DNA from: a virus
Lineage: Duplodnaviria > Heunggongvirae > Uroviricota > Caudoviricetes
Direction: 5' to 3' (one strand)
IMG/VR virus record: IMGVR_UViG_2630968533_000001
DNA length: 47,560 nucleotides
The notes beneath the pieces were generated by a model. It searched no databases and was not told the origin of the DNA. It saw only the letters and a list, made by a program, of their open reading frames with translations. The translations under genes and the position numbers were made by a program. This document shows, piece by piece, positions 1 through 47,560 of the stretch; the stretch's first letter is position 1, and the number at the start of each line of letters is the position of its first letter.

Positions 1-6
1 TGATAA

Positions 7-31
7 GCCCCTGTTGCAAAGGGGCTTTTTT
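7..31 (+). terminator. Rho-independent terminator (GCCCCT stem / AGGGGC, then T-run)
   Basis: Hairpin gcccct-gttgcaa-aggggc followed by TTTTTT at the window start; implies a + strand gene ending just upstream of the window. Confidence 0.5.
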
Positions 32-40
32 GTGCTCATA

Positions 41-153
41 GAATTATATAATTATATATTTATATAAAAAGTGCTTTACAGGTGGGAAAAAATTTCCTAT
101 GGTTATGCCCGAAACCGAGCGATACCCGCCCTGGTTAAACCGGAGATAACCCG
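41..153 (+). promoter_or_regulatory. Conserved promoter-leader cassette, copy 1 (AT-rich palindrome, -35 TTTACA 75-80, 17-bp spacer, -10 TATGGT 98-103, conserved leader, GGAG SD)
   Basis: Near-identical to 9344-9461 and 16303-16415; sigma70-like hexamers with 17-bp spacing read directly; ends at ATG 154. Confidence 0.55.
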
Positions 154-534
154 ATGAGCATGATTAAAATCCGCAAAAACGCTTTCCTTAAAATTCAAAC
201 TATCCTGGCTGGTTCTGTTGGCGTGATTTGCCGTTCTTCTTCAAGCCGCATCGATGACGGCTACGATGATGAGTATCGTTTGTCCTCGTGCGATGAGGCT
301 TTAACCTGGCTGAAGGAGAATCAGGAACGTGCCCAGGTATATCTGGAAACAGAGAACGGCAATCAGATGCTCCGTATTAGCGGTCGTTATGGATTTGAAA
401 CCACATTCATGGCCTATTTTAATCAGGCTTACTTTGACAAGGAGTTGGCCTGGTACACTGATCGCATGAGCAAAAGCGAGCCAGCCCCGATTACACCGCC
501 GAACGATAAACCATTTTTATTCCTCGTTAAGTAA
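154..534 (+). CDS. Hypothetical protein (126 aa) expressed from cassette copy 1
   Basis: ORF track; ATG directly after the conserved leader and SD; no domain recognised. Confidence 0.6.
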   Translation: MSMIKIRKNAFLKIQTILAGSVGVICRSSSSRIDDGYDDEYRLSSCDEALTWLKENQERAQVYLETENGNQMLRISGRYGFETTFMAYFNQAYFDKELAWYTDRMSKSEPAPITPPNDKPFLFLVK

Positions 535-637
535 ACACAATGCGCAAAGTGTCAAAATGACACTTTGCGAGTGTTAATATAGGGGGCGTTTGAAGATAGA
601 TAACTTATTGTGGGGCAAGCCGATAACTTACATTGGG

Positions 638-1063
638 TTAGCTTGAATAGGTAGTTGGTATTTTGAGCATATGGCCAATCTCTTCGAGATGCTTAGATGG
701 ATTCTCCCCAGTCTTACCTTCATGTATTGACGCTATATAGTTCAAATTTTGAGCTGCCCCAAGAATCTCGGTGGCTGATGGAACAAGACGAAAGCCGATA
801 TGTAACTTTTTGATATAGAAAGGTAAAGTGGAATATTTCGCCATTAACTGTGCTGCGGAATCTTTTAGATCATGAATGATTTCTGGCTTTAAGTTCGAGC
901 CAGGATTCACTATTTTTGCTTGGTTACACAATAACAGATTGGATATTTTCCCTAGCTGTTCCCTGAATGAAATGTAAGGCTCAATAGCTCCTTTGACGAT
1001 GAGTTGGCCTAGAACAAAAACACTTACACCAGTGACCACGGTGACAAAAGCAGATGAACTCAT
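638..1063 (-). CDS. Hypothetical membrane-anchored protein (141 aa, N-terminal TM helix)
   Basis: ORF track; hydrophobic N-terminus SSSAFVTVVTGVSVFVLGQLIV; divergent from the HTH gene at 1165. Confidence 0.5.
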   Translation of the reverse strand: MSSSAFVTVVTGVSVFVLGQLIVKGAIEPYISFREQLGKISNLLLCNQAKIVNPGSNLKPEIIHDLKDSAAQLMAKYSTLPFYIKKLHIGFRLVPSATEILGAAQNLNYIASIHEGKTGENPSKHLEEIGHMLKIPTTYSS

Positions 1064-1164
1064 TTTTTACCTAAAGCCTAAAGATTGGATTGTTAATACA
1101 TCTTATTTTGTCGTGAGTGGCTATGTCTAATTTATTGAATATCTAGGGAAAGGTAGAGGATGTA

Positions 1165-1425
1165 ATGACGGGTTACGAATTGAAATTATGGCGTCGTGGG
1201 ATGAACTGGACGCAGGAGCGAGCCGCCGAAGAGTTTGGGATATCGTTGGCTACATATAAGCGATATGAGAAGGGTGAGCCGCCGAGGGTCATTGAGATGG
1301 CCATTCGCGTTCTGTCGTTTGACGATATGGTTAAGGATCTTTCACACCTTGATAAAGATGTGATTCTGTTAAGGCTGCAAACCCTTGTATGGGAAAAGGT
1401 TAAAGTGTCGTCAGAATTGGAATAA
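1165..1425 (+). CDS. Small HTH (XRE-like) DNA-binding protein
   Basis: ORF track; N-terminal LWRRGMNWTQERAAEEFGISLATYKRYEKG resembles a Cro/C1-type helix-turn-helix. Confidence 0.55.
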   Translation: MTGYELKLWRRGMNWTQERAAEEFGISLATYKRYEKGEPPRVIEMAIRVLSFDDMVKDLSHLDKDVILLRLQTLVWEKVKVSSELE

Positions 1426-1486
1426 GGGATCAAATGATCCTTTACGGATCGTTTTATGGTGGTGTAATGTAAGCGCCAGAAAGACA

Positions 1487-1510
1487 AAAACCGCCTTGCC
1501 GGGCGGTTTT
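1487..1510. terminator. Bidirectional intrinsic terminator-like hairpin (AAAACCGCC...GGCGGTTTT)
   Basis: Perfect stem ccgcc/ggcgg flanked by an A-run and a T-run. Confidence 0.5.
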
Positions 1511-2023
1511 CAGTCTGAAATTTAAATCTTGCTTGGTAGGCTGGATTTAAAAAGACACCTCTTGATTGGGGCGGCTTTCTTGCGTCTAAAGATAATCAAA
1601 TCTTTTTGCGCCTGCAACCCCTTTTTTACTGGTGCCCATTTCAGACTCACGCTCGCGTCGTTGTCTTTGCCACTTCGTTGGGTTCGGTGTTTTTGGGCGA
1701 AGTGGCGCGCGGGTATGCGTACAAGGGGAAAGTGTGCTGACGCAAGCCAGGAACAGCGATCTAAACTAAGTCGAGTCTGAGAAAGGCAGGAGTGCGACAA
1801 CTCGCCTGTGCTCTATGAGCAGAAGAAGGTATATCAGACGACCAATGGCATGATTGTGGGCCACAGGGCGCACACGGCGGCGAAGCATTGGAAACGATGT
1901 GGAGCTATCTGGTGGCATGAGTTCCGGTACTCGATCTCGAGCTTTTTTTGATGCTTTTGAGAAGGGGCCGGAACTCCGGTAAAGGGCACCCTGTATGGGG
2001 GGAGGGGGGGGTGTGTCTGAAGG

Positions 2024-2236
2024 GTGGTTATCGGTTATGGTGGAATTATGATGCGTAGAAAAGCGAGTTTGCTGCAAGCTGTTGGGTCCATTATTTCTTT
2101 GTTTCCGGCAGTTGATCATTTTCGTCATATGGCGACACGTTCCAGTATGGGCTTAGCGCGTGATGCTGACGCTATTCGAAAGGATTTTCAGAAAGTCTCT
2201 GGCGTTGATAAGAGAGAAAAGAGTAAGGGGCCGTAG
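2024..2236 (+). CDS. Small hypothetical ORF (alternative start ATG 2048), low confidence
   Basis: ORF track; ends just before the hairpin at 2225-2242; preceded by a G-rich tract; no homology recognised. Confidence 0.2.
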   Translation: MVIGYGGIMMRRKASLLQAVGSIISLFPAVDHFRHMATRSSMGLARDADAIRKDFQKVSGVDKREKSKGP

Positions 2237-2242
2237 CCCCTT
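2225..2242. terminator. Hairpin AAGGGGC-CGTA-GCCCCTT between convergent genes
   Basis: Perfect 7-bp stem directly downstream of the antirepressor stop (minus) and the small + ORF. Confidence 0.4.
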
Positions 2243-2246
2243 GTAG

Positions 2247-3416
2247 TTATGGTCTGCTCTTCTGTGCCAGCTTATCAGCACATGTTTTTATCAGATCCTG
2301 TAGTGTCCTGGCTGGCAGGTTTGCATCCAGTACGCTGAGTATGCTGTTGTGATCTGCTTGGTCGACTACTTTGCCTGTCGGTGGTAGTAGCTTGAGCTGA
2401 GGATTCAGGTTTTCGTCAAAGCTGATAAGTGCTCTGGCGTTTCTGAGCAGATCAAGAAGTAAGGCTGATATCACATTTTCCTGAGTCATTGCTGACAGAT
2501 TTAGCGCCGCTTTGGTTTTCCCTGTTGCCTTGTCAAACTCCTTGATTAGTTCCTTCCTGTAGTTCGGTTCCGTTAATAGCCGATTATGCTCTGTTGCCGC
2601 GCGGATAATCGTTTTTTCCTGGTACAGTCGTTTAGCCAGATCACGCTCGTACTGTGTTTTTAACACGCTGCTGATAGCGTTAAAGGCTTCAATGTAGGCC
2701 AGCTTGATATCTTTCACGCCTGGACCGTCGATACTTTCCATGAGCAAGGTAAATCCGTCTTTTGTCATGCGATAGATTGTTATTTCGCGGTCGCTTCCTT
2801 CCAGCGGTCGTTGCTCTTTAAAGAAATGACGTGCCGCAGCTGTGCGAGGAATGCGTAACGCATCGATGGCCATAACGATGGAATTGTTTGTGGTGCTGAA
2901 TGCCTGGGCAACATCGGCTGAGGTTGTGAGTGGCTCGTTGTTGCACACCTTAATGTAAAACATCGGTTTGGCGTTGAGCGTATCGACAACCTCACGAGCA
3001 TTGTTTGGCGAGACGGTTACGGTCGCGGCCGTTTGTGTGTTCTGGCTGAAATAGCAGTCTTCCAGCCGTTCGAACACATCCCAAGCCTGATCGGTTTCAA
3101 GCATTTTGGCGTGACGTGCAGCCCCGCGTTCTGTCCAGAGAATGAGGGAGCGGGCTTTCGGGGAAATTTGTAACCCTCTTAAAGATGGTTGCACATTTTG
3201 TGAGTGACTTAAAGTCACTCGCAAAGTTTTTAACTCATCGCCAGCCACTTTGAAAAAATGCTTTCCTTCAATAAAGCGGTTTGCGTTACGTGAGTAATTT
3301 TTTTTGATGTTATCAACGTCTGTGCCGTATAGCTTTGCCAGTAGTTCAGTAGTGATAACGGGGATCTGGTTATGCAGGATAGGCTGTAGGGTGTTAACGG
3401 TCGGAAGCGTTTTCAT
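2247..3416 (-). CDS. Phage antirepressor (N-terminal ORF6N-like and Rha-like domains)
   Basis: ORF track; N-terminal motif ITTELLAKLYGTDVDNIKKNYSRNANRFIEGKHFFKV typical of ORF6N antirepressors; central PLTTSADVAQAF segment Rha-like; start overlaps the stop of the upstream small ORF (ATGA). Confidence 0.65.
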   Translation of the reverse strand: MKTLPTVNTLQPILHNQIPVITTELLAKLYGTDVDNIKKNYSRNANRFIEGKHFFKVAGDELKTLRVTLSHSQNVQPSLRGLQISPKARSLILWTERGAARHAKMLETDQAWDVFERLEDCYFSQNTQTAATVTVSPNNAREVVDTLNAKPMFYIKVCNNEPLTTSADVAQAFSTTNNSIVMAIDALRIPRTAAARHFFKEQRPLEGSDREITIYRMTKDGFTLLMESIDGPGVKDIKLAYIEAFNAISSVLKTQYERDLAKRLYQEKTIIRAATEHNRLLTEPNYRKELIKEFDKATGKTKAALNLSAMTQENVISALLLDLLRNARALISFDENLNPQLKLLPPTGKVVDQADHNSILSVLDANLPARTLQDLIKTCADKLAQKSRP

Positions 3417-3604
3417 TTTGCACCTCCCATAACTACTTTGGTTACGAGGGAGATTTTTGCGTCAGAAACAGCGTTATCGTTGCTGGCGATGCGCATAGCT
3501 TCGCGCTCGATGATTTCAGCCAGGCGGAATTTATCGGCGTATGAGGCTTTCTTGAGAAGGATCTTTACGAGGTTGACGTAATAGTCATGGGGTAGGTTTG
3601 TCAT
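3413..3604 (-). CDS. Small protein (63 aa) translationally coupled to the antirepressor (icd-like position)
   Basis: ORF track; 4-nt overlap with the antirepressor start; SD-like AAGGGA upstream on the minus strand. Confidence 0.45.
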   Translation of the reverse strand: MTNLPHDYYVNLVKILLKKASYADKFRLAEIIEREAMRIASNDNAVSDAKISLVTKVVMGGAK

Positions 3605-3769
3605 TGTGATGATTCCCTTAAAGGTTAAGGATACTCACCACCGTCAGGTTCCAATCATTGGGTGGTGAGACGTGCAGGGTTGGAACTACCGGACACAATG
3701 ACGAACCGGCGAGTCTTACGACTCCCCCGCACGCCCCACCATAATTTGGGTGTAGCAGTGCTTTACGCA

Positions 3770-3869
3770 TAAAAAAACCGCTAACGCGGTATGCGCCATT
3801 GTGTCTACGGGGTTCCAATCCCGACCGTAGATTTTGCTACGGCTCGGAAAGTGTCCACCAATGGCGCAT
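3770..3869 (-). ncRNA. Candidate structured small RNA / leader element (c4-like hypothesis)
   Basis: On the minus strand an 11-bp terminal stem (3791-3801 with 3859-3869) encloses an inner hairpin ctacgg/ccgtag, followed by hairpin accgc-gtta-gcggt and a U7 run (3770-3790); loop sequence has a near-complement at about 3680-3695 in the downstream leader. Confidence 0.25.
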
Positions 3870-4360
3870 TCATGTCAATACGGCGGGATTTTAACAGAGA
3901 CAACCACATAGCGTGGGTTTATTGGTAGGCAGAAACAAAAAAACCGCCCTATTGAGGACGGTTCTTTCGTGCTGATCGGATTCGCGGTCCTTTCAGCATA
4001 ACGTCGTTGTATAAACAACCACGCAAGCACAAGCAGCAAGTTAATTTTACCCAAAAGGTAATAATAGTCCACTATTATGCTTCAAAAAATTGTGGTTCTT
4101 GTTGTGCCTGCAAACTCACAGATTGTGGGTAGGTTACTGATTTTGTGAAAATAAACGAGTTTTTTCGTTTAATTTCTTTCCTATTACTAATCTTAAAATA
4201 ATCGTAAAATACCTGTGGACCTTCCCGCCGATTCGCACCCGGGCACCGACTTTAGGGGAGGATTCTCCGTTGCCGTACATGCAAGCACAAGCAGCCGTGC
4301 TTGCTCTCGCGTTGTTTTCGTCGGTGGGGATGCCGTGAAACGGCCTGTAAGGGCCATACA

Positions 4361-4483
4361 ATGAAAAAATACTGTATGTGTATTTTTATCGTTGTTACTG
4401 GGGCTTTGTTTACGCCACATGGGGAGGGTTGGAAGATTACTGATAACGCTCTGAATGTGACGATAAACATTAGCAGCAAGTAG
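4361..4483 (+). CDS. Small hydrophobic ORF (40 aa, MKKYCMCIFIVVTGALF...), speculative
   Basis: In-frame ATG within ORF 4301-4483; hydrophobic N-terminus; followed by a strong terminator; no SD seen. Confidence 0.2.
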   Translation: MKKYCMCIFIVVTGALFTPHGEGWKITDNALNVTINISSK

Positions 4484-4487
4484 CGAT

Positions 4488-4512
4488 TAGGCCCCTTCGG
4501 GGGCCTTTTTTA
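4488..4512 (+). terminator. Rho-independent terminator (AGGCCCC-TTCG-GGGGCCT then T-run)
   Basis: Perfect GC-rich hairpin followed by TTTTTTAT. Confidence 0.55.
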
Positions 4513-4548
4513 TGGTTGAATTTAAACGCTGGAGGCCGTCACCTTCTC

Positions 4549-4797
4549 TTACTTCTGGTTGTATTGAGCCTTGAGTAACTCAAAAGATTTTGTCAGCACT
4601 TCTTTCAATGACATATCCATTGAGCTGGCGAACGTTTTGTACTCGCGTTTAAATTCAGGGTCGACGTTAAACGCCATTTGTGCCCCACCTGATTTGGTTC
4701 TGGTTGGCGTTTCAGTCGGGTCGAAAACCTGCGGTTGTTCGATCGATGGCGGTACGCCTTTGCTGTTCTTCTTTGGTGGTTTTGATGGTCCGGCCAT
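4549..4797 (-). CDS. ParG-like small ribbon-helix-helix partition/centromere-binding protein (82 aa)
   Basis: ORF track; lies directly downstream of parA in the same orientation; basic flexible N-terminus and C-terminal RHH-like segment MAFNVDPEFKREYKTFASSMDMSLKEVL; SD AGAGGGGA upstream. Confidence 0.5.
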   Translation of the reverse strand: MAGPSKPPKKNSKGVPPSIEQPQVFDPTETPTRTKSGGAQMAFNVDPEFKREYKTFASSMDMSLKEVLTKSFELLKAQYNQK

Positions 4798-4840
4798 GTG
4801 TATCCCCTCTTATATAAATCTATAAAACTATAATTATATA

Positions 4841-5509
4841 TTACGCGGCAGTAGTCAGAGCCTCAAGCTGGTTGATAATCCCCTGAATAACGTCGTCTGC
4901 CTTTTTGCGTGGCGCAACGTATGAGCATTCAATGAGGCTTAAGCCCTTATCCTGAGCTTTGCTCAGAGCTGGCTTGTGGGGAATGTACTTATCGACAACA
5001 AAGTATGGCGTATTAGCCAGGTACTCTTGGGCTTCAATGTAGTCGGCTTCGTTTTCAGCCGCGCCTGAGAACACCATGCAAATTTTCTTGATTGGCACAC
5101 CCTTTTTAACGATGCCGTGAGCTGTGTTAACGGTGGTTTCCAGGTCATCGGTAGAGAATCTGGTTGGCAAAATAACCATATCCAGAAATTCAGAGAGCTT
5201 CGGTACTGATTCAGATGCGTAGGCACCGCCATCGACGATAACCAGGTCGTATACTTCTGATTCGATGATTTTCTGGACTTGTGATGGCGTGCCGCACGGC
5301 TGCGCCGCGATTGCAGGTTCGATATTGTTGGCCATTCTGCGTTGTACCCAACGCGTTACCGTTCCGTTAAGCACATCCATATCGATCAGGCATACATTCC
5401 AGCCGGCCTTTGCATAAGCAACTGCTAAAGCACGGGCAATTGTTGATTTGGTTACGCCGCCTTTTCCGTTGAAAATACCTACAGAGATAGTCATTTGTCG
5501 AGACTCCAT
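4841..5509 (-). CDS. parA: ParA/ParF-type partition ATPase
   Basis: ORF track; deviant Walker A GKGGVTKST near the N-terminus; about 220 aa, typical of small type Ib ParA proteins. Confidence 0.85.
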   Translation of the reverse strand: MESRQMTISVGIFNGKGGVTKSTIARALAVAYAKAGWNVCLIDMDVLNGTVTRWVQRRMANNIEPAIAAQPCGTPSQVQKIIESEVYDLVIVDGGAYASESVPKLSEFLDMVILPTRFSTDDLETTVNTAHGIVKKGVPIKKICMVFSGAAENEADYIEAQEYLANTPYFVVDKYIPHKPALSKAQDKGLSLIECSYVAPRKKADDVIQGIINQLEALTTAA

Positions 5510-5511
5510 GT

Positions 5512-5620
5512 ATTTGGTTATATAATTCTATAAATCTATATTTATAGAACGAGGTAAGCATAACCAACTTTTTGGCGGATGAAAAGCGTTTTATATAATT
5601 ATATAAATCTATAATCATGT
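5512..5620. repeat. Iterated AT-rich boxes upstream of parA (putative partition operator/centromere-like site)
   Basis: Two related boxes (5518-5549, 5589-5616) containing TATATAATT(A/C)TATA and AATCTATA; perfect 14-bp palindrome TATATAATTATATA at 5592-5605. Confidence 0.4.
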
Positions 5621-5644
5621 AAGCGGGCGTTAGCCCGCTTTCAG

Positions 5645-6019
5645 TCAGAGGTCAGCTATCGTTGATATCAGTTGATTTGCTAGCTGTCGCTGTTTACGTG
5701 AGAGGGTGAGAGCAGCTTCTGAGCGGTCGCTAAGAGGGGTGTTTTCATCAAGAATCATGAGGCATACAGAAATAATAGCCCTGTTATATGCCATCAATGG
5801 CTGGCACAGCTTCGATATCGCTGGCACATCGTATTGTAAGGCCGTTTTGAGGCAGACTTTTTGTTCTGATGCCAGATGAAGGATAGATTCTATCCAGTCG
5901 ATATCTTTCTCATTATCAATGATTTGGCATAACATACACTCAATCGCTATGTTCAACGCTTGGATTTCGATTCCAGCAGTGATCAGAGTTTCGTTTTTAT
6001 TGGCTGTATGTAATTCCAT
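5645..6019 (-). CDS. Hypothetical protein (124 aa) downstream of the repressor
   Basis: ORF track; no domain recognised; operator-like palindrome sits just upstream of its start. Confidence 0.5.
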   Translation of the reverse strand: MELHTANKNETLITAGIEIQALNIAIECMLCQIIDNEKDIDWIESILHLASEQKVCLKTALQYDVPAISKLCQPLMAYNRAIISVCLMILDENTPLSDRSEAALTLSRKQRQLANQLISTIADL

Positions 6020-6052
6020 GCGTAGCCTCTTTTATACTTTTACATGTTGTCA

Positions 6053-6071
6053 AAACCACAAAATGTGGTTT
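6053..6071. promoter_or_regulatory. Operator-like palindrome AACCACA-N3-TGTGGTT
   Basis: Perfect inverted repeat read directly; same half-site family as the palindromes in the cI/cro intergenic region. Confidence 0.35.
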
Positions 6072-6111
6072 TTTTGAGCGTAGAAATGCACGGCTTTCGC
6101 CGTGCTGTGTA

Positions 6112-6768
6112 TCATAACCAGTTGACAACACTAACTACGCGGCCAAGAACTTTATAACGCTTAAATTCCTCGTTATTCAGATGCTTAGTGTTCATTTCAG
6201 CATCCCTTTCGGTTGACAGCATAACAGCATTGTCACCCGGTATGACTCTACAGTGCCTCAAAACAACCAGGCCATTTCTGTCTTCAAGGGCATAGATCCC
6301 CTCATGAATCTCTGTATCGTCTGTATTAATCAGGACTTGGGAGCCAGGGGATATTGTTGGTGACATTAACTCATCGTTGCTCTGGAGAACTGACAGAGAC
6401 GATGGGTTGATGTTCTTGCTTCGTAGAATCTCCTGTTCTATCGCCAGCACTGGCTTTTCTCCGGCGTGCGATGCTATGTCATTTTTTATAGCTACAAGCC
6501 CAGGAATAACAGGAGCGTTAGTATTCTGGGGTGGGAACGGGTTATCTGTTAAGCACGCGATATAAGGCGCTGATGCTTTCAGGGCGTGCGCGATTTTCTT
6601 GATGGCAGGTATAGATGGTTGTCTTAATCCGGCCTCATAGTTCTGCAAGGTGCTTAAGCCTATTCCAGTGACTTGCTGGAGATCTCCGGCAGTCATGCCG
6701 GATTGTTTCCGTAGAGTCTGAATGCGCAGACCTATTTCTTTCTTGATGTTCTCGTCGTTGCTTTTCAT
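6112..6768 (-). CDS. cI-like repressor (N-terminal HTH plus C-terminal S24/LexA-like peptidase domain)
   Basis: ORF track; N-terminal HTH IGLRIQTLRKQSGMTAGDLQQVTGIGLSTLQNYEAG; C-terminal autocleavage-type domain; divergent from the cro-like gene. Confidence 0.8.
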   Translation of the reverse strand: MKSNDENIKKEIGLRIQTLRKQSGMTAGDLQQVTGIGLSTLQNYEAGLRQPSIPAIKKIAHALKASAPYIACLTDNPFPPQNTNAPVIPGLVAIKNDIASHAGEKPVLAIEQEILRSKNINPSSLSVLQSNDELMSPTISPGSQVLINTDDTEIHEGIYALEDRNGLVVLRHCRVIPGDNAVMLSTERDAEMNTKHLNNEEFKRYKVLGRVVSVVNWL

Positions 6769-6941
6769 GTCTCATCAATCGTGAATGGTGGGTTATTTAT
6801 ACATTACCACATTTAGTGGTTTTCACATGGTAAGACGAGAGGTGGACCACAAATAGAAGGTTATTTTTTGTTTCGCCCATTGAAAAACTCACGATATGTG
6901 GTTTTAATACCACATATCGTGGTTTAACTGGAGTTCGTTAA
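6769..6941. promoter_or_regulatory. Divergent repressor/cro promoter-operator region
   Basis: 12-bp perfect inverted repeat CACGATATGTGG/CCACATATCGTG at 6890-6921 and ACCAC-N5-GTGGT at 6806-6820 between the divergent genes. Confidence 0.5.
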
Positions 6942-7436
6942 ATGACCTTTCAGGAGTGGGTTGACGAAAATGGAGGCCAAATTGGTGTTGCCAGAAAGTT
7001 TGGCTTTACGTCATCACTGATTGGTGCCTGGTATCGCTTCGAGAGATTCCCTCGTGCGGATAACCTGACGCTGCTGGTGGCGTATTCGGAAGGCCGGATT
7101 AACGTCCAGCAATGGGCGGCAGATTTTGCCGAACGTCAGCGCCAGCGTAGCGATGGCACATCGGTTCGGCAGAACAAGATCAAAGGGAATCTCCCTGTTA
7201 ACTGCTTATCAAGGCTGAAAGCGGTTTTCTCTGAGCTGGGGATGCCTGCGGAGCGTTGCAATCTACGCGGTCCGCGATTCATTGCTCGCTGGAAACACTC
7301 ACACGTAACCGTTTCAGAGGTTCGTGATGCGATTACCGTGCTGGAGCTTAAGAATAAAGATTCCAGCGATATCGAGCTGATTCATAAGGAGATTAGCAAC
7401 GCCCGGCGTTCAGCACTTGGGAGGCTTGAGGAATGA
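6942..7436 (+). CDS. Cro/YdaS-like HTH regulator with C-terminal extension (164 aa)
   Basis: ORF track; N-terminus FQEWVDENGGQIGVARKFGFTSSLIGAW resembles Cro/YdaS-type HTH; first gene of the rightward early operon. Confidence 0.5.
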   Translation: MTFQEWVDENGGQIGVARKFGFTSSLIGAWYRFERFPRADNLTLLVAYSEGRINVQQWAADFAERQRQRSDGTSVRQNKIKGNLPVNCLSRLKAVFSELGMPAERCNLRGPRFIARWKHSHVTVSEVRDAITVLELKNKDSSDIELIHKEISNARRSALGRLEE

Positions 7437-7948
7437 TGATTCTGGCCTTCTTTGGTGATAATCACCAGATTCAATCGCAGGTGGTGCACTACCTTGATCA
7501 AACGATTAAAGGATTTGTTATCGATCATATTGATAACGATAGCAAACGTCTATCTGTAGAGCAGAAAATTGGAGGTGTGCAGCGACTGGTTGCCAGCCGT
7601 AACAGACGTGACACCGTAACAGTCGTTACGGGGATTACGGAGGTCATGGAGTACCAGATGTTGCTGCATCGTGGAGCTGTTTTCTGCGTTCTTCCTGGTA
7701 TTCTGCCAGCAATTCTTGCTCGTGGTTTTGTCCCTATTGATGAGTCGTTCTTATATGTAACCCCAAGCCGTTCCCTTCTGGATACGGAGGCGAAGCGTCG
7801 CATTTATATGATGCCGGACGAGGCATTTTCTGAATGTTACCGCCGTGAAATGAGGTTGGTTAAACGAGAAGTGTCTGTTGTTCGTGATGGCAGGTTTTTA
7901 AGAAGCCGCACGGTGAAAAGCACCAGAAATGACGGGGGCCATCAATGA
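7433..7948 (+). CDS. Hypothetical early protein (171 aa)
   Basis: ORF track; start overlaps the upstream stop; no domain recognised. Confidence 0.45.
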   Translation: MMILAFFGDNHQIQSQVVHYLDQTIKGFVIDHIDNDSKRLSVEQKIGGVQRLVASRNRRDTVTVVTGITEVMEYQMLLHRGAVFCVLPGILPAILARGFVPIDESFLYVTPSRSLLDTEAKRRIYMMPDEAFSECYRREMRLVKREVSVVRDGRFLRSRTVKSTRNDGGHQ

Positions 7949-8178
7949 GTAGTTATGTTCGCGGTGCTGCGATGCATTGCCAGAATCCCCAATTCTGGCG
8001 CTTTCTGACCAGTAAAACAGGGAAGAACGTTTCAAACAGTTCTGAGGCCTCTGTGATTCTGCGTGAGTTTTGCGGGATCTCATCCCGTAAAGAGCTGGCA
8101 AAGAACTACGCGGCCAGAAGCATGTATGTCCAGTTAATCAACGAGTTCAACCTCTTTATCAATGGTAAGGGGCGCTGA
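7945..8178 (+). CDS. Hypothetical protein (77 aa)
   Basis: ORF track; translationally coupled within the early operon. Confidence 0.4.
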   Translation: MSSYVRGAAMHCQNPQFWRFLTSKTGKNVSNSSEASVILREFCGISSRKELAKNYAARSMYVQLINEFNLFINGKGR

Positions 8179-8582
8179 TGAACGGACGTACACCAACGAA
8201 GAAAGAGAAACTTTATATACAAGCGGTGCTCACTCACGTGGGTTGCATAGCTTGCATTATTGATGGCCGTGAAATTGAGAATCCAGAGCTGTGGACGGAG
8301 CTACATCACGATCCTGATTACGGCAGCGTTGATGAGAATTGCCACTTCCATAGCTTTGGGTTGTGCGCACCACATCATCGCGGTGTTGTGCCTGGTGGTG
8401 GGCGTGTGCCTCCGCATATTGCCGTTCGTCACCCTCCCCTGAGTAATTGTGCTCGCTTTGTTGAGCGTTATGGCACAGATGAATTTTTGTGTGCGCAGAC
8501 GTGGGAGCTGTTGCCGCAGTCAGTTAAAGACGAAATTGGGTTTGATCTTAGTCTTGGTGAAGTACCAGGGGATACCAAATGA
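8178..8582 (+). CDS. Cys/His-rich putative zinc-binding protein (134 aa)
   Basis: ORF track; CIAC ... CHFHSFGLCAPHH cluster suggests metal binding; family not resolved. Confidence 0.4.
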   Translation: MNGRTPTKKEKLYIQAVLTHVGCIACIIDGREIENPELWTELHHDPDYGSVDENCHFHSFGLCAPHHRGVVPGGGRVPPHIAVRHPPLSNCARFVERYGTDEFLCAQTWELLPQSVKDEIGFDLSLGEVPGDTK

Positions 8583-8911
8583 GATATACCGGCTTTCGCA
8601 AACCAGCGACAAGGAAAAGCAAATACGGCAATAAAAAAACGGTTGTCGATGATATCGCTTTTGATAGCAAAAAAGAGGCTGATTACTACTGCGAACTGAA
8701 GCTACTGAGAAAAGCTGGCCGCGTTGTGACGTTTCTTATGCAGGTGCCTTTTCATCTGCCAGGTGGTGTCGTTTATAAACTTGATTTCATGGTGTTTTAT
8801 GACGATGGGACGATTGATTGTGTCGACACTAAAGGTGTGCGAACAGACGTCTACATCATGAAGAAAAAGCAGGTAGAGGCGCTTTATCCCGTCACGATAC
8901 GGGAGATCTGA
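8579..8911 (+). CDS. DUF1064-like phage protein
   Basis: ORF track; N-terminal KYGNKKTVVDDIAFDSKKEADYYCEL matches the DUF1064 signature as recalled. Confidence 0.5.
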   Translation: MRYTGFRKPATRKSKYGNKKTVVDDIAFDSKKEADYYCELKLLRKAGRVVTFLMQVPFHLPGGVVYKLDFMVFYDDGTIDCVDTKGVRTDVYIMKKKQVEALYPVTIREI

Positions 8912-8914
8912 ACA

Positions 8915-9292
8915 GTGAGACGCGATCTGGATAGCTTGTTTGAGCTATGGGCGCTGTGGGTGCGCAATGGCTGCAACGCCCGTAGCGGTTTCGCGTCGAT
9001 GTTAGAAATGATGATGGTTACGCGCTGCCAGTTTACCGGAGGGGGCGGCGCACCAAATGACTCACTGGAAACCAGTATAGAGGGAGCGGTGACGGCCCTC
9101 ACGGTAGTTGATGAGACTGCGGCGCTGGTTGTCCGAATTGAATACGGGGCGTGGGAGATTCGGGGCCTCGACATAAATGCACCGCATATTGATAAAGCCC
9201 ACGCCCTTTCTCTTAGCCTCAGACAGTATCGCCGGAAGCTGGCAAAAGCCAGGGCGTATGTTGTCGACTATTTGAAAAAGCGAAGAGAGTAA
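8915..9292 (+). CDS. Hypothetical protein (125 aa)
   Basis: ORF track; N-terminal LFELWALWVRNG motif; family unresolved. Confidence 0.4.
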   Translation: MRRDLDSLFELWALWVRNGCNARSGFASMLEMMMVTRCQFTGGGGAPNDSLETSIEGAVTALTVVDETAALVVRIEYGAWEIRGLDINAPHIDKAHALSLSLRQYRRKLAKARAYVVDYLKKRRE

Positions 9293-9343
9293 AAGTGTCA
9301 TTTTGAGCTGTTTTGATGGTGTGTAGACATCGGGAACATCGAA

Positions 9344-9461
9344 AATCTATAAATATATAATTATAGATTTATATAAAAAGTGCTTTACAGGTGGGAAAAA
9401 ATTTCCTATGGTTATACCCGAAACCGAGCGATACCCGCCCTGGTTAAACCGGAGAAATCTG
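9344..9461 (+). promoter_or_regulatory. Conserved promoter-leader cassette, copy 2
   Basis: About 95 bp identical to copies 1 and 3 (TTTATATAAAAAGTGCTTTACAGGTGGGAAAAAATTTCCTATGGTTATACCCGAAACCGAGCGATACCCGCCCTGGTTAAACCGGAG); ends at ATG 9462. Confidence 0.55.
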
Positions 9462-10529
9462 ATGAATAAACAAGTAATTATTTCTGACTGGATCAACAAC
9501 CCTAACAGCCTGTTAAGCACTGATACTGGCTACCTATTACGCCATGTTAATGGTCGTATGGTCAAAAGCGATGAGCACGAAACCTTTTTCTTTGTTGAAG
9601 ACGATGGGCGTATCTATGAGGATGGTTACTCTTATGAAGCCCAAACTGGTTGTATCCCTGCGGAGCTGGTGGACGTAACAGAAGATCTGCGCAAAGCATG
9701 GCTTGAACAGCAGCAGCGCGGAGATGATTACGTAAACACCTATCAGGAACGCCAGAACGCGCGTCTTGCCCGATATATTGCTCGTGCAGAAAAAGCCAGA
9801 AAAGAAGGTGCGGTAGCGCATAAGCGAGCGCATGACCTGTTGGATGTGATCCCGTTAGGCCAGCCGATTTTAGTTGACCATTATAGCGCGAAAGGCCATC
9901 GCCGCCGTTTGTCTAAAGCTGATGCGTTATTCAGAAAAGCGTTTGTTGAATGCGAAAGTAAAGCATCACACTACGAGAGCAAAGCCGCAGGTGTTGGTCG
10001 TAATGGAATTTCGTCTGATGATCCTGATGCGCTATTTAAGTTGCTTCGTAAGCTGCAAGGCTGCATGAAGTCACACGTCAAAATGAAGGCCGCAAATAAG
10101 GCCATTCGCAAATACAAAAAAGACCAAATACAGCAGCTTTCTGCATTAATCGATCTCAGGTTTACAGAAAGCGAAGCCAAAGAGTTACTGGCCGGAGATT
10201 TCTGTGGGCACATCGGATTCCCTTCATACGCACTGAGCAACAATAACGCCGAAATCAAACGACTACAGAGCCGTATTAAGGAGCTTGAATCGGTCAAGTC
10301 TGTAACAGGAGCACAGCGCGAAGAATACGACGGCTTTTCTATGGAGATAGATCCAGAGGATAACCGCATCCTGTTTTATTTCCCTGGCAAACCAGAGGCA
10401 AACATTCGTTCGCTGCTTAAATCACGCGCCTTTAAGTGGAGTCCAACCCGTAATGCATGGGTTCGCAAGATTACTCCAAACGCCCTGGCTGATGCCCGAT
10501 ATCTAAAAGAATCGCTATTGAAAGCCTGA
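9462..10529 (+). CDS. Hypothetical protein (356 aa) expressed from cassette copy 2
   Basis: ORF track ORF 9408-10529, but the ORF-track start lies inside the conserved leader; ATG 9462 sits at the same position relative to the leader as in copies 1 and 3. Confidence 0.55.
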   Translation: MNKQVIISDWINNPNSLLSTDTGYLLRHVNGRMVKSDEHETFFFVEDDGRIYEDGYSYEAQTGCIPAELVDVTEDLRKAWLEQQQRGDDYVNTYQERQNARLARYIARAEKARKEGAVAHKRAHDLLDVIPLGQPILVDHYSAKGHRRRLSKADALFRKAFVECESKASHYESKAAGVGRNGISSDDPDALFKLLRKLQGCMKSHVKMKAANKAIRKYKKDQIQQLSALIDLRFTESEAKELLAGDFCGHIGFPSYALSNNNAEIKRLQSRIKELESVKSVTGAQREEYDGFSMEIDPEDNRILFYFPGKPEANIRSLLKSRAFKWSPTRNAWVRKITPNALADARYLKESLLKA

Positions 10530-10538
10530 CAGTAAGCC

Positions 10539-10568
10539 TACGGCGGGACGTCTCCCGCCGTATATAGA
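10539..10568 (+). terminator. Intrinsic terminator-like hairpin (CGGCGGGA-CGTC-TCCCGCCG) with T/A-rich tail
   Basis: Perfect 8-bp GC-rich stem directly after the stop at 10529. Confidence 0.45.
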
Positions 10569-10606
10569 ATTATATATTTATACAAATGTATAAGGACGCC
10601 TCGACA

Positions 10607-10888
10607 ATGAAACGCAAAATTATTAACCCCCAAGATGTGATTAATTTCCTGACCGATCACCCATGTTCAAAAGTGGACGTAATCGCGGAGCACATTGGTG
10701 TGTCGCAGAACTCTATGCGTTGCAGACTGAGAAGCATGGTTGCCGAAGGACAGATAACAACCAGGAAAATAAATGGTTGCCTGTACTACTCCGCTAAACC
10801 GGAATTGCCATTTGGCATGAATCCTAACTCCATGTTGTTTAACACCTTATTAGCCAAAGTTAAGCCGTTGAGAGGGGCTGTGGCATGA
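10607..10888 (+). CDS. Putative winged-HTH DNA-binding protein (93 aa)
   Basis: ORF track ORF 10586-10888; in-frame ATG 10607 with SD AAGGA; motif DVIAEHIGVSQNSMRCRLRSMVAEGQI resembles a wHTH. Confidence 0.45.
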   Translation: MKRKIINPQDVINFLTDHPCSKVDVIAEHIGVSQNSMRCRLRSMVAEGQITTRKINGCLYYSAKPELPFGMNPNSMLFNTLLAKVKPLRGAVA

Positions 10889-11250
10889 GCATCAAAACCC
10901 ATACCGGAATAATCATTACCAATGATGGTGAGAAAAAAGTGAAGTTGCGCGAGACGCCGACAACCTGGTGTGTTGGTCCGAAAGAAACATATCGCAAGGA
11001 AGATGGCCGTCGTTGTGGGGCACCACTTTCCCGCCGTCGCCTCCTTTTGAGCACGATAAAACCTATCGGGCAGGTTGAGCAACCAACGACTCCGGTAACG
11101 AAGATTTCAGACAAGAGTCTGGCAAACCTGATCGCCGATGCGGACAAGGTGCTGGAGCGGAACACCCCAGTAGCCGATGAGGAATGGTGGCAGGATTTCC
11201 GAGCCGCAATGCTAGAGCTTCAGGAACGTCGTCGGGAGGAGTTGAAGTGA
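10885..11250 (+). CDS. Hypothetical protein (121 aa)
   Basis: ORF track; coupled start/stop. Confidence 0.45.
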   Translation: MSIKTHTGIIITNDGEKKVKLRETPTTWCVGPKETYRKEDGRRCGAPLSRRRLLLSTIKPIGQVEQPTTPVTKISDKSLANLIADADKVLERNTPVADEEWWQDFRAAMLELQERRREELK

Positions 11251-11438
11251 GCAAGAAAAATGCCGGATGGGTCAGGCCAATGAAGGCGAATAAACATCAT
11301 TATTTTAATGAAGGTGAAGTAACCAGCATTTGCGGCCGTTGGATGTATTTTGGTGATTACCGTGAGCCAGACACTTTTGAGAGTCCTGATGATTGCGTGT
11401 CTTGTCGCCGGAAATTGAACAAGGTGGCTTCTAAATGA
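11247..11438 (+). CDS. Small CxxC zinc-ribbon-like protein (GTG start)
   Basis: In-frame GTG 11247 within ORF 11184-11438, preceded by strong SD GGGAGGAG; contains ICGRW ... CVSCRR. Confidence 0.4.
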   Translation: MSKKNAGWVRPMKANKHHYFNEGEVTSICGRWMYFGDYREPDTFESPDDCVSCRRKLNKVASK

Positions 11439-12118
11439 AAGAACGTGGTGTTGTTTTTAATGACGATATGGTTAGGGCCATCCTCGAAGGAAGGAAGACG
11501 CAGACTCGCCGACCTGTAAAAAATGTCAGGGCCGATAACTGCCTGGTTATCCGTAAACCGACAAAGAAACGCAATGGTGTCTATACCCACGTTATGGATG
11601 CACCGGAACATGGTTTATGCCCGTTCGGTAACGTTGGTGATCGCATATGGGTCCGTGAAGCGTGGGCGATATTAGGCAATGAGGATGGTTGCAGTGTGGA
11701 CTGGAACGACAACCTTTGTCGTGGCGATGAGAAGAACGCAGCAAGGATTTATCGGGCCAGTTGTGAGCAAAAGTCTGGTGATTACGGTTTATGGTCGATA
11801 CCCGATGATGCCGACTGGAAACCTCACACTGTGAATGAAAAGTTTGATGGCGGGTGGCGTCCATCAATTCACATGCCGCGCTGGGCTTCACGTATTTTGC
11901 TGGAAATTACCGACGTGCGTGTGGAACGGCTGCATGACATGAGCGAGGCAGATGCTAAAGCAGAAGGCGCATCTCCGGTGACGTACAAGATTACACCGCC
12001 GGAAGCTGTTTATCGCGTTGGCTTTGGTGATATCTGGCGCGGTATTTACGGGCAAGAGAACTGGCTATCTAACCCGTGGGTATGGGTAATTGAGTTTAAG
12101 CGTATTAAGGAAGCATAA
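11435..12118 (+). CDS. ASCH-domain-like protein
   Basis: ORF track; N-terminal FNDDMVRAILEGRKTQTRRP typical of ASCH/PUA-like proteins as recalled. Confidence 0.45.
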   Translation: MKERGVVFNDDMVRAILEGRKTQTRRPVKNVRADNCLVIRKPTKKRNGVYTHVMDAPEHGLCPFGNVGDRIWVREAWAILGNEDGCSVDWNDNLCRGDEKNAARIYRASCEQKSGDYGLWSIPDDADWKPHTVNEKFDGGWRPSIHMPRWASRILLEITDVRVERLHDMSEADAKAEGASPVTYKITPPEAVYRVGFGDIWRGIYGQENWLSNPWVWVIEFKRIKEA

Positions 12119-12120
12119 CT

Positions 12121-12465
12121 ATGAGCAAATCACTTAACGCACGCTGCATCCGTCGCTGGACCGTCGAATTTAAAGGCCGCTGCGACTCAAAATATAGCCC
12201 GTATTGGCGTAAGCGCGACCTGCGGGGGTACATCCGTGAGGTTGCACTGAACACCGCGGATTGCATGGTCGAGCGTATGGCCGAGGATAATGCGATGGTA
12301 GATTTTCAGGGGGCTAATCGAGGATGGTCGCCGGAGTTCTCAGCCTGGTACCACGAACGCCGTGAACAGTATCTCAAAGAGGCGCGCGACCATCTGAACG
12401 AAGACGCCACCAATGACGAGGTTGACGAGGAGATTCAGAACGAGCTGGAGGCCTGGAATGACTAA
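12121..12465 (+). CDS. Hypothetical protein (114 aa)
   Basis: ORF track. Confidence 0.45.
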   Translation: MSKSLNARCIRRWTVEFKGRCDSKYSPYWRKRDLRGYIREVALNTADCMVERMAEDNAMVDFQGANRGWSPEFSAWYHERREQYLKEARDHLNEDATNDEVDEEIQNELEAWND

Positions 12466-13177
12466 CAGCACAGCAATTAACTATCAGGCACTACGTGAGA
12501 TAGCAAAACAGGCAACACAGGGCGAATGGGTCGCATTTATTTCGCCGGGCAAACACGGCACGTACGCTGTGCACACACCAGGAGATAATCATCACGGAGA
12601 TATTGTCGACTGGCCAGGATTCGACGAACAGAAAAACGCAGAGAACAACGCTCGTTATATCGCAGCTTTCAACCCAGAAGTAGTGCAGGCGTTGCTGAAT
12701 GAACGGGAAGCACAAAGCAAACGCATTGCTGAACTGGAGGCCAGTCGTGCGGCGCTGGCGGCGGAGAATGCAGGGCTTAAGGCGATATGTGATGACCGTC
12801 GCAGGTTCATCATGAATGGGGTGCAGACGGGTTATATCAAGGTGCCAACAGCGGAAACAGCTCCAGACCTTGAGACAATTCGCATTGCTATATCACCACA
12901 AAAGCCCATTCCAGCCACCGATGCTTTCCTGGCTGAAATACGTGCGGAGGCACGCAACGAGGGGATTAACTACACCGCAAGCCGTCTTGCTGCTGCGTTC
13001 AATCACGGATTTATCAATAAGTCTTTGCGTGAAGTTTTCGACGTTACACGCATGATTTTGTCAGCGAAAGAAGAGTTGGCTAATGAACCGCACCCGATTG
13101 ATGGCCTGTCCGGTGAATATGCGGAGAAATCTCTTGAGGAGTGGGCGGAACAGATTCGTAAAGGAGGCGACAAGTGA
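12458..13177 (+). CDS. Ead/Ea22-like protein
   Basis: ORF 12413-13177; likely start ATG 12458 after SD GGAG; N-terminal NYQALREIAKQATQGEWVAF plus coiled-coil, typical Ead/Ea22-like signature as recalled. Confidence 0.5.
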   Translation: MTNSTAINYQALREIAKQATQGEWVAFISPGKHGTYAVHTPGDNHHGDIVDWPGFDEQKNAENNARYIAAFNPEVVQALLNEREAQSKRIAELEASRAALAAENAGLKAICDDRRRFIMNGVQTGYIKVPTAETAPDLETIRIAISPQKPIPATDAFLAEIRAEARNEGINYTASRLAAAFNHGFINKSLREVFDVTRMILSAKEELANEPHPIDGLSGEYAEKSLEEWAEQIRKGGDK

Positions 13178-13365
13178 GCAATTTAGCGAGGCTACGAGCA
13201 GTATTTAGATATTCAGAGCGGGTAATGAGGCACATACAACCGAAAACATGGCAGAAATTGGATTCTGTGGGAGTTAAGTTGGAGAAGATTACTCAACTTA
13301 AGCAGTGGAATATCGGCGAATATTATGGAAGTCCTGGTCGGGATGTTCAGTTGGTAAAAAGTTGA
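13174..13365 (+). CDS. Hypothetical small protein (63 aa)
   Basis: ORF track. Confidence 0.35.
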   Translation: MSNLARLRAVFRYSERVMRHIQPKTWQKLDSVGVKLEKITQLKQWNIGEYYGSPGRDVQLVKS

Positions 13366-13511
13366 ACATTGCTTTTTTATTGATCGATTAACCACGATAT
13401 GAAGGTTTTTTTATGGGGAAACCTTGTTTTAGGTGGTAACTGGGTGTAGTGTTTCATTTAACGTAGTAAAACTGCGTTAAGCGATTACCGCGTAATTTGT
13501 TGCTTTATGAA

Positions 13512-13542
13512 GCCCTGCCTTTTTCGGCGGGGCTTTTTTTTT
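13512..13542 (+). terminator. Intrinsic terminator immediately upstream of the holin gene (tR'-like position)
   Basis: 8-bp stem GCCCTGCC/GGCGGGGC (one G-U pair) followed by a T9 run, 14 bp before the holin start. Confidence 0.5.
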
Positions 13543-13555
13543 AACGAGGATTTCA

Positions 13556-13951
13556 ATGTCAGCAGAACCAATTTCCGGTACGGCCGTTGCTGCTGGTGGC
13601 CTGATGGGTGCCAGCGTTTTTGGTATTGCAACTGGTATTGATTACGGCGTTGTATTCGGGGCATTTGCTGGCGCTGTTTTCTATGTTGCTACAGCGGTGA
13701 ATATTAGCCGTCTCAAGCTGATTGGCTATTTCTTTACATCGTTCATTGTTGGAGTGATTGGAGCGCCGTTAGTTGGCTCATTTCTTGCCAAATGGACCAG
13801 CTACAACGATCGACCTCTTGATGCGCTTGGTGCGGTTATTGTGGCTGCATTGACAATTAAAATCCTCACGTTCGTAAACAGCCAGGATCTCGGTAGCATC
13901 TTTGGAATGCTTTCCCGCTTACGTGGAGGGGGTTCAAATGGTAAGCAGTGA
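13556..13951 (+). CDS. Holin-like membrane protein (131 aa, multiple TM segments)
   Basis: ORF track; Gly/Ala-rich hydrophobic segments; first gene of the lysis cassette. Confidence 0.5.
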   Translation: MSAEPISGTAVAAGGLMGASVFGIATGIDYGVVFGAFAGAVFYVATAVNISRLKLIGYFFTSFIVGVIGAPLVGSFLAKWTSYNDRPLDALGAVIVAALTIKILTFVNSQDLGSIFGMLSRLRGGGSNGKQ

Positions 13952-14234
13952 CCCGTCAGCACTGATTAATGCGGTGCTTTGCACAGTAATAGTAATGGCG
14001 CTGATGCTTTATCGACGGAAAGACTCCAGGCATCGTCCATTTGTTTCCTTTCTGGCTTATATCTACGTCATTGTATACGCCAATGTTCCCTTCCGTTATG
14101 TGTTCGGTCTTTATCAAGAATCCCACTGGCTGGTGGTTATTGGAAATCTGATTATCTGCATCGTTGTTCTGTATTTCAGGGGCAATCTGGCGCGGATAGT
14201 TGACGCATTAGGATTTAATCATGACCAAAGATGA
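13938..14234 (+). CDS. Second holin/antiholin-like membrane protein
   Basis: ORF 13902-14234; likely start ATG 13938 with SD GGAGGGGG; three hydrophobic segments. Confidence 0.4.
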   Translation: MVSSDPSALINAVLCTVIVMALMLYRRKDSRHRPFVSFLAYIYVIVYANVPFRYVFGLYQESHWLVVIGNLIICIVVLYFRGNLARIVDALGFNHDQR

Positions 14235-14763
14235 GATTTTTAACAGCATTCTTGGAAAAGAGGGCGGCTATGTGGATCACCCTGACGACAAGGGAGGCCC
14301 AACAATGTGGGGCATCACTCAGAATACTGCCCGTGCTCACGGATACCGTGGCGATATGCGAGATCTGACGCGAGAACAGGCTCTGATGATTCTTGAAGGT
14401 GATTATTGGTATGGGCCTCGTTTTGACCAGGTGGCGCAATTTTCCCCTGATATTGCGGCTGAGATGTGCGATACGGGCGTCAACATGGGGCCGACTGTGG
14501 CTACGAAGATGCTTCAACGTTGGCTGAATGTTTTCAACCGTGGCGGGAAGTTGTATCCAGATATGGATGTGGATGGGCGAATCGGCCCGCGCACCATTGC
14601 GGCATTACGTGCTTATCTTGGGAATCGGGGAAAAGACGGCGAACGGGTAATGCTGACGGCCCTGAACTGTACGCAGGGCGACCGTTATCTGGACCTGGCG
14701 GAGAAACGCGAAGCAAATGAGTCGTTTGTCTATGGCTGGATGAAAGAGCGAGTGGTGGTATGA
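14221..14763 (+). CDS. Endolysin (GH108-like N-terminal domain plus peptidoglycan-binding C-terminal domain)
   Basis: ORF track; N-terminal GKEGGYVDHPDDKGGPTMWGIT is the GH108 signature as recalled; position between holin and spanins. Confidence 0.8.
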   Translation: MTKDEIFNSILGKEGGYVDHPDDKGGPTMWGITQNTARAHGYRGDMRDLTREQALMILEGDYWYGPRFDQVAQFSPDIAAEMCDTGVNMGPTVATKMLQRWLNVFNRGGKLYPDMDVDGRIGPRTIAALRAYLGNRGKDGERVMLTALNCTQGDRYLDLAEKREANESFVYGWMKERVVV

Positions 14764-15038
14764 CTGGTTTGAAGGCCGTTTTGTCATTTATTGGCACAAT
14801 TATATTGGTTGCATTCGGCGCGTTTGGTTTTGGTCGTATGAAGGGGCGAGAAAAGGCCGAAGATGAAGCTGAAAAGCAGCGCATTAATGAGAATGCAGCC
14901 GCCGTAAAAGCCACTGCGGAGCGGCGTATAGAAGTGACAAAAGAGGTGGGGAATGTACAGCAGAGTGTTAACCATATGGCTGATGACGATGTTGATCGCG
15001 AGCTGCGGGAGTCGTGGAAGCGTCCCGGTGGTGGTTGA
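14760..15038 (+). CDS. i-spanin (Rz-like)
   Basis: ORF track; N-terminal TM helix then charged coiled-coil; Rz1-like ORF begins inside its 3' end. Confidence 0.55.
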   Translation: MTGLKAVLSFIGTIILVAFGAFGFGRMKGREKAEDEAEKQRINENAAAVKATAERRIEVTKEVGNVQQSVNHMADDDVDRELRESWKRPGGG

Positions 15039-15162
15039 TACCGCCTGTGATTGGGTAAAGCCCATCTACCTGACTGATCACGACATCGATGTTATGGACC
15101 GCCAGACAAAGAAAGATATTCTGGCTCATAACAGGGCATGGGAAATCAACTGTCCAAAGTAA
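14953..15162 (+). CDS. o-spanin (Rz1-like lipoprotein) overlapping Rz in another frame
   Basis: ORF track; signal peptide with lipobox-like LIASC; starts within the Rz coding region. Confidence 0.55.
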   Translation: MYSRVLTIWLMTMLIASCGSRGSVPVVVDTACDWVKPIYLTDHDIDVMDRQTKKDILAHNRAWEINCPK

Positions 15163-15331
15163 TATATATTTCTATAATTATATAAATATATAGTTACAAC
15201 ATTCTATGCGCTTTTCTCATGGGCGCACGCATCAACCATGTTTGTCTGATATGCCGCCGCGCCCAAAAATCCTGAATTTATTGGCTGGGATTTTCGTGCG
15301 CGGCGCCACACCAGACAAACAAATCAAATAT

Positions 15332-15407
15332 GGCCCCTTAGCTCAGTGGTTAGAGCAGGCGACTCATAATCGCACGGTCATCGGTTCAAATCCGGTAGGG
15401 GCCACCA
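15332..15407 (+). tRNA. tRNA with CAT anticodon (tRNA-Met or lysidine-type tRNA-Ile2-like)
   Basis: Cloverleaf read by hand: acceptor GGCCCCT/AGGGGCC, D-arm GCTC/GAGC, anticodon loop CTCATAA (CAT at 15365-15367), T-arm ATCGG-TTCAAAT-CCGGT, encoded CCA; G1-C72 paired so not an initiator; 5' half resembles E. coli ileX as recalled. Confidence 0.85.
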
Positions 15408-15714
15408 ATTCACTCTCACACATAAAGATAAGCGCGGTGGAGTTACTTCTTCGTGCTCATCTTTATGCGTGCCTGGTGCGCATTTCGGGCGAACGTGGGG
15501 CTAAGTTACAGGCAGGGCCTGTTATCCGCAAAGGGGTAAAAGCTGGAGCGGCACGGAACTGTAGCCGTGTTACCAAAACAGCGTTGTCGGGCGATATCCG
15601 GCACACAACAGGCAAGGGCATTAATCAGTCTGGTTAGCGCCCTTTTCGTTGTGTTTGCTGTAGAGCTGGCCAGCGTTATGACTGCCGGAGATAAGCGCCG
15701 GAGGCACAATTAAC

Positions 15715-16302
15715 ATGGAGGAAATTGCATTGTTTAATCTGATTTATGCAGATCCCCCCTGGGAATACAAAGACAAGTGTAAGGATGGGAATCGTGGAGC
15801 TGGTTTTAAGTATCCAACGATGAAAGCTGAGGAGATTGCTCGTATTCCTGTCTGGCAGCTTGCTAATCCTGAATCGTGTTTGTTGGCCATGTGGTGGGTT
15901 CCGACTCAGCCAGAAGAAGCGTTGCTGGTGGTGAAAGCATGGGGATTCAGGCTTATGACCATGAAGGGCTTCACATGGAACAAATGTGGTAGCCGACAAC
16001 CAGATAAGCTGGTGATGGGGATGGGGCATATGACTCGTGCAAACAGTGAAGATTGCTTGTTTGCGGTAAAAGGCAAATTGCCGACCCGCCTTGATGCGGG
16101 GATCATTCAGTCGTTTACATCGCTTCGTCTGGAGCATTCTCGGAAGCCTGATGTGGTTCGTGACAAGCTGGTAAGGCTGTTAGGTGATGTTCCTCGTATT
16201 GAGCTGTTTGCTCGCGGTGATTTACCTGATGGTTGGCATGGCTGGGGCAACCAGTGCAATGGAGGTATCCAGTTGCATGATGCTCTCTGGCAAGTGGCAT
16301 AG
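15715..16302 (+). CDS. MT-A70 family adenine DNA methyltransferase
   Basis: ORF track; catalytic DPPW motif in LIYADPPWEYK near the N-terminus. Confidence 0.8.
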   Translation: MEEIALFNLIYADPPWEYKDKCKDGNRGAGFKYPTMKAEEIARIPVWQLANPESCLLAMWWVPTQPEEALLVVKAWGFRLMTMKGFTWNKCGSRQPDKLVMGMGHMTRANSEDCLFAVKGKLPTRLDAGIIQSFTSLRLEHSRKPDVVRDKLVRLLGDVPRIELFARGDLPDGWHGWGNQCNGGIQLHDALWQVA

Positions 16303-16415
16303 AATTATATAATTATATATTTATATAAAAAAGTGCTTTACAGGTGGGAAAAAATTTCCTATGGTTATACCCGAAACCGAGCGATACCCGCCCTGGTTAA
16401 ACCGGAGATAACCCG
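16303..16415 (+). promoter_or_regulatory. Conserved promoter-leader cassette, copy 3
   Basis: Near-identical to copy 1; perfect palindrome TATATAATTATATA at 16306-16319; -35 TTTACA 16337-16342, -10 TATGGT 16360-16365. Confidence 0.55.
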
Positions 16416-16685
16416 ATGAAAGTACAAGACCGTGAAGTAGTAAAAAACCTCCTGCAATACCTGACCTCAAAAAACCTGACGAGCAGCGTTGAGTTCCGTG
16501 AAGCGTTAAAACATTTCAACGTCACTACGGTTTATCGTTGGGAAAACAAACATTCTGAAAGACCGTATGTGGTGGATGTTTTTGCGCCTGATATTGAGTG
16601 CGGTTTTGAGCGCCATTCATTCAAAAAGAAACATTCCGCTGATGTTTTTTGTGAGGTTGTATGTGCGGCAGGAGATGATGAGTGA
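16416..16685 (+). CDS. Hypothetical protein (89 aa) expressed from cassette copy 3
   Basis: ORF track; ATG directly after the conserved leader. Confidence 0.55.
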   Translation: MKVQDREVVKNLLQYLTSKNLTSSVEFREALKHFNVTTVYRWENKHSERPYVVDVFAPDIECGFERHSFKKKHSADVFCEVVCAAGDDE

Positions 16686-16882
16686 TGCGTATTTCCTTCA
16701 AACGTGCGACTGAGCAGCAACGCAAAGAGTTCCTGGCTGATGATGTTGCGGCCGTTTATGACCTCATGAAAGAGGTTGTGGAATCAGGAAACTACACGGC
16801 GGCAAAGATGCTTAAACTGCAATTCTTGCTGGGCGACCTGAAATACAAATCCGAAGTTGTCGCCGGACGACGCGAGCATTAA
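16682..16882 (+). CDS. Hypothetical protein (66 aa)
   Basis: ORF track; coupled to the upstream gene; followed by a terminator. Confidence 0.45.
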   Translation: MMRISFKRATEQQRKEFLADDVAAVYDLMKEVVESGNYTAAKMLKLQFLLGDLKYKSEVVAGRREH

Positions 16883-16905
16883 ACCGTAACGATAACGAAC
16901 AACGA

Positions 16906-16931
16906 GCCTCGGCAATTGCCGGGGCTTTTTT
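16906..16931 (+). terminator. Rho-independent terminator
   Basis: 8-bp stem GCCTCGGC/GCCGGGGC with AATT loop, then TTTTTT. Confidence 0.5.
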
Positions 16932-16956
16932 ACATCCAGACAAAGGAGAACATGGG

Positions 16957-17256
16957 ATGCCTTCGACAAGCACCAAAAAAGAAATGGCGGTTAGTGATGT
17001 GCTTTACGCGCTTTCGACTATATGTGACGGAGCAATGATGAGGATGAAAGTCCTCCATGAAGCATACGAAAAAAGTCACGATGAGGCAGCTAAAGAGTGC
17101 CTGAATGAGATTGTGGACTTCCTTGATAGCCATCGTTCAGTTATATCGCGTCAACCGACAGCGTCGTCCATCACGATTAGCGCACCGGTTATCAATATAT
17201 CAGTAACTGCGGCGTGTAAATCAGCAGCGGAAGATGATTGTGCTTATGCCGAGTGA
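16957..17256 (+). CDS. Hypothetical protein (99 aa)
   Basis: ORF track. Confidence 0.45.
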   Translation: MPSTSTKKEMAVSDVLYALSTICDGAMMRMKVLHEAYEKSHDEAAKECLNEIVDFLDSHRSVISRQPTASSITISAPVINISVTAACKSAAEDDCAYAE

Positions 17257-17446
17257 TTTGTTCTGGTTTCCGCTTCCAATAAGAGATTTGTTGGTATTTC
17301 TGGCTGGCGCTTACGTCTGGAGAAAAGCGAAAGACACCTCGTTATCTTTGAGGTTTGTCTTGGCTATATCGGTAGGAACCGCGCTGGGGACGGCGTATCT
17401 TTTGACATTACTGGAGATATTCATTGAAGAATGGATAGTTTCATGA
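17234..17446 (+). CDS. Small membrane protein (70 aa, two hydrophobic segments)
   Basis: ORF track. Confidence 0.4.
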   Translation: MIVLMPSDLFWFPLPIRDLLVFLAGAYVWRKAKDTSLSLRFVLAISVGTALGTAYLLTLLEIFIEEWIVS

Positions 17447-17595
17447 ATGGTGTTGGCATTTTTCTGATGGTTGTGGCCGTGTGGTTTTGTTTCTCGCTGG
17501 TGTTTATTGCTGGTGTCCTGTGGCGCATCTTAGTGGCGCAGACAGCTTTTCGGCGTAAGCGAGAGCAAATGCACCTTGATTTATATCGAAAGTAA
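17443..17595 (+). CDS. Small membrane protein (50 aa), not in the ORF track
   Basis: Hand translation: ATG 17443 overlapping the upstream TGA, MNGVGIFLMVVAVWFCFSLVFIAGVLWRILVAQTAFRRKREQMHLDLYRK, stop 17593-17595, followed by a terminator. Confidence 0.3.
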   Translation: MNGVGIFLMVVAVWFCFSLVFIAGVLWRILVAQTAFRRKREQMHLDLYRK

Positions 17596-17602
17596 CTCTT
17601 AC

Positions 17603-17634
17603 AGCCTCGCGGTGTCGCGGGGCTTTTTATTTTC
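17603..17634 (+). terminator. Rho-independent terminator
   Basis: Stem AGCCTCGCG/CGCGGGGCT with GTGT loop, then TTTTTATTTTC. Confidence 0.5.
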
Positions 17635-17644
17635 AGGTGATGTT

Positions 17645-18055
17645 ATGGAAAAGAAAGAAGATAAACCGATTGCCATTGGTGCAGAGTCTGTTCCGTTTAA
17701 GTTTGAATTATCCCAACTGGTAACAATGCGTATCAGTGACGAATGGGGAGAAGTTCAAGCCCGTGCTCAGTATGCAAATGGCGAAAACCAGTATCTGATT
17801 CACTATCAGGCGGCTGATGGCCGTGCTACCACAGAGTGGTTCGGTGAGTCGATGCTGATTGCGATGGAGGATAAACGTCATCCTGGCTGCCCTGTTTTTG
17901 CCTGTATTGATTTGCCAGAAGGCGCGGTACTTGAAGACGACGAAGAAGAATGCTCATCTGATGGCGAACTTGTCATTACCGGAATCGTTGATGGTAAGCC
18001 GGAATACTCTCGTATTGAGGTAAATAACGGCTGCCTCCGTTTGATCCCTGCGTAA
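17645..18055 (+). CDS. Hypothetical acidic protein (136 aa)
   Basis: ORF 17576-18055; in-frame ATG 17645 downstream of the terminator. Confidence 0.5.
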   Translation: MEKKEDKPIAIGAESVPFKFELSQLVTMRISDEWGEVQARAQYANGENQYLIHYQAADGRATTEWFGESMLIAMEDKRHPGCPVFACIDLPEGAVLEDDEEECSSDGELVITGIVDGKPEYSRIEVNNGCLRLIPA

Positions 18056-18116
18056 CGCATTACAGCAGCTCTTGTGCCTATCAGGGGCTGCGATAATGCG
18101 CAAACCAAAGCTGCCT

Positions 18117-18160
18117 CATTAACTCCAGCTCGCTGTGGAGTTAATGCTGGTGGCTTTTTT
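18117..18160 (+). terminator. Terminator-like 11-bp perfect hairpin with downstream T-run
   Basis: CATTAACTCCA-GCTCGCTG-TGGAGTTAATG then GCTTTTTT a few nt later. Confidence 0.4.
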
Positions 18161-18289
18161 ATTACTGGAAGGTGGGCGACCGCCGTCAGTTGCGACCTGA
18201 CGACAGTCATTCATACCCACAGGGTGCCGTGGATACAAACCGAGGCCCACTTGCTTGCACAAGCGAGGGGATTTTAGCGGATAAACGGC

Positions 18290-18913
18290 ATGACAAAACA
18301 ACTTAATGTGGTTTCTTTACCACTTTCTGTGTTGATTGGTTATGAAAAGAACGCTCGCACACACTCCGTGGAGCAGGTAGATCAGATTGTTGCCAGCATA
18401 CAGGAGTACGGATGGACTAATCCGATCCTGATAGACGAGAACAACGTTGTAATTGCTGGTCATGGTCGAATTGCTGCGGCCACTCAGTTGGGGATGGATG
18501 ATGTTCCCTGCATTGTTCTGGCTGGGCTAACGGAGAATCAGAAGAAGGCATATCGTCTGGCCGACAACCGTATTCCGCTGAATGCTGGTTGGGATGAAGA
18601 GCTGTTAAGCGCGGAGCTTGCAGATCTTGCGGCCGATGATTTTGCTCTGGACTCAATTGGTTTTACTCAGCGCGAACTGGATAACTTATTGAGTGCGGCG
18701 GTCTACGATGACACAGAGGGTATGGATATCCCATTTGAGAAGGATGAGGCCAAATCAGGCGTAAAAGTTCAGTACCTGTCATTTGGAGGTCATAAAATCC
18801 CGGCAACGGATGAGGAAGCGGATCGTTTTGACTGCGCGGTGTCTCGTTATGTTGATGATAATGGCAGCTATATCGGATTTGTATCCGCATTGCTGGCTGG
18901 GGAGGTGTGCTAA
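18290..18913 (+). CDS. ParB/Srx-like N-terminal domain protein
   Basis: ORF track; ParB-like nuclease-domain pattern with AGHGRIAAA; paralogue of the gene at 21579. Confidence 0.7.
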   Translation: MTKQLNVVSLPLSVLIGYEKNARTHSVEQVDQIVASIQEYGWTNPILIDENNVVIAGHGRIAAATQLGMDDVPCIVLAGLTENQKKAYRLADNRIPLNAGWDEELLSAELADLAADDFALDSIGFTQRELDNLLSAAVYDDTEGMDIPFEKDEAKSGVKVQYLSFGGHKIPATDEEADRFDCAVSRYVDDNGSYIGFVSALLAGEVC

Positions 18914-20286
18914 TGCTTCACCTCAATTACGACATAACGCACCTACGCGGCGCGGAATATAACCCGCGTTTTATCGGTGAAGATGATCTTGCGAGGCTGG
19001 CGGAAAGCGTCAGGGAGCTGGGGCTTGTGAAGCCATTGATAGTGCGCGGCGATTTGCTGGTGGCGGGACACCAAAGGACGAAGGCGCTACGTAAGTTGGG
19101 AATAACGCGTGCTGCGGTGTATGTGTTGCCCTGTGAAACGACGGTATACGACGAAGTACGGTTTAACCAACTGCATAACGGAACGGATTTTGATAGCGGA
19201 GATGAGCGTTGCAGGGTGTCCGGTCTGGAAGATAAGCATGGTTTTGTTCAGGTATCGGCAAGCCAGATCTCAGGCAATATGCGCGCGAAAATGGCATATG
19301 TTCGAAAGAACATAGCGGAACTGGTTATCAAGTATGGTCCGTGGGGTGGTTGTGTTGCGACTCAGTCTGGCGAGGTTATTCACTGTGCTCAGTATGCATT
19401 AGCAGCGAAGATGACGCGTACACCGCTAACGGTGTTTGTGATCCCTGATGTTGAGAAGGAAAAATACCAAAGTTATCTGAATAAAACTTATGGTGTATTT
19501 GAGTATTCTCATCTGGAGAAAACAACATACATCCAGACGTATGCGCAGCTTATGCGGTTGCGTAATGGTGGCAGCCTGAAATCAAACCTGTATGAGTCGT
19601 TGATCCTCCCGATCATTGCCAAGACGCCAAGAGGAATTGATTTTGGTTCGGGGCAGGGAGACTACGCGCGAATGCTCAGGGCAAAGGGATATAACCTGCA
19701 TGATCTCGAGCTTTTCCGCCGTAAGGGCGCTGGAAACACTCTGGATAGGACCGCAACAAACCGGATGATTGATACGCTGGTGGACGACTTAAAAACGCGA
19801 GGGCGTTACGACTACGTGATTTGCGATAGCGTTTTGAACTCGGTCGATAGTGTCGAGGCTGAATGGTCCGTTCTGACGGTTCTGAAAGGCTTGTGTAAAG
19901 CTGGTGGGTCAATATTCTTTTCTGGCCGTAGCCGTGGAGAGCTGGAAACAGTCCTGAAGCAAACACAAGCTGCGAGTTCCAAAAGCCGGCTTTATTTTAT
20001 TGATCATAACGGTTTTACCGCGTTGTACCGGAAGGGGCACTGGTTTTACCAGAAGTTTCACTCTGATGAGGAAGTGAAGCAGTTGTGTCGTGTACATGGT
20101 TTCAGGATTAAGCGGTCAATATTCAACTGTAAGAGCTGGTATTTGCACGTCATTAACGATGATTCCCTTAGTTGGGCGAGTCTGGAGAAAGCTGTTCGTT
20201 TTGAGTTTGAGTTGCCGTTGCCTGGTGGTTCAACAATCGGACGATCTGATGATGTGCTGGCGGCTTTCCGGCCGTTGATTAAGTAG
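18907..20286 (+). CDS. ParB-like N-terminal domain fused to a class I SAM-dependent methyltransferase-like domain (459 aa)
   Basis: ORF track; N-terminal LIVRGDLLVAGHQRTKALRKLG ParB-like; C-terminal GIDFGSGQGDYARML (motif I-like) and RYDYVICDSVLN; no DPPY/NPPY DNA-methylase motif seen. Confidence 0.6.
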   Translation: MLMLHLNYDITHLRGAEYNPRFIGEDDLARLAESVRELGLVKPLIVRGDLLVAGHQRTKALRKLGITRAAVYVLPCETTVYDEVRFNQLHNGTDFDSGDERCRVSGLEDKHGFVQVSASQISGNMRAKMAYVRKNIAELVIKYGPWGGCVATQSGEVIHCAQYALAAKMTRTPLTVFVIPDVEKEKYQSYLNKTYGVFEYSHLEKTTYIQTYAQLMRLRNGGSLKSNLYESLILPIIAKTPRGIDFGSGQGDYARMLRAKGYNLHDLELFRRKGAGNTLDRTATNRMIDTLVDDLKTRGRYDYVICDSVLNSVDSVEAEWSVLTVLKGLCKAGGSIFFSGRSRGELETVLKQTQAASSKSRLYFIDHNGFTALYRKGHWFYQKFHSDEEVKQLCRVHGFRIKRSIFNCKSWYLHVINDDSLSWASLEKAVRFEFELPLPGGSTIGRSDDVLAAFRPLIK

Positions 20287-20302
20287 TGTGTAGGAGGCGC
20301 TG

Positions 20303-21022
20303 GTGGCTGACAGAATTGAGATAAAGATGGATTTTTCTTCTCAGGATATTCAACGACAACTCCAGCGCCTTGAAGAACGCGAATTGCCGTTCGCAATGGC
20401 GCTTGCGGCAACCAGAACGGCAAAGGCTTCTCAGGCTGCGATTAAGAATGAAATTAATCGGGTATTTGACAGGCCCACGCCGTGGATTCAGAACTCTACT
20501 TACGTTTTGGCCGCAAAGAAGGGTGATCCTACAGCCATTGTGTATGCTCGTGAATGGGGAGGAACGCCAGCACCTGTAACGTTGACTCCGCAAATCGAAG
20601 GTGGCCAACGACAGTACAAACGCTCAGAAGGGGCGCTAAGGGCTGGTGGATATTTGCCTAACGGCTGGCAGCTTGCTCCTGGTCCCGGCGCAAAGCTGGA
20701 CAAATACGGGAATATTTCGCGGGGGCAATTACAGCAGGTCTTATCTGGCCTAAGAGTTCAGCGAGATGCGCATCAAAATCGCCGTCAGGGCAAGCCTACG
20801 GAGTTTTTTGTTGTTCGACCTGGTACAAGTAACCCGCTTCAACCAGGCGTCTGGCAGCGCGTTGGGCGGCGTCCTACGTTGATCCTTACGTTTATCCAGC
20901 AACCTAACTATTCGCAGCGTCTTGATTGGCATGGCGTGGCGCTGCGTGCTGGTGAGGATGCGTTTGCTGATGAAGTCACAAAGGCTATTGATGACATTCT
21001 TTCTAAGACCTTCTCTCGTTAA
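20303..21022 (+). CDS. Hypothetical protein (239 aa)
   Basis: ORF track; no domain recognised. Confidence 0.5.
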   Translation: MADRIEIKMDFSSQDIQRQLQRLEERELPFAMALAATRTAKASQAAIKNEINRVFDRPTPWIQNSTYVLAAKKGDPTAIVYAREWGGTPAPVTLTPQIEGGQRQYKRSEGALRAGGYLPNGWQLAPGPGAKLDKYGNISRGQLQQVLSGLRVQRDAHQNRRQGKPTEFFVVRPGTSNPLQPGVWQRVGRRPTLILTFIQQPNYSQRLDWHGVALRAGEDAFADEVTKAIDDILSKTFSR

Positions 21023-21199
21023 TCATCGTGTGGTTGATGGTGTTGTTATGCAGAGTGTATTCACTGTGTTCTGTAGCGTCGCTCGCTGGCTGTCTGTGGG
21101 GGAGCACGAGCATCGTTTCATCGTCCGGCAGAATTGGGTCCTTCTGGCCAAAAGCGTTGGATGCGGGTCATTCGAACCCCGATATTCGGCTAGCTAAAC

Positions 21200-21578
21200 G
21201 TGAAAAAAGTTAGGTTAAAAGTTGCGGTAAAAGAAATTTACTCATCTCATTGAAAAATATCGGGAAAACGTGATTTTTTCTGTATTTGTGCTGGTAAAAA
21301 GAAAGTGGAAAATTTTCTTTTAGATCATCAAGATACGCGCAGATCTTTAACCAATGTGATGTTGTTCTGATAAAAATCGTTATAAATCATGCAAATACAT
21401 CCAATCTTTTAACCAAAACACCATCGCAAGATCCTTTTTACTTATAAAAACTTAATAAAATCAGATAATTATGCTGGTTTGTGTGATTTTTCATGAGTAA
21501 AAAGATCGTCATTTTTCTCTTTTAGTATCAATAAGTTAAACAGTTTTCTTTAACCTGTTGTGTTATGGCGGTTAAAAA
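21200..21578. promoter_or_regulatory. AT-rich non-coding region with an imperfect ~75-bp direct repeat and GATC-containing boxes
   Basis: Matching blocks (GTAAAAAG, TTTTAG, TTTAACC) in 21290-21370 and 21493-21570 offset by about 203 bp; 379 bp without an ORF. Confidence 0.35.
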
Positions 21579-22169
21579 ATGGCTCTAAAAATCGAATATT
21601 TACCAGTCGGTAAGTTGCTCAGATATGCCAAAAATTCACGGACTCATTCAGATGAGCAAGTTGAACAGTTGGTGAACAGTATCCGTGAGTTCGGTTTCAC
21701 TAATCCTGTGCTGATCGATGAAAAGAATGAACTGATTGCGGGGCATGGGCGGCTTGCAGCAGCCGAAATTCTGGAAATGGATAAAGTTCCGGCGATTCGG
21801 TTGAGTAACCTTTCTGAAAAACAGAAGAAGGCTTACAGGATTGCAGATAACAAGCTGGCCTTAAATGCTGGCTGGGATATGCAGCTTCTGGCCGAAGAAG
21901 TCAAAGAGTTAATGGATGATGATTTTGATATTGATCTGCTTGGGTTTAATGATGCAGAGCTTGACGAAATGTTAAGCGATGAACAGCCGCAGGAAGAAGA
22001 CGATAATTCTTCCCCTGTTGTTCAAATTAAGTACCTGGCTATTGATAAAGAACGTATTCCCGCGACGGATATGGAAATTGCATTGTTGCTGGATGTTTAT
22101 CGTCAGTACCACGACGCGCATGAAACGCATGAGGGATTTGTTCAGTATCTTGCTAATGGTTGCAAGTAA
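21579..22169 (+). CDS. ParB/Srx-like N-terminal domain protein
   Basis: ORF track; paralogous to 18290-18913 (shared LIAGHGRLAAA and QKKAYRIADN motifs). Confidence 0.7.
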   Translation: MALKIEYLPVGKLLRYAKNSRTHSDEQVEQLVNSIREFGFTNPVLIDEKNELIAGHGRLAAAEILEMDKVPAIRLSNLSEKQKKAYRIADNKLALNAGWDMQLLAEEVKELMDDDFDIDLLGFNDAELDEMLSDEQPQEEDDNSSPVVQIKYLAIDKERIPATDMEIALLLDVYRQYHDAHETHEGFVQYLANGCK

Positions 22170-22720
22170 TGGCCATCGTCAGTAAGTCAGAGTTTGCCCG
22201 CCGGAAAGGTATTTCTCCGGCAATGGTTACGAAGCTCTGTCGTTCCGGTCGCATTCCAGTGCTGAAAAGCGGCAAGCTGGATTTTGATAAAGCCAGTGCG
22301 GCTTATGAAGCGAGCCGACAGGTTGGTCGTGAGGTATCTGCTGAAAATGGAAAAAGAGGGCATGGGATATCTTCGGAACAACCAGAGTTACCCGCTGATG
22401 ATGCCGGATTAGCTGGTGGTACTTCCGGTGTTGCGGTGCAATTCAACAAGGCTAAGACCGCAGAAAAAATTTATCAGGCAAAGCTGAAACGCCTTGAATT
22501 TGAAGAAAAGGAAGGCTCTCTCATCGCTAAAGATGCGGTCAGGGATGATGCATTTCTGGCAGCTAATGAATTGCGTAGCCGCTTATTTAGTATTGCTCCA
22601 AGAGCAGCTCCCCGTTGTGAAGGCAAAACAGCCAGGGAGATCGAGCGCATTATTGAAGACGAGATTAATTTTGCGCTTCAGGCGCTCCAGGAATCCCGAT
22701 TTATTAAGCAGGAAGAATAA
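22169..22720 (+). CDS. terS: Terminase small subunit
   Basis: ORF track lists a TTG start at 22160; ATG 22169 overlaps the upstream stop (TAATG); N-terminal HTH-like segment; immediately upstream of terL. Confidence 0.6.
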   Translation: MAIVSKSEFARRKGISPAMVTKLCRSGRIPVLKSGKLDFDKASAAYEASRQVGREVSAENGKRGHGISSEQPELPADDAGLAGGTSGVAVQFNKAKTAEKIYQAKLKRLEFEEKEGSLIAKDAVRDDAFLAANELRSRLFSIAPRAAPRCEGKTAREIERIIEDEINFALQALQESRFIKQEE

Positions 22721-22725
22721 ACCTC

Positions 22726-24582
22726 ATGGGCGAAACAGTATGGAGCACCGCTTTTTTCCGTGCGCTTCGCCCTAAATCACGGCTAACTGTTTCCGAATGG
22801 GCTGATAAGTATCGTCATGTAGCGCCGGGAACGTCTCCAGAGCCAGGGCCGTGGCGTACAAGCCGAGTGCCATATTTGCGTGAACCAATGGATGTTATTG
22901 GTGACGCTGATACAGAAACAGTAGTGATGCAATGTAGCTCGCAAATTGGTAAATCCGAATTACAGCTAAATGTTATGGGTTACTTTGCAGATCAGGAGCC
23001 ATCTCCTCAGTTGATGATTTATCCAACGGTAGAGGCGGCTGAGGCTTTTTCAAAAGAGCGTATTGATCCGACGTTCAAATATTCCCCTGGTTTGAAACAC
23101 AAGCTGCATGAAGGGAAAGAGGGGCGCGGTGCAGCCAAAAAGTCCAGCACGACTATACGTATGAAGCATTACGCTGGTGGATATATAGCACTTGTTGGTG
23201 CTAATTCCCCAGCAGGTCTTGCATCCAGGCCAATTCGAATACTGTTAGCTGATGAGATTGATCGTTACGGTGTGACGCAGGAGGGCGACCCACTAAAACT
23301 AGGTATTCAGCGTACTACCAACTTTCATAATCGTAAGAAAGTTTTTGTTTCTACTCCTGTTTTGGAGGAAACAAGCAAAATCCACAAGTGGTTTAAGCTC
23401 TCCGATCAGCGTTACTACCATGTTCCTTGCCCATGTTGTGGCACCATGCAGGTGATGAAATGGTCGCAAGTCAGATGGGATAAGAGCGATTCAGGTGAGG
23501 CGTTACCGGAAACGGCCAGATATGAGTGCTGTGAGTGCGGCGGGATTATGCGCGGATCTGGTAAACCAGACGTTGATTGGTTGGCGAAGGGGGTATGGAT
23601 AGCTGAACATACTGGAGTTAAAGGTATTGTTGGTTTTCATATTAACAGTCTTTACTCCCCGTGGGTTGCATTGTCAGAGCTGGTTGAAGAATTTACGGAA
23701 GCAACCAGAAACCGCGATAAAAATGGATTAATGGAGTTTATTAACCTTAAGCTGGGTGAGCCATGGAAAGAGGATGCTAAAGACGATATCGATCCTGAAT
23801 ACTTGTTGCAACGCAGAATAAGGTTTGAAGAGTTTTTACCAGATGATGTTTTATTGTTAAGTGCTGGTGTTGACGTACAGGACACGTATTTAGTTTGTGA
23901 ATTGGTCGGTTGGGGAAAAGGTAAGGAGTCATGGGGGATAGAATATAAAATATTCCCAGGTGATCCCGCACAAGATGTTGTCTGGAAACAACTTGATGAA
24001 TACTTACTCCGTAGCTGGTCATTCCGTGACGGTCGAAAATTACAGATTTCTTCCGTTTGTATTGACTCTGGTGGGCATTTTACGACAGAGGTATATCGCT
24101 TTACTAAGCCGAGAGAATCAAGGCGAATATACTCTATCAGGGGGCGTGGTGGGGTAGGTTTACCATTTATAGGAAAGCCAAGTAATAATAACCGTGTGGG
24201 TGCTATGTTGTTTAATTTGGGGGTTGATGATGGTAAAGGGACCATCATGGCAAGAATTAAACTACATGATCCTGGTCCTGGTTATATGCATTTCCCATTA
24301 GATTCTGACAGAGGATATGATACCGAATACTTTAAAGGATTATTATCAGAGAAAAAAATATTTGAATATAAAAATGGGCAGACAAAAGAAAAGTGGGTGA
24401 AAGTCTACGAGCGTAACGAGCCTCTTGATTGCCGTAACTATGCAACTGCCGCGATGGAAATTCTGAACCCTAATTTTAACTGGCTTGCCGAACAGGAAAT
24501 GCGAGGTAATGTGTATGTGCAGAACTCGTCAGGTATACGTAGAAGACGCCGTAGAGTTATAAGTAAAGGCGTAACCATATAG
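22726..24582 (+). CDS. terL: Terminase large subunit (lambda GpA family)
   Basis: ORF track; 618 aa with LLADEIDRY-type ATPase motif and lambda gpA-like organisation as recalled. Confidence 0.9.
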   Translation: MGETVWSTAFFRALRPKSRLTVSEWADKYRHVAPGTSPEPGPWRTSRVPYLREPMDVIGDADTETVVMQCSSQIGKSELQLNVMGYFADQEPSPQLMIYPTVEAAEAFSKERIDPTFKYSPGLKHKLHEGKEGRGAAKKSSTTIRMKHYAGGYIALVGANSPAGLASRPIRILLADEIDRYGVTQEGDPLKLGIQRTTNFHNRKKVFVSTPVLEETSKIHKWFKLSDQRYYHVPCPCCGTMQVMKWSQVRWDKSDSGEALPETARYECCECGGIMRGSGKPDVDWLAKGVWIAEHTGVKGIVGFHINSLYSPWVALSELVEEFTEATRNRDKNGLMEFINLKLGEPWKEDAKDDIDPEYLLQRRIRFEEFLPDDVLLLSAGVDVQDTYLVCELVGWGKGKESWGIEYKIFPGDPAQDVVWKQLDEYLLRSWSFRDGRKLQISSVCIDSGGHFTTEVYRFTKPRESRRIYSIRGRGGVGLPFIGKPSNNNRVGAMLFNLGVDDGKGTIMARIKLHDPGPGYMHFPLDSDRGYDTEYFKGLLSEKKIFEYKNGQTKEKWVKVYERNEPLDCRNYATAAMEILNPNFNWLAEQEMRGNVYVQNSSGIRRRRRRVISKGVTI

Positions 24583-24593
24583 AGGAAATATAA

Positions 24594-24833
24594 ATGAACA
24601 ATGAAGCATTTTCTCTGACTGAAGCCAGAGAGATGTTATCTGTCTGGCGGGAAGCATATCGCGCTATTGCTATTGGCGGTCAGTCATATAAATTTGGTAC
24701 GCGGCAGTTAACTCGTGCGGATTTATCAGAAGTCAGAAAAGAGATGGATTACTGGCGTAATGAAGTAGAAAGATTATCAGCAGGTGTACGCCGAGGCCCA
24801 CGAATTAAACGAGTGGTGATAAGAGATTTATGA
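24594..24833 (+). CDS. Head-tail joining protein (gpW-like)
   Basis: ORF track; 79 aa between terL and portal, as lambda W. Confidence 0.5.
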   Translation: MNNEAFSLTEAREMLSVWREAYRAIAIGGQSYKFGTRQLTRADLSEVRKEMDYWRNEVERLSAGVRRGPRIKRVVIRDL

Positions 24834-26404
24834 ATATTCTTGATCGAGTTATTGCGCCGTTTTCACCTCAGAGGGCATTAAATCGAGCTTTGGCAAGAAA
24901 ACGGTTAGAAGCACTTGAAGGTATTAATAACCTTGGATATTCACGTCATGGTGCAAGCACTCATAAAAAATCATTAAGGGGTTGGTTTAGTAAAGCTGGT
25001 TCTCCTGATGATGATATTGTTAAAAATATAGATAAATTGCGTGAGCGTTCTCGTGATCTCTTCATGGGAAACCCGCTATCTGTTGGCGCAATAAAAACTA
25101 TCAGGACAAACGTTGTTGGTTCCGGTTTAAAACTAAATGCGAACATTGATGCCGATTTCTTGGGGATGACGCAGGAAGAAGCGCGAGCATGGGAAAAGCA
25201 TGTTGAGCGTGAGTTTAGATTATGGGCTGATTCTCCAAATTGTGATGCATCAAGAATGTGTACTTTTGGACAATTGCAATCATTGGTCCAAATATCTGCG
25301 TTAACATCTGGCGATATATTTGCTGCGCTACCAGTTATTAAGCGTAAGGGTGTTATATATGATTTGTGCGTCTATTTAATTGAAGGTGATCGTGTTTGCA
25401 ATCCAGAGGATCGTTTTATACCAAATCTTTACGGTGGCGTAGAGGTTGGTGAATTTAGCGAGCCTGTGGCGTACTGGGTTGCAAAACATCACCCAGCCGG
25501 GACTTCTGGTTTTGTAACCCGCAAGTGGGAACGTATTCCCGCATATGGGAGTAAAACAGGAAGAAGAAATATTCTGCATGTCATGCAGGATTTTGAAAGG
25601 CCTGGGCAACGCCGTGGCGTTCCTGTCCTTGCTCCTGTAATTGAAGCATTGAAGCAGTTAGGACGATACACCGATGCTGAATTGGTTGCTGCGGTTGTGT
25701 CAGGGATGTTTACTGTCTTTATTAAAACAGACGCTCCTGATGGGCCAGTCGGTGAATCGGGTATCCCTCAGTACGAGCAGATCGATAACCATGATAATAA
25801 CACCCAAGAAATGGGGAATGGCTCCATAGTAAGTTTGGGTGAAGGTGAGTCGATAGATACAGCAAATCCCGGGCGACCAAATACGGCATTTGATGGTTTT
25901 GTTGTCGCCATATGCCGTCAAATTGGGGCTGCTTTAGAACTCCCTTACGAACTCTTGGTAAAGCATTTTACAGCAAGTTATAGCGCAAGCAGGGCCGCAT
26001 TACTTGAAGCCTGGAAAATGTTCCGTATGCGACGTGACTGGATGGTTCAGTCATTTTGCCAACCGATCTATGAGGAATGGTTGGCCGAAGCCGTTGCTAA
26101 AGGTCGTGTTATTGCCCCTGGTTTTTTTTATGGGCCTGAATATCGCGCTGCATGGAGTGGCGCTCAATGGTATGGCCCATCACAAGGCCAATTAGATCCC
26201 CTTAAAGAAGTCAAAGCTGCAAAACTGCGTGTTGAGGAAACATTCTCTACCCGTGAAAAAGAAGCGGCTGAAATGTCAGGTCTTAACTGGGAAGAAACCG
26301 CACAAATCTGTGGCAGAGAAGAGAATGCTCGCCGTGAGTTGGGGCTTATTACACCTCCTGTTTCTGAGGTAAATGAACAAAATATGGAGACTGATGATGC
26401 CTAA
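24830..26404 (+). CDS. Portal protein (lambda gpB family)
   Basis: ORF track; 524 aa, position after terL and gpW. Confidence 0.85.
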   Translation: MNILDRVIAPFSPQRALNRALARKRLEALEGINNLGYSRHGASTHKKSLRGWFSKAGSPDDDIVKNIDKLRERSRDLFMGNPLSVGAIKTIRTNVVGSGLKLNANIDADFLGMTQEEARAWEKHVEREFRLWADSPNCDASRMCTFGQLQSLVQISALTSGDIFAALPVIKRKGVIYDLCVYLIEGDRVCNPEDRFIPNLYGGVEVGEFSEPVAYWVAKHHPAGTSGFVTRKWERIPAYGSKTGRRNILHVMQDFERPGQRRGVPVLAPVIEALKQLGRYTDAELVAAVVSGMFTVFIKTDAPDGPVGESGIPQYEQIDNHDNNTQEMGNGSIVSLGEGESIDTANPGRPNTAFDGFVVAICRQIGAALELPYELLVKHFTASYSASRAALLEAWKMFRMRRDWMVQSFCQPIYEEWLAEAVAKGRVIAPGFFYGPEYRAAWSGAQWYGPSQGQLDPLKEVKAAKLRVEETFSTREKEAAEMSGLNWEETAQICGREENARRELGLITPPVSEVNEQNMETDDA

Positions 26405-27461
26405 TTGGTGGGAAATAAAAAATAGCACGGGTGAAGATGACTCTCCGGCTGAACTTTTAATTTACGGGTATATTGGTGAATTTGATGAGGTTTCTTCTTC
26501 TGACATAGTTAATAAATTAAAGGATATTTCATCAAATACTATCAACGTAAAAATTAATAGTTATGGTGGTTCTGTTTTTACTGCTCAAGCTATTCTTTCA
26601 TCATTAAAGCGTCATAAGGCGAATATTACGGTTTATATCGACGGGATTGCTGCATCGGCTGCAACTATTATTGCAATGGCGGGTGATAAAATTATTATCC
26701 CATCTAATGCTATGATGATGATCCATAATCCGTGGATATTTGCTGCTGGCGATGCGGATGAATTGCGTGATATTGCTGAGATGATGGATAAGATACGCAA
26801 TAGTATTTTATCTGCATATAAGGAGAAAACAGGGCTTTCTGAGGATAAATTAATTGAACTAATGGATCAGGAAACATGGCTAAATGCAGAAGAGGCTGTA
26901 GAGCTTGGATTTGCTGACGAAGTTGAAAAACCAATACGCTTATCCGCTTCTATAAAGGAAGGGATGCTTTCGCTTAATGGAATAACTTTTGAAGCATCAA
27001 GGTTTTCAAAATTACCTGATTCACTCGCAAAGTTGCCGCAAAATAAAAATGAGTTATCTACTGAATCAAATGAACAAAATGAGGACGATATTGTGACTCT
27101 TGATGAATTAAAAAATAAATATCCAGAATTATACAATCAGGTTTTTAATGCTGGTAAAGACGAGGGCGTTAAATCAGAACGCGAGCGCATTGAAACAATC
27201 GAGAATAGCGTGATTCCTGGTCATGACGACCTGGTTAAGAATGCAAAATTCAAAACAGGAGTTTCTGCGGCTGAACTTGCTTTGGAAATTATGAATGCAG
27301 AGCGAGCGCGTAACAAAAACTTTCTTAATCAACGGCAAGAAGACGCAAGTGAGGTGAATGATTCAGTTGATGTTAATCAACCAGAAAACAACGGCAACAA
27401 ACAGGCTGAAGCAGTAAAAAATGTTATTGGGTCAGTATTTAAAAACCGCGATAAAAATTAA
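26373..27461 (+). CDS. Prohead protease (S49/ClpP-like) with C-terminal scaffold-like region
   Basis: ORF track; S49 core NSYGGSVFTAQAI ... GIAASAATIIAMAGDKIIIPSNAMMMIHNPW; start may be ATG 26394 or 26397. Confidence 0.8.
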   Translation: MNKIWRLMMPNWWEIKNSTGEDDSPAELLIYGYIGEFDEVSSSDIVNKLKDISSNTINVKINSYGGSVFTAQAILSSLKRHKANITVYIDGIAASAATIIAMAGDKIIIPSNAMMMIHNPWIFAAGDADELRDIAEMMDKIRNSILSAYKEKTGLSEDKLIELMDQETWLNAEEAVELGFADEVEKPIRLSASIKEGMLSLNGITFEASRFSKLPDSLAKLPQNKNELSTESNEQNEDDIVTLDELKNKYPELYNQVFNAGKDEGVKSERERIETIENSVIPGHDDLVKNAKFKTGVSAAELALEIMNAERARNKNFLNQRQEDASEVNDSVDVNQPENNGNKQAEAVKNVIGSVFKNRDKN

Positions 27462-27470
27462 GGTGAGTTT

Positions 27471-27854
27471 ATGCGAGAGTCTTTTTCATTTGAACCAGAT
27501 AATCTGATTATTTCTGGTGGTATGCCAGCAATTCCAGCAAGTATTAAACTTGCCAGCGGTAAAGTAAAACGGGGTGAGTTACTTGCTTTTGTCAGTATTG
27601 ATCAGACAACAAATGTTGTCACTGTGGCGCCAATAAATCTCTCTGGTGAAGGGGAGGCAAAAGAACCGTATTGTATCGCTCAACACAATATTGATGCGAC
27701 TGATTCAGCGCAAGTCGGAACAGCATGGCTGACCGGAATGTTCAATGCACATGCGGTTATCCTTCCTGAATCAGCAAAAGTTGCCGATGTATATCTGGCT
27801 TGCCGGAAGGTTGGAATATTCCTTAATACCGCACAACAAAATCCATCTGCATAA
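27471..27854 (+). CDS. Head decoration protein (gpD-like)
   Basis: ORF track; 127 aa between protease and capsid genes. Confidence 0.5.
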   Translation: MRESFSFEPDNLIISGGMPAIPASIKLASGKVKRGELLAFVSIDQTTNVVTVAPINLSGEGEAKEPYCIAQHNIDATDSAQVGTAWLTGMFNAHAVILPESAKVADVYLACRKVGIFLNTAQQNPSA

Positions 27855-27874
27855 TATAAAGAGGTCGTATTTTT

Positions 27875-28918
27875 ATGCCGAATATTGATATTTTTGAACG
27901 ACGTACGATGCTTGAGCCTGTTATTCAGAATTTCAAGGCTCGTCGTTTTCTTCTTCGTACCTTTTTTCCTGGTGTTCAGACCTTTAATACAAAGAAAGTT
28001 GATCTGGATTTTGTTCGCGGTGGCCGTACTATGGCTCCGTTTGTTGGTAAAGGTTTTGGCTCAAAAACCGTTGAGCGACGCGGCTTTGTAACGAGAACTC
28101 TGGAGCCACCACTTGTTGCACCTGATTTGGTAACAACAGCCGAGCTGCTTTTAAACAGGCTTCCGGGTGAGAATATTTACAACGCAAAATCGCCAGCAGA
28201 ACGAGCCGCCGAGCAATTAGGTAAAGATTTGCTTGAGCTTGATGAAATGGTTAACCGCCGTGAAGAATGGATGTGTGCACAAGTCTTGTTTACGGGGCAG
28301 GTTGATATTGTTGGTGAAGGAGTGGATGACACAGTTTATTTTTGGCCTGAAGAGGAAGGAGATAAACCATATCTTGAACTGACAGGTGATGATTTATGGA
28401 GTGCAGCAAAATCAGATCCGTTAGTCAATGTTCGCAACTGGAAACGTCGGGTATCACTAACTTCAGGTTTTACACCTCGTGTTGCCGTAATGGGCGCAAA
28501 AGTTGTTGATGCCTTCGTTAAAAATGAAGCAGTAACTAAATATCTTGATAATCGCCGAAAAGAGCTTGGGTATATTGAGCCTAAAGAGTTAGAAGAAGGC
28601 GTAACTCATTATGGCAATCTTGAAGGTGTCGATTTTTATGGTTACGACGAACTTATTCGCAATGATAAAACAGGAAAACCTGAACCATTAGTACCGGAAG
28701 ATAAGATCCTCTTTGGCTCTCCTGGTCGAGGAACGATGCTGTATGGTGCTGTAGAGCTTGTAGATGACGCCGAAAAGACTCTAACGATTGTTGAGTCACC
28801 ACGAGTTCCAGACACTTGGGTAACTCGTAAGCCGGCTGGCCGTTATGTTGCCATGAAGTCATCTCCACTGCCTAATCCTGGTGTGGCTGATGCCTATCTG
28901 GTGGCTAAGGTGGTTTAA
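27875..28918 (+). CDS. Major capsid protein (lambda gpE-like)
   Basis: ORF track; N-terminal FKARRFLLRTFF and C-terminal RVPDTWVTRKPAGRYVAM resemble lambda gpE as recalled. Confidence 0.85.
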   Translation: MPNIDIFERRTMLEPVIQNFKARRFLLRTFFPGVQTFNTKKVDLDFVRGGRTMAPFVGKGFGSKTVERRGFVTRTLEPPLVAPDLVTTAELLLNRLPGENIYNAKSPAERAAEQLGKDLLELDEMVNRREEWMCAQVLFTGQVDIVGEGVDDTVYFWPEEEGDKPYLELTGDDLWSAAKSDPLVNVRNWKRRVSLTSGFTPRVAVMGAKVVDAFVKNEAVTKYLDNRRKELGYIEPKELEEGVTHYGNLEGVDFYGYDELIRNDKTGKPEPLVPEDKILFGSPGRGTMLYGAVELVDDAEKTLTIVESPRVPDTWVTRKPAGRYVAMKSSPLPNPGVADAYLVAKVV

Positions 28919-29311
28919 ATGGCCAGACTGATTAAAAACATTGATACGATAAGCCACGGCTCGCTAAAAGCGGGCCGTTTGCTTAATGGGCTAATGGATA
29001 ACTCCAGAATTGCCGAACTGATTGCGTCAGGACATGCTATTGCCACCGAAGAGGATGGTGATTTGGCATCGGCTGGGGGCTATGATGCTGCTAAGTTAGC
29101 TTTTGAGCATGGATACGCATCTGCTGTTAATGATGCTGTGGACGCGGGGTTGATTACGCGAACGGAGGCGGGTAGCTGTGTATTCGAGGTTGAGTTTGAG
29201 GATGATGGCGGCAATGAGGAAATGGTTGCTGATGATTCATCTGAATCTGTAGCTACTTCTGATACCAGTAATGCGAAAAAATCAACGCAAAAAAAAGGTA
29301 ATAAGAAGTAA
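28919..29311 (+). CDS. Hypothetical head-associated protein (130 aa)
   Basis: ORF track; acidic C-terminal tail; position only. Confidence 0.4.
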   Translation: MARLIKNIDTISHGSLKAGRLLNGLMDNSRIAELIASGHAIATEEDGDLASAGGYDAAKLAFEHGYASAVNDAVDAGLITRTEAGSCVFEVEFEDDGGNEEMVADDSSESVATSDTSNAKKSTQKKGNKK

Positions 29312-29655
29312 TGAACTCCTTCAAAGAGGTTATAGCGCAAGATATTTCTGCAATATTCCTCAATGAAAAAGAGTTTGCCGATACATATAACATAGACGGC
29401 AAGGATATCCTTGCCGTTATTGATACAGACCTTATTCATGAGCGGAATAAACGCTCATATGCTGAGTTTGCAGAGGGAATAAATCAGGGGCAAATAATAT
29501 TATTTGTTTCAAGAAAAGATTTTCCTGTTCTCCCTGTCAAAGACCAGTCAATGAAAATCAACGGTAAAAATTATATTGTTGATGAAGTATCAGATAATGT
29601 TGGTGTATTGGAAATAACTCTCACTGTTAATACTAACAGAGGAATGCCGATTTGA
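29311..29655 (+). CDS. Putative head-tail connector/adaptor protein
   Basis: ORF track; position between head and tail modules. Confidence 0.4.
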   Translation: MNSFKEVIAQDISAIFLNEKEFADTYNIDGKDILAVIDTDLIHERNKRSYAEFAEGINQGQIILFVSRKDFPVLPVKDQSMKINGKNYIVDEVSDNVGVLEITLTVNTNRGMPI

Positions 29656-30137
29656 TTAATCTTTTGATAGATGCAATAAAAAATCGGTTGGAACATGAGG
29701 TTTTCCATGATTTATTAGTGCAGGGGCCTCCTTATGATGAAACAGACAGCGATATTAAATTGTTTGTTCCAACAATATTTAAAGGGTACTTGCCTCCTAA
29801 ATCACAACCATCTCCAGATAAACCGCCAGAATTTCCTCATGTGATTATCAGGCCCACGGAAGGAGGAATGCAGCCTGAAACGGATGAAGTTAAGGTTAAG
29901 TTTCTTCTAGGTGGTTTTTGTGAGGACCATACTGGATATGAATGGGTAATGGCTCTTCTTGAAAGGATGATGTTTCATTTTCAGGAGAAGCCTTTACTTG
30001 AAGAGAAATTTCTCTTTCAGGGTGATATCAGATGGCGAATGTTTGATGATCAACCATATCCATATTGGATAACGGAAGCAACTGGAACGTGGCTAGTATT
30101 AAAGCCTCAGAATATTCAGTCTCAGGAGTTTATCTAA
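29652..30137 (+). CDS. Putative neck/tail completion protein
   Basis: ORF track; position. Confidence 0.4.
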   Translation: MINLLIDAIKNRLEHEVFHDLLVQGPPYDETDSDIKLFVPTIFKGYLPPKSQPSPDKPPEFPHVIIRPTEGGMQPETDEVKVKFLLGGFCEDHTGYEWVMALLERMMFHFQEKPLLEEKFLFQGDIRWRMFDDQPYPYWITEATGTWLVLKPQNIQSQEFI

Positions 30138-30428
30138 ATGGCTAATAAGAAAAGTAGTAAAGAAGATATAGAAAAGAAGGAAGATGTTGCTCAAACATTT
30201 GTATATATAGGGCCAACAATCCCTCAACTCTCAATTTTGAAGCATAAACTATTTAAGAATGGCTTATCTCCAGAGTGTGAAAAATTAATATCACATATTC
30301 CTGGTGCAAAGTGTTTGTTTGTGGCAACCAGTGATTTTTCAGATGCAGAAAAAAGACTTTCTGATAAAACCAGTGTCGAGTATGTAATGTACTCTAGAGT
30401 TTCTTCTTCTATCATGGAGATTAAATAA
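30138..30428 (+). CDS. Hypothetical protein (96 aa)
   Basis: ORF track. Confidence 0.35.
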   Translation: MANKKSSKEDIEKKEDVAQTFVYIGPTIPQLSILKHKLFKNGLSPECEKLISHIPGAKCLFVATSDFSDAEKRLSDKTSVEYVMYSRVSSSIMEIK

Positions 30429-31891
30429 TGGGATATCGCCACGGTATTTATATATCTGAGCTGGCTACATCTATAACTCCTCCAGTACAAGTTAGTGCTG
30501 GGTTGATTGTCGCATTTGGTACAACTCCTGTTAATCAGTTAGAAGATCCAGCCTCAGCGGTAAATAAACCTATCATTGCTTATACATACGCAGAGGCCGT
30601 ATCTAAAATAGGATATAGCACAAACTTCGAGAAATATACTTTAAGCGAAGTAATTAAAGTCGCATTTGGAATATATGGTGTTGCGCCAGTTGTATTTATC
30701 AATGTGCTTGATCCAGCAAAGCATAAGAAAGACGTAACTGATGAGGTAGTAAAACTTTCTGGCGGGAAAGGTACGCTCTCTAACGATGGTGTCTTATATA
30801 AATCTGTTGTTGTGAAAAAAGCAGATGGTGATTCTCCAGGGTTAACGGTTGATACAGATTATGTACTGGCGCTGGATGATAATGGCTATACGGTCATTAC
30901 CGCTATTAGCGGAGGAAAAATTACTGAAAAAGACGCCACTCTTAAGGTTAGTTATACGCATCTTGATCCCGGGGCTGTAACTAAAAACGATATTATTGGT
31001 GGTGTGGATTCCAACACTAAAGCGAATACGGGGCTTGAGTTACTGTCGGATGTTTATCCCCGCTTCAAACTAGTTCCAGGACAAGTGATTGCGCCTGGAT
31101 TTAGTTCTGATAGTGAAGTTGGCCAGCTAATGGCGGCTAAAGCTGCGCTGATTAGTGAATTGTTCAAAGCAGAAGCTATCACCGATGCGCCGACTGATAA
31201 ATCTACTATCAGTGATTATTCTGCTGTTCCTGAATGGAAGCAGAACAATAATCATATGGCAGCTAACCAGACAGTGTGCTGGCCGATGGTGAAACTTGGT
31301 GACAATATTTACCATCACTCAACCCATTTAGCGGCAGCAACATGCTTGCTGGATAGTCAGTATGGTGATATTCCATCACGTTCTCCGTCAAATATAAAAC
31401 TACAGATGGACGGTGCTGTACGTAAAGATGGCAGTGAGGTATGGCTTAACATTAGCCAGGCAAACTACTTAAATGGACAGGGGATTGTAACAAGCCTTAA
31501 TTTTGATGGTTGGAAATCATGGGGAAACCGTAATGCTATTTATCCAACATCTACAGACCCCAAAGACGCATTTCGTGTTTGCCGACGTATGTTTAACTGG
31601 GTGGGTAATACGTTAATTCTTTCGTATTGGTCAAAAATAGACAATCCTGCAAACCGTCGATTAATTGAATCGATTGTTACTAGTGCGAATATTTGGCTTA
31701 ACGGCCTCACTGGTAATCAGGATATTGCAGGTGGTGTTGTTACCTTTGATCAGTCTGAAAACACGATTACGTCATTGATGGACGGGATTGTTAAATTCCA
31801 TGTAAAAATGACACCATTCTCACCTGCCAGAGATATAGAGTTCGTCATGGAATATAATCCTGATTATCTGCTGAACTTGTTTTCTGAATAA
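30428..31891 (+). CDS. Tail sheath protein
   Basis: ORF track; 487 aa directly upstream of the tube gene and frameshifted chaperone pair, the characteristic myovirus arrangement. Confidence 0.65.
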   Translation: MGYRHGIYISELATSITPPVQVSAGLIVAFGTTPVNQLEDPASAVNKPIIAYTYAEAVSKIGYSTNFEKYTLSEVIKVAFGIYGVAPVVFINVLDPAKHKKDVTDEVVKLSGGKGTLSNDGVLYKSVVVKKADGDSPGLTVDTDYVLALDDNGYTVITAISGGKITEKDATLKVSYTHLDPGAVTKNDIIGGVDSNTKANTGLELLSDVYPRFKLVPGQVIAPGFSSDSEVGQLMAAKAALISELFKAEAITDAPTDKSTISDYSAVPEWKQNNNHMAANQTVCWPMVKLGDNIYHHSTHLAAATCLLDSQYGDIPSRSPSNIKLQMDGAVRKDGSEVWLNISQANYLNGQGIVTSLNFDGWKSWGNRNAIYPTSTDPKDAFRVCRRMFNWVGNTLILSYWSKIDNPANRRLIESIVTSANIWLNGLTGNQDIAGGVVTFDQSENTITSLMDGIVKFHVKMTPFSPARDIEFVMEYNPDYLLNLFSE

Positions 31892-31907
31892 ATAATAGGA
31901 GGTTGCT

Positions 31908-32429
31908 TTGAGCAATCAAATTCCTGAGAGACTTATTAACTTTACAGTATACGGTGAAGGAAACCGTATTATCGGTGTTGCTGACGCAAAGCTGCCATCA
32001 ATTGAGATGATGACAGAAACTGTTAGTGGTGCAGGTATCGCTGGAGAGCTTGAGAGCGGAACGCTGGGGCATTTCAAACCAATGACTGTCTCTCTTAAAT
32101 GGCGAACTCTGACCTCTGCTGGTACAAAATTATTTCTATCCTCATCGCATCAGGTAGATTTTCGCGGTAGCCAGCAGGTTTATGATGCAGGAACAGGAAA
32201 ATATAAAACGGTTCCTATTCGGGCTTCAATGAAGCTAAACCCTAAAAAACTGGATTTAGGTTCGCTACAGGTGGCAAAGGCTACTGATTCAGAGAATGAA
32301 TTTGAAGTTCTCTATATCAAATTATTTATTGATGGAAAAGAAGTCCTGGAAATTGATAAGTTGAACTTTATTTGTATCTTTGATGGTGAAGATATATTAA
32401 AAAGCGTTCGTGATGATTTAGGTTTATAA
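31908..32429 (+). CDS. Tail tube protein
   Basis: ORF track; 173 aa after the sheath. Confidence 0.65.
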   Translation: MSNQIPERLINFTVYGEGNRIIGVADAKLPSIEMMTETVSGAGIAGELESGTLGHFKPMTVSLKWRTLTSAGTKLFLSSSHQVDFRGSQQVYDAGTGKYKTVPIRASMKLNPKKLDLGSLQVAKATDSENEFEVLYIKLFIDGKEVLEIDKLNFICIFDGEDILKSVRDDLGL

Positions 32430-32438
32430 GGTGACAAA

Positions 32439-32720
32439 ATGGAAACCGTTAAATTAAGTAAAGAATATCGTTTTGAAGACTTTGAGCCGGTGACTGAACT
32501 CAACCTTGATTTAGACAACCTAAAAGGCAGTGATATTTTAGAGGTATCGGACTTACTGCAATCTCAAGGGCATGTTTCAGTTCAAACATCACTTGATAAT
32601 AAAGTCCATGCAGCCTTGGCTGCTCGCTGTATTGGTCGTCCAATAGAGTATCTGAATGGATTACCAGCGAAAGACTTTGTTAAAGTTTGTCAAAAGGTAC
32701 AGAATTTTTTGCTCTCGTAG
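32439..32720 (+). CDS. Tail assembly chaperone (gpE/gpG-like)
   Basis: ORF track; small acidic protein immediately before the tape measure; overlapping -1 frame ORF. Confidence 0.55.
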   Translation: METVKLSKEYRFEDFEPVTELNLDLDNLKGSDILEVSDLLQSQGHVSVQTSLDNKVHAALAARCIGRPIEYLNGLPAKDFVKVCQKVQNFLLS

Positions 32721-32869
32721 GTTTTGATGAGCAAAAACCTATTGATAAGCAAATAATGAGGGCCGCGAGTTCTCTATCTCAATCATCTCAATCAACACCT
32801 ATATCCTACTGGCTTTCGCTTCGGTTGAGGCGAATCGTCGCATGGATTGACGTGTTTAATGAGGATTAA
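32687..32869 (+). CDS. -1 frame extension of the tail chaperone (gpE'/gpGT-like frameshift product)
   Basis: ORF in the -1 frame relative to 32439-32720; slippery TTTTTTG at 32705-32711 in the overlap. Confidence 0.45.
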   Translation: MSKGTEFFALVGFDEQKPIDKQIMRAASSLSQSSQSTPISYWLSLRLRRIVAWIDVFNED

Positions 32870-32874
32870 TACTA

Positions 32875-35667
32875 ATGGCCAGCAATAAGAACTTTAAGCT
32901 GGCTTTTGAAATTGGCGGCAAAGTTGCCGCCTCTCTCCCCAAAAGTTTTACTACAGCTAATCAGGCTGTTGCTAAATTAAATGCAGAGCTTGCTGGATTA
33001 ACGAAAGAACATGGGGAAATTCAAAAGCTACAATCTGTAAAAGTAAAGGTTGGACAGACTGCCCTCGAATATCATAAAGCTGCCGCTCGCGTTGAAGAGT
33101 TACAGAAGCAAATAAAAAACACGGCCAATCCAACCAGAGCGATGCTTCGTGACTTTGAGAAGGCAAAAACACATTCATCAAATTTACGAGCATCACTACG
33201 TTCTCAGCGTGAAGAACTGGCCGCTTTAAAGTCTGCCTATCAGGGAGCTGATACATCTGCCAGAGCTTTGGCCTCAAGAGAGAAAGAGCTTAAAGCCAGC
33301 ATTGATCGTAATCGTGAGGCTCAGGCCCGTAGCGTTGAGCAGGTTAACCGCTACAGAACGGCTTTGGCTTTAGCCAGAGCAAATGTTCAGCAAGTGAAAA
33401 AACAGCAGGAGGAACTTAACCGGGCATTAGAAAAACAACGTATTGATAAAATTAACAGCTATAAAAATGCGTTGGCTGAAGCACGGAAAAATGTTCTTGC
33501 AGTAAAACGTGCTCAGGAGGAGTTAAACCGCGCGTTGGAAAGGCAGCGTGAATTGAAGCGAGAGCATCTTGGTGAGGCAAAGAGTCAACTTGTAAGGTCA
33601 GGATTACAAACTGGTGCTGTAGCGGCTGGTGCATTTGCTGCTGCTAACAATGCAGCAAATTTCAATCGTGAAAACAAAATGATTGGTCTTACGGCAGATA
33701 TGAAGCCGGAAGAAGTTCAGGCGATGGGGCAGGCGATGCTTGTTACCGGAACGGCTACCAACCAGTTTGCATCTGATATTCAGGCCGCTCAGGGTTTTCT
33801 CGTCGCTGCTGGGCAGGATTATAAAGAGGCTCAGGCGAATCTACTAACTATTGGGCGAACAGCTACAGCTACTGGCTCTGATATCCTCGATGTCTCGAAA
33901 GCATCATTTACATTAAGTGACTCATTGAAGATTGATCCATCTCAAATGAAGTCTGCAATGGGGATTCTGGTTCAGGCAGGGAAAGAGGGGAACTTTGAAT
34001 TTAAAGATATGGCCAAAAATCTTCCTGTGCTTGGTGCTCAGTTCCAGGCATTAAAAATGGGAGGTAAAGAAGCAGCCGCGACGATGGGTGCAGCTTTGCA
34101 GATAGCTCGCAAGGGGGCTGCAACTTCGGATGAGGCTGCTAATAATATGAACAACTTTTTGGCAAAAATACTTTCCCCTGAAACACTAAAAAAAGCAAAG
34201 AAAAATTTCGGTGTAGATTTATATAAAATTGTTACAACAGCGCAGAAAAAAGGGAAGAATCCATTCGAAGCTGCAATGCATTCTGTCATGAAAATGACTA
34301 AGAACGGAGATCAGAAGTTACTTGGTGAACTATTTGGCGATATGCAGGTTCAGAACTTTGTTCGTCCGATGATTCAAAACTGGAAGGAATACCAGAGAAT
34401 CAAAGCAACATCTCTTGGAGCTGGAAGTGCTGTTATTGACCGCGATTTTGCCAACATAACGAAAGATAATGCGGAGCGATTGAAACAATTACGTATTCAG
34501 GCTAGCAATGCATCATTAAGTTTTGGTCAGGCCTTGCAACCTGCTTTGAATGCCGCGCTTAGTGTTTTGGTTCCGCTGATTACAAAAATTAGTGAATTTG
34601 TAGCTAACAACCCCAATTTTGTGTCTCAGATAGTGATGGCGGCAGGTGCGTTTCTAACCATGAAAAGTGTGGTTATAGCGTGTAGGGTAGCTATGCTGGC
34701 TTTATCTGTAGCGACAAAGCTAACACCCTTCGGGTGGATTCAGATGGCTATATCTGCGCTGGTTGCCGCAGGAATATTGCTCTATCAGAATTGGGATAAG
34801 ATCAGAGATTATGCTGTCAGAGTTTGGCCTTCTGTTAAGGAATATACAGTTAAATCATTTGAGGCTATAAAAAACTTTATCTTAAACTTTGACCTCAATG
34901 GATGGATTATATCTATGTTTGGTAAAGCATGGGATTATCTTTCCAACATAAACTGGAGTTCGGCAGGAGTAAGAATTTACAGTACATTAATTAGTGCTTT
35001 TAAATGGATGTCTCCGCTTCCGTTCTTAATTAAAGCATTTAAAATTACAACAAATTACCTTTCTGGCATTAACTGGAGCGAAACAGGAAAGAAAATCATA
35101 GATACACTGGTATCTGTTTTTATGCGTTTTTCACCAGTTGGACTCTTTATAAGAGCATTCCAATCTGTAACGACTTATTTATCTGGAATAAACTGGAGTG
35201 AGTCAGGCGCAAAAATAATTGAGACGTTAATCACTGGGATAAAATCAAAAGCAAATGCTTTAATTAATGAAGTGAAAGGCGTTTTTTCTTCTGTACGTGA
35301 GTATTTACCGTTCTCTGACGCGAAAAAAGGTCCATTCTCACAGCTAACAAAGTCAGGTGGTGCAATAATGACTACTCTGGCATCAGGTGTTAGCAGGAAT
35401 AACAGCTTACAGAATGCAATAGCAAGCAAGTTCGGGCAATCAAATTTATCACCTCACGGGATATCTGCCGCTGGGACTTCTGGACCTCGCCAGAACGTTA
35501 ACGCTGTGACTGGTGGAATAACCTATTCACCTGTAATCAATCTTCCGGCTGGTTCACCAAAGGAAACTGAGGCGGCAGCTAAAAGAGCATTAGATGCGGG
35601 ATATTCTGATTTTGAGAAGAAATTGAGTGCTCATATGTTCCAACAACGGAGATTAAGTTTTGGATGA
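32875..35667 (+). CDS. Tail tape measure protein
   Basis: ORF track; 930 aa, coiled-coil N-terminus, hydrophobic central segments, tandem ~40-aa repeats with YLSGINWSE. Confidence 0.85.
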   Translation: MASNKNFKLAFEIGGKVAASLPKSFTTANQAVAKLNAELAGLTKEHGEIQKLQSVKVKVGQTALEYHKAAARVEELQKQIKNTANPTRAMLRDFEKAKTHSSNLRASLRSQREELAALKSAYQGADTSARALASREKELKASIDRNREAQARSVEQVNRYRTALALARANVQQVKKQQEELNRALEKQRIDKINSYKNALAEARKNVLAVKRAQEELNRALERQRELKREHLGEAKSQLVRSGLQTGAVAAGAFAAANNAANFNRENKMIGLTADMKPEEVQAMGQAMLVTGTATNQFASDIQAAQGFLVAAGQDYKEAQANLLTIGRTATATGSDILDVSKASFTLSDSLKIDPSQMKSAMGILVQAGKEGNFEFKDMAKNLPVLGAQFQALKMGGKEAAATMGAALQIARKGAATSDEAANNMNNFLAKILSPETLKKAKKNFGVDLYKIVTTAQKKGKNPFEAAMHSVMKMTKNGDQKLLGELFGDMQVQNFVRPMIQNWKEYQRIKATSLGAGSAVIDRDFANITKDNAERLKQLRIQASNASLSFGQALQPALNAALSVLVPLITKISEFVANNPNFVSQIVMAAGAFLTMKSVVIACRVAMLALSVATKLTPFGWIQMAISALVAAGILLYQNWDKIRDYAVRVWPSVKEYTVKSFEAIKNFILNFDLNGWIISMFGKAWDYLSNINWSSAGVRIYSTLISAFKWMSPLPFLIKAFKITTNYLSGINWSETGKKIIDTLVSVFMRFSPVGLFIRAFQSVTTYLSGINWSESGAKIIETLITGIKSKANALINEVKGVFSSVREYLPFSDAKKGPFSQLTKSGGAIMTTLASGVSRNNSLQNAIASKFGQSNLSPHGISAAGTSGPRQNVNAVTGGITYSPVINLPAGSPKETEAAAKRALDAGYSDFEKKLSAHMFQQRRLSFG

Positions 35668-35878
35668 TTATAGAACGGTTCAAGGGGACTCATGGGATAG
35701 TATCGCTTTAAAGTTGTATGGTAATGAGTACCTGTCTTATCTTCTTATTGATGCTAATACTGAGCACCGCTTTACGGTGCTTTTTTCTGCGGGAATTATT
35801 CTTAAAGTTCCTGATGCTCCGGTTATGCCAATATCAGTAAACAATTTTCCTCCGTGGAGACGCAATAGTGTTACGTAA
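35660..35878 (+). CDS. Tail protein X-like (LysM-like small protein)
   Basis: ORF track; YRTVQGDSWDSIALKLYG resembles P2 gpX as recalled. Confidence 0.5.
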   Translation: MDDYRTVQGDSWDSIALKLYGNEYLSYLLIDANTEHRFTVLFSAGIILKVPDAPVMPISVNNFPPWRRNSVT

Positions 35879-36869
35879 AACGCTTTTTGATGTTATATAT
35901 CAGAATGTAAATATTACCGCTCATATGTCACCTGATGTTTTGTCAATGTCTTATACAGATAATGAAGATGGTCAGGTCGATGATATTTCTATTATATTAA
36001 AAAATGATGATGGGAAATGGTCTGGAGACTGGACACCTAAAAAGGGTGATTTTATTGATTTGAGCTTTAAGCCTATAAATCAAATCGTCCTTGAGTGCGG
36101 GAAATTCCAGGTAGATGGCATAACTTGCTCTGGACCACCTTCTGTGGTTGAGGTAACTGCTGTTTCTGTTCCTGTTTCATCAGGCATTAGACGTGATTTA
36201 AAAAGTAATGCATGGGAAAAAACAACTCTTAAAGATATAGCAACTTCTATAGCTAAATTAGCTAACCTTGAACTGTTGTTTCTTATTGATGGTGATAGTA
36301 ATCCATATTATGCGCGTGAAGATCAAATGGAGGAAAGCGATTTAAAATTTCTCCATCGACTTTGCCAGGATGAAGGGTTGTCGTTAAAGGTCACTGATAG
36401 CCAATTAATAATATTTGCTCAAGAGATGTTTGAGCAAAAAGATCCTATCGCTACGCTTACGTTAGGTATTGATGAGATAATCAGATATAGCTTTAGCACA
36501 CAATCTACAGATTTGTATAAAAGTTGCACGTGCAAATATCGCGTACCTAAAAAAAGAAAGTCGCTTTCGTATACTTGGGTAGATCCATCCGTAGAAGAAG
36601 GGTCGAATCTTAAGATAAGAAAACTGGTAGCTAATTTAGATGAAGCAAAACGTAAGGCAAAGGCTGCTTTGCGGCTTAAAAATAGATATCAAAATACCGG
36701 ATCTTTAGTATTGGTTGGAGACACCAGATTGGTAGCTGGTGTAACTATAAATCTGGAGGGATTCGGTTCATTTTCTGGAAAATATCTTATATCGAAAGCT
36801 GTGCATTCAATTGGGACTAGTGGTTATACCACCTCGATTGATGTCCGAAGAGTAATTAATGGGTATTAA
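35868..36869 (+). CDS. Tail/baseplate hub protein (P2 gpD-like)
   Basis: ORF track; position after tape measure and X. Confidence 0.55.
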   Translation: MLRKTLFDVIYQNVNITAHMSPDVLSMSYTDNEDGQVDDISIILKNDDGKWSGDWTPKKGDFIDLSFKPINQIVLECGKFQVDGITCSGPPSVVEVTAVSVPVSSGIRRDLKSNAWEKTTLKDIATSIAKLANLELLFLIDGDSNPYYAREDQMEESDLKFLHRLCQDEGLSLKVTDSQLIIFAQEMFEQKDPIATLTLGIDEIIRYSFSTQSTDLYKSCTCKYRVPKKRKSLSYTWVDPSVEEGSNLKIRKLVANLDEAKRKAKAALRLKNRYQNTGSLVLVGDTRLVAGVTINLEGFGSFSGKYLISKAVHSIGTSGYTTSIDVRRVINGY

Positions 36870-36871
36870 TT

Positions 36872-37492
36872 ATGAATGATTTAGAAACATTATTACGTCA
36901 GACTATAAGAGTTGGCGTTGTTTCTGATATTGATGATGGTGATGTTACAGCAAGAGTTACTTTCGATGATCAGGATAACGTCACTTCGGCAAAGTTATCA
37001 GTTATTGTGAAAAATACAGATAAGAATGCTGATTACTGGATGCCAGATATTGGTGAGCAAGTTTTGTGTATCTTTCATCCCGCGGGGCCGCAACAAGGTT
37101 TTATTCTTGGTAGTTTTTATGATGAAACACAGAAGCCGCCATCTAATACTGTTAATAAACGCGTCATTAGATTTAATAACGGAACTCGTATTGAGATAGA
37201 CAGAGAATCTAATTTACTCCTTGTTGATGCTGTCGGAGATGTAACCATTAAGGCTACAGGAACCGTAACTATTGATGCTCCAGAAACCATCATTACCGGA
37301 AATGCTACAGTTGAAGGATTACTAACCTTCAAAGGTGGAATGAAAGGATCTTCTGCTGGAGGTGTTGCAGCTACAATTTCTGGGAATGTTAAGGTTGTTG
37401 GTGGTGATATAGATGTTGATGGGATTAAATCTAAAGGCCACCATCACACAGCTCAGGGGGAATACGCTCCGACAACGGAGGCTCAGGCATGA
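36872..37492 (+). CDS. Baseplate spike protein (gpV-like)
   Basis: ORF track; conserved GEQVL motif and overall resemblance to P2 gpV as recalled. Confidence 0.7.
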   Translation: MNDLETLLRQTIRVGVVSDIDDGDVTARVTFDDQDNVTSAKLSVIVKNTDKNADYWMPDIGEQVLCIFHPAGPQQGFILGSFYDETQKPPSNTVNKRVIRFNNGTRIEIDRESNLLLVDAVGDVTIKATGTVTIDAPETIITGNATVEGLLTFKGGMKGSSAGGVAATISGNVKVVGGDIDVDGIKSKGHHHTAQGEYAPTTEAQA

Positions 37493-37956
37493 TTGTGGGT
37501 ATGCTTGGTACAATGCCTTTTGTTGCCTCATCAATAGTGGTGAATACGTTCAACAATTTTAAAAGGACGTCAAAGCGTCGTGTAGCGCGCCATGATGTTA
37601 TTGGGCTTAAACCTGTTCTGGAGGATATAGGTCCAGATCTGGATGAAGTTAGTTTTAATATGCGGTTGGATACAACACTTGGCATTGTTCCATTGGCTGC
37701 GCTTTCATTACTTAGGACAATGCAATCAATTCAGGAAGTAAATCCTGTTGTAATTGGTATTCAGTATTTTGGTAATTTTATAATTACAGATATAGAGGAA
37801 TCATGGACTTATTTCGGTCCAACTGGGAATCCACGAGTGATTATCGTCGGCATTAAATTACAGGAAGTCGGACAGACCTCTCTGAAAGAAGCATTAGTTG
37901 ATATTGCTGGCAATATAGAGTCAAAAACTAGAAGTGCGTTAGGTAAATTATTATGA
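37489..37956 (+). CDS. Tail/baseplate protein (tentatively gpU-like or Mu gp46-like)
   Basis: ORF track; 155 aa within the baseplate cluster. Confidence 0.4.
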   Translation: MIVGMLGTMPFVASSIVVNTFNNFKRTSKRRVARHDVIGLKPVLEDIGPDLDEVSFNMRLDTTLGIVPLAALSLLRTMQSIQEVNPVVIGIQYFGNFIITDIEESWTYFGPTGNPRVIIVGIKLQEVGQTSLKEALVDIAGNIESKTRSALGKLL

Positions 37957-38273
37957 ATAATACGTTTACCATATCATCACCTTCTTACTCGATTGATTGG
38001 TCGCCCAAAACAGTTGTAGAAGAAGTTTTGCAAAATGTCTCTACTATTATTAATACTCAAATTGGCACTGTACCATATGCCAGAAAATTAGGAATTAATT
38101 CAAGTCTTGTTGATAGCCCTAGTCCAATTTTTATTGCTACAGCAACACGAGAAATAATTCAAAAAATTAGTGAGTTTGAGCCTAGAGCGATTATCCATTC
38201 TGTTACTTTTGAAAGAACGGACGTTTCTGATGGTTTTATTAGGCCAAAACTTGTGATAGGAGTTAGAGAATGA
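37953..38273 (+). CDS. Baseplate wedge protein (gpW/gp25-like)
   Basis: ORF track; 106 aa immediately upstream of the J-like gene. Confidence 0.6.
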   Translation: MNNTFTISSPSYSIDWSPKTVVEEVLQNVSTIINTQIGTVPYARKLGINSSLVDSPSPIFIATATREIIQKISEFEPRAIIHSVTFERTDVSDGFIRPKLVIGVRE

Positions 38274-39394
38274 CGTTGCCGCGTGGTGGTTTGCCAGATA
38301 TTACTTTCGCAGATTCTAACCCGACTGATATAACAACTCGTTCAATCAGGGCTTTTGAGAGTATAACAGGTGAAACATTAGCACCTGCTGATCCACGTAG
38401 ATTATTCATCTTATCATTGTGTGAGATTATTATACAGCAAAGAAAAGCTATCGATTTTTCTGCAAAACAAAACCTTCTTACATATGGTGAAGGTGAATAT
38501 CTCGACCATATAGGCTATCTGACGGATACGCCTAGGCTGGAAGCTCAATCTGCCTTGACTACATTTGAGTTTAATCTGTCAACAAAATTATCGGGGATAT
38601 ATACAATACCTGCTGGCACTCAAGTTTCAACTGGAAATGGTGTTATTTTCCAAACAGATATGTTGTTGGAAATACCTGCTGGGAAAACAGTTGGTACAGT
38701 CTCAGGATATGCTGTTATACCTGGTTTATCTGGGAATGGCTTTTTACCAGGGCAAATAAATGAGTTGGTGACTCCGTTGCCGTATGTTTCCAGAGTAAGG
38801 AATGTAACAACATCTAATTCTGGTGCTGATACGGAGTCAGATGATAATTATGCTGAAAGAATAAAACTGTCGCCGGAAAAACTGTCTACAGCAGGGCCGG
38901 AGGATTCTTATAAATATTGGACAAGAACAGCCAATCAGAATATAAAAGATGTGAATGTATATACACCATCGCCCGGAATTGTAGAAATCCGTTCTTTGTT
39001 AGAGAACGGAGATATACCTTCTGATGAACTATTAGAGCAGATAAATAGCGTTCTCTCTGCAACTAATATTCGACCATTCACAGATAAAGTTCTTGTTAAG
39101 AAACCAGAGAGCATTGAATACGATATAATAATTAAATACTGGATTAACTCATCGGACAAAAACAGAACAACTTTAATTCAAAGTGAGGTTGAGAAAGCTA
39201 TTGATGAGTATAAACAATGGCAACGTTCGGTTATGGGAAGAGATATAAATCCAGATGAAATTATTCAACGTTTAAAAAATGCTGGGGCTAAAAGATTAGA
39301 AATATCAAGTCCTGTTTTTAATGTGGTTGGAGAGACACAGGTCGCCAGAGAGAGAAATATAAATTGCCAGTATGCGGGGTTAGAGGATGGCTGA
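38270..39394 (+). CDS. Baseplate J-like protein
   Basis: ORF track; segment AGPEDSYKYWTRTANQNIKDVNV parallels the P2 gpJ core as recalled. Confidence 0.7.
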   Translation: MTLPRGGLPDITFADSNPTDITTRSIRAFESITGETLAPADPRRLFILSLCEIIIQQRKAIDFSAKQNLLTYGEGEYLDHIGYLTDTPRLEAQSALTTFEFNLSTKLSGIYTIPAGTQVSTGNGVIFQTDMLLEIPAGKTVGTVSGYAVIPGLSGNGFLPGQINELVTPLPYVSRVRNVTTSNSGADTESDDNYAERIKLSPEKLSTAGPEDSYKYWTRTANQNIKDVNVYTPSPGIVEIRSLLENGDIPSDELLEQINSVLSATNIRPFTDKVLVKKPESIEYDIIIKYWINSSDKNRTTLIQSEVEKAIDEYKQWQRSVMGRDINPDEIIQRLKNAGAKRLEISSPVFNVVGETQVARERNINCQYAGLEDG

Positions 39395-39968
39395 TATCTT
39401 TAATGTTAGCTTGTTGGATGTTTTACCTCCTAACTTAGCTAGCGATCCCAACGTGATAGCTATGTCGAAAGCTATTGATGATGAACTACAAGCAATTAAC
39501 AATTTAATATATAAGACAGAAATATATAGCGTTGTTGATAACCTGGACTCAGTTGTTCTCGATCATTTAGCTTGGCAATGGAATGCTGATACATGGAGGG
39601 ATAGTTGGCCTGTATCGTTAAAGCGTTCTGTTTTTAAATCAATAATACGAACAAAGCGAATAAAGGGTACAAGGGCAGCGGTTGAAGATGTAGTAAATAG
39701 CTTGGGTGGAGAGGTAAACATAACAGAATGGTTTGAAACATCACCACCTGGCGAACCATATACAGCCTCAATTGTTGCTTCGATTAACTCTTTTGATGGT
39801 GCTGTTCCTTCGAAAGAGATGTTGGAGGATACGTTAAGAAGTATCAAGAGTGCAAAGTCGGCAAGAACACTATTTACATTTTCGCAAGCAACCAATGTTT
39901 CAGGTGGTGTTGGTATTGTCGGTGCTTTCCAGCCTGTGTCTTATGTACGATTAATTGGTGAGTGCTAA
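39387..39968 (+). CDS. Tail protein I-like (P2 gpI family)
   Basis: ORF track; LDHLAWQWNADTWRDSWP ... NITEWFETSPPGEPY closely parallels P2 gpI motifs as recalled. Confidence 0.7.
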   Translation: MADIFNVSLLDVLPPNLASDPNVIAMSKAIDDELQAINNLIYKTEIYSVVDNLDSVVLDHLAWQWNADTWRDSWPVSLKRSVFKSIIRTKRIKGTRAAVEDVVNSLGGEVNITEWFETSPPGEPYTASIVASINSFDGAVPSKEMLEDTLRSIKSAKSARTLFTFSQATNVSGGVGIVGAFQPVSYVRLIGEC

Positions 39969-39998
39969 TTTGCGATTTGTTAATCCAAGGAATTAAGC

Positions 39999-42845
39999 GT
40001 GAGTAAATTATTATTTACGATGACTGACGCCGGGCGTAAGGCGCTGGTTAATGCCAACAAGACTGGAACAAATAAAGTTGAGATCGTTTCTGTTGGTTTA
40101 GGTAGTAGATATTATGCCACATCAACCACACAAACAAAAATAACAGATGAAATAAAGCGACTTACCACAATAGGAGGCAAAGTCGTTTCTCCTGATACCA
40201 TTCATGTAACTGCGAAGGATGATAGTAAAGATGAGTATGTTGTCCATACAATAGGTTTGTATACAAATAAAGGAACATTGTTTGCTGTATACTCGCAAGA
40301 ACAAGTAATAATAAATAAAGCATCTTCTACAATTGCTTTAATATCAAGTGATATAGCAATTAAAAATCTTGATACTAAAAACATTACATTTGGTGATGTT
40401 GAGTTTATTAACCCTCCCGCAACCGAAACTGTTGTTGGAGTAGCAAGATTTGCTAATGAACAAGAAATTGATGCAGGTACAGATGATTCCCTGGCTGTTT
40501 CAGCAAAGCGGCTTAAGCAAGCTATTGTAAAACATGAGCAATCACGTAATCATCCTGATGCAACTTTAACATCAAAAGGCATTGTTCAACTCAGTAATGC
40601 CACCAATAGCACGTCTGAAAAGCTCGCAGCGACGCCTAAGGCTGTTAAGGCTGCATATGACCTGGCTAACGCTAAATACACCGCACAGGACGCTACCACG
40701 GCGCGAAAAGGGATTGTTCAGCTCAGTAGTGCCACTAACAGTACGTCTGAAACGCAGGCGGCAACGCCAAAAGCGGTCAAGGCAGCAAATGACAACGCAA
40801 ATTCACGTCTGGCGAAAAATCAGAACGGTGCAGATATCCAGGATAAATCAGCTTTTCTGGACAATGTTGGCGTTACCAGCCTGACGTTTATGAAAAACAA
40901 TGGCGAAATGCCGCTTGATGCTGATCTGAATACGTTTGGTCCTGTTAAGGCTTATTCAGGTATCTGGTCTAAAGCAACATCCACCAACGCAACACTGGAG
41001 AAAAATTTCCCGGAAGATAATGCTGTCGGTGTGCTTGAGGTTTTTGCTGCCGGCAATTTTGCAGGTACGCAACGCTTTACCACGAGAGACGGCAATGTAT
41101 ACATGCGTAAACTCGCCAATAAGTGGAATGGCACTGATGGTCCGTGGGGCGTATGGCGTCACACTCAATCTGCTACCCGCCCTTTGAGTACGACTATAGA
41201 CCTGAATACGCTTGGAGCCGCCGAGCATCTTGGTTTATGGCGTAACAGTAGCTCAGCTATAGCTTCATATGAACGCAATTATCCAGAGGAAGGCGGCTTT
41301 GCTCAGGGGATGCTTGAGATCCTCGAAGGCGGAAATTATGGAAGAACGCAACGTTATACCACTCGCCGTGGAAATATGTATGTCCGCTGTCTTGCGGCAA
41401 GCTGGGATGCATCAAATCCGCAGTGGGAACCGTGGTTAAGAGTCGGTCATCAGTCAGAGAGTCGTTATTACGACGGTGATTTGAATGATGTAACCTCACC
41501 AGGTATTTACAGCGTTACAGGTAAAGCGACCAACGGTCCAATACTGGACGGAAACGGCGTGACAGTCCTCGGTATTCTGGAGGTGTTGAGGCGCTTTGAT
41601 GGTGTTAATGTATGGCAGCGTTATACAACTGCCGGAACAGGTACAACCCTTAAAGGCCGCACCTTTGAGCGCGTCTTTACCGGCAGCTCATGGAGCGAAT
41701 GGCGGGAAGTCTACACCTCGTATTCACTTCCCCTGAATCTGGGTATCGGCGGTGCTGTGGCAAAGCTCACCAGCCTGGACTGGCAGACCTACGATTTTGT
41801 GCCGGGCAGTCTGATAACCGTTCGGCTTGATAACATGACCAATATTCCCGACGGTATGGACTGGGGCGTCATTGATGGCAACCTGATAAACATCTCAGTC
41901 GGTCCGAGTGATGATTCTGGTTCGGGACGCTCAATGCATGTATGGCGCAGCACTGTAAGTAAAGCCAACTACCGCTTTTTTATGGTTCGCATTTCAGGAA
42001 ATCCGGGAAGCCGCACGATCACGACAAGACGTGTGCCAATTATCGACGAAGCTCAGACATGGATGGCGAAACAGACATTCAGCGGTGGTCTTTCAGGCGA
42101 ACTATCCGGCAATGCTGCTACAGCAACAAAGCTGAAAACGGCAAGGACAATTAACGGCGTAAAATTTGACGGCTCGGCAAATATTGAAGCGTTTCCGCCA
42201 GGTGTTCCGCTGCCGTGGCCATCAGATACGCCACCTGCAGGTTATGCAATCATGCTGGGGCAGACGTTTGATAAGGCAGCATATCCGAAACTGGCTATTG
42301 CCTATCCTTCTGGTGTTATTCCAGATATGCGCGGCTGGACAATCAAGGGCAAACCCGCCAGTGGTCGGGCCGTATTGTCTCAGGAACAGGATGGCATTAA
42401 ATCGCACACCCACAGTGCCAGCGCATCCAATACGGATTTGGGTACGAAAACCACATCGTCGTTTGATTACGGTACTAAATCAACGAATAACACAGGTGCA
42501 CATACCCATAATGTATCTGGTACTGCAAATAGTGCTGGCGCACATACTCATACCGTTCCATTAAGGAGACCAAACAGTGGCGGTATGAATTTCGACTGGC
42601 TGGATGGTTCATCAAGTGGCACGGTGGTGGGGAATGGAACTGTGCCTTCTTCTGGCGCACATACCCACTCAGTATCAGGTACCGCTACAAGTGCTGGGGC
42701 ACATGCACACACTGTTGGTATTGGCGCTCATACGCACTCTGTTGCGATTGGTTCACATGGACACACCATCACCGTTAACGCTGCTGGTAACGCGGAAAAC
42801 ACCGTTAAAAACATCGCATTTAATTATATTGTGAGGCTTGCATAA
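39999..42845 (+). CDS. Tail fibre protein (948 aa; GTG start)
   Basis: ORF track; duplicated collar motif [21 protein letters not shown]; His-rich C-terminal GAHTH repeats; followed by Tfa. Confidence 0.85.
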
Positions 42846-43462
42846 TGGCATTCAGAATGAGTGAACAATCACGTACCGTAAAAATTTATAACCTGCTGGC
42901 CGGAACTAATGAGTTTATTGGTGAAGGTGACGCATATATTCCACCTCATACAGGGCTGCCAGCTAATTCTACAGATATCGCCCCACCGGAAATTCCTGCT
43001 GGCTTTGTGGCAGTTTTTAACAGTGAAAATGAATCGTGGAATATTGTTGAAGACCATCGTGGTAAAACGGTCTATGACGTGGCGTCGGGGGACGCATTGT
43101 TTATTTCTGAACTCGGACCGCTACCAGAGAATGTCACCTGGTTGTCGCCAGCAGGGGAGTATCAGAAGTGGGACGGCGTATCCTGGGTGAATGATGAGGA
43201 AGCAGAAAAACTGTTTCGGATACGGGAAGCGGAAGAGAAAAAGGCAAGGTTGATCCAGGAAGCAACAGATAACATCGCAATTCTGCAGGATGCAGTTAAT
43301 CTTGAAATAGCAACAAACGAGGAAAATTCACAACTGGATTCCTGGAGAAAATACAGAGTATTAGTGAGTAGAATTGACACCAGTACAGCTCCGGATATCG
43401 TATGGCCAGAGCTGATGAATCAGGGTTATGTTCGGGAGGACGAGCAGATAACTTCAGACTGA
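42845..43462 (+). CDS. Tail fibre assembly protein (Tfa)
   Basis: ORF track; 205 aa immediately after the fibre gene. Confidence 0.75.
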
Positions 43463-43989
43463 AATTTAGTGATGAATGTTGAATCATCAGGAATATCATG
43501 CAATACCAATGCATGAGCACCTATTGTGACATTGTTTCCTATACGCACTTTGCCACCAAGAATGGTGGCATTACAACCAATGGTCACATTATGCCCTATA
43601 ACAATATCCATATCATTAAATTCCCCGCGAAGTCCAATAGTTACTCCGGGCTTAATTGAACAATTTTCACCGATTGTTACTTTGTGACCGATAACAACAC
43701 TGTTGAGATAAGAAATATCAAAGCCTTTCCCTATATTTACAGTTAAAGGGACTGTTACATTATATTTATCAAGAATGAAACGTTCTATTTTTCCCGCAAT
43801 CTTCCGACAGTATCCGCCTTTATCAAAAAGGTATTTGGCTATGCGCCACCAAAATAAATAACGAACCCTTCTATGTTTTATTGCGCGAACAATTGCCTTT
43901 CGCCAGGAGAAAGGACGCTCGCTACCGATTACTTCATAGTGAATACAGTCTTTAAGTTCATTAATATTCATATCTTTATTATTCAGCAT
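43426..43989 (-). CDS. Hexapeptide-repeat (left-handed beta-helix) acetyltransferase, CysE/WcaB-like
   Basis: ORF track; repeated [LIV]-G-x-x-x-x-I-G hexapeptides ([49 protein letters not shown]); convergent, 3' end overlaps Tfa by about 37 nt; AT-rich. Confidence 0.75.
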
Positions 43990-44469
43990 AAGATAATCAT
44001 GTGACCAATTATTGTAATAATTTTAATGGTATGTTTCTACTGGCTATCCAGCGTGTCTGATACCCAGTAACAAATCGTTAACACAGGTGCAATCAAATGG
44101 TGAGTGTTAAGACTGGCCACTTATTACCAGGTATGAGGGTATGAGTGGCCAGCATTAAATCAGAACAGCCCTTTAACTGAACTGGCCGCGCTGTTAAGGG
44201 ATGATGTCACCTTATCTTTGAAGCCGGACAGCATATTGCTGAACGATGAGTTTACCGCAGGTTTCTGGCTGGGAATCATTGACTGGAGTTAGGCCAGTAG
44301 TATGATGCTCGCAAAACGAGATCCAATTTAGATCCTTTTACTGGTGGATTATCGTTCGATCAGTGAGAGACTTCGTGCATGACCGAAAGTGTTGTGGTAG
44401 AGTTCTCTTAAAACCACGTAACGTGGTTATGATTGTGGGTGTCTGGTTGGAAAGTGACCAGATATGGAA

Positions 44470-44590
44470 ACAAAAAGCCCGCAGATAAATCTGCGGGCTT
44501 CTTGCGACATCCACGGAAAACCAACAATTAACCATGGGCGCCTCGACAACTCCCATTATACGTTGGTTTTCCGTGGACGCAAGAGCGAAC
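44470..44590 (-). ncRNA. CopA-like antisense RNA region (copy-control hairpins in the repA leader)
   Basis: On the minus strand: long stem-loop (44510-44577, arms TCCACGGAAAACCAAC / GTTGGTTTTCCGTGGA) followed by hairpin GCCCGCAG-ATTTA-CTGCGGGC and U-run (44471-44499), the architecture of IncFII CopA antisense RNAs. Confidence 0.45.
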
Positions 44591-44592
44591 AT

Positions 44593-45441
44593 ATGGATAG
44601 ACCAATGCCGTCTCTACGTTCAGCTTACGTTTGTAATTTGTCGCCGGAGTTCCAGCCTCCAAAGCACCATACGCACAAGCTGCCGCTGGTGTTATCTGAT
44701 GCTTTACAGCGCATTAATGGGCGTGATCTTACGTGTGAGGTTGCGTTCTACGTTAATCAACCGTCAGAGCGGAAGCGCCGGATAAACGAGCATCGTCGTC
44801 GGGCGATTAATGCTGTGATCGCTGCGATTTTGCACCATGTAAACATCATTTCTAAGCGGGTTCTGGCCAGTGCTGAGGCGTTGGCTGATTTTTGCGGCCT
44901 GTCTACCGTATCCGAAGCTGGGAACAAGTCTATAACACGCTGTACAAGGGCGTTGTCGCAACTGAAAGCGTTAGGTTTTATTGATTATGAACGTCGCTGG
45001 GATCGGGTGAATAAACAGTATTGGCCAGCGAAAATAGAGATTCGTGATCAACTGCTGGAAACCGTTGGTATTACTGAACAAGCATGGAGACGTGCGGTTA
45101 GCCAGAAACTTAATTACTTCAATGCGAAGAATAGCGAACGGCTTAAAAAAGCGATAACGGAGGCTGATTATAAGCGTATTGTTATTCAGGAGCAGATGGA
45201 GAATGTATGGCGTCAGAGGAAGACGGCCAGAGAGATAAAGGCAAAACAGAAAGCAGCGGAGAGAGCTGCGCGTCTTGTTCGGGAAAAGGGAGAGGCCGAA
45301 CTTCGTCATCAAATCACTAGAGAGGTTAGCCAGGAATTTGCTGATGGCATGTATCCTGGAGCTGACCTTGCATATTTACGATCCCTCGTTGAGCAGCGTT
45401 ATAACAGGTTAAGAAAGACCTGGAAATCACTCCAACATTAA
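44593..45441 (+). CDS. repA: Replication initiator RepA (IncFII RepA1-like)
   Basis: ORF track ORF 44464-45441; core CGLSTVSEAGNKSITRCTRALSQLKALGFIDYE recalled as close to R100/R1 RepA1; start placed at ATG 44593 to match the ~285-aa length of RepA1. Confidence 0.75.
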   Translation: MDRPMPSLRSAYVCNLSPEFQPPKHHTHKLPLVLSDALQRINGRDLTCEVAFYVNQPSERKRRINEHRRRAINAVIAAILHHVNIISKRVLASAEALADFCGLSTVSEAGNKSITRCTRALSQLKALGFIDYERRWDRVNKQYWPAKIEIRDQLLETVGITEQAWRRAVSQKLNYFNAKNSERLKKAITEADYKRIVIQEQMENVWRQRKTAREIKAKQKAAERAARLVREKGEAELRHQITREVSQEFADGMYPGADLAYLRSLVEQRYNRLRKTWKSLQH

Positions 45442-45479
45442 CCCACCTGAATGATGAATCCGGTTTTACCGGAGGATTA

Positions 45480-45700
45480 TCTACGTCGCAATAAAACATC
45501 TGTTCAAAAAACAATCTAAATTAATTTTCTCTAAACCTGAACACAGCAAAAATATCGCCTTTACAGGCATCGGCTAATAAAGTTATCCACAGTTTTGATA
45601 TGTATATGCAAATGGTTTTTTATAATAGATGCACTAAACAAATAAATGCAAAATCACTTTCTTTTATTAAGACTTTCTTTATTTAACTTACGCAGGCTTT
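45480..45700. promoter_or_regulatory. Putative origin region with DnaA box TTATCCACA (45583-45591) and AT-rich tract
   Basis: Perfect DnaA-box consensus directly downstream of repA followed by about 100 bp of AT-rich sequence, as in IncFII oriR layouts. Confidence 0.45.
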
Positions 45701-45910
45701 GCCTGTGAATATGTTCGCCCTTGCAGCGAGCTAAAGCTCGCGCCGGTTCGAGTCGCTACGCTCAAATATACCTCCTCCGGCACTTGCCGGAGGCATGGAG
45801 CAGCCTGATCATCCTTTTCGAAACGGCGCGTTTCGAACTATACAAAATCAATTTATATAAGGCCGAAATAAGGCCTACGGCCGGGCTTTGCAGGAGGAAG
45901 GGGCGAGCCT
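45700..45910. repeat. Cluster of five short GC-rich hairpins
   Basis: Perfect short inverted repeats caggc/gcctg, gcgagc/gctcgc, ctccggca/tgccggag, cgaaacg/cgtttcg, aggcc/ggcct within 200 bp. Confidence 0.35.
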
Positions 45911-46072
45911 TATCAATAAACGTCGATAAATACGCACACAGTAGCCATCAGAACGCGATAAAACGTAAGAAACATCATTTCCTATTAGACATAGAAAACT
46001 TGTCTTATACGCAATGTAGTAAATTTCTATTGCCACATAGGAAAAGATTTCCTACCATCGTAGATATAATAA

Positions 46073-46372
46073 ATGGAGATGGTTATGGATAAAGATACTG
46101 TTTTAAAAATGTTGAATCCGGCTTGTTTAAAAAAAGCGGATGAATGGGAATCTCCTACATGTGGAGAAGTTCGGGCAGTCATTGGCCTGACCGGAATGAG
46201 CGGCTCGCAGTTAGCCAAAAAACTAGGCTTAAAAGATAGTCGCAATGTTCGCAACTGGCAGATGTTAAAGGAGTCCACATCCAGATCCAGCATTCCGTAT
46301 GCAGCCTGGGCGCTGCTGTGTTACTTCGCTGGGTTAGGGTTAATCTTCATTGATAACAAAACAGATGTTTGA
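46073..46372 (+). CDS. Putative HTH DNA-binding protein with hydrophobic C-terminus (99 aa)
   Basis: ORF track; GEVRAVIGLTGMSGSQLAKKLGLKDSRNVRNWQ resembles an HTH. Confidence 0.45.
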   Translation: MEMVMDKDTVLKMLNPACLKKADEWESPTCGEVRAVIGLTGMSGSQLAKKLGLKDSRNVRNWQMLKESTSRSSIPYAAWALLCYFAGLGLIFIDNKTDV

Positions 46373-46659
46373 AACATGCAAATATGAGGTTTGTTATGGA
46401 ACTTGTACGCAAAACACGCAAAGAGTTCTTGGACCTGTATCGCATGGGAGCTTTCACTTGTGTTGTGGCTACCCAGGACGAAGTGACAAAAAGCTGGCGG
46501 CTTTTTGCTCTCAATAAAAAAGGGATTGCCGTTTTCATTGAAAAAGCCCGTGGTGGTATCCGCGAATGGGCGGGATTGAATTATGTGGCTGATTTTTGCG
46601 CAGCTATGGGGATTCGTCGCTGGGAAGTCCATATGCCAGGAGTAAAGTCACAAAAATAG
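46369..46659 (+). CDS. Hypothetical protein (96 aa)
   Basis: ORF track; coupled to the upstream gene. Confidence 0.45.
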   Translation: MKHANMRFVMELVRKTRKEFLDLYRMGAFTCVVATQDEVTKSWRLFALNKKGIAVFIEKARGGIREWAGLNYVADFCAAMGIRRWEVHMPGVKSQK

Positions 46660-46897
46660 GACTTTCGCGTCGAAAATGAGGCGAAACTGAAAACGAGATT
46701 TCATTAACAAATAAGCAACATAAAAAACGGTGGAAAACGCCCAGGAAAACATGATCTTTTGAGCGGATTTTTTAGATCCGACAATGAACGGTGATCCGGT
46801 GGTGCCGATAACGTCCATTATGTTAAATAGCCCCGTTTTTCTTGAAATTATAACTCACAGGTTATATAGTTAGTGATATAAACTACAGGTTATAGGA

Positions 46898-47251
46898 TTG
46901 AGCATGTGGACGGTACTTTTTAGCCAGCGATTTGACGACTGGCTAAATGAGCAAGAAGACGCTCTTCAGGAAAAGGTTTTGGCTGATTTGAAAAAGCTAC
47001 AGGTTTACGGACCTGAGTTACCCAGGCCATATGCCGATACCGTAAAAGGTTCTCGGTACAAAAATATGAAAGAGCTTCGCGTTCAGTTTTCTGGCCGTCC
47101 GATAAGAGCCTTTTATGCGTTCGATCCGATTCGCCGGGCCATCGTTCTTTGTGCAGGAGACAAAAGTAACGATAAGCGGTTTTATGAAAAACTGGTGCGT
47201 ATAGCTGAGGATGAGTTTGCAGCACATCTGAACACACTGGAGAGCAAGTAA
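46898..47251 (+). CDS. RelE/ParE-superfamily toxin (HigB-like gene order)
   Basis: ORF track; KELRVQFSGRPIRAFYAFDPIRRAIVLCAGDKSNDKRFYE matches the addiction-module killer signature as recalled; toxin gene precedes the antitoxin. Confidence 0.7.
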   Translation: MSMWTVLFSQRFDDWLNEQEDALQEKVLADLKKLQVYGPELPRPYADTVKGSRYKNMKELRVQFSGRPIRAFYAFDPIRRAIVLCAGDKSNDKRFYEKLVRIAEDEFAAHLNTLESK

Positions 47252-47550
47252 TGAGAACATTAGATGAGGCGATTGCCAGCCGTTCACCTGAAAGCCAGGC
47301 GCGAATTAAAGAAATGGCAGATGAGATGATTCTTGAGGTCGGCTTGCAGATGATGCGTGAAGAACTCCAGTTATCACAAAAACAGGTTGCTGAGGCGATG
47401 GGTATAAGCCAGCCAGCAGTAACAAAGCTGGAGCAGCGCGGAAATGATTTAAAGCTGGCGACATTAAAGCGTTACGTTGAAGCTATGGGAGGCAAATTAA
47501 GCCTGGATGTTGAGCTTCCCACAGGAAAACGAATAGCGTTTAACATCTGA
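47251..47550 (+). CDS. HTH (XRE-type) antitoxin, HigA-like
   Basis: ORF track; start overlaps toxin stop (TAATG); HTH LSQKQVAEAMGISQPAVTKLEQRGNDLKLATL. Confidence 0.7.
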   Translation: MRTLDEAIASRSPESQARIKEMADEMILEVGLQMMREELQLSQKQVAEAMGISQPAVTKLEQRGNDLKLATLKRYVEAMGGKLSLDVELPTGKRIAFNI

Positions 47551-47560
47551 TCAGAACGAA

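Follow-up and report, generated by a model that had tools for sequence, protein, structure and literature searches.

The 47,560-nucleotide stretch of phage DNA analyzed here (the window) carries a tRNA gene with the anticodon CAT downstream of its lysis genes. Such a gene raises three questions: whether it specifies an initiator tRNA-Met, an elongator tRNA-Met, or the minor isoleucine tRNA (tRNA-Ile2), from which lineage it comes, and what use it may be to the element that carries it.

A Single tRNA Gene Downstream of the Lysis Cassette

The window is a rotated copy of the 47,558-bp circular plasmid of E. coli strain 254D-1, its start corresponding to plasmid position 911. In a search of the whole 47,560-base window, ARAGORN called exactly one tRNA, at 15332-15407 on the plus strand, with the anticodon CAT at position 34; these are the coordinates and anticodon that had been proposed in an earlier reading made without database searches (hereafter, the sequence-only reading). 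The Rfam tRNA model matches the same interval with 67 bits (gathering score 29; E 1.6e-12). The gene and the cassette that precedes it are as follows.

13556-15162, plus strand: lysis cassette, comprising two holins, an endolysin of the GH108 type, and a spanin-like pair (list of open reading frames; PGAP annotation, shifted by 910 nt, of the identical plasmid)
15332-15407, plus strand: tRNA-Ile2 gene, 76 nt, with encoded CCA, presumably lysidine-modified to LAU (ARAGORN, Rfam, cloverleaf, identity positions, alignments to ileX, ileY, P1 trnI, and metT, PGAP label)

The cloverleaf is complete. The acceptor stem contains seven Watson-Crick pairs, G1-C72 among them, the D stem four pairs, the anticodon stem four pairs (28-42 through 31-39) topped by a G27/A43 mismatch, and the T stem five pairs, including a U50-G64 wobble. 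Conserved nucleotides are found at U8, A14, G18G19, and A21, in the T-loop (UUCAAAU), at the discriminator A73, and in the encoded CCA, and the anticodon loop (positions 32-38, CUCAUAA) is the same as in E. coli ileX and ileY. The free-energy fold of the isolated sequence (z-score -3.1) does not contain the D and anticodon arms, which such folds usually miss in unmodified tRNA sequences. We conclude that 15332-15407 is a genuine tRNA gene, and the clean 76-nt cloverleaf with encoded CCA that the sequence-only reading had placed after the lysis genes is thereby confirmed. The gene lies 170 nt downstream of the end of the lysis cassette (15162), whose spanin is Rz-like and matches that of phage mEp390.

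Identity of the tRNA

When aligned with E. coli K-12 genes, the window tRNA is 89.5% identical to ileX and 86.8% to ileY, versus 74% to the elongator genes metT/metU and 61% to the initiator gene metZ. It has the same length as K-12 ileX (76 nt) and is identical to it over positions 1-42 and 66-76, so that the resemblance of its 5' two-thirds to ileX, which the sequence-only reading had pointed out, turns out to be exact up to position 42. The eight differences from ileX are at positions 43, 44, 49, 50, 51, 59, 63, and 65, and there are ten differences from ileY. In the T stem, 49-65 has changed from G-C to A-U, 51-63 from U-A to C-G, and 50-64 to U-G; the stem is thus preserved, because the first two pairs changed on both sides and the third forms a wobble.

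Initiator tRNA-fMet is characterized by an unpaired 1-72 position (C1/A72) and by three consecutive G-C pairs in the anticodon stem (29-31 with 39-41). Both features are absent from the window tRNA, in which G1-C72 is paired and the corresponding anticodon stem pairs are C29-G41, G30-C40, and A31-U39. These identity elements, together with the 61% identity to metZ, rule out an initiator tRNA-Met, which the sequence-only reading had already set aside because of the G1-C72 pair.

The choice between tRNA-Ile2 and an elongator tRNA-Met, which would read AUG, depends on the determinants recognized by modification enzymes and synthetases. E. coli TilS needs C4-G69 and C5-G68, whereas the corresponding pairs of tRNA-Met, U4-A69 and A5-U68, block it (PMC2500205; PMC12514573). 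Both C4-G69 and C5-G68 are found in the window tRNA, and a position-by-position reading showed that the two tRNA-Met pairs are absent from it. Acetylation of tRNA-Met by TmcA requires C27-G43, C30-G40, and G44 (PMC2500205); none of these three determinants is present in the window tRNA, which has G27/A43, G30-C40, and C44 instead. The elements used by IleRS include the discriminator, the anticodon loop, C4-G69, the pair 12-23, and C29-G41 (PMC9976931), and in the window tRNA A73, C4-G69, C29-G41, the pair 12-23, and A37 after U36 all lie within the segments identical to ileX.

Annotations of the gene are divided. PGAP labels it tRNA-Ile in 15 of the 15 RefSeq records listed for the identical gene, whereas ARAGORN, the GenBank records of Yersinia phages, and many other phage records give the same or a similar gene as tRNA-Met. 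These tRNA-Met labels derive solely from the CAT anticodon, and they are what speaks for the elongator alternative; given the lower identity to metT/metU than to ileX, the TilS-compatible pairs where tRNA-Met has negative determinants, the missing acetylation determinants, and the PGAP label, we regard an elongator tRNA-Met as extremely improbable. The tRNA-Ile2-like identity suggested by the sequence-only reading is therefore retained, and the gene very probably provides a further, functional copy of this minor isoleucine tRNA, predicted to read AUA, on a circular phage-plasmid.

Relationship to P1 trnI and Other Phage-Borne tRNA-Ile2 Genes

When phage records were searched by a sensitive method for the 76-nt gene, about 690 of them were retrieved. 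After three Yersinia phages, the best matches were P1, P7, D6, SJ46, and RCS47, each with 94.7% identity. In P1, this gene (trnI) is annotated as "tRNA-ile2 (CAT) gene; 89 pct identical to ileX." The P1 gene and the window tRNA share 72 of 76 positions and differ at 6, 26, 50, and 59, and the copy found in the P1-like plasmid pHX138.33gt_1 is even closer (97.4%). The window tRNA and the P1 lineage have in common G27/A43, C44, and the CCGGU 3' strand of the T stem, and the 5' strands of that stem are nearly identical (AUCGG in the window and pHX138, ACCGG in P1). In comparison with E. coli ileX, on the other hand, the window tRNA has a different T stem and an A instead of a G at position 59, and the flanks are unrelated. 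Because A43, C44, and CCGGU are shared and the T-stem 5' strands are nearly identical, we assign the window tRNA to the P1-type trnI lineage rather than to a recent capture of host ileX. The likeness to ileX pointed out in the sequence-only reading thus stands for the 5' segment, which is identical, but the nearest relative is P1 trnI and not the host gene.

Like the window gene, P1 trnI is a tRNA-Ile2 gene borne by an E. coli phage-plasmid. The genomic settings nevertheless differ. P1 also carries tRNA-Asn and tRNA-Thr, whereas the window element has only one tRNA, and P1 trnI belongs to the C1-controlled ban operon, after tciABC, whereas the window tRNA sits between two hairpins, with the lysis genes on one side and an MT-A70 methyltransferase gene on the other. 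The ileZ gene of 933W resembles the window tRNA in being a phage-borne Ile2 gene with anticodon CAT and a non-Watson-Crick 27-43 position, located in the late region of a temperate E. coli phage. It differs in belonging to an ileZ-argN-argO cluster that has an annotated promoter of its own and lies upstream of stx2 in an integrating lambdoid phage, as well as by its ileY-like U6-A67 acceptor pair and its host-like T stem. Copies of ileX also occur in virulent and other phages. One of them, mislabelled tRNA-Met, is found among the morphogenesis genes of Pectobacterium phage Ymer; it is likewise an Ile2-type tRNA with the anticodon CAT, but its sequence is exactly that of E. coli ileX, unlike the window gene, a member of the diverged P1 lineage. 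The flanks of the window tRNA showed no meaningful similarity to the contexts of the tRNA genes in P1, 933W, or Ymer, nor to those of ileX and ileY.

The G27/A43 mismatch deserves separate consideration. It results from the replacement of U43 of ileX by A, which turns a G27-U43 wobble into a mismatch, and it is accompanied by a U44 to C change. Substitutions in the anticodon stem have been reported to impair E. coli TilS (PMC11947777), and by analogy the efficiency of TilS on the window tRNA could be reduced. The same G27/A43 is present in P1 trnI and in P1-like plasmids, 933W ileZ has A27/C43, and position 27-43 is non-Watson-Crick in every Ile2-type gene compared. In a speculative and quite unlikely reading, the mismatch common to the P1 lineage could be a phage-specific adaptation, for example, one that avoids acetylation by TmcA or alters handling by TilS.

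A Phage-Plasmid Family That Carries the tRNA

According to the PGAP annotation, the genes of the element include RepA, ParA, a RelE/ParE toxin-antitoxin, and a full set of terminase, portal, capsid, sheath, tube, and baseplate genes, with no integrase among the 69 annotated features of the plasmid. From the association of RepA/ParA and RelE/ParE with a complete virion gene set and no integrase, it follows that the element is a phage-plasmid, circular and of the RepA/ParA kind, whose structural module is that of a myovirus. The window also contains, beside antirepressor-type genes, a P1-like C4 antisense RNA, a second P1-related module.

A 1.2-kb region around the tRNA matches the E. coli 254D-1 plasmid at 100% and is present in 67 complete E. 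coli genomes. In PLSDB, at a coverage of at least 80%, separate counts gave 57 plasmids with the tRNA region and 57 with the terminase gene; these plasmids come, among others, from E. coli ATCC 25922 (a 48.5-kb plasmid) and from E. albertii, E. fergusonii, and Klebsiella aerogenes, and many clinical E. coli isolates keep the element as a plasmid. The 1.2-kb region is 99% identical, and the tRNA strictly identical, in the 49-kb Yersinia phages vB_YpM_39, 41, and 44, whose deposited records are complete phage genomes naming Y. pestis EV76-CN as the host, which implies that the family forms virions. Phage HQ103 of Y. pestis (pseudolysogenic, 32 kb) is distinct from these phages, and pSLy3 belongs to the SSU5 supergroup, another phage-plasmid group than that of the window.

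Eight further window-type IMG/VR contigs carry the tRNA, three of them with a single change (A26U, C13U, which produces a U-G pair, and A59G), and none of these changes disturbs its structure. The tRNA is thus maintained across the family; because the members are nearly clonal (98-100% identity), this conservation says little on selection.

A Variable Slot in a Conserved Structured Region

Two relatives of the element do without the tRNA. Plasmid CP053324 of Salmonella salamae (49.3 kb, locus L012), although syntenic with the window (identity about 70-80%), contains no tRNA at all, and a 47.2-kb IMG/VR contig (L013), similar to it, likewise does not carry one. The following features surround the tRNA in the window.

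15163-15210, plus strand: AT-rich box with the operator-like motif TATAATTATATA at 15171-15192 (conserved in relatives that are 70-80% identical elsewhere)
15239-15321, plus strand: long imperfect hairpin with 34-nt arms, ending 10 nt before the tRNA (repeat search; fold -40.3 kcal/mol, z -6.7)
15417-15471, plus strand: hairpin starting 9 nt after the tRNA 3' end (repeat search; fold -25.4 kcal/mol, z -5.3)
15614-15652, plus strand: weak hairpin resembling a terminator, with TTTTCGTTGTGTTT after it, located between the tRNA and the MT-A70 gene (repeat search; fold -16.7 kcal/mol, z -2.3)
15715-16302: MT-A70 methyltransferase gene

In both relatives, the AT-rich box is conserved nearly base for base and the long hairpin is present, with predicted energies of -56 kcal/mol for its equivalent in the Salmonella plasmid and -41.8 kcal/mol in the IMG/VR contig, and homology to the window restarts at 15479. 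The interval in between is filled with unrelated sequence, amounting to about 227 nt up to the equivalent of the hairpin 15417-15471 in the Salmonella plasmid and to 672 nt in the contig, where the window has 10 nt, the tRNA, 9 nt, and the hairpin. This unrelated filling of the same interval indicates that the tRNA is accessory cargo in a variable slot, and the upstream hairpin belongs to the backbone and not to the tRNA insert. Both arms of that hairpin are changed in the Salmonella plasmid, and the contig has a hybrid version with mismatches, a pattern that recombination fits as well as selection on pairing.

The whole region 15200-15480 folds with a z-score of -6.4. The hairpin at 15417-15471 may be a processing or stabilizing element, or a terminator-like structure without a U tract. 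A terminator scan did not call the hairpin at 15614-15652 and found no canonical terminator next to the tRNA, and Rfam searches around the tRNA at a permissive threshold returned only chance matches of hairpin type (miRNA precursor models and a weak rydB).

A rival explanation is that the tRNA is a passive remnant, that is, part of an attachment site or a piece of captured host DNA, with no role for the element; the sequence-only reading had likewise envisaged an attachment-site remnant. Other temperate phages integrate next to ileX, the Klebsiella "phage" record MK422453 has the host genes rpoD-mug-ileX at its edge, and the two relatives just described lack the tRNA. (The edge of MK422453 shows the pattern expected of a prophage recorded with its host flank.) Against such an origin, the element is a circular RepA/ParA plasmid with no annotated integrase, the window contains no second copy of the tRNA 3' half with up to three mismatches, and the 25-nt 3' end of the tRNA occurs only once in it, even when three mismatches are allowed. 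Moreover, the flanks are not similar to the ileX, ileY, P1, or 933W contexts, the gene is full length with all conserved nucleotides and a T stem that stays paired, and P1 trnI is closer to it than any host gene. We thus consider a passive remnant highly improbable, and the attachment-site hypothesis was abandoned for want of an integrase, a 3'-end repeat, and flank homology.

AUA Codon Usage

If the gene supplies a tRNA-Ile2, the element might be expected to use AUA codons, as the sequence-only reading had supposed for its AT-rich head and tail genes. Codon usage was computed from the 66 PGAP coding sequences (CDS) of the plasmid and from a sample of 19 K-12 core genes, with the following AUA frequencies.

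All CDS: 16.2 per 1000 codons, 25% of Ile codons
Structural genes: 20.7 per 1000, 31.7% of Ile codons (GC content 42%)
Early and maintenance genes: 14.1 per 1000
Lysis genes: 8.0 per 1000
Methyltransferase block after the tRNA: 6.8 per 1000
Sample of 19 K-12 core genes: 3.3 per 1000

The published value for E. coli is 4.9 per 1000 (PMC12514573). AUA makes up a larger share of the Ile codons in late genes than it does in the early and maintenance set (odds ratio 1.7, p = 0.003). The supposition therefore holds: the structural genes are AT-rich and AUA-rich, and AUA is more frequent in them than in early and maintenance genes or in E. coli (3.3-4.9 per 1000).

Several caveats attach to this usage. 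AGA is over-used equally (12 per 1000 in structural genes), and the element has no tRNA-Arg. The major capsid protein, the most abundant protein, has zero AUA codons and the tail tube protein has one, so that the expression-weighted demand for AUA decoding is lower than raw counts suggest. The densest users are the low-copy baseplate proteins J (48 per 1000) and gpD (36 per 1000), together with a small head-tail protein (61 per 1000), and the repressor is also AUA-rich (37 per 1000).

In homologous structural genes, AUA reaches 22.6 per 1000 in the window versus 12.4 per 1000 in the tRNA-less Salmonella plasmid (p = 8e-5), whereas the other genes show no difference in AUA use between the two; GC3 also differs, being 0.31 in the window and 0.44 in the Salmonella plasmid. 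We also used an AUA index, which relates AUA among Ile codons to the use of A-ending codons in four-fold codon families. This index is 0.92 in the structural genes of the window, 0.63 in its other genes, 0.75-0.79 in the Salmonella plasmid, and 0.34 in K-12. Avoidance of AUA is thus relaxed family-wide, and only somewhat more where the tRNA is present, and the AUA excess is in large part general AT-richness. Because the two tRNA-less relatives still use AUA at 12-14 per 1000, the tRNA is clearly not essential to the element, to which it is plausibly helpful.

Possible Expression of the tRNA

The conserved box upstream of the long hairpin bears on how the tRNA might be transcribed. The TATAATTATATA motif is found at seven intergenic, promoter-proximal loci in the window, with 25 matches versus 0.39 expected, and three of the seven loci lie within a 115-nt repeat that comprises a promoter-like TTTACA-17-TATGGT, a leader, a ribosome-binding site, and an ATG. 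A similar layout is seen upstream of the tRNA.

15193-15223, plus strand: possible promoter, with GTTACA at 15193-15198, a 19-nt spacer, and CATGGG at 15218-15223 (layout parallel to that of the three-copy repeat)

The counterpart of CATGGG is TATGGG in both tRNA-less relatives. A sigma-70 scan of the interval from the lysis genes to the tRNA detected no consensus promoter, and the AT-rich box had no match in a scan of genome contigs. By analogy with the repeat, this arrangement suggests a regulated promoter upstream of the tRNA, with a transcript start just before the long hairpin. The transcript would run through this hairpin, the tRNA, and the second hairpin, past the structure at 15614-15652, and on toward the MT-A70 gene. 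Read-through from the lysis operon is an equally possible source of the tRNA transcript.

A more elaborate proposal is that the tRNA, instead of being an independent gene, forms part of a hairpin-tRNA-hairpin cassette in the leader of a TATAATTATATA-controlled operon, so that the supply of tRNA-Ile2 would be switched on with induction and would gate the synthesis of AUA-dense, low-copy proteins (baseplate J and gpD) and perhaps that of the AUA-rich repressor. We regard this as a speculative and quite unlikely scenario.

Proposed Role of the tRNA and Competing Explanations

In E. coli, tRNA precursors are generally matured by RNase P and by trimming of the 3' end to the encoded CCA. The window tRNA is predicted to be expressed, lysidine-modified, and charged with isoleucine, and it may bring a fitness benefit. 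In the scenario that we favor, which conforms to what is established for tRNA-Ile2, a tRNA of the P1 trnI lineage would have entered the structured leader that separates the lysis genes from the MT-A70 gene. Host RNase P and 3' processing enzymes would trim its transcript, in which the CCA is already encoded. Host TilS would then recognize C4-G69 and C5-G68 and convert C34 to lysidine, and the modified tRNA would be charged by IleRS rather than by MetRS and would read AUA and not AUG. The phage gene would add to the two chromosomal copies, ileX and ileY, its dosage rising upon lytic replication, and the extra tRNA-Ile2 should help the translation of AUA-rich genes, in particular those for head, tail, and baseplate, which are AT-rich.

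The same amplification during lytic replication would also suit a different main role, namely the buffering of the tRNA pool against host defenses or infection-induced tRNA loss rather than codon compensation. Buffering is a general idea in the literature on phage tRNAs, and nothing in the window is specific to it. Phage tRNAs that evade nucleases have been reported to carry escape mutations, but here the anticodon loop and the stem up to position 42 are those of the host, with no such mutation, and the element has a single tRNA only; in addition, we know of no anticodon nuclease specific for tRNA-Ile2. Buffering as the main role thus seems very unlikely.

The main benefit might alternatively go to the lysogen, with the tRNA improving the translation of AUA-rich, horizontally acquired host genes (lysogenic conversion). 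An argument of this kind has been made for the ileZ-argN-argO cluster next to stx in 933W-type phages, and the maintenance of the element as a plasmid in many clinical E. coli isolates is in agreement with it. The motif upstream of the tRNA is, however, common to six other promoter-proximal sites, which hints at phage-controlled rather than constitutive expression, and virtually all E. coli already possess the chromosomal copies (matches in 5423 of 5426 genomes). A benefit directed mainly to the lysogen is therefore rather unlikely, and easier translation of the AUA-rich genes of the phage itself remains our preferred reading.

Implications for the Phage-Plasmid Family

A phage-borne tRNA-Ile2 is ordinary cargo, already known from two decades of annotation (P1 trnI, 933W ileZ), and the window gene itself is already tRNA-Ile in RefSeq, so that our knowledge of phage tRNAs is unchanged by it. 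Its identification has the small practical value of correcting a recurrent mis-annotation as tRNA-Met, in the Yersinia phage records and in many others. Other by-products of the analysis are the operator-like motif, which is AT-rich and conserved, and the structured leader surrounding the slot. At the level of the family, the shared cargo ties these 47-kb phage-plasmids to P1, and the coexistence of lineages with and without the tRNA offers a natural comparison with which to ask whether a phage tRNA-Ile2 pays for AUA-rich late genes.

Sequences flanking and replacing the tRNA

The variable slot that holds the tRNA-Ile2 gene in the window, between the lysis genes and the MT-A70 methyltransferase gene, is preceded by a long hairpin with 34-nt arms, which is kept both in lineages that carry the tRNA and in those that do not, the latter including two syntenic relatives, the Salmonella salamae plasmid CP053324 (L012) and an IMG/VR contig (L013). 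In these relatives the slot is occupied by unrelated filler sequence:

Window 15239-15321, long hairpin
L012 40045-40127, long hairpin
L013 about 7908-7988, long hairpin
L012 40127-40353, unrelated filler in the tRNA slot
L013 7988-8660, unrelated filler in the tRNA slot

Folding energies of the hairpin range from -40 to -56 kcal/mol across the three sequences. Its upper stem (CGCCCRAAAATCC/GGATTTTCGKGCG) is invariant among them; the lower stem is altered in both arms in L012 and mismatched in L013. The hairpin might serve as a leader, processing site or terminator, or it might act at the DNA level. ARAGORN and Rfam searches identified neither a tRNA nor an Rfam family in the L012 filler, and ARAGORN found no tRNA in that of L013. 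On its minus strand, L012 also has a potential reading frame of 92 aa.

In the window, the ORF list places one further reading frame over the tRNA, the long hairpin and a second hairpin downstream (15417-15471):

15206-15637, plus strand, 143-aa ORF

This frame, annotated neither by PGAP nor in phage records, is almost certainly spurious.

Promoter-proximal repeats

The near-palindromic AT-rich motif TATAATTATATA, whose copies overlap with 8-bp phasing, has 25 matches in the window at one mismatch or less, versus 0.39 expected. All seven loci are intergenic and promoter-proximal, and the motif is probably an operator for some element-encoded regulator. A promoter-leader repeat of ~115 nt, also present in L012, heads three different genes. 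In each copy this same AT-rich motif is combined with TTTACA-17-TATGGT, a 5' leader that is conserved, GGAG and an ATG.

39-66, 4829-4840, 5519-5605, 9348-9367, 10563-10582, 15171-15192 and 16300-16327, TATAATTATATA loci
36-157, 9348-9474 and 16299-16419, promoter-leader repeat

Other RNA elements

Three further RNA elements were identified in the window:

3658-3746, minus strand, C4 antisense RNA (77.8 bits)
3771-3843, minus strand, isrK (67.7 bits)
4215-4511, plus strand, full-length ryfA RNA homolog (141.8 bits, E-value 1.7e-36)

Downstream of C4 and isrK, on the minus strand, lie a small ORF, an ORF6N-domain pseudogene and a Rha-family gene, the whole block being a P1 immI-like antirepressor control module. 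The ryfA homolog of this phage-plasmid adjoins the parA region; in enterobacteria, this sRNA locus normally lies on the chromosome.

Codon use and annotation of the tRNA

AUA codons are absent from the major capsid gene (27875-28918) and abundant in the XRE-family repressor gene (6112-6768, minus strand), where they make up 8 of 218 codons and 42% of those for Ile. AGA is over-used in the structural genes (22726-43462; 12 per 1000), and the element carries no tRNA-Arg.

A similar tRNA-Ile2-type gene occurs in about 690 phage records. The copy in L009 (MK422453.1 3615-8690, Klebsiella "phage" ST13-OXA48phi12.1) was rejected as phage cargo: because host rpoD, mug and ileX lie at the record edge, it is a host gene at a prophage boundary. 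In GenBank phage records, such CAT-anticodon genes are widely labeled tRNA-Met or left unannotated (OR545053-55, MK416018, OP748252 and many others), and the tRNA-Met labels represent a systematic mis-annotation based on the anticodon only.

Follow-up and report, generated by a model that had tools for sequence, protein, structure and literature searches.

A short-ParB and ParB-methyltransferase module upstream of the terminase genes of an Escherichia coli phage-plasmid: a candidate ParB-assisted DNA-modification system

Overview of the locus

The window, by which we mean the whole 47,560-nucleotide stretch of DNA analyzed here, is a circular E. coli phage-plasmid of 47.5 kb. A region found in 71 of 5,426 complete E. 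coli genomes carries four open reading frames on the plus strand (A, B, C and D), at the coordinates first annotated for them, and the module genes run co-oriented with the lysis and packaging genes. The features considered in this work are the following.

4841-5494, minus strand: ParA
15715..16302, plus strand: MT-A70 DNA methyltransferase, stand-alone and outside the module (PF05063, E 1e-22; canonical DPPW at residue 13)
18290..18913, plus strand: gene A, short stand-alone ParB/Srx protein, 207 aa (ParB_N, PHROG 620)
18913..19206, plus strand: gene B, residues 1-98, ParB/Srx nucleotide-binding domain (ParB_N match, family alignment)
19207..19512, plus strand: gene B, residues 99-200, second ParB/Srx-fold domain, cryptic in sequence, without the GxxR arginine
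19513..20286, plus strand: gene B, residues 201-457, cap and class I SAM methyltransferase domain (Methyltransf_23, alignment)
20303..21022, plus strand: gene C, 239 aa, last gene before cos (PHROG 1924, E 7e-97)
21166..21177, no strand assigned: inferred cos, 12 nt, GGTCATTCGAAC (ends of Yersinia phage records)
21286..21450, plus strand: three 15-nt direct repeats, TTGTNCTGNTAAAAA-like, ~75 bp apart, in an AT-rich 556-bp gap (GC 0.37)
21579..22169, plus strand: gene D, second short ParB/Srx protein and paralogue of A, 196 aa (ParB_N, PHROG 620)
22169-22720, plus strand: TerS, given as context (PHROG 57)
22726-24582, plus strand: TerL, lambda gpA-type, following TerS and given as context

The module thus lies beside the packaging genes, as the initial annotation had it, with TerS and TerL spanning 22169..24582. 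The TAA stop codon of A and the ATG of B have one base in common (TAATG), as do the TAA stop codon of D and the ATG of TerS. A sigma-70 promoter and terminator scan of the 17.9-22.3 kb interval returned fewer sites than shuffled sequence and gave no operon boundaries; from gene order, we assume that the module is expressed late. Searches of the literature on this phage-plasmid type and on the related Yersinia phages returned nothing specific. The 239-residue protein between B and D, which had been described as unknown, matches PHROG 1924 with no Pfam match, and a PDB sequence search with it returned nothing meaningful. Gene C is present only in close phage-plasmid relatives and was ruled out as a member of the module.

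The short ParB/Srx proteins A and D

A and D had been described as paralogous ParB-like proteins, and they are 48% identical across 201 residues (E 5e-62), both matching Pfam ParB_N (E 4e-5 for A, 4e-8 for D) and PHROG 620 (E 4e-74 and 5e-75, respectively). Gene A encodes a nucleotide-binding domain with a GHGR Box II motif, followed by an acidic helical segment and a C-terminal domain of about 48 residues (residues ~159-205, nt ~18764-18904). The GHGR motif and the acidic segment are found likewise in D, with the C-terminal domain at residues 148-195 (nt 22020-22163), and alignment makes the same layout of nucleotide-binding and C-terminal domains, without a DNA-binding domain, visible across 16 short ParBs.

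Both proteins also match PHROG 498 (A, E 2e-50; D, E 4e-52) and the PADLOC MTase_II model PDLC03229 (A at positions 14-158, E 3e-37; D, E 2e-40; both within 7-158), although for A, B and D the PADLOC match is only to the N-terminal module of this type II methylase model. These two families, together with the PF02195 + PF01555 architecture, define the ParB-N6_N4 fusions, and in such proteins the ParB module shares up to 58% identity with the first ~140 residues of A and D. Unlike the fusions, A and D are stand-alone ParB polypeptides that end in a C-terminal domain of their own.

The label 'chromosome (plasmid) partitioning protein' and similar ones in databases, together with the replication of the element as a plasmid and its ParA gene, would suggest that A and/or D act as the partition (centromere-binding) ParB of a plasmid prophage. 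A, B and D do share the N-terminal domain fold of the canonical ParABS ParB, Noc and KorB CTP clamps, but in A and D Pfam finds only ParB_N, with no HTH DNA-binding domain, and all three proteins lack an HTH, the ParA-interaction motif (L/F/I)G(K/R)G(L/F/I) and an adjacent parA. Their Box II reads GHGR (A, D) or GHQR (B) and not GERR. NCBIfam returned only sub-threshold ParB/Noc matches for A, B and D, the TIGR00180 scores (A 29.6, B 16.4, D 40.1) falling short of the 58.45 cutoff, and none for C or TerS. Moreover, ParA is encoded 13 kb away on the opposite strand, where an 82-aa partner of its own follows it, and A/D-type proteins also occur in integrated prophages. We found no link of the module to plasmid partition, and we regard a partition role as extremely improbable.

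Domain architecture of gene B

Gene B had been described as a 459-residue protein with a ParB-like N-terminus and a class I SAM-methyltransferase C-terminus. The open reading frame is present, but its start is probably not the GTG at 18907 but the ATG at 18913, which yields 457 residues and agrees with both RefSeq and the family alignment. The domain description is borne out by Pfam, with ParB_N (PF02195) at residues 9-70 (E 3e-5; 24.3 bits, slightly under the gathering cutoff of 26.3) and Methyltransf_23 (PF13489) at residues 233-400 (32.6 bits, cutoff 27), and both families are annotated in most B homologues. Over its full length B matches PHROG 5475 ('unknown function'; E 2e-265); its methyltransferase region (residues 201-457) is listed with a net charge of +8, and the protein belongs to a family of at least 777 clusters at E 1e-3, spanning at least 8 phyla.

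The initial annotation had counted three ParB/Srx-like domains in the module. A, B and D do carry one each, but there are four in all, the additional one located at residues ~99-200 of B, where it is not detected by sequence methods. Invariant positions in the first ParB/Srx domain of B are NPR (17-19), AGHQR (51-55), with a Box II heptad of GHQRTKA, and FNQxHN (84-89), and in the second G142 and Y161. Conserved residues of the cap comprise Y193, G194, Y198, Q208, AQ211-212, R215, S224 and Y227. The C-terminal region displays the features of class I SAM methyltransferases, with a Rossmann-like fold, a motif I of the (D/E)xGxG type and an acidic residue closing strand 2, and both the motif I sequence DFGxG (D243-G247) and the acidic E266 are invariant; further key residues are D305/N309/S310, R339, D364 and G375/W377/Q380/H383.

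The DPPY/NPPY motif reported as missing from B is indeed absent, and no (D/N/S)PP(Y/F/W/H) motif was found in B or in any of the 42 aligned homologues. We also found no conserved catalytic Cys in the B methyltransferase domain. With no Pfam match to PF01555 and no DPPY-type motif, B is not an ordinary ParB-N6/N4 DNA methylase. B is without any catalytic motif known for DNA base methylases, and its enzyme domain fits no known DNA methylase class. Since it has neither an amino-methylase motif nor a catalytic cysteine, the mark made by B is probably not m6A, m4C or m5C.

In structure, the B methyltransferase domain comes closest to class I methyltransferases of a generic kind that act on small molecules or tRNA. 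An alternative reading is that B methylates RNA (tRNA or another type), a protein, a nucleotide or a signalling molecule and not DNA. Its ParB/Srx domain would then bind ATP or act in the manner of a kinase, as in Srx, SerK or SbnI, and the product would serve RNA protection, RNA repair or anti-defence. Generic class I fold matches tell little about substrate.

Conserved pairing and exchange of enzyme partners

In 89 of 92 loci from many phyla (60 of 61 viral and 29 of 31 genome loci), the gene immediately upstream of the B homologue encodes a short ParB, and the two genes often overlap; the genome loci represent Proteobacteria, Bacillota, Chloroflexota, Planctomycetota and Bacteroidota, among others. 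The A/D-type C-terminal domain of ~48 aa was seen in 72 of 77 viral loci anchored on B and in 28 of 31 genome loci, and among 80 loci anchored on ParB it occurs only in D orthologues and in one B-adjacent ParB. Because this domain is confined to B-linked ParBs, we consider A, B and D to form one system.

The same distribution bears on the separate MT-A70 methylase at 15715, which was correctly recognized in the initial annotation (PF05063, DPPW) but was there tied to the module. That tie is not supported, the C-terminal domain of A and D being found only in B-linked ParBs. ParB-MT-A70 fusions exist (PHROG 21315), and D was considered as a trans partner of the MT-A70 methylase; the B-specific C-terminal domain rules this out.

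Enzyme partners were counted over the 79 viral relatives nearest to the A/D module. All 33 long relatives are ParB-N6_N4 (PF01555) DNA methylase fusions. Among 33 short relatives, the adjacent open reading frame encodes Mom (9), TAGT (9), N6_N4 (3), C5 (1), Dam D12 (1) or a B-type protein (1). TAGT is a DNA glycosyltransferase, and in E. coli phage vB_EcoS-673R7 the order lysis-ParB-TAGT-TerS-TerL is found at the same position as the present module. A/D-type ParBs are thus fused to, or encoded beside, DNA-modifying enzymes, which gives comparative support to the DNA-modification function first proposed. Anti-restriction, likewise raised in the initial annotation, would be a plausible consequence. 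Apart from B, the enzymes associated with this partner lineage are almost all DNA-modifying ones, and the terminase-side position of the module is that of ParB-DNA methylase fusions; both observations argue against a non-DNA target for B, which we judge unlikely.

A further alternative is that A and D act independently of B as anti-restriction DNA mimics or as decoys for host defence proteins. Their net charges of -20 and -19 in ~200 residues each, concentrated in the helical segment, and the placement of one gene at each end of the inferred linear genome of the virion would suit such a role. The GHGR, ADN and GWD nucleotide-binding motifs, however, are conserved as well as in the enzyme-fused versions, and the same acidic segment is contained in the ParB-N6_N4 methylase fusions. 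Independent action is also hard to reconcile with the strict pairing to B and with a C-terminal domain confined to B-linked ParBs, and we find DNA mimicry very improbable.

The inferred cos site and the packaging genes

The record of Yersinia phage vB_YpM_39 begins at the position corresponding to 21166, and that of vB_YpM_44 ends at 21177 and restarts at 21178. From these record ends we infer a cos site at 21166-21177, consistent with the lambda gpA-type TerL. The three 15-nt repeats in the 556-bp gap are candidate binding sites, putatively for terminase or of the cosB type. A, B and C lie on one side of the inferred cos and D on the other, with the terminase genes just downstream, so that A and D would be near opposite ends of the linear virion genome.

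This arrangement could indicate that A, B and D are packaging accessories acting at cos or on the terminase, for instance by marking or organizing the start of packaging, with a methyltransferase domain that is regulatory or that modifies a packaging or virion protein. The module lies immediately upstream of TerS/TerL in phages of at least four terminase families (the terminases following B fall into at least four Pfam groups: gpA, TerL_ATPase/nuclease, Terminase_6 and Terminase_3), the inferred cos is flanked by A-B-C and by D, and the D stop codon overlaps the TerS start codon. However, ordinary ParB-DNA methylase fusions are found at the same position, as are ParB-TAGT pairs, and the module works with unrelated terminases and in both cos and pac phages, which makes recognition of a specific packaging site unlikely. 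Furthermore, D holds its terminase-proximal position only in the present lineage, and A and D are strongly acidic and lack a DNA-binding domain. Of the packaging-accessory role raised in the initial annotation, what stands is the position and the D/TerS overlap, and we consider such a role quite improbable.

Discussion

With moderate confidence, we propose from comparative sequence evidence that A, B and D constitute a single ParB-assisted DNA-modification system in which B would be the enzyme. By association, B is best read as a DNA methyltransferase that is assisted by ParB and probably binds ATP. In this protein a SAM-dependent methyltransferase domain of class I is joined to a nucleotide-binding ParB/Srx domain, whose ligand is probably ATP, and to a second, degenerate one. 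A and its paralogue D, as acidic short ParBs without a DNA-binding domain, would probably bind B, contacting it through their family-specific C-terminal domain and their nucleotide-binding domain, and may switch B on or load it onto DNA. The co-orientation with lysis and packaging genes and the flanking of cos point to the marking of replicated DNA around packaging as the likely role, such that phage DNA would be marked before or during packaging for protection or self-recognition. Two observations speak against this reading: B has none of the catalytic motifs of known DNA base methylases, and in the RefSeq annotation of the plasmid we saw no enzyme making a hypermodified base that would supply the substrate.

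Several known systems offer partial parallels. In DpdA/DpdB 7-deazaguanine DNA modification, DpdB is a ParB-like ATPase and a necessary helper of the base-modifying enzyme; that system differs in its transglycosylase chemistry and in its bacterial restriction-modification context, and only the fold is common to both. The ParB-N6_N4 fusion of Verrucomicrobia phage P8625 lies, like the present module, just upstream of a gpA-type terminase gene. B departs from these fusions in not belonging to PF01555, in the lack of a DPPY-type motif and in its two ParB/Srx domains.

The closest functional precedent is that of the clade E 5mYOX thymine dioxygenases, which require short phage ParB activators without a DNA-binding domain (PMC13229309; bioRxiv 10.1101/2025.08.14.668559). 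Both are two-gene units in which a short ParB (nucleotide-binding domain, variable linker and C-terminal domain) lies beside an enzyme, with cognate-specific pairing and terminase genes often nearby. B, in contrast, is a SAM methyltransferase and not an Fe/2OG dioxygenase, and itself contains ParB domains, and the role of A and D as activators is putative. Activation in vivo survived mutation of the NTP site in the 5mYOX ParB (same sources), and an NTP-gated mechanism is therefore uncertain here.

The architecture of B is less new than first implied, since ParB-CTPase-Methyltransf_23 fusions were already catalogued as phage/prophage-enriched in a 2025 survey (PMC12704722, PNAS 2025), and B shows their PF02195 + PF13489 architecture, with PF02195 slightly below cutoff. 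According to the same survey, an 'Mtase23' protein bound ATP and lost binding in an R-to-A mutant (PMC12704722). The Box II heptad of B, GHQRTKA, is identical to that of this protein, which makes this protein a probable homologue of B, judged from motifs only, and suggests that B may bind ATP through its Box II arginine. The survey gives no substrate and no function for these fusions, and a keyword search of its main text and supplements returned no second ParB/Srx domain, no obligate short ParB partner and no terminase-proximal position. What is new here is the second ParB/Srx domain of B, the conserved pairing with a short ParB, the swapping of enzymes, the B-specific C-terminal domain and the straddling of the inferred cos.

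More tentatively, and as a reading that we think unlikely, B might found a class of DNA methyltransferases that place a mark other than m6A, m4C or m5C (e.g. on a ring nitrogen such as N7-G, N1-A or N3-C, or on the backbone), gated by ATP and by one or two cognate short ParBs, and widespread in temperate phages of many phyla.

A general role of ParB-like proteins in assisting the DNA-modifying enzymes of phages is emerging, the tested case being that of a dioxygenase only. If B modifies DNA, it would extend the phage repertoire against restriction and other defences by a novel class of enzyme and perhaps a novel base modification, and it would affect the reading of methylomes from E. coli clinical isolates that carry the plasmid. 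If it does not, B would be a clear exception to the rule that associates ParB with DNA modification.

The module and the element that carries it

The four open reading frames (ORFs) of the ParB/methyltransferase region, A to D, were recovered at the positions assigned in the initial annotation, and the separate gene at 15715 was likewise confirmed as an MT-A70 methylase containing a DPPW motif. The features relevant to the analysis are:

15715-16302: MT-A70 methylase gene
18290-18913, plus strand: A, short ParB/Srx protein
18913-20286, plus strand: B, fusion of ParB/Srx and class I SAM methyltransferase
20303-21022, plus strand: C, 239-aa protein
21166-21177: GGTCATTCGAAC, probable 12-nt cohesive end (cos), placed by the offset break points of Yersinia phage records
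21286-21450: three 15-nt direct repeats resembling TTGTNCTGNTAAAAA, spaced by 74-76 bp, between cos and D
21579-22169, plus strand: D, paralog of A
22169-22720: TerS, terminase small subunit
22726-24582: TerL, terminase large subunit

The window proved identical to a circular plasmid of 47,558 bp from an E. coli stool isolate, and Escherichia and Yersinia phage genomes have been deposited with near-identical DNA. Since it also encodes RepA and ParA (besides a toxin-antitoxin pair) together with lysis genes, a lambda gpA-type terminase and a contractile tail, the element is a phage-plasmid. Among 5,426 complete E. coli genomes, 71 carry the A-D region; of its 78 places, 77 are on plasmids. Upstream of the module, a tRNA gene with anticodon CAT (15332-15407) separates the lysis genes from the MT-A70 gene. 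ARAGORN labels it tRNA-Met, whereas RefSeq labels it tRNA-Ile, and it may be a lysidine-dependent tRNA-Ile2. The ORF directly 5′ of A (17576-18055) is conserved and matches PHROG 1935, a family of unknown function (E 2e-65), with no match in Pfam or NCBIfam.

Domain organization and conservation of B

The ORF first annotated as encoding a 459-aa B is present, but its likely start is the ATG at 18913, which yields 457 aa and shares one base with the stop codon of A (TAATG). Its two-part description holds, with a ParB_N match at the N terminus and a Methyltransf_23 match at residues 233-400, and PHROG 5475, of unknown function, matches the protein end to end. The AlphaFold2 model of B (42 sequences) is confident (pLDDT 93.4, pTM 0.89). 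In this model the secondary-structure pattern of residues 1-90 recurs at residues 110-189, and a separate model of residues 99-232 maintains a block-mean pLDDT of at least 89 over approximately its first 90 residues, which together reveal a second ParB/Srx domain. B is thus built, in order, of ParB/Srx, degenerate ParB/Srx, conserved cap and class I methyltransferase.

Conservation was scored over 104 sequences with identities down to 32%. Invariant positions comprise NPR 17-19, AGHQR 51-55 and FNQxHN 84-89 in the N-terminal part and, in the methyltransferase, motif I (DFGxG 243-247), E266, N309/S310, R339, D364 and G375/W377/Q380/H383; the family alignment contains no conserved cysteine. As initially noted for its DPPY/NPPY forms, the (D/N/S)PP(Y/F/W) motif is missing from B, and it is equally missing from 42 aligned homologs. 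The lack of amino-methylase and C5 motifs in B argues against m6A, m4C and m5C.

At E <= 1e-3 the B family spans at least 777 protein clusters, with full-length homologs of about 455-480 residues among the matches listed, and its genome matches extend over Gamma- and Alphaproteobacteria, Bacillota, Chloroflexota, Planctomycetota, Myxococcota, Chlorobiota, Bacteroidota and Kiritimatiellae. The copy in the window is a typical member of this large family. Two Chloroflexales loci (L187, 2381-5292; L190, 1036-6061) carry two to three B methyltransferase paralogs in tandem.

The fusion architecture and the general link between ParB domains and DNA modification are already published. According to a 2025 survey (PMC12704722), ParB-CTPase/Methyltransf_23 fusions are enriched in phages and prophages and are termed predicted DNA methyltransferases; an 'Mtase23' protein in its supplement bound ATP, and R-to-A mutants lost binding. 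The heptad of that protein at Box II, the nucleotide-binding motif of the ParB domain, is identical to residues 52-58 of B (GHQRTKA), and the protein is a probable homolog of B. Keyword searches of related papers turned up no mention of the second ParB/Srx domain of B, of a short ParB that is its near-obligate partner and has a C-terminal domain specific to the family, of the recurrent two-partner arrangement or of the arrangement of the module around cos.

Short ParB proteins as partners of B

The proposal that A (207 aa) and D (196 aa) are ParB-like paralogs is borne out by ParB_N and PHROG 620 matches and 48% identity. In both, a nucleotide-binding domain with GHGR at Box II is followed by a helical segment that is strongly acidic, by a linker that is acidic and variable, and by a conserved C-terminal domain of about 48 residues. 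Their net charges are -20 (A) and -19 (D); a role as acidic DNA-mimic anti-restriction proteins is distinctly improbable. A role in plasmid partition is extremely improbable: neither an HTH domain nor a ParA-binding motif was found in A or D, both fall short of the cutoff when scored with the partition ParB model, and the plasmid ParA sits 13 kb away with a partner of its own. On the minus strand (4549-5494), that small ParA (4841-5494) and the 82-aa protein downstream of it (4549-4797) appear to be the actual partition system, unrelated to A, B and D.

Where enough DNA upstream of the B homolog was available, 60 of 61 viral loci and 29 of 31 genome loci have a short ParB ORF directly 5′ of it, and the paired ORFs mostly overlap. 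Of the loci anchored on B, 72 of 77 viral ones and 28 of 31 from genomes contain the A/D-type C-terminal domain in a profile search. A further 80 loci were anchored on the closest relatives of the nucleotide-binding domain of D, and there it occurred only in D orthologs and in one B-adjacent ParB. This distribution makes the domain diagnostic of ParBs linked to B, and D a second cognate partner of B and not of the MT-A70 methylase, so that the earlier tie to that enzyme is not upheld. Two short ParB ORFs are present in 13 B-anchored viral loci from about five groups. A divergent clade (about 33% identity; L075-L083) carries an extended module with an additional methyltransferase and a DNA translocase; in L076 (3815-12332) the order is Methyltransf_25 protein, two short ParBs, B homolog, HTH protein, SNF2 helicase and Terminase_3 large subunit.

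The probable cos site and the terminase neighborhood

C and D are separated by an AT-rich gap of 556 bp, within which three Yersinia phage records break: the vB_YpM_39 record opens at 21166, and that of vB_YpM_44 ends at 21177 and starts again at 21178. These record ends make GGTCATTCGAAC a probable cohesive end, consistent with the lambda gpA-type terminase, and with a cos at this position the virion genome would have D-TerS-TerL at its left end and A-B-C at its right. By analogy with the R sites of lambda cosB, the repeats resembling TTGTNCTGNTAAAAA could be binding sites for the terminase small subunit. Across 18290-22720, GC content falls at cos (0.48-0.52 in A, B and C; 0.37 in the gap; 0.43 in D), a drop which suggests that the paralogs A and D lie on mosaic blocks of different origin.

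The 239-aa protein C, reported as unknown, indeed has no Pfam domain and matches PHROG 1924, labeled 'minor tail protein'. It is the last gene before cos, far from the tail genes, in agreement with its homologs in Pseudomonas phages F10, JBD68 and MD8, which sit no more than about 150 bp from the right end of their genome records; these right-end positions make the label look doubtful.

The stop codon of D overlaps the start codon of TerS, and elsewhere among phages a large terminase subunit, from one of at least four Pfam groups, is encoded about 0.3-3.6 kb downstream of B. The near-terminase position of B is conserved and the terminase type is not. This position invites a reading of A, B and D as a packaging accessory, which we judge improbable.

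A ParB lineage associated with DNA-modifying enzymes

Partners were surveyed for the 79 viral proteins most closely related to the A/D module. All 33 long relatives are ParB-N6_N4 DNA methylase fusions. For 33 of the short relatives, the adjacent downstream ORF encodes a protein of the Mom family (9), a TET-associated DNA glycosyltransferase (TAGT; 9), an N6_N4 methylase (3), a GNAT protein (2), a C5 methylase, a Dam D12 methylase or a B homolog (1 each), or something else. E. coli phage vB_EcoS-673R7 has, at the same position as the window module, lysis genes followed by ParB, TAGT, TerS and TerL. By these counts, the ParB lineage is dedicated to accompanying phage enzymes that modify DNA bases, and B fills the enzyme slot. 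By association, this is the main argument for B acting on DNA, and methylation of a non-DNA substrate is unlikely.

Phage thymine dioxygenases need a short ParB for activity on DNA; this ParB has nucleotide-binding and C-terminal domains, both needed, and no DNA-binding domain, and its NTP-site mutants are still active in vivo (PMC13229309; bioRxiv 10.1101/2025.08.14.668559). A carboxymethylcytosine paper describes ParB-domain proteins adjoining DNA-modifying enzymes, with no function assigned.

The best-supported reading, to which we give somewhat better than an even chance, is that A, B and D form a ParB-assisted DNA methyltransferase system, in which B would be the methyltransferase, acting with A and D as ParB helpers, and which would probably bind ATP and be made alongside the packaging genes. 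In IMG/VR loci L094-L161, Mom-family or TAGT ORFs recur after short ParBs (for example L095, 1125-2838, and L102, 3489-5205), the TAGT partners occurring with no obvious TET gene. This recurrence suggests that ParB-dependent variants also exist for Mom-family enzymes and TAGT.

Follow-up and report, generated by a model that had tools for sequence, protein, structure and literature searches.

The question raised by positions 21200-21578 of the window (the whole stretch of DNA that was analysed, 47,560 nucleotides) is what an AT-rich gap of 379 bp, free of open reading frames and containing an imperfect direct repeat, does upstream of a packaging module. The window is a complete circular phage-plasmid of ~47.5 kb with an IncFII-type RepA, ParA, a lambda-like head and a contractile tail. 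Plasmid replication is the lifestyle of the element, and it encodes adenine methyltransferases of its own. Among 5,426 complete E. coli genomes, 71 carry the ~47-50-kb phage-plasmid, that of the reference strain ATCC 25922 being one of them; further hosts are E. fergusonii, E. albertii, Salmonella and Klebsiella. Near-identical plaque-forming phages are known on Yersinia pestis (vB_YpM_41, vB_YpM_39 and vB_YpM_44). A contig search for relatives returned only distant alphaproteobacterial and MAG relatives. An earlier note had offered three guesses for the gap: a lytic origin, a pac site, or a duplicated site for late transcription (promoter or activator). Of these, the packaging site comes closest. 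Judged from its sequence, the gap is probably the terminase-recognition arm (cosB-like) of a cos site, with a fixed cohesive end and not of the pac type, and the cut (21166-21177) lies outside the interval that had been flagged.

The repeat itself is real. Blocks 21293-21352 and 21496-21555, both on the + strand, are significantly alike and lie where the earlier note placed them. An ungapped comparison at an offset of 203 bp gives matches at 39 of 81 positions (48%), as against 21-41% at offsets of 195-211. Gapped local alignment of 21285-21375 with 21488-21578 gives a score of 22 versus 9.4±1.6 in dinucleotide-preserving shuffles, none of which (0/1000) reaches 22; when 21200-21578 is compared with itself, the best score is 30.5 versus 13.4±2.1 in shuffles (0/300). 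Shared by both blocks, in the same order, are GTAAAAAG, TTTTCTTTTAG, ATCA..AAG.TA and CTTTAACC. The offset is constant as claimed, both unit ends being shifted by exactly 203 bp (21293 to 21496 and 21345 to 21548) with internal indels of 1-2 bp. The description of the gap as AT-rich and ORF-free also holds: its G+C content is 29.0%, and its longest open reading frame has at most 24 codons for amino acids, none of these small frames being conserved. Four GATC sites were found in 21200-21578 (at 21323, 21342, 21430 and 21504), where composition predicts ~0.9 and as many as four turn up in 9 of 1000 shuffles; of the sites, only two are conserved. A weak peak of A-tract periodicity at 10.5-10.75 bp was seen, without a null comparison.

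Comparison with related elements bears on the nature of the repeat. The similarity of unit to unit is kept in three lineages (z = 7.5, 3.1 and 6.1), while the orthologous units in the two other lineages have diverged to 60-73% identity. The likeness of the units consists mainly of short motifs and is not that of a recent clean duplication. The plaque-forming phage vB_YpM_44 lacks the equivalent of ~21303-21392 (90 bp), which is most of unit 1. This deletion was sought in 71 E. coli replicons and 61 PLSDB plasmids, and none carries it. Since a phage without these 90 bp is viable, the modules described below are at least partly redundant.

The ends of virion DNA were located from the starts and stops of deposited records, of which three are virion-derived here. 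The records of vB_YpM_41 and vB_YpM_39 begin at 21166, that is, with GGTCATTCGAAC; that of vB_YpM_44 begins at 21178 and has GGTCATTCGAAC at its other end. The Yersinia records thus differ solely in the end that bears GGTCATTCGAAC, a pattern that marks 12-nt cohesive ends, and 21166-21177 (+ strand) is taken as the cohesive end and nicking core (cosN). Vibrio phage XM1 has a homologous 12-mer, GGTGCTCGCGAC, at each of its ends, and X29 has it, short of the last base, at the right end. To the left lies a candidate cosQ-like termination element, TTGGGTCCTTCTGG…GGATGCG (21134-21165, + strand), at what would be the right end of virion DNA; its function is assigned by position only. It is 91-95% identical across three enterobacterial lineages, adjoining an unalignable stretch (21100-21133), and TTGGGTCCTTCTGG occurs also in XM1. 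To the right, a spacer (CCCG…TTCGGCTAGCTAAAC…GAAAAAAGTTA; 21178-21212, + strand) leads from the cut to the first motif and occupies the position of lambda I2; its pattern CCCG-N-TTCG-N-CTAGCT is conserved from E. coli to the Vibrio relatives. The junction TTGGGTCCTTCTGG…GCG|GGTnnnnnCGAC|CCCG…TTCG.CTAGCTA is common to E. coli and Vibrio elements, and the conserved cos core covers 21161-21181. The first motif begins 35 bp to the right of the cohesive end, which itself falls a little short of the flagged interval. In 22 loci the distance between the cos core and the ATG of the first gene is 412-414 bp. Rotational symmetry around 21171/21172 extends to 10 of 22 positions, with 10-12 in neighbouring 22-bp windows. 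A literature search with the 12-mers and the names of the Yersinia and E. coli phages returned no account of this cos site.

The gap holds eight or nine copies of a motif, GGTWAAA(A)G, in both orientations. The motif was defined post hoc, after inspection of the sequence. GGTWAAA is observed seven times versus 0.30 expected (0/1000 shuffles reach 7), and GGTWAAAAG with at most one mismatch six times versus 0.47 expected (0/1000 reach 6); 6 of the 30 matches in the whole window fall in this 0.8% of the sequence. Nearest to the left end are site a (GGTTAAAAG; 21213-21221, + strand, +48 from the end), invariant in three lineages as part of an island at 21210-21222, and site b (GGTAAAAG; 21226-21233, + strand) in a conserved island at 21226-21232. 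Unit 1 comprises site c (GGTAAAAAG; 21293-21301, + strand), an IHF-like element (21323-21335) and site d (CTTTAACC; 21345-21352, inverted); the element is weak and degenerate in the window and has the perfect consensus in lineages L019 and L031. Between the units lie site e (21406-21414, - strand; reading CTTTTAACC on the + strand and GGTTAAAAG on the - strand, kept as GAGTAAAAAAA in other lineages), site f (AGTAAAAAG on the - strand; 21434-21442) with the conserved GATC at 21430 alongside, and an IHF-consensus element, AATCAGATAATTA (21459-21471, + strand; consensus WATCARNNNNTTR), between sites f and g. In four relatives the specified positions of this element are conserved and three of its four N positions vary. 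Unit 2 comprises site g (AGTAAAAAG followed by GATC; 21496-21507, + strand), of which 21497-21507 is an island invariant in three lineages, a second IHF-consensus element (TATCAATAAGTTA; 21526-21538, + strand) and site h (CTTTAACC; 21548-21555, inverted). The centres of c and d are 51.5 bp apart, as are those of g and h. Directly before the ATG of the first gene stands a weakly conserved, motif-like GGTTAAAAA (21570-21578, + strand), which may be merely the translation-initiation region of that gene. A lone GGTAAAAAG was noted in the gap before the lysis genes (13177-13556), with no cluster; as a single isolated copy it was rejected as the basis of a late-activator motif.

On this reading of the motifs, each of the two blocks is one copy of a 60-bp module made of a motif on the + strand, an IHF-consensus-like element and an inverted motif. 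Both perfect WATCARNNNNTTR matches in the gap are flanked by oppositely oriented motifs, and both are conserved in place while their N positions differ from lineage to lineage; the consensus is loose in AT-rich DNA, and its 9 matches in the window versus 5.6 expected are not significant. Site f also forms the left arm of an imperfect palindrome of 71 bp (21434-21504) with 31-nt arms that are 74% complementary. Overall the gap is only 60-73% identical across the three enterobacterial lineages, versus 91-95% for the cos core, and the conserved islands within it fall on sites a, b, c, d, f, g and h; a given site can be of the GGTT variant in one lineage and of the GGTA variant in another.

The genes of the packaging module lie to the right of the site. 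The first after the left end (21579-22169, + strand) encodes a 196-aa protein with a ParB/Srx N-terminal domain (Pfam ParB_N, 3.8e-08; phrog_620, 4.6e-75); beyond this domain no HTH was recognised. Its AF2 model has a pLDDT of 47, with a C-terminal half too poor for judgement. The small terminase subunit TerS (183 aa; 22169-22720, + strand; phrog_57, 1.4e-41) has an N-terminal winged-HTH-like domain (Cox/Xis-like HTH, 7.5e-05), of which residues 1-50 are modelled by AF2 at a pLDDT of ~87. Foldseek with the single-sequence model gave small-domain resemblances to Xis, BldC and RacA that are not significant (all E > 0.5), and phmmer against PDB sequences gave no match. Pfam Phage_Nu1 did not match TerS even at E ≤ 1, and BLASTP against lambda gpNu1 gave E = 0.4 over 14 residues, which is no similarity. 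TerS is therefore not a detectable member of the gpNu1 family; it may nevertheless work like gpNu1. The large terminase TerL (22726-24582, + strand) is of the lambda gpA type (Pfam GpA_ATPase, 7.1e-76; GpA_nuclease, 1.1e-84). The order ParB-like, TerS, TerL is conserved in Vibrio phages and many metagenomic relatives, and a conserved ParB/Srx gene in this place, next to cos and ahead of TerS, suggests an accessory factor not yet studied.

With the cut site on its left and the genes for the ParB-like protein, TerS and gpA-type TerL on its right, the gap lies where lambda has cosB. By analogy with lambda cosB, TerS and IHF probably bind here, to the motifs and to the elements between them. The winged-HTH N-terminus of TerS would bind the motifs and is the candidate reader; IHF or intrinsic bending would fold the intervening DNA and bring motifs of opposite orientation within reach of bridging TerS dimers, compare R3-I1-R2 of lambda. 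The bridged TerS would anchor TerL on the cut site, where the two nicks would be staggered by 12 nt, probably leaving 5' overhangs as in lambda and phage HFM1. The enzyme would be retained on the motif-bearing left end, and packaging would proceed to the right, across the genes for the ParB-like protein, TerS and TerL, until the next cos. The presence of several modules might provide redundant or cooperative loading.

In lambda the order of elements is cosQ, cosN, I2 and cosB, the last with R3, I1/IHF, R2 and R1 (PMC4856287). The phage-plasmid shares with lambda a large terminase of the gpA type, a 12-nt cohesive end and a conserved block across the cut. In both, the recognition arm (putative in the phage-plasmid) is one-sided and occupies the stretch from the cut to the terminase genes; its first repeat lies ~50 bp from the end, past a conserved spacer that bears an A-tract; and the short repeats point in either direction, copies of opposite orientation enclosing an IHF-consensus element. 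The two differ in that TerS of the phage-plasmid has no detectable similarity to gpNu1, and in the motif, which is GGTWAAA(A)G and not the R sequence of lambda. The phage-plasmid has 8-9 sites and up to three IHF-like elements in ~400 bp, whereas ~120 bp of lambda contain three R sites and a single IHF site, and a ParB/Srx gene is interposed between site and TerS.

Distant relatives are the Vibrio phages X29, phi 2, vB_VpaM_XM1 and R20L, for which a family 'Weiviridae' has been proposed (PMC11432961); the XM1 paper neither analysed nor discussed the termini (PMC11432961). These phages have a homologous cos junction and the same order of ParB-like, TerS and gpA-type TerL genes, with protein identities of 50% and 42% (TerS 42%). 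Their repeats also have a GTTAA core, the first GTTAACAC of XM1 being at +50 and the GTTAA of site a at +49. Unlike the phage-plasmid, they carry GTTAACAC/G as five direct repeats at intervals of 17-24 bp in a stretch of ~140 bp; inverted modules and IHF-like elements were not noticed there on inspection, and the AT-rich extension of 270 bp with both blocks is absent. In Acinetobacter phage HFM1 (OR246918) the end is directly followed by genes for a homologous TerS (35% identity) and a gpA-type TerL, and an 11-nt 5' cohesive end is annotated from PhageTerm at the equivalent place. The form of the end, GG…AC|CCC, is alike, and so are repeats of the GTTAAT type, including an inverted pair, before TerS. 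HFM1 differs in its overhang of 11 nt versus 12 nt, its arm of 180 bp, the absence of a ParB-like gene and its lifestyle as an integrating phage, not a plasmid. In Vibrio, Acinetobacter and metagenomic relatives only ~100-170 bp separate the end from the first gene; the ~270 bp with both blocks are therefore specific to the enterobacterial lineages, and this addition may have some other function.

Such a function could be regulatory, and a regulatory role besides packaging is possible. In the strict form of this alternative, cos would be confined to the first ~70 bp, and the distal gap would be a regulated promoter for the ParB-like/TerS/TerL/head operon, with the motifs as operator or activator sites; it could depend on an activator or be repressed in the plasmid state, and could coexist with the cosB reading. 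An AT-rich gap of 379 bp ahead of a structural operon is a classic place for a promoter. Where the distance from cos to gene is 100-170 bp the ~270 bp with both units are missing, and vB_YpM_44 is viable without 90 bp of the region. The best-conserved distal block (21453-21480, and 21497-21507 with its GATC) lies 70-125 bp upstream of the ATG. However, a scan for promoters of the sigma-70 type found no site in 20900-21700 versus 2.0 expected in shuffles, no activator site of the P2 Ogr type (TGT-N12-ACA) was found, and no intrinsic terminator separates the upstream gene from the gap in the same interval. The guess of a late promoter or activator site thus gained nothing from these scans. The last strong terminator on the + strand is at 17603-17624, so read-through from upstream across cos can express the operon, as in lambda. 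Furthermore, the same motif is found in sites a and b close to cos, which by position are homologues of the Vibrio repeats, and the full 412-414 bp from cut to ATG is constrained in length. A promoter in place of a distal recognition arm is considered rather unlikely.

The binder of the motifs could also be the ParB-like protein instead of TerS. Here the motifs would be loading sites for ParB/Srx-domain proteins with a role as packaging accessory, in end protection or in DNA condensation, and TerS would recognise cos-proximal DNA only. The position of the gene speaks for this: ParB-like, TerS and TerL follow the left end directly, from E. coli to Vibrio and metagenomic relatives, a 48%-identical paralogue and a fusion of ParB_N with a methyltransferase lie just before the right end, and ParB_N genes are first or second in many unrelated phage records. 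The protein, however, has the ParB N-terminal domain only, without a recognised HTH, in a model whose C-terminal half gives nothing to judge by; the motifs are short, non-palindromic and unlike parS; and HFM1 has its GTTAAT-type repeats before TerS, yet no ParB-like gene genome-wide. This is an unlikely explanation, slightly weaker than the promoter.

A decidedly speculative variant makes the 270-bp extension not just additional cosB but a switch that decides whether the plasmid form is cut and packaged. It draws on sites f and g, kept as GTAAAAAG(G)ATC in all three lineages, on the palindrome arms around the IHF-like element, on the element's own adenine methyltransferases and on the ParB/Srx paralogues that flank cos. 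Loading of terminase might be gated by methylation state or by a ParB-type clamp, for which lambda has no counterpart. In P1 cleavage at pac is controlled by Dam-methylated GATC hexamers. P1 resembles the present element as a phage-plasmid with GATC in the recognition region for packaging and with phage-encoded adenine methyltransferases. It differs in having TGATCA/G hexamers, headful instead of fixed cohesive ends, and PacA/PacB instead of a gpA-type terminase; in the present element, moreover, only two GATC are conserved. A P1-type pac site was rejected, because 21100-21600 contains no TGATCR hexamers and the deposited records indicate fixed ends.

It is very improbable that the repeat is functionless, a decayed duplication or an accident of composition in an AT-rich spacer. 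An ungapped identity of just 48% and the survival of one phage without most of unit 1 would fit this; against it, no shuffle in 1000 matches the score of the block alignment, the likeness of the units and all motif positions are kept by three lineages with only 60-73% identity here, and the deletion is in none of the 71 E. coli replicons and 61 PLSDB plasmids. A search of 20900-21800 in Rfam at permissive thresholds gave no match. The repA gene (44464-45441; IncFII family) is the only Rep or initiator gene of the element, and a search for RepA iterons near it gave nothing clear. IncFII-type RepA is not known to use iterons, and RepA of the R1/R100 type acts in cis, with the origin just downstream of its own gene. 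An origin of lytic or plasmid replication, in which the short motifs would be iterons, the AT-rich DNA would unwind and the GATC would serve as Dam sites, is extremely improbable here: it would suit the 29% GC, the repeated short motifs, the GATC excess and an element that replicates as a plasmid, yet the sole initiator gene is 23 kb away, 21100-21600 has no DnaA box with at most one mismatch, the motifs are 8-9 bp in mixed orientation and not direct iterons of 17-22 bp, half of the GATC sites are not conserved, and the region lies 35 bp from a cohesive end.

The site is most likely an ordinary kind of element, cos with a cosB-like arm, previously undescribed in this phage-plasmid family. As this kind of element is well understood, the finding chiefly fills a gap in knowledge. 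Knowledge of the cos site tells where annotation of the genome should correctly start and supplies a minimal fragment for cosmid or transduction vectors, and it helps to predict which DNA the particles can carry between hosts. The duplicated modules of motif, IHF-like element and motif, together with the natural deletion of 90 bp, form a natural series that bears on the question of how many TerS docking modules a lambda-like motor needs.

The element, a circular phage-plasmid, is complete and matches plasmid p5 of Escherichia coli 254D-1 (circular, 47,558 bp; record coordinate = window position + 910) at 100% identity across the 521 bp compared. The region is carried by 71 E. coli replicons, 70 of which are plasmids of 47-57 kb, including the 48,488-bp plasmid of ATCC 25922. 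PLSDB contains 61 such plasmids, all non-mobilizable, from E. coli, E. fergusonii, E. albertii, Salmonella and Klebsiella. A full tailed-phage gene set is accompanied in the RefSeq annotation by repA (44464-45441, IncFII family), parA (4841-5509, - strand) and a toxin-antitoxin pair of the RelE/ParE type. The single tRNA, at 15332-15407, has the anticodon CAT and is called Met by ARAGORN and tRNA-Ile by RefSeq, the latter implying the lysidine-modified Ile2 type. An unbroken 389-aa ORF with ORF6N and Rha domains occupies 2247-3416 (- strand); in the matching plasmid, RefSeq splits this stretch into a Rha regulator and an ORF6N pseudogene fragment.

The gap at 21200-21578 has a G+C content of 29%, against 40-55% elsewhere in the window, and its longest ORF is at most 24 aa. 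To its left is an ORF of 239 aa whose end is at 21022, and to its right a + strand operon. The operon starts with a ParB/Srx N-terminal-domain protein (ParB-like protein, 21579-22169), followed by the small terminase subunit TerS (22169-22720; phrog_57, 1.4e-41; Cox/Xis-like HTH at the N-terminus), the large subunit TerL of the lambda gpA type (22726-24582) and a lambda-like portal, protease, decoration and capsid set. The earlier description of the gap as ORF-free and AT-rich with several GATC sites was borne out: there are four GATC, about four times the prediction from composition, a number reached in 9 of 1000 shuffles. Window-wide, GATC is rarer than expected (130 vs 168±12 in shuffles), so that the gap, with four in 379 bp, is a local exception. 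The element also encodes an MT-A70-family adenine methyltransferase (15715-16302).

The two blocks reported in the earlier note as an imperfect direct repeat are indeed alike beyond chance, with 39/81 matches at offset 203 vs 21-41% at neighbouring offsets. The gapped local score of the pair is 22 vs 9.4±1.6 in dinucleotide-preserving shuffles (0/1000), and the gap aligned with itself reaches at best 30.5 vs 13.4±2.1 (0/300). Each block is a copy of a 60-bp module (21293-21352 and 21496-21555) composed of a motif (+), an IHF-like element and an inverted motif (-). Motif centres are 51.5 bp apart within the module, and both module edges are offset by exactly 203 bp. A chance or decayed duplication is very improbable in view of the shuffles and of conservation: two more enterobacterial lineages (ParB-like identity 86% and ~79%), recovered by searching IMG/VR with the ParB-like protein, keep the likeness between modules, as does the lineage of the window (z = 7.5, 3.1 and 6.1 for the three).

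In the three-lineage alignment the gap is only 60-73% identical, and its conserved islands are each a copy of a single short motif, (G/A)GT(T/A)AAA(A)G. On the + strand these are sites a (21213-21221), b (21226-21233), c (21293-21301), g (21496-21504) and the weak site i (21570-21578, at the ribosome-binding region); on the - strand, sites d (21345-21352), e (21406-21414), f (21434-21442) and h (21548-21555). The GGTT/GGTA variant at single sites changes between lineages while the position is kept, the pattern expected of binding sites. GGTWAAA occurs 7 times in the gap vs 0.30 expected (shuffles of the gap, 0/1000), a descriptive figure, since the motif was picked after viewing the sequence. 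Perfect matches to the IHF consensus WATCARNNNNTTR are located between f and g (21459-21471) and between g and h (21526-21538); in relatives the specified positions are conserved and the N positions variable. A third IHF-like element, between c and d, is perfect in two lineages and degenerate in the window. Sites f and g form the arms of a 71-bp imperfect palindrome centred on the middle IHF-like element, and each is followed by a conserved GATC. Outside this array, the sole exact intergenic motif copy is found at 13340-13365, where an isolated GGTAAAAAG lies within a small inverted repeat (GTTCAGTTGGTAAAAAGTTGAAC); the gap in question, of 379 bp, precedes the lysis genes.

Three phages that form plaques on Yersinia pestis match the region at 96-99% identity. 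The records of vB_YpM_41 and vB_YpM_39 run from window 21166 (GGTCATTCGAACCCCG…) round to 21165; that of vB_YpM_44 (OR545055.1) ends in …GCGGGTCATTCGAAC, and its first base is window 21178 (CCCG…). The ends of these records differ solely in which end bears the 12 nt GGTCATTCGAAC. This points to a 12-nt cohesive end, because assemblies of such DNA produce exactly this switching. More distant relatives bear this out: in Vibrio phages X29, phi 2, XM1, R20L and others (TerS 42%, ParB-like protein 50% identical) the linear records have the same three genes at the left end; XM1 has GGTGCTCGCGAC at both ends and X29 the same sequence minus its last base at the right end. The window junction at 21134-21199, TTGGGTCCTTCTGGCCAAAAGCGTTGGATGCG|GGTCATTCGAAC|CCCGATATTCGGCTAGCTAAAC, aligns well with that of XM1, TTGGGTCCTTCTGGGCAAAGCTGCAAGGAGCG|GGTGCTCGCGAC|CCCGCGTTTCGTCTAGCTACAA. 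In Acinetobacter phage HFM1 (TerS 35% identical, gpA-type TerL), the PhageTerm annotation has an 11-nt 5' cohesive end in the corresponding position, and in metagenomic relatives a GGGTCATTC-type core is preserved 90-130 bp ahead of the ParB-like gene. The cut site therefore very probably lies at 21166-21177, just left of the gap. By analogy with lambda and HFM1, the overhang is inferred to be 5'. The distance from the cos core to the ATG is 412-414 bp in 22/22 loci with enough flank; 21134-21177 is 91-95% identical among the three lineages, and the sequence left of 21134 is unalignable.

In lambda, gpNu1 (TerS) binds three cosB R repeats via a dimeric winged HTH, an IHF bend at I1 brings the inverted R3 and R2 face to face, and the assembly anchors gpA on cosN, where the nicks are staggered by 12 bp; a conserved AT-rich spacer, I2, is found at bp 18-50; on the opposite side, cosQ functions in termination (PMC4856287). 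The present site shares with lambda cos a gpA-type TerL, a 12-nt end and a conserved A-tract spacer. As in lambda, the repeats begin near +50, IHF-like elements are enclosed by inverted copies, and the DNA across the cut bears a conserved block. The site differs in a TerS that is not of the gpNu1 type (homology to gpNu1 was not detectable), an arm that is roughly three times as long and has its modules duplicated, a ParB/Srx gene intervening before TerS, and conserved GATC-bearing sites. In the Vibrio phages ~140 bp separate the end from the ParB-like ATG and contain five direct GTTAACAC/G repeats at +50, +67, +84, +102 and +126. In site a, which starts at +48, GTTAA falls at +49; sites a and b are therefore the positional counterparts of the Vibrio array, with which they have this core in common. 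The ~270 bp bearing both blocks are an extension found in the enterobacterial lineages only.

Residues 1-50 of TerS form a β-α-α-β-α unit in the predicted model (pLDDT ~87), resembling winged HTH of the Xis, BldC and RacA type (target-normalised TM-score 0.59-0.71, with Foldseek E-values that are not significant). From the lambda-like layout and this fold, we infer that the main function of the gap is probably to let TerS and IHF assemble on the motif array, where the two blocks would be redundant or cooperative docking modules. vB_YpM_44 carries a natural 90-bp deletion (window ~21303-21392, AAA microhomology at the junction), by which site d, two of the GATC sites and the greater part of block 1 are lost, and it still forms plaques; no such deletion is present among the other ~130 replicons. 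The modules thus seem dispensable for plaque formation and maintained in nature. The distal extension could instead have a role in transcription control or for ParB/Srx proteins.

That the gap is a promoter or operator region, including non-sigma-70 or activator-dependent kinds, is unlikely. Sigma-70-like sites number 0 vs 2.0 expected, and scans found neither a terminator nor an Ogr-type site. Strong + strand intrinsic terminators are located at 13509-13536, 16904-16927 and 17603-17624, with none from 17624 to the terminase genes; a promoter in the gap is unneeded, since transcripts from upstream can run through cos as they do in lambda. The three terminators separate the early region from the structural genes, and the first stands immediately before the holin gene (13556), a layout that suggests antitermination-type late control comparable to lambda Q and tR'.

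Use of the motifs as ParB/Srx loading sites is quite unlikely. Gene order is conserved and ParB/Srx genes flank cos (18290-18913, 18907-20286 and 21579-22169), two of them paralogues on either side of it (48% identical, both phrog_620) and the third a ParB_N-methyltransferase fusion; but the ParB-like protein has no recognised HTH and the motifs are non-palindromic. HFM1 lacks a ParB-like gene genome-wide, yet has GTTAAT-type repeats, including an inverted pair, ahead of TerS, which speaks mildly for TerS rather than the ParB-like protein as the motif reader. A replication origin is extremely unlikely, with the IncFII-type repA 23 kb away, DnaA boxes absent and the motifs being mixed-orientation 8-9-mers.

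Of the functions proposed in the earlier note, a packaging site therefore stands, although of the cos rather than the pac type and with its cut just outside the gap, while no evidence was obtained for a promoter or origin. A literature search turned up no earlier account of either this cos site or the 12-mer. As a kind, the element is textbook: short repeats and IHF sites make up a recognition arm on one side of a cos. Some of its features are variant, namely the non-gpNu1 TerS, the longer arm, the intervening ParB/Srx gene and the GATC-bearing sites. A ParB_N gene also comes first or second in many unrelated phage records (Lactobacillus phiLdb and c5, Rhodobacter RcFrancesLouise, Microbacterium phages), and this placement suggests a general, unstudied link of such genes to genome ends or packaging.

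Follow-up and report, generated by a model that had tools for sequence, protein, structure and literature searches.

How is the tail fibre of an Escherichia coli phage-plasmid assembled from its modules, and from where were those modules acquired? The window (the whole stretch of DNA analysed, 47,560 nucleotides) is a ~47.5-kb myovirus-type phage-plasmid of E. coli with an IncFII-like RepA at 44464–45441 (NCBIfam E=1e-68), and its fibre gene raises both questions. The reading developed here, to which we assign a probability of about 0.85, is that the gene product is the long tail fibre, a trimer, of a myovirus that has a P2-like tail and persists as a ~47.5-kb E. coli plasmid, that the fibre consists of an N-terminal dock, repeats, knobs and a gp37/Stf tip, and that its distal part came from a P2-like prophage.

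The fibre gene starts with a GTG codon preceded by an AAGGA ribosome-binding site 9 nt 5′ of it, and its 948 codons run without interruption. Position 40560, from which a preliminary description of this DNA had the fibre begin, is therefore internal to the gene, which opens at the position given in Table 1. RefSeq places WP_001523079.1 (‘phage tail protein’) at the same coordinates on an identical plasmid. The gene order J–I–fibre–Tfa matches that of P2, and the virion gene set upstream of the fibre is complete. Among PHROG families the protein matches phrog_295 (tail fiber, E=2e-221), and its N-terminus has strong matches to tail-fibre N-terminal families (e.g., phrog_381, E=1e-86). Phage_tail_fib (PF12571) reached 16.6 bits at the N-terminus in the Pfam search, under the cut-off of 23, and the NCBIfam search returned no family for the fibre and none for Tfa. 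Residues 1–236 have 93.6% amino-acid identity to fibres of Yersinia phages vB_YpM_39/41/44; beyond these, the N-terminus has at most ~45% identity, to Burkholderia and Stenotrophomonas P2-like fibres. In the DNA, identity to backbone relatives is 97% as far as 40793. By analogy, this lineage-specific N-terminal module would anchor the fibre to a P2-type baseplate. Domain searches along the fibre matched Phage_fiber_2, Collar and a T4 gp37-type tip, and the protein comprises three modules, each with different relatives, which agrees with the modular fibre that had been proposed.

Table 1. Features of the fibre locus (positions are those of the window; aa, fibre residues)
Feature	Position	Strand	Basis
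Baseplate_J gene, upstream of fibre	38270-39394		Pfam
Tail_P2_I gene, upstream of fibre	39387-39968		Pfam
Tail fibre gene, 948 aa	39999-42845	+	ORF list, sequence, PHROG match
Putative N-terminal baseplate-attachment module, aa 1-198, native to phage-plasmid lineage	39999-40592	+	Homology to backbone relatives
Phage_fiber_2 repeat, copy 1	40574-40661	+	Pfam, translation, DNA repeat search
Phage_fiber_2 repeat, copy 2; left crossover zone, common to backbone and P2-like donor	40706-40793	+	Homology end points
Three pyocin-knob-like beta domains (K1, aa 300-395; K2, aa 396-487; K3, aa 488-575)	40896-41723	+	Repeat alignment, AlphaFold, Foldseek
Distal shaft segment, aa 576-715	41724-42143	+	pLDDT <50 (AlphaFold)
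Conserved linker motif ...ATKLKTAR(T/K)IN..., aa 703-726, running slightly beyond shaft segment	42105-42176	+	Homology break inside
Collar domain (PF07484), aa 735-782	42201-42344	+	Pfam E=2.3e-9, 37.5 bits vs cut-off 24; aligned to 2XGF
Needle region with seven HxH pairs, aa 803-922	42405-42764	+	Motif scan and alignment
Hypervariable head (tip) loop, aa 853-887, predicted receptor-contact region	42555-42659	+	Identity drop vs needle flanks
Tail fibre assembly protein, lambda Tfa type, 205 aa	42845-43462	+	Caudo_TAP E=1e-39; phrog_105 E=1e-93
Hexapeptide-repeat acetyltransferase, convergent	43426-43989	-	Pfam Hexapep
Donor tail-gene remnant, last 29 codons and stop of 163-aa tail protein gene; right end of imported block	44160-44250	-	Translation match
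hin/gin-type invertase remnant, last 32 nt including stop	44251-44282	+	Backbone homology

The first of the module boundaries coincides with a repeat. Translation confirms the two tandem copies of a 21-residue motif that the preliminary description reported, at aa 199–219 (nt 40593–40655) and aa 243–263 (nt 40725–40787), and both belong to Phage_fiber_2 (PF03406), which matches in two stretches far beyond chance (E=3.3e-41, 139 bits vs cut-off 22). Its label of ‘collar motif’ is a misnomer, since the Pfam Collar domain sits much further along the fibre (Table 1). The repeat unit is 44 aa long and is present twice in the fibre; in the DNA it forms an 88-nt direct repeat with 81% identity and a period of 132 nt. 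Tandem Repeats Finder detected no array within the fibre gene; the two copies were found by a direct-repeat search and by Pfam. Alignment with related fibres places the breakpoints at these repeats. Three of the four phage-plasmid relatives compared (Yersinia phage vB_YpM_44, the E. coli ATCC 25922 plasmid and an E. albertii plasmid) are 96–98% identical to the window from 37000 to 40792/40793, where backbone homology ends; in the fourth, a further backbone variant, identity stops at 40669. In the spread of PLSDB matches, end points cluster at 40782–40793 or 40636–40649, where repeat 2 and repeat 1, respectively, end on their 3′ side, and in unrelated P1-like plasmid fibres the repeat island is the only common sequence. 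The suggestion that such repeats are recombination hot spots is thus borne out, and the alignments locate the left crossover inside the conserved Phage_fiber_2 repeat. In the ATCC 25922 plasmid the 132-nt unit is present in 3.5 copies that are 94% identical, which shows that copy number has changed by unequal exchange.

Between the repeats and the tip lies a region that the preliminary description had overlooked, with ~90-aa internal repeats (K1–K3) at aa 300–575. Homology between K1 and K2 is clear (z=28.8), and K3 is more distant from K1 (z=4.7). An AlphaFold monomer model built with 16 homologues has a mean pLDDT of 61, with values of ~70–90 across the knobs. When this medium-confidence monomer model was searched with Foldseek, the R1/R2 pyocin fibres 6CL5/6CL6 were the best matches (E 1.7e-6 and 3.5e-6, probability 1.0) with a global TM-score of just 0.23–0.25; such low global scores are expected for a beads-on-a-string layout. 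The model depicts aa 300–575 as three putative pyocin-knob-like domains. NCBI names the 99%-identical relatives ‘pyocin knob domain-containing protein’; Pfam and NCBIfam searches found no knob match in the fibre, and nothing in the PDB matched the middle module by sequence, so that the pyocin fibres emerged from the fold search only. The distal shaft segment follows the knobs, and homology to a Peduovirus fibre stops at 42154, within the ATKLKTAR linker motif.

Residues 716–948 match the T4 gp37 tip structure 2XGF (chain residues 16–242) over the whole collar–needle–head construct (phmmer E=8.2e-82), so that the C-terminal end takes its place among receptor-binding tips. The repeated GAHTH(S/T)V motifs that had been noticed near the C-terminus are present and are part of a larger set of seven HxH pairs: H803/805, 835/837, 849/851, 888/890, 902/904, 911/913 and 920/922. 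Their partners in T4 gp37 are, in order, H883/885, 915/917, 929/931, 966/968, 980/982, 989/991 and 998/1000. Five of the seven motifs have the form GAH[TA]H[STN]V. Histidine makes up 10% of aa 791–930 compared with 2.3% of the whole protein, and all 14 histidines of the pairs are invariant in an alignment of five sequences that includes T4 gp37, lambda Stf and a lambdoid Stf. The T4 needle contains seven coordinated iron atoms, and H929/H931 are iron-binding (PMC6957217). The earlier proposal of metal-binding histidine repeats in the fibre tip gains support from the retention of every HxH pair relative to this solved structure, and we infer by homology that the HxH needle binds metal.

The head loop is far less conserved. 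It shares 11% of its residues with T4 and 20% with lambda or PhiR68_2, compared with 72–95% in the flanking needle, and DNA homology to lambdoid stf is broken at 42511–42659. The needle scaffold has thus been conserved, unlike the loop predicted to contact the receptor. The head residues of T4 that contact its receptors (T4 I933–Y949; LPS/OmpC) are not conserved in the window head, which shares the architecture of the T4 head but is 11% identical there, and because the head loop is unrelated (11–20% identity), the OmpC/LPS specificity of T4 cannot be assumed for the window fibre. No isolated phage with the same head loop occurs in the phage collection searched, bar the prophage prediction vB_EcoM-613R2, and the paper that mentions vB_EcoM-613R2 does not discuss its fibre. 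Homology to T4 also suggests a host-range function for the fibre tip.

The gene downstream of the tip shares 1 nt of its start with the fibre stop codon and encodes a Tfa that is 78% identical to lambda Tfa, relative to which it has a 14-residue C-terminal extension. The convergent acetyltransferase gene and tfa have 37 nt in common at their 3′ ends. The acetyltransferase has weak EpsC/CysE/WcaB-like matches in NCBIfam, all under their cut-offs, and its gene lies inside the donor block described below, having moved together with the fibre cassette.

Both ends of that block can be located. Between 40706 and 44250 the window aligns over 3548 nt, at 95% identity, with a P2-like prophage that lies in the E. 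coli FDAARGOS_1303 chromosome and has the same arrangement of fibre tip, tfa and transferase; identity rises to 98–100% from 41756 on. Two patches depart from the best donor found: the 60-nt linker patch 40794–40852 differs from it, and a patch in knob 3, 41456–41755, is 73–79% identical to it and does match another Peduovirus fibre. GC content changes from 0.38 to ~0.50 near 41000, across the left junction. The block ends on the right in a gene remnant that translates as SSFSNMLSGFKDKVTSSLNSAASSVKGLF followed by a stop, with 28 of 29 residues matching the C-terminus of the donor prophage protein, and RefSeq annotates a pseudogene there. In the Yersinia phage and one further relative, backbone homology restarts at precisely 44251, a position that falls within the 3′ end of a recombinase gene, and in all four relatives backbone identity is back at 98–99% from 44251 or 44275 on. 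This right junction (44250/44251) is sharp, with no common flanking sequence, and it is read as illegitimate for that reason. The block of about 40794–44250, comprising distal fibre, tfa, acetyltransferase and donor stub, was most probably imported from a P2-like prophage. The footprints that flank the right junction on both sides would indicate the direction of transfer, which is read from these two gene stubs only.

At this locus, sister elements have Tfa together with an inverted Tfa′ and a hin-type invertase, and the Yersinia phage, whose record is fully annotated, adds an alternative fibre C-terminus gene. The ORF list of the window contains no invertase gene, no inverted tfa′ and no alternative fibre C-terminus, only the 32-nt invertase stub. 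A reading of the window locus itself as an invertible switch was rejected, given that both the invertase gene and the inverted partner genes are missing from it. The imported block instead appears to have replaced an invertase-controlled dual-specificity cassette, by which a switchable specificity would have become a fixed one. Kinship of this family of phage-plasmids with pSLy3 was also considered and was rejected, because pSLy3 belongs to the SSU5 supergroup, a different family. The literature search returned no paper on vB_YpM_44.

In the favoured reading, the lambda-type Tfa would act as the folding and trimerisation chaperone of the fibre. Each of the three chains would contribute its seven HxH pairs to the coordination of seven metal ions (iron in T4) that lie on the trimer axis and staple the needle, and the head loop, 35 residues that separate the third HxH pair from the fourth, would contact the surface receptor. 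Specificity could instead lie mainly outside the head loop, with the knobs serving as lectin-like side binders or with a tip-bound Tfa as the adhesin, and the needle as a scaffold. T2/S16-type gp38 stays at the tip as an adhesin in this manner, and the same has been reported for Mu-type TFAs. Knob 3 looks like a swapped sub-module, its low identity set against 98–100% elsewhere in the donor match, which suggests diversifying exchange; tfa always moves along with the tip, and the C-terminal extension of Tfa relative to lambda Tfa is of a kind with this proposal. Lambda Tfa, however, is a chaperone that is able to substitute for T4 gp38, and the close identity of the window protein to it speaks against an adhesin. 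The head is also by far the most divergent part of the tip, which is the signature of the specificity determinant. In T4, moreover, receptor binding maps by alanine scanning to head residues between HxH pairs, where substitutions abolish plaques and residues are essential for LPS/OmpC binding (PMC6957217). Placing specificity mainly outside the head loop is, on balance, quite improbable.

It could also be argued that the phage-like plasmid is cryptic and defective, its fibre a relic that no longer functions and the junctions scars of decay. The gene stubs at 44160–44282 and the loss of the invertase switch would fit, and vB_EcoM-613R2 was predicted as a prophage in a clinical isolate rather than isolated as a virion. 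Against this, the 948-codon ORF, its ribosome-binding site and Tfa are all intact, the upstream virion genes are all present, every structurally critical histidine is kept, and conservation is at least 99% in 23 independent complete E. coli genomes. The close family members vB_YpM_39/41/44 were deposited as phages with Y. pestis EV76-CN as host. We regard a relic as hardly credible: given the intact ORF, the conservation of at least 99% on plasmids and the family members deposited as phages, the fibre of this phage-plasmid is likely functional.

The joint movement of three genes invites a further, rather unlikely idea, that tip, Tfa and acetyltransferase make up a mobile cassette complete in itself, a ‘key plus lock-changer’, in which the enzyme would O-acetylate the surface polysaccharide or LPS receptor of the same tip and the lysogen would exclude phages with that tip. 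If true, this would account for the movement of the three genes together among P2-like prophages, P1-like plasmids and the phage-plasmid, and for the acquisition of a cassette that ousted an invertase switch.

The fibre and tfa together occur, with at least 80% of the query covered, in 24 of 5426 complete E. coli genomes, 23 of them at ≥99% identity, and the carriers among the matches listed are ~47–57-kb plasmid records. The junction between knobs and tip is found in 88 of the 5426, where the additional records listed, at 96–98% identity, are chromosomal prophages; the pair of tfa and acetyltransferase is found in 208. Four E. coli plasmid records of ~47.6–57.5 kb, NZ_CP032259 and NZ_CP103471 among them, contain the fibre region at 100% identity, and over a wider stretch of 10.6 kb these two agree with the window at 99.7% identity. 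In PLSDB, 358 records have a match to the wider region. The element is already known in that identical plasmids are in RefSeq and the gene is annotated in public records. Textbooks already cover mosaic fibres, iron needles with HxH pairs and chaperones of the Tfa kind, and both the module types and the use of conserved fibre motifs as recombination linkers are long established. The locus changes no concept; it offers a clean, coordinate-level case of fibre module exchange, in which a conserved 44-aa repeat would serve as the homologous crossover point and a 3.5-kb putative host-range cassette of distal fibre, chaperone and acetyltransferase would have been transferred between P2-like prophage and phage-plasmid. 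It could be used to annotate the common ~47–50-kb E. coli phage-plasmids, many of which come from clinical isolates, and could serve as a model for the design of retargeted fibres.

Four known systems share parts of this architecture. The tip resembles those of T4 gp37 (2XGF) and lambda Stf in its order of collar, needle and head and in keeping all seven HxH pairs; over aa 716–948, identity (tblastn) is 62% to T4 gp37 and 57% to lambda Stf, the 15-residue C-terminal end is identical, and in all three a chaperone gene lies immediately downstream. The chaperone is of lambda Tfa type in the window and gp38 in T4, and the carriers of the tip differ: a 948-aa P2-type baseplate fibre in the window, a four-protein long fibre in T4 and a side fibre in lambda. 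R-type pyocin fibres (6CL5, 6CL6), the best structural matches, have tandem knob domains in the shaft, as the window fibre probably does; they have only ~20% sequence identity to the window fibre, and their tip is a lectin-like foot rather than a His/iron needle. Among P2-like (Peduoviridae) gpH fibres that carry pyocin-knob domains are NC_070906 gp22 and WP_000104715.1 of the E. coli FDAARGOS_1303 prophage. Over aa ~237–719 the window fibre is 93% identical to Peduovirus fibres at the DNA level; NC_070906 gp22 has a different C-terminal tip beyond the ATKLKTAR linker, and the FDAARGOS_1303 prophage is 95% identical through the whole distal block, tfa and acetyltransferase; the N-terminal 236 aa and baseplate genes of the window come, unlike these fibres, from the phage-plasmid lineage. 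Mu S (PDB 5YVQ, 8JU3) has Phage_fiber_2 and a DNANxRLAKxxNGADI segment in common with the window fibre, and the sister phage-plasmids, with fibre–Tfa–Tfa′ and an invertase, are like the invertible S/U–S′/U′ cassette of Mu and the S/U cassette of P1 (Gin/Cin/Hin). The window differs from these cassettes in having neither invertase nor Tfa′ nor alternative C-terminus, and would consequently express a single fixed specificity.

The window (1-47560) looks like an entire circular phage-plasmid. Its virion genes form a full myovirus set, and alongside them are genes for an IncFII-like RepA and for a toxin-antitoxin pair (see table). Plasmids of ~47-50 kb from many clinical E. coli isolates have 99-100% identity to the window over the parts compared, and the ATCC 25922 plasmid is a member of the same phage-plasmid family.

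Backbone, cassette and junction features of the window
Feature	Position	Strand	Remarks
ParB-like	21579-22169		
Hexapeptide-repeat acetyltransferase	43426-43989	-	weak EpsC/CysE/WcaB-like matches; phrog_2154 'unknown function'
P2-like tail protein gene, 3' end	44160-44250	-	
hin/gin-type invertase gene, last 32 nt	44251-44282	+	
IncFII-like RepA	44464-45441		
RelE/ParE-type toxin	46898-47251		one half of toxin-antitoxin pair
HTH antitoxin	47251-47550		one half of toxin-antitoxin pair

Within the imported block, two patches, 40794-40852 and the third pyocin-knob-like domain of the fibre (knob 3, 41456-41755), have just ~72-79% identity to the P2-like donor prophage, compared with 98-100% elsewhere, and knob 3 matches a different Peduovirus fibre (NC_070906). 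These patches are second-level mosaicism within the block. Repeats also occur within the fibre. The 132-nt Phage_fiber_2 unit is present in two copies in the window (81% identity), whereas the ATCC 25922 plasmid (L008, 3585-4050) has 3.5 tandem copies with 94% identity, so copy number varies across the family. A 63-nt direct repeat (42495-42557 and 42654-42716; 76% identical) flanks the head loop, the predicted receptor contact, and codes for GAHTHxVSGTAxSAGAHxHTV on both sides; in the needle, the HxH-pair region of the tip, the ascending and the descending half look like an ancient internal duplication.

The acetyltransferase gene and tfa, which codes for the fibre assembly protein, are convergent and share 37 nt. 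Of 5426 complete E. coli genomes, 208 contain this pair, in one case on a P1-like plasmid, and the acetyltransferase may be a fibre-linked moron for receptor modification or superinfection exclusion. At this position an E. albertii sister plasmid carries an LPS GlcNAc-transferase and a different acetyltransferase. Two back-to-back gene stubs (44160-44282; see table) mark where the imported cassette ends on the right; in sister plasmids the invertase gene is intact and the fibre segment is invertible. At its C-terminus Tfa is extended by 14 residues ([15 protein letters not shown]; 43421-43462) that lambda Tfa and lambdoid Tfa lack; they are encoded where tfa and the acetyltransferase gene overlap.

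What the first reader, a model, noticed from the sequence alone, without database searches (positions are those of the whole stretch)
43426..43989. Convergent hexapeptide acetyltransferase moron after the tail-fibre assembly gene
A CysE/WcaB-like left-handed beta-helix acetyltransferase is encoded on the opposite strand in the classic moron slot after Tfa, with its 3' end overlapping the Tfa 3' end. The gene is AT-rich compared with its neighbours. Candidate roles are acetylation of a surface polysaccharide (lysogenic conversion, receptor masking) or of a small molecule.
Basis: partly seen in the sequence, partly recalled or inferred. Interest (0 to 1): 0.55.

Follow-up and report, generated by a model that had tools for sequence, protein, structure and literature searches.

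The report
Tail-fibre-linked acetyltransferase-like phage cargo gene
A small phage cargo gene, wrongly named "serine acetyltransferase" in databases, moves between E. coli phages together with the tail-fibre tip and probably alters the cell-surface sugar (LPS core) that this fibre binds, although it has lost the usual catalytic residues of its enzyme family.

Summary
The gene is real. It lies on the minus strand at 43426-43971 (181 aa); the ATG at 43989 is not conserved. It encodes a soluble protein with the serine-acetyltransferase fold (helical N-domain plus left-handed beta-helix, pLDDT 90). It is not a serine acetyltransferase: it scores far below every NCBIfam cut-off, and the SAT catalytic and serine-binding residues are replaced (Asp143 to T79, Asp157-His158 to S93-Y94, Arg192-His193 to M127-D128). 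Relatives at 36-52% identity keep the Asp/Glu-His pair. Only this subclade has Thr/Lys/Val plus Tyr, yet dN/dS is 0.02-0.09, so the protein is under selection. The gene has its own conserved sigma-70-like promoter. It travels as one cassette (gp37/Stf-type fibre tip, Tfa, this gene) among P2-like, lambdoid and P1-like elements and this IncFII-RepA phage-plasmid, and 183 of 5,426 complete E. coli genomes carry it. A 29-codon gpU remnant marks import from a P2-like phage. The convergent pairing with tfa recurs across 36-100% identity and at least six Tfa types. One relative sits inside an LPS core (waa) cluster. Phage phiNP has a similar tip and a similar neighbouring gene and uses LPS core GlcII as receptor. 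Best reading: a cargo gene expressed in the lysogen that modifies the LPS core receptor. The chemistry is uncertain. This is a new variant of a known kind, of moderate interest.

The parts
43426..43971 (-). Coding sequence of the LbH transferase-like protein (181 aa from the conserved ATG at 43971; stop codon 43428-43426). The mechanical ORF extends to the ATG at 43989.
   Evidence: ORF list. Pfam Hexapep 1e-12. PHROG 2154 at 7e-79 over the full length. AF2 model pLDDT 90.4. Start codon from alignments A1 and A3. dN/dS 0.02-0.09.
44011..44039 (-). Candidate sigma-70 promoter of the gene: -35 TAGAAA (44039-44034), 17-nt spacer, -10 TACAAT (44016-44011).
   Evidence: Promoter scan. The -35 is invariant, and the -10 is TACAAT or TATAAT in four different host elements. 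Similarity to one of them ends immediately upstream of the -35. This is a consensus-level prediction, and no transcript data exist.
42845..43462 (+). Tail fibre assembly gene (tfa, 205 aa allele), convergent to the LbH gene. Its last 15 codons overlap the 3' end of the LbH gene.
   Evidence: Pfam Caudo_TAP 1e-39. PHROG 105. A 2-nt deletion removed the ancestral stop codon.
42192..42845 (+). Distal tip of the tail fibre (last ~217 codons of the 948-aa fibre gene 39999..42845). This is the left part of the mobile cassette.
   Evidence: The blastn cassette boundary lies at 42192-42194 in two prophages. The tip is 64.5% identical to the T4 gp37 C-terminus, 65% to the phiNP fibre and 73-79% to lambdoid Stf.
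44163..44249 (-). Remnant of the last 29 codons of a P2-type gpU-like tail gene. This scar shows the cassette came from a P2-like prophage.
   Evidence: tblastn gives 28/29 identical to the gpU-like protein of prophage locus L021. DNA similarity to L021 runs to 44250.
44166..44184 (-). Terminator-like hairpin between the gpU remnant and the LbH promoter. In the P2-like donor it would end the tail operon and insulate the cargo gene.
   Evidence: Terminator scan. Its position relative to the gpU stop is inferred.

Best explanation
The gene is a self-contained phage cargo gene (moron) that belongs to a mobile host-range cassette: a T4-gp37/lambda-Stf-type fibre tip, its chaperone Tfa, and this gene. 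It is transcribed from its own sigma-70-type promoter, independently of the late tail operon, so it is probably expressed in the lysogen or plasmid carrier. It makes a soluble cytoplasmic protein, presumably trimeric, with the serine-acetyltransferase fold. The protein descends from a lineage of polysaccharide and LPS-core O-acetyltransferases. The most likely job is to modify the LPS outer core while it is assembled on the cytoplasmic face of the inner membrane. The outer core is the structure that this type of fibre tip reads. Modifying it would change adsorption of the same phage and of related phages, giving superinfection exclusion, protection of carrier cells and progeny, or surface conversion. 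Shown here: gene, fold, promoter conservation, cassette structure, purifying selection, context of relatives, loss of the SAT active-site residues. Inferred: expression in the lysogen, LPS core as target, effect on adsorption. Open: whether it still transfers an acetyl group, because the canonical Asp-His pair is replaced by Thr and Tyr.
For: Fold and family: Hexapep above cut-off. AF2 model pLDDT 90 with four N-terminal helices plus LbH. The best structural matches are all SATs, TM 0.62-0.73. There is no membrane segment. Lineage: relatives at ~30% identity lie inside polysaccharide clusters with glycosyltransferases, a flippase and NeuB. The 40%-identical Leminorella relative lies between WaaY and a convergent WaaL-type ligase, downstream of GT4 and GT8 core transferases. 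Own promoter: TAGAAA-17-TA(C/T)AAT is conserved in four host elements and the cassette ends at the -35. A terminator-like hairpin and the end of gpU lie upstream. Cassette: window ~42192 to 44040-44250 is shared at 82-96% identity with P2-like prophages, an IncY P1-like plasmid and a further myovirus-type prophage lying beside host gene yfhH (L022). A related tfa allele (84% identical) with the LbH gene convergent to it also lies in a lambdoid prophage at bioA-ybhB. 185 E. coli records carry the gene, against about 177 carrying this tfa allele at 90% identity or more, and 3 of 3 spot-checks show the pair. Deep linkage: 40 of 42 close viral loci and 16 of 38 loci at 36-52% identity have a Caudo_TAP gene convergent within -36 to +30 nt, with six Tfa types confirmed. 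Receptor: the tip is gp37/Stf-like. phiNP has a 65%-identical tip and a relative in the same slot, and it needs LPS core GlcII, not OmpC (PMC6456863). Selection: dN/dS 0.02-0.09 at dS up to 0.57. Precedent: prophage CUS-3 NeuO is an LbH O-acetyltransferase that acetylates the capsule (PMC3046976).
Against: The canonical catalytic pair is missing. Position 94 is His in 84 of 95 family members and Tyr only in this subclade. Position 79 is Asp, Glu or Ser in most members and Thr, Lys or Val here. No alternative His, Asp or Glu is conserved throughout the Tyr subclade; position 128 is D in most members, H in one and N in Hafnia phage yong2. No O-acetylation of the E. coli LPS core is known to me. 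phiSM, which needs core GlcIII, still infects phiNP lysogens, so at least that relative does not grossly mask the outer core. No terminator follows the gene. Promoter activity is predicted, not measured. Linkage to tfa could partly reflect a favoured insertion slot at the end of the late operon and not function. Relatives P0015 and P0016 are standalone chromosomal genes with no phage or LPS context.
Confidence: 0.42

Rival explanations
1. The protein is a pseudo-enzyme. It kept the LbH scaffold but lost acetyl transfer, and it works by binding. It could sequester an LPS or polysaccharide intermediate, a nucleotide sugar, acetyl-CoA or a host protein, or it could serve as a scaffold.
For: Both residues of the Asp-His pair were lost together in this subclade only. 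Strong purifying selection persists, so the protein is used. Tyr94 is itself conserved from 52% to 100% identity. Non-catalytic LbH proteins exist (dynactin p25/p27, eIF2B epsilon and gamma; own knowledge), and the protein gives a weak LbH_EIF2B hit.
Against: The other family-wide motifs are all retained (G89, G107-E108-N109, G119, G132, A141, G151, N153, A158), as expected for an intact cofactor groove. Some LbH N-acetyltransferases (QdtC, WlbB) work without a catalytic base (own knowledge; I could not retrieve the papers). No binding partner is suggested by any data.
Confidence: 0.2
2. The gene is generic hotspot cargo whose function has nothing to do with the tail fibre. Examples would be an anti-phage defence, or acetylation of a small molecule or antibiotic. 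In this view it is linked to tfa only because the end of the late operon is a tolerated insertion slot and is swept along when fibre tips are exchanged.
For: In P2-like phages the slot after tfa is the Z/fun hotspot, which carries varied cargo including defence genes and shows fibre swapping (bioRxiv 10.1101/2024.10.15.618418). Relatives also occur at prophage edges away from tfa and as standalone chromosomal genes. Weak NCBIfam matches to Vat and CatB xenobiotic acetyltransferases exist.
Against: PADLOC gives no hit. The pairing with tfa persists over 36-100% identity and six Tfa types, which is more than one recent hitch-hike. The closest non-phage contexts are glycan clusters, including waa. 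The Vat and CatB scores are 22-27 bits against cut-offs of 300-475.
Confidence: 0.2
3. The protein acts on the phage's own fibre or Tfa, as a modification or maturation factor of the receptor-binding apparatus.
For: It is almost one-to-one linked with one fibre-tip/Tfa allele. In virulent S. thermophilus 987-group phages, a 31%-identical relative follows the tail structural genes on the same strand. In the P2-like donor it is co-directional with the FI-to-U tail genes.
Against: It is convergent to fibre and tfa, has its own constitutive-type promoter, and is separated from the tail operon by a terminator-like hairpin. Most phages with very similar tips (T4, lambda-like Stf) have no such gene. 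I know of no precedent.
Confidence: 0.07
4. The protein is a genuine serine O-acetyltransferase (a cysE-like auxiliary metabolic gene) that boosts cysteine synthesis, as the database name says.
For: The fold is closest to solved SATs, and the TIGR01172 and EpsC models give the best NCBIfam E-values.
Against: Scores are 71.5 bits against a cut-off of 210.65 (cysE) and 81.2 against 150 (EpsC). Asp143, Asp157, His158, Arg192 and His193 of SAT are all replaced. Only about 76 residues precede the LbH, and the first helix starts at residue 9. The C-terminus ends ...SSSRT and not in the Ile that docks into CysK (own knowledge of the cysteine synthase complex).
Confidence: 0.03

Closest known systems
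NeuO, the polysialic acid O-acetyltransferase of E. coli K1 prophage CUS-3
   Same: Both are prophage-borne, single-gene, soluble LbH (hexapeptide) proteins that are not part of the host glycan cluster. NeuO modifies a surface polysaccharide that phages recognise (PMC3046976).
   Different: NeuO belongs to the MAT/GAT/NodL branch and has a catalytic His plus Trp. It is phase-variable through a 5' heptanucleotide repeat. The window protein has the SAT-type architecture, lacks the canonical His, has no repeat, and its presumed target is the LPS core, not a capsule.
Short SAT-like O-acetyltransferases of polysaccharide clusters (WcaB of colanic acid, EpsC-type and the ~186-aa family)
   Same: They share the same size and architecture (N-terminal helices plus about five LbH coils) and are 26-35% identical. 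Conserved motifs include G-K-G-F, G-E-N and I-G-N-N-V. The cluster context points to glycan acetylation.
   Different: Those proteins keep the Asp...His pair and are embedded in biosynthesis clusters. The window protein scores below the WcaB and EpsC cut-offs (62 against 196, and 81 against 150), has Thr and Tyr instead, and is a standalone phage gene.
Serine O-acetyltransferase CysE
   Same: It is the best structural match and has the same two-domain fold.
   Different: The catalytic and substrate-binding residues are replaced, the N-domain is shorter, there is no CysK-binding tail, and scores are far below the cut-off.
Cargo of the P2 Z/fun hotspot and classical lambdoid morons
   Same: It occupies the slot directly after the tail fibre assembly gene. 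It has its own promoter and lower GC than its neighbours, and it is exchanged together with fibre genes.
   Different: Z/fun itself is unrelated in sequence. No terminator was found after this gene in this allele.
PHROG 2154 and the 'sat'/'sacF' genes of phiNP and P1-like plasmid JL22
   Same: The window protein matches PHROG 2154 over its full length (7e-79). The phiNP and JL22 genes are homologues (39% and 36% identical) that the literature lists as unexplained or untested (PMC9603915, PMC6456863).
   Different: The phiNP copy keeps the Asp-His pair; the JL22 copy was not checked. None of these genes has a tested function.

Membership tests
Hexapeptide-repeat LbH acyltransferase superfamily (Pfam PF00132) | Hexapeptide repeats scoring above the Pfam gathering threshold | tested here: met
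   47.5 bits against a cut-off of 27.
Hexapeptide-repeat LbH acyltransferase superfamily (Pfam PF00132) | Left-handed beta-helix fold | tested here: met
   AF2 model with pLDDT 90.4. Short strands recur with an 18-residue period from residue 77 to about 170. All top PDB matches are LbH enzymes.
Hexapeptide-repeat LbH acyltransferase superfamily (Pfam PF00132) | Catalytic histidine at the family's conserved position | tested here: not met
   The window protein has Tyr94 where 84 of 95 homologues have His. All 38 viral relatives at 36-52% identity have His.
Hexapeptide-repeat LbH acyltransferase superfamily (Pfam PF00132) | Trimer with acyl-CoA bound between subunits | not testable with these tools
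   Only a monomer model could be made and no coordinates were available. Conserved small residues of the groove are retained.
Serine O-acetyltransferase (CysE; TIGR01172, NF041874, NF008349) | Score above the curated equivalog cut-off | tested here: not met
   71.5 against 210.65; 81.2 against 150; 44.7 against 397.
Serine O-acetyltransferase (CysE; TIGR01172, NF041874, NF008349) | Catalytic Asp143-His158 and serine-binding Asp157, Arg192, His193 (E. coli numbering) | tested here: not met
   The aligned residues are T79, Y94, S93, M127 and D128, in phmmer alignments to three solved SATs and in two MAFFT alignments.
Serine O-acetyltransferase (CysE; TIGR01172, NF041874, NF008349) | SAT two-domain fold | tested here: met
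   Foldseek E 1e-8 to 1e-6 and TM 0.62-0.73 to SATs of six or more species.
Serine O-acetyltransferase (CysE; TIGR01172, NF041874, NF008349) | C-terminal tail ending in Ile that binds CysK | tested here: not met
   The C-terminus is ...EVICSSSRT. The feature itself is from own knowledge.
WcaB colanic acid acetyltransferase (TIGR04016, NF007564) | Score above the curated cut-off | tested here: not met
   60.1 against 194.65 and 62.4 against 196, and only the LbH part matches.
NeuO-type phage-borne capsule O-acetyltransferase | Prophage-borne LbH gene outside the host glycan cluster | tested here: met
NeuO-type phage-borne capsule O-acetyltransferase | Phase variation by a 5' tandem repeat | tested here: not met
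   TRF finds no repeat in or upstream of the gene.
NeuO-type phage-borne capsule O-acetyltransferase | Catalytic His plus opposing Trp of the MAT/GAT/NodL branch | tested here: inconclusive
   Matches to the Maa and LacA models are weak (30-33 bits against cut-offs of 314-347). No residue-level structural alignment was available.
Moron (autonomous cargo gene in a phage late region) | Own promoter | tested here: met
   Met at the sequence level only: the TAGAAA-17-TA(C/T)AAT promoter is conserved and the cassette boundary lies at the -35. Activity was not measured.
Moron (autonomous cargo gene in a phage late region) | Own terminator | tested here: not met
   No terminator-like site follows the stop codon. 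A relative (L149) does have a bidirectional terminator there.
Moron (autonomous cargo gene in a phage late region) | Present or absent between genes that are adjacent in related phages; deviant composition | tested here: met
   Lambda, T4 and many Stf phages have similar tips and tfa genes without it. GC is 0.377 against 0.46-0.50 for the neighbours.
Known anti-phage defence systems (PADLOC-DB 2.0) | Match to any defence protein model | tested here: not met
   No hit at E up to 1.

The most novel reading that the evidence does not exclude
A conserved LbH protein has discarded the universal Asp-His catalytic pair (Tyr in place of His) yet stays under strong purifying selection and co-travels with one tail-fibre tip. 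It could work by a new mechanism. One possibility is a rewired active site, with Tyr94 or a loop residue such as Asp128 as catalyst, or a switch of acceptor chemistry. Another is a non-enzymatic binder of LPS-core intermediates that tunes the phage's own receptor. This would be a receptor-editing module that phages exchange as a unit together with the matching receptor-binding tip.
Probability: 0.2. Interest if true: 0.65.

Novelty: new variant of a known kind. Interest (0 to 1): 0.45.

Why it matters
The gene occurs in about 3% of complete E. coli genomes and in many phage-plasmids and P1-like plasmids that carry resistance genes. Everywhere it is named "serine acetyltransferase" or "transferase", and the only papers I found that mention it list it as unexplained or untested. 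Three results give it a testable function: it is not a cysteine-pathway enzyme, it belongs to a portable unit of fibre tip, chaperone and cargo gene, and its relatives point to the LPS core. If it edits the receptor of its own fibre, it would affect host-range prediction, phage therapy against E. coli (gp37/Stf-type fibres are common in therapeutic T-even phages), and superinfection between phage-plasmids. The loss of the catalytic pair under purifying selection is also a clean case for studying how LbH enzymes change mechanism or become pseudo-enzymes.

Tried and rejected
- **Invertible segment, as in P1 or Mu.** In IncY plasmids the gene sits where P1 has its C segment. I found no flanking inverted repeats of crossover-site type and no invertase in the annotated twin plasmid, so I rejected this.
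- **Phase variation like neuO.** There are no tandem repeats.
- **Known defence system.** PADLOC gave no hit.
- **Known RNA element between the gene and repA.** Nothing reaches an Rfam threshold; only terminator-like partial hits appear.
- **Terminator after the gene.** None was found, and the fold z-score is -0.9.
- **The 23-nt inverted repeat linking the 5' leader (43996-44018) to the coding region (43570-43592).** It is 83% complementary. I did not pursue it, as it is probably chance.
- **Relocated catalytic residue.** H102 and H133 are not conserved within the Tyr subclade. D128 is conserved in most members but is H in P0013 and N in yong2. The result is inconclusive.
- **Single versus repeated loss of the catalytic pair.** NJ bootstrap supports the wider clade (181/200), but monophyly of the Tyr sequences gets only 80/200, so this is unresolved. 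The first bootstrap script timed out.
- **QdtC/WlbB papers on base-less LbH catalysis.** They are not held in the library, so that point rests on my own knowledge.
- **Residue-level geometry.** Model coordinates are not exposed to scripts, so I could not measure geometry around Tyr94.
Full report
**1. What is in the sequence**

It converges on the tail fibre assembly gene tfa (42845..43462; Pfam Caudo_TAP 1e-39, PHROG 105). tfa in turn follows a 948-aa tail fibre gene (39999..42845; Phage_fiber_2 and Collar domains). The next gene downstream is an IncFII-type RepA (44464..45441; NF040977, 231 bits against a cut-off of 70).

The window is nearly identical to 47-49 kb non-mobilizable E. coli plasmids that carry a full myovirus gene set. 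It is therefore a phage-plasmid.

The conserved start codon is the second ATG, at 43971 (181 aa). Relatives begin at that Met, and the first ATG is destroyed in one homologous prophage.

The 37-nt 3' overlap with tfa is real but specific to this allele. A 2-nt deletion removed the tfa stop codon that is present in the 190-aa allele. This extends Tfa by 15 residues; in the other allele the two genes are 11 nt apart.

The gene has GC 0.377 and GC3 0.30. Its neighbours have GC 0.456 (tfa), 0.498 (fibre tip) and 0.478 (repA). This is lower than its neighbours but only at the 12th percentile for the window.

**2. What the protein is**

- It matches Pfam Hexapep above threshold and PHROG 2154 ("unknown function") over its full length at 7e-79.
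- The AlphaFold2 model, built on a 95-sequence alignment, is confident (pLDDT 90.4). It shows four N-terminal helices followed by a left-handed beta-helix.
- All top matches in the PDB are serine acetyltransferases, with TM 0.62-0.73 and 20-29% identity.
- It has no hydrophobic segment, so it should be a soluble cytoplasmic protein.

**3. It is not a serine acetyltransferase**

Every NCBIfam equivalog model scores far below its cut-off: EpsC 81 against 150, cysE 71.5 against 210.65, WcaB 60-62 against about 195.

In phmmer alignments to three solved SATs and in two MAFFT alignments, the SAT functional residues are replaced as follows:

| SAT residue (E. coli numbering) | Role | Window residue |
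|---|---|---|
| Asp143 | catalytic pair | T79 |
| His158 | catalytic pair | Y94 |
| Asp157 | serine binding | S93 |
| Arg192 | serine binding | M127 |
| His193 | serine binding | D128 |

The C-terminus ends ...SSSRT. It does not end in the Ile that docks SAT into CysK (that requirement is from my own knowledge).

**4. An unexpected feature: the family's own catalytic pair is gone**

In the 95-sequence alignment, position 94 is His in 84 sequences, Tyr in 8 and Asn in 3. The eight Tyr sequences are exactly the window protein and its nearest relatives, down to 52% identity. Hafnia phage yong2 also has Tyr.

The same sequences have Thr, Lys or Val where the others have Asp, Glu or Ser. Relatives just outside this group keep Asp/Glu...His. 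These include P0015, P0016, P0020, P0022, Citrobacter phage phiNP, all 38 viral-contig relatives at 36-52% identity, and three chromosomal ones.

The gene is not decaying. Nei-Gojobori dN/dS is 0.02-0.09 between alleles with dS up to 0.57, and 0.05 between two distant Tyr-type members.

NJ bootstrapping supports the clade formed by the Tyr sequences plus their dyad-intact sister lineage (181/200). It does not resolve whether Tyr arose once; monophyly of the Tyr sequences gets 80/200.

No alternative His, Asp or Glu is conserved across the whole Tyr group. The other family-wide motifs are retained. Whether the protein still transfers an acetyl group therefore cannot be decided here.

**5. The gene is an autonomous unit**

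Upstream regions from four different host elements were aligned: this plasmid, an IncY P1-like plasmid, a P2-like prophage and another prophage. All share -35 TAGAAA (invariant), a 17-nt spacer and -10 TACAAT or TATAAT. Similarity to the most distant element stops exactly at the -35.

Further upstream, 44163-44249 on the minus strand encodes the last 29 codons of a P2-type gpU-like tail protein, 28/29 identical to prophage locus L021. A terminator-like hairpin follows at 44184-44166.

This scar shows that the plasmid imported the cassette from a P2-like prophage. It also shows that in the donor the cargo gene is insulated from the tail operon. In P2-like phages the slot after tfa is the documented Z/fun accessory-gene hotspot.

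No terminator follows the gene in this allele. No repeat that could give phase variation is present.

**6. It travels with the receptor-binding tip**

blastn shows that window ~42192 to 44040, 44059 or 44250 is shared at 82-96% identity with unrelated backbones. That stretch covers the last ~217 codons of the fibre, tfa, the LbH gene and its promoter.

- The backbones are P2-like prophages, an IncY P1-like plasmid at the place of P1's C segment, and a further myovirus-type prophage beside the host gene yfhH.
- A lambdoid prophage at bioA-ybhB has the LbH gene convergent to a related tfa allele (84% identical).
- Among complete E. coli genomes, 183 of 5,426 carry the gene: 158 chromosomal places and 57 plasmid places.
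- This tfa allele at 90% identity or more occurs in about 177 records, against 185 records with the LbH gene. About 2,680 further records have other tfa alleles that match only the N-terminal part.

The arrangement is old. In viral contigs, 40 of 42 close copies have a convergent Tfa at -36 or +11 nt. Among dyad-intact relatives at 36-52% identity, 16 of 38 have a Caudo_TAP gene convergent within 4-30 nt, belonging to six Tfa types. Hafnia phage yong2 and phiNP show the same layout.

**7. What it probably acts on**

- Generic relatives at about 30% identity lie inside polysaccharide biosynthesis clusters.
- The clade-level relative in Leminorella grimontii (40% identity, pair intact) lies inside the LPS core cluster. 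The order is a GT4 and a GT8 core glycosyltransferase, WaaY (PF06176, 3e-102), a 258-aa ORF, the LbH gene, then a convergent Wzy_C/WaaL-type ligase.
- The co-transferred fibre tip is of the T4 gp37 / lambda Stf type: 64.5% identical to the T4 gp37 C-terminus. From established knowledge, these tips read OmpC and the LPS outer core.
- phiNP has a tip 65% identical to this one and an LbH relative in the same slot. It was shown experimentally to need outer-core GlcII (waaO) and not OmpC (PMC6456863).
- A cytoplasmic enzyme can reach the core, because the core is built on the inner face of the inner membrane.

The best-supported mechanism is therefore a cargo gene, expressed in the carrier, that modifies the LPS core receptor of its own fibre type. 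Prophage CUS-3 NeuO is the functional precedent (PMC3046976).

**8. Caveats**

- The catalytic pair is missing.
- I know of no O-acetylation of the E. coli core.
- phiSM, which depends on GlcIII, still infects phiNP lysogens.
- Some relatives are standalone chromosomal genes or lie at prophage edges away from tfa.
- The promoter is only predicted.
- The rivals are a pseudo-enzyme or binder, fibre-unrelated hotspot cargo, modification of the phage's own fibre, and a true SAT. They are listed with their tests; only the true SAT can be rejected on present evidence.

**9. Novelty**

The gene is already present in databases, named "serine acetyltransferase", "transferase" or "LbetaH domain-containing protein". 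Two papers mention it. [quoted passage not shown] The other lists the phiNP homologue as a "fitness" cargo gene without testing it (PMC6456863).

Phage-borne LbH acetyltransferases are a known kind. What is new here:
- the demonstration that the name is wrong;
- the structure and origin of the cassette;
- the link to the LPS core;
- the loss of the catalytic pair under purifying selection.

I rate it a new variant of a known kind, of moderate interest.

Noticed in passing
window 44163-44249 (-): Remnant of the last 29 codons of a P2-type gpU-like tail gene (28/29 identical to an E. coli P2-like prophage). It lies between the LbH gene and repA and records the direction of cassette transfer into the phage-plasmid.
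   Followed up: yes
window 44464-44580: The mechanical repA ORF starts at 44464, but the RepA family match begins at residue 57. The first ~110 nt hold a strong hairpin with a T-run on the minus strand (44504-44471) and a perfect 16-nt inverted repeat (44510-44525 / 44562-44577). This looks like an IncFII-style leader and antisense-RNA control region. No Rfam family reached threshold.
   Followed up: partly
window 39999-40400 versus 40400-42845: The tail fibre gene is a composition mosaic. GC is 0.32-0.38 in the first ~400 nt and 0.45-0.53 in the rest, consistent with repeated module exchange. A recombination joint at ~42192 (the Collar domain region) is shared by several prophages.
   Followed up: partly
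window 46898-47550 (+): A Gp49/RelE-ParE-type toxin (46898-47251) overlaps an HTH antitoxin-like gene (47251-47550). This is a likely plasmid addiction module of the phage-plasmid.
   Followed up: no
window 43570-43592 and 43996-44018: A 23-nt inverted repeat (83% complementary) pairs the predicted 5' leader of the LbH mRNA with its coding region 400 nt away. It may be chance.
   Followed up: no
L008 6001-7697 (Enterobacteriaceae bacterium BIT-l23 chromosome): Three tandem LbH paralogues (181, 193 and 195 aa) with no phage or polysaccharide genes within 6 kb. The first is 52% identical to the window protein and keeps the Asp-His pair.
   Followed up: no
L014 5010-5489 (Streptococcus phage 9874 and about 20 other S. 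thermophilus phages): Dairy phages carry a 31%-identical relative directly after the tail structural genes on the same strand, before the holin. An LbH gene next to the receptor-binding apparatus therefore also occurs in Gram-positive phages isolated from dairy whey.
   Followed up: no
L149 ~4510-4560: A dyad-intact relative has a clear bidirectional terminator (A-run, GGCGC-AGTAA-GCGCC, T-run) between its stop codon and the convergent tfa. The window allele has no equivalent.
   Followed up: partly
E. coli records NZ_CM180513 (H107), NZ_CM180511 (H135), NZ_CP017844 (H134): Natural disrupted copies of the gene: an IS1 insertion in H107, a partial match in H135 and a 5'-truncated copy in H134. 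They could serve as ready-made knock-outs for phenotype comparison.
   Followed up: no
L002 9172-10194 (IncY P1-like plasmid NZ_CP083486): About 1 kb without listed genes lies between the LbH gene and the holin genes, at the place where P1 carries the rest of its invertible C segment and cin. It may hold remnants.
   Followed up: no
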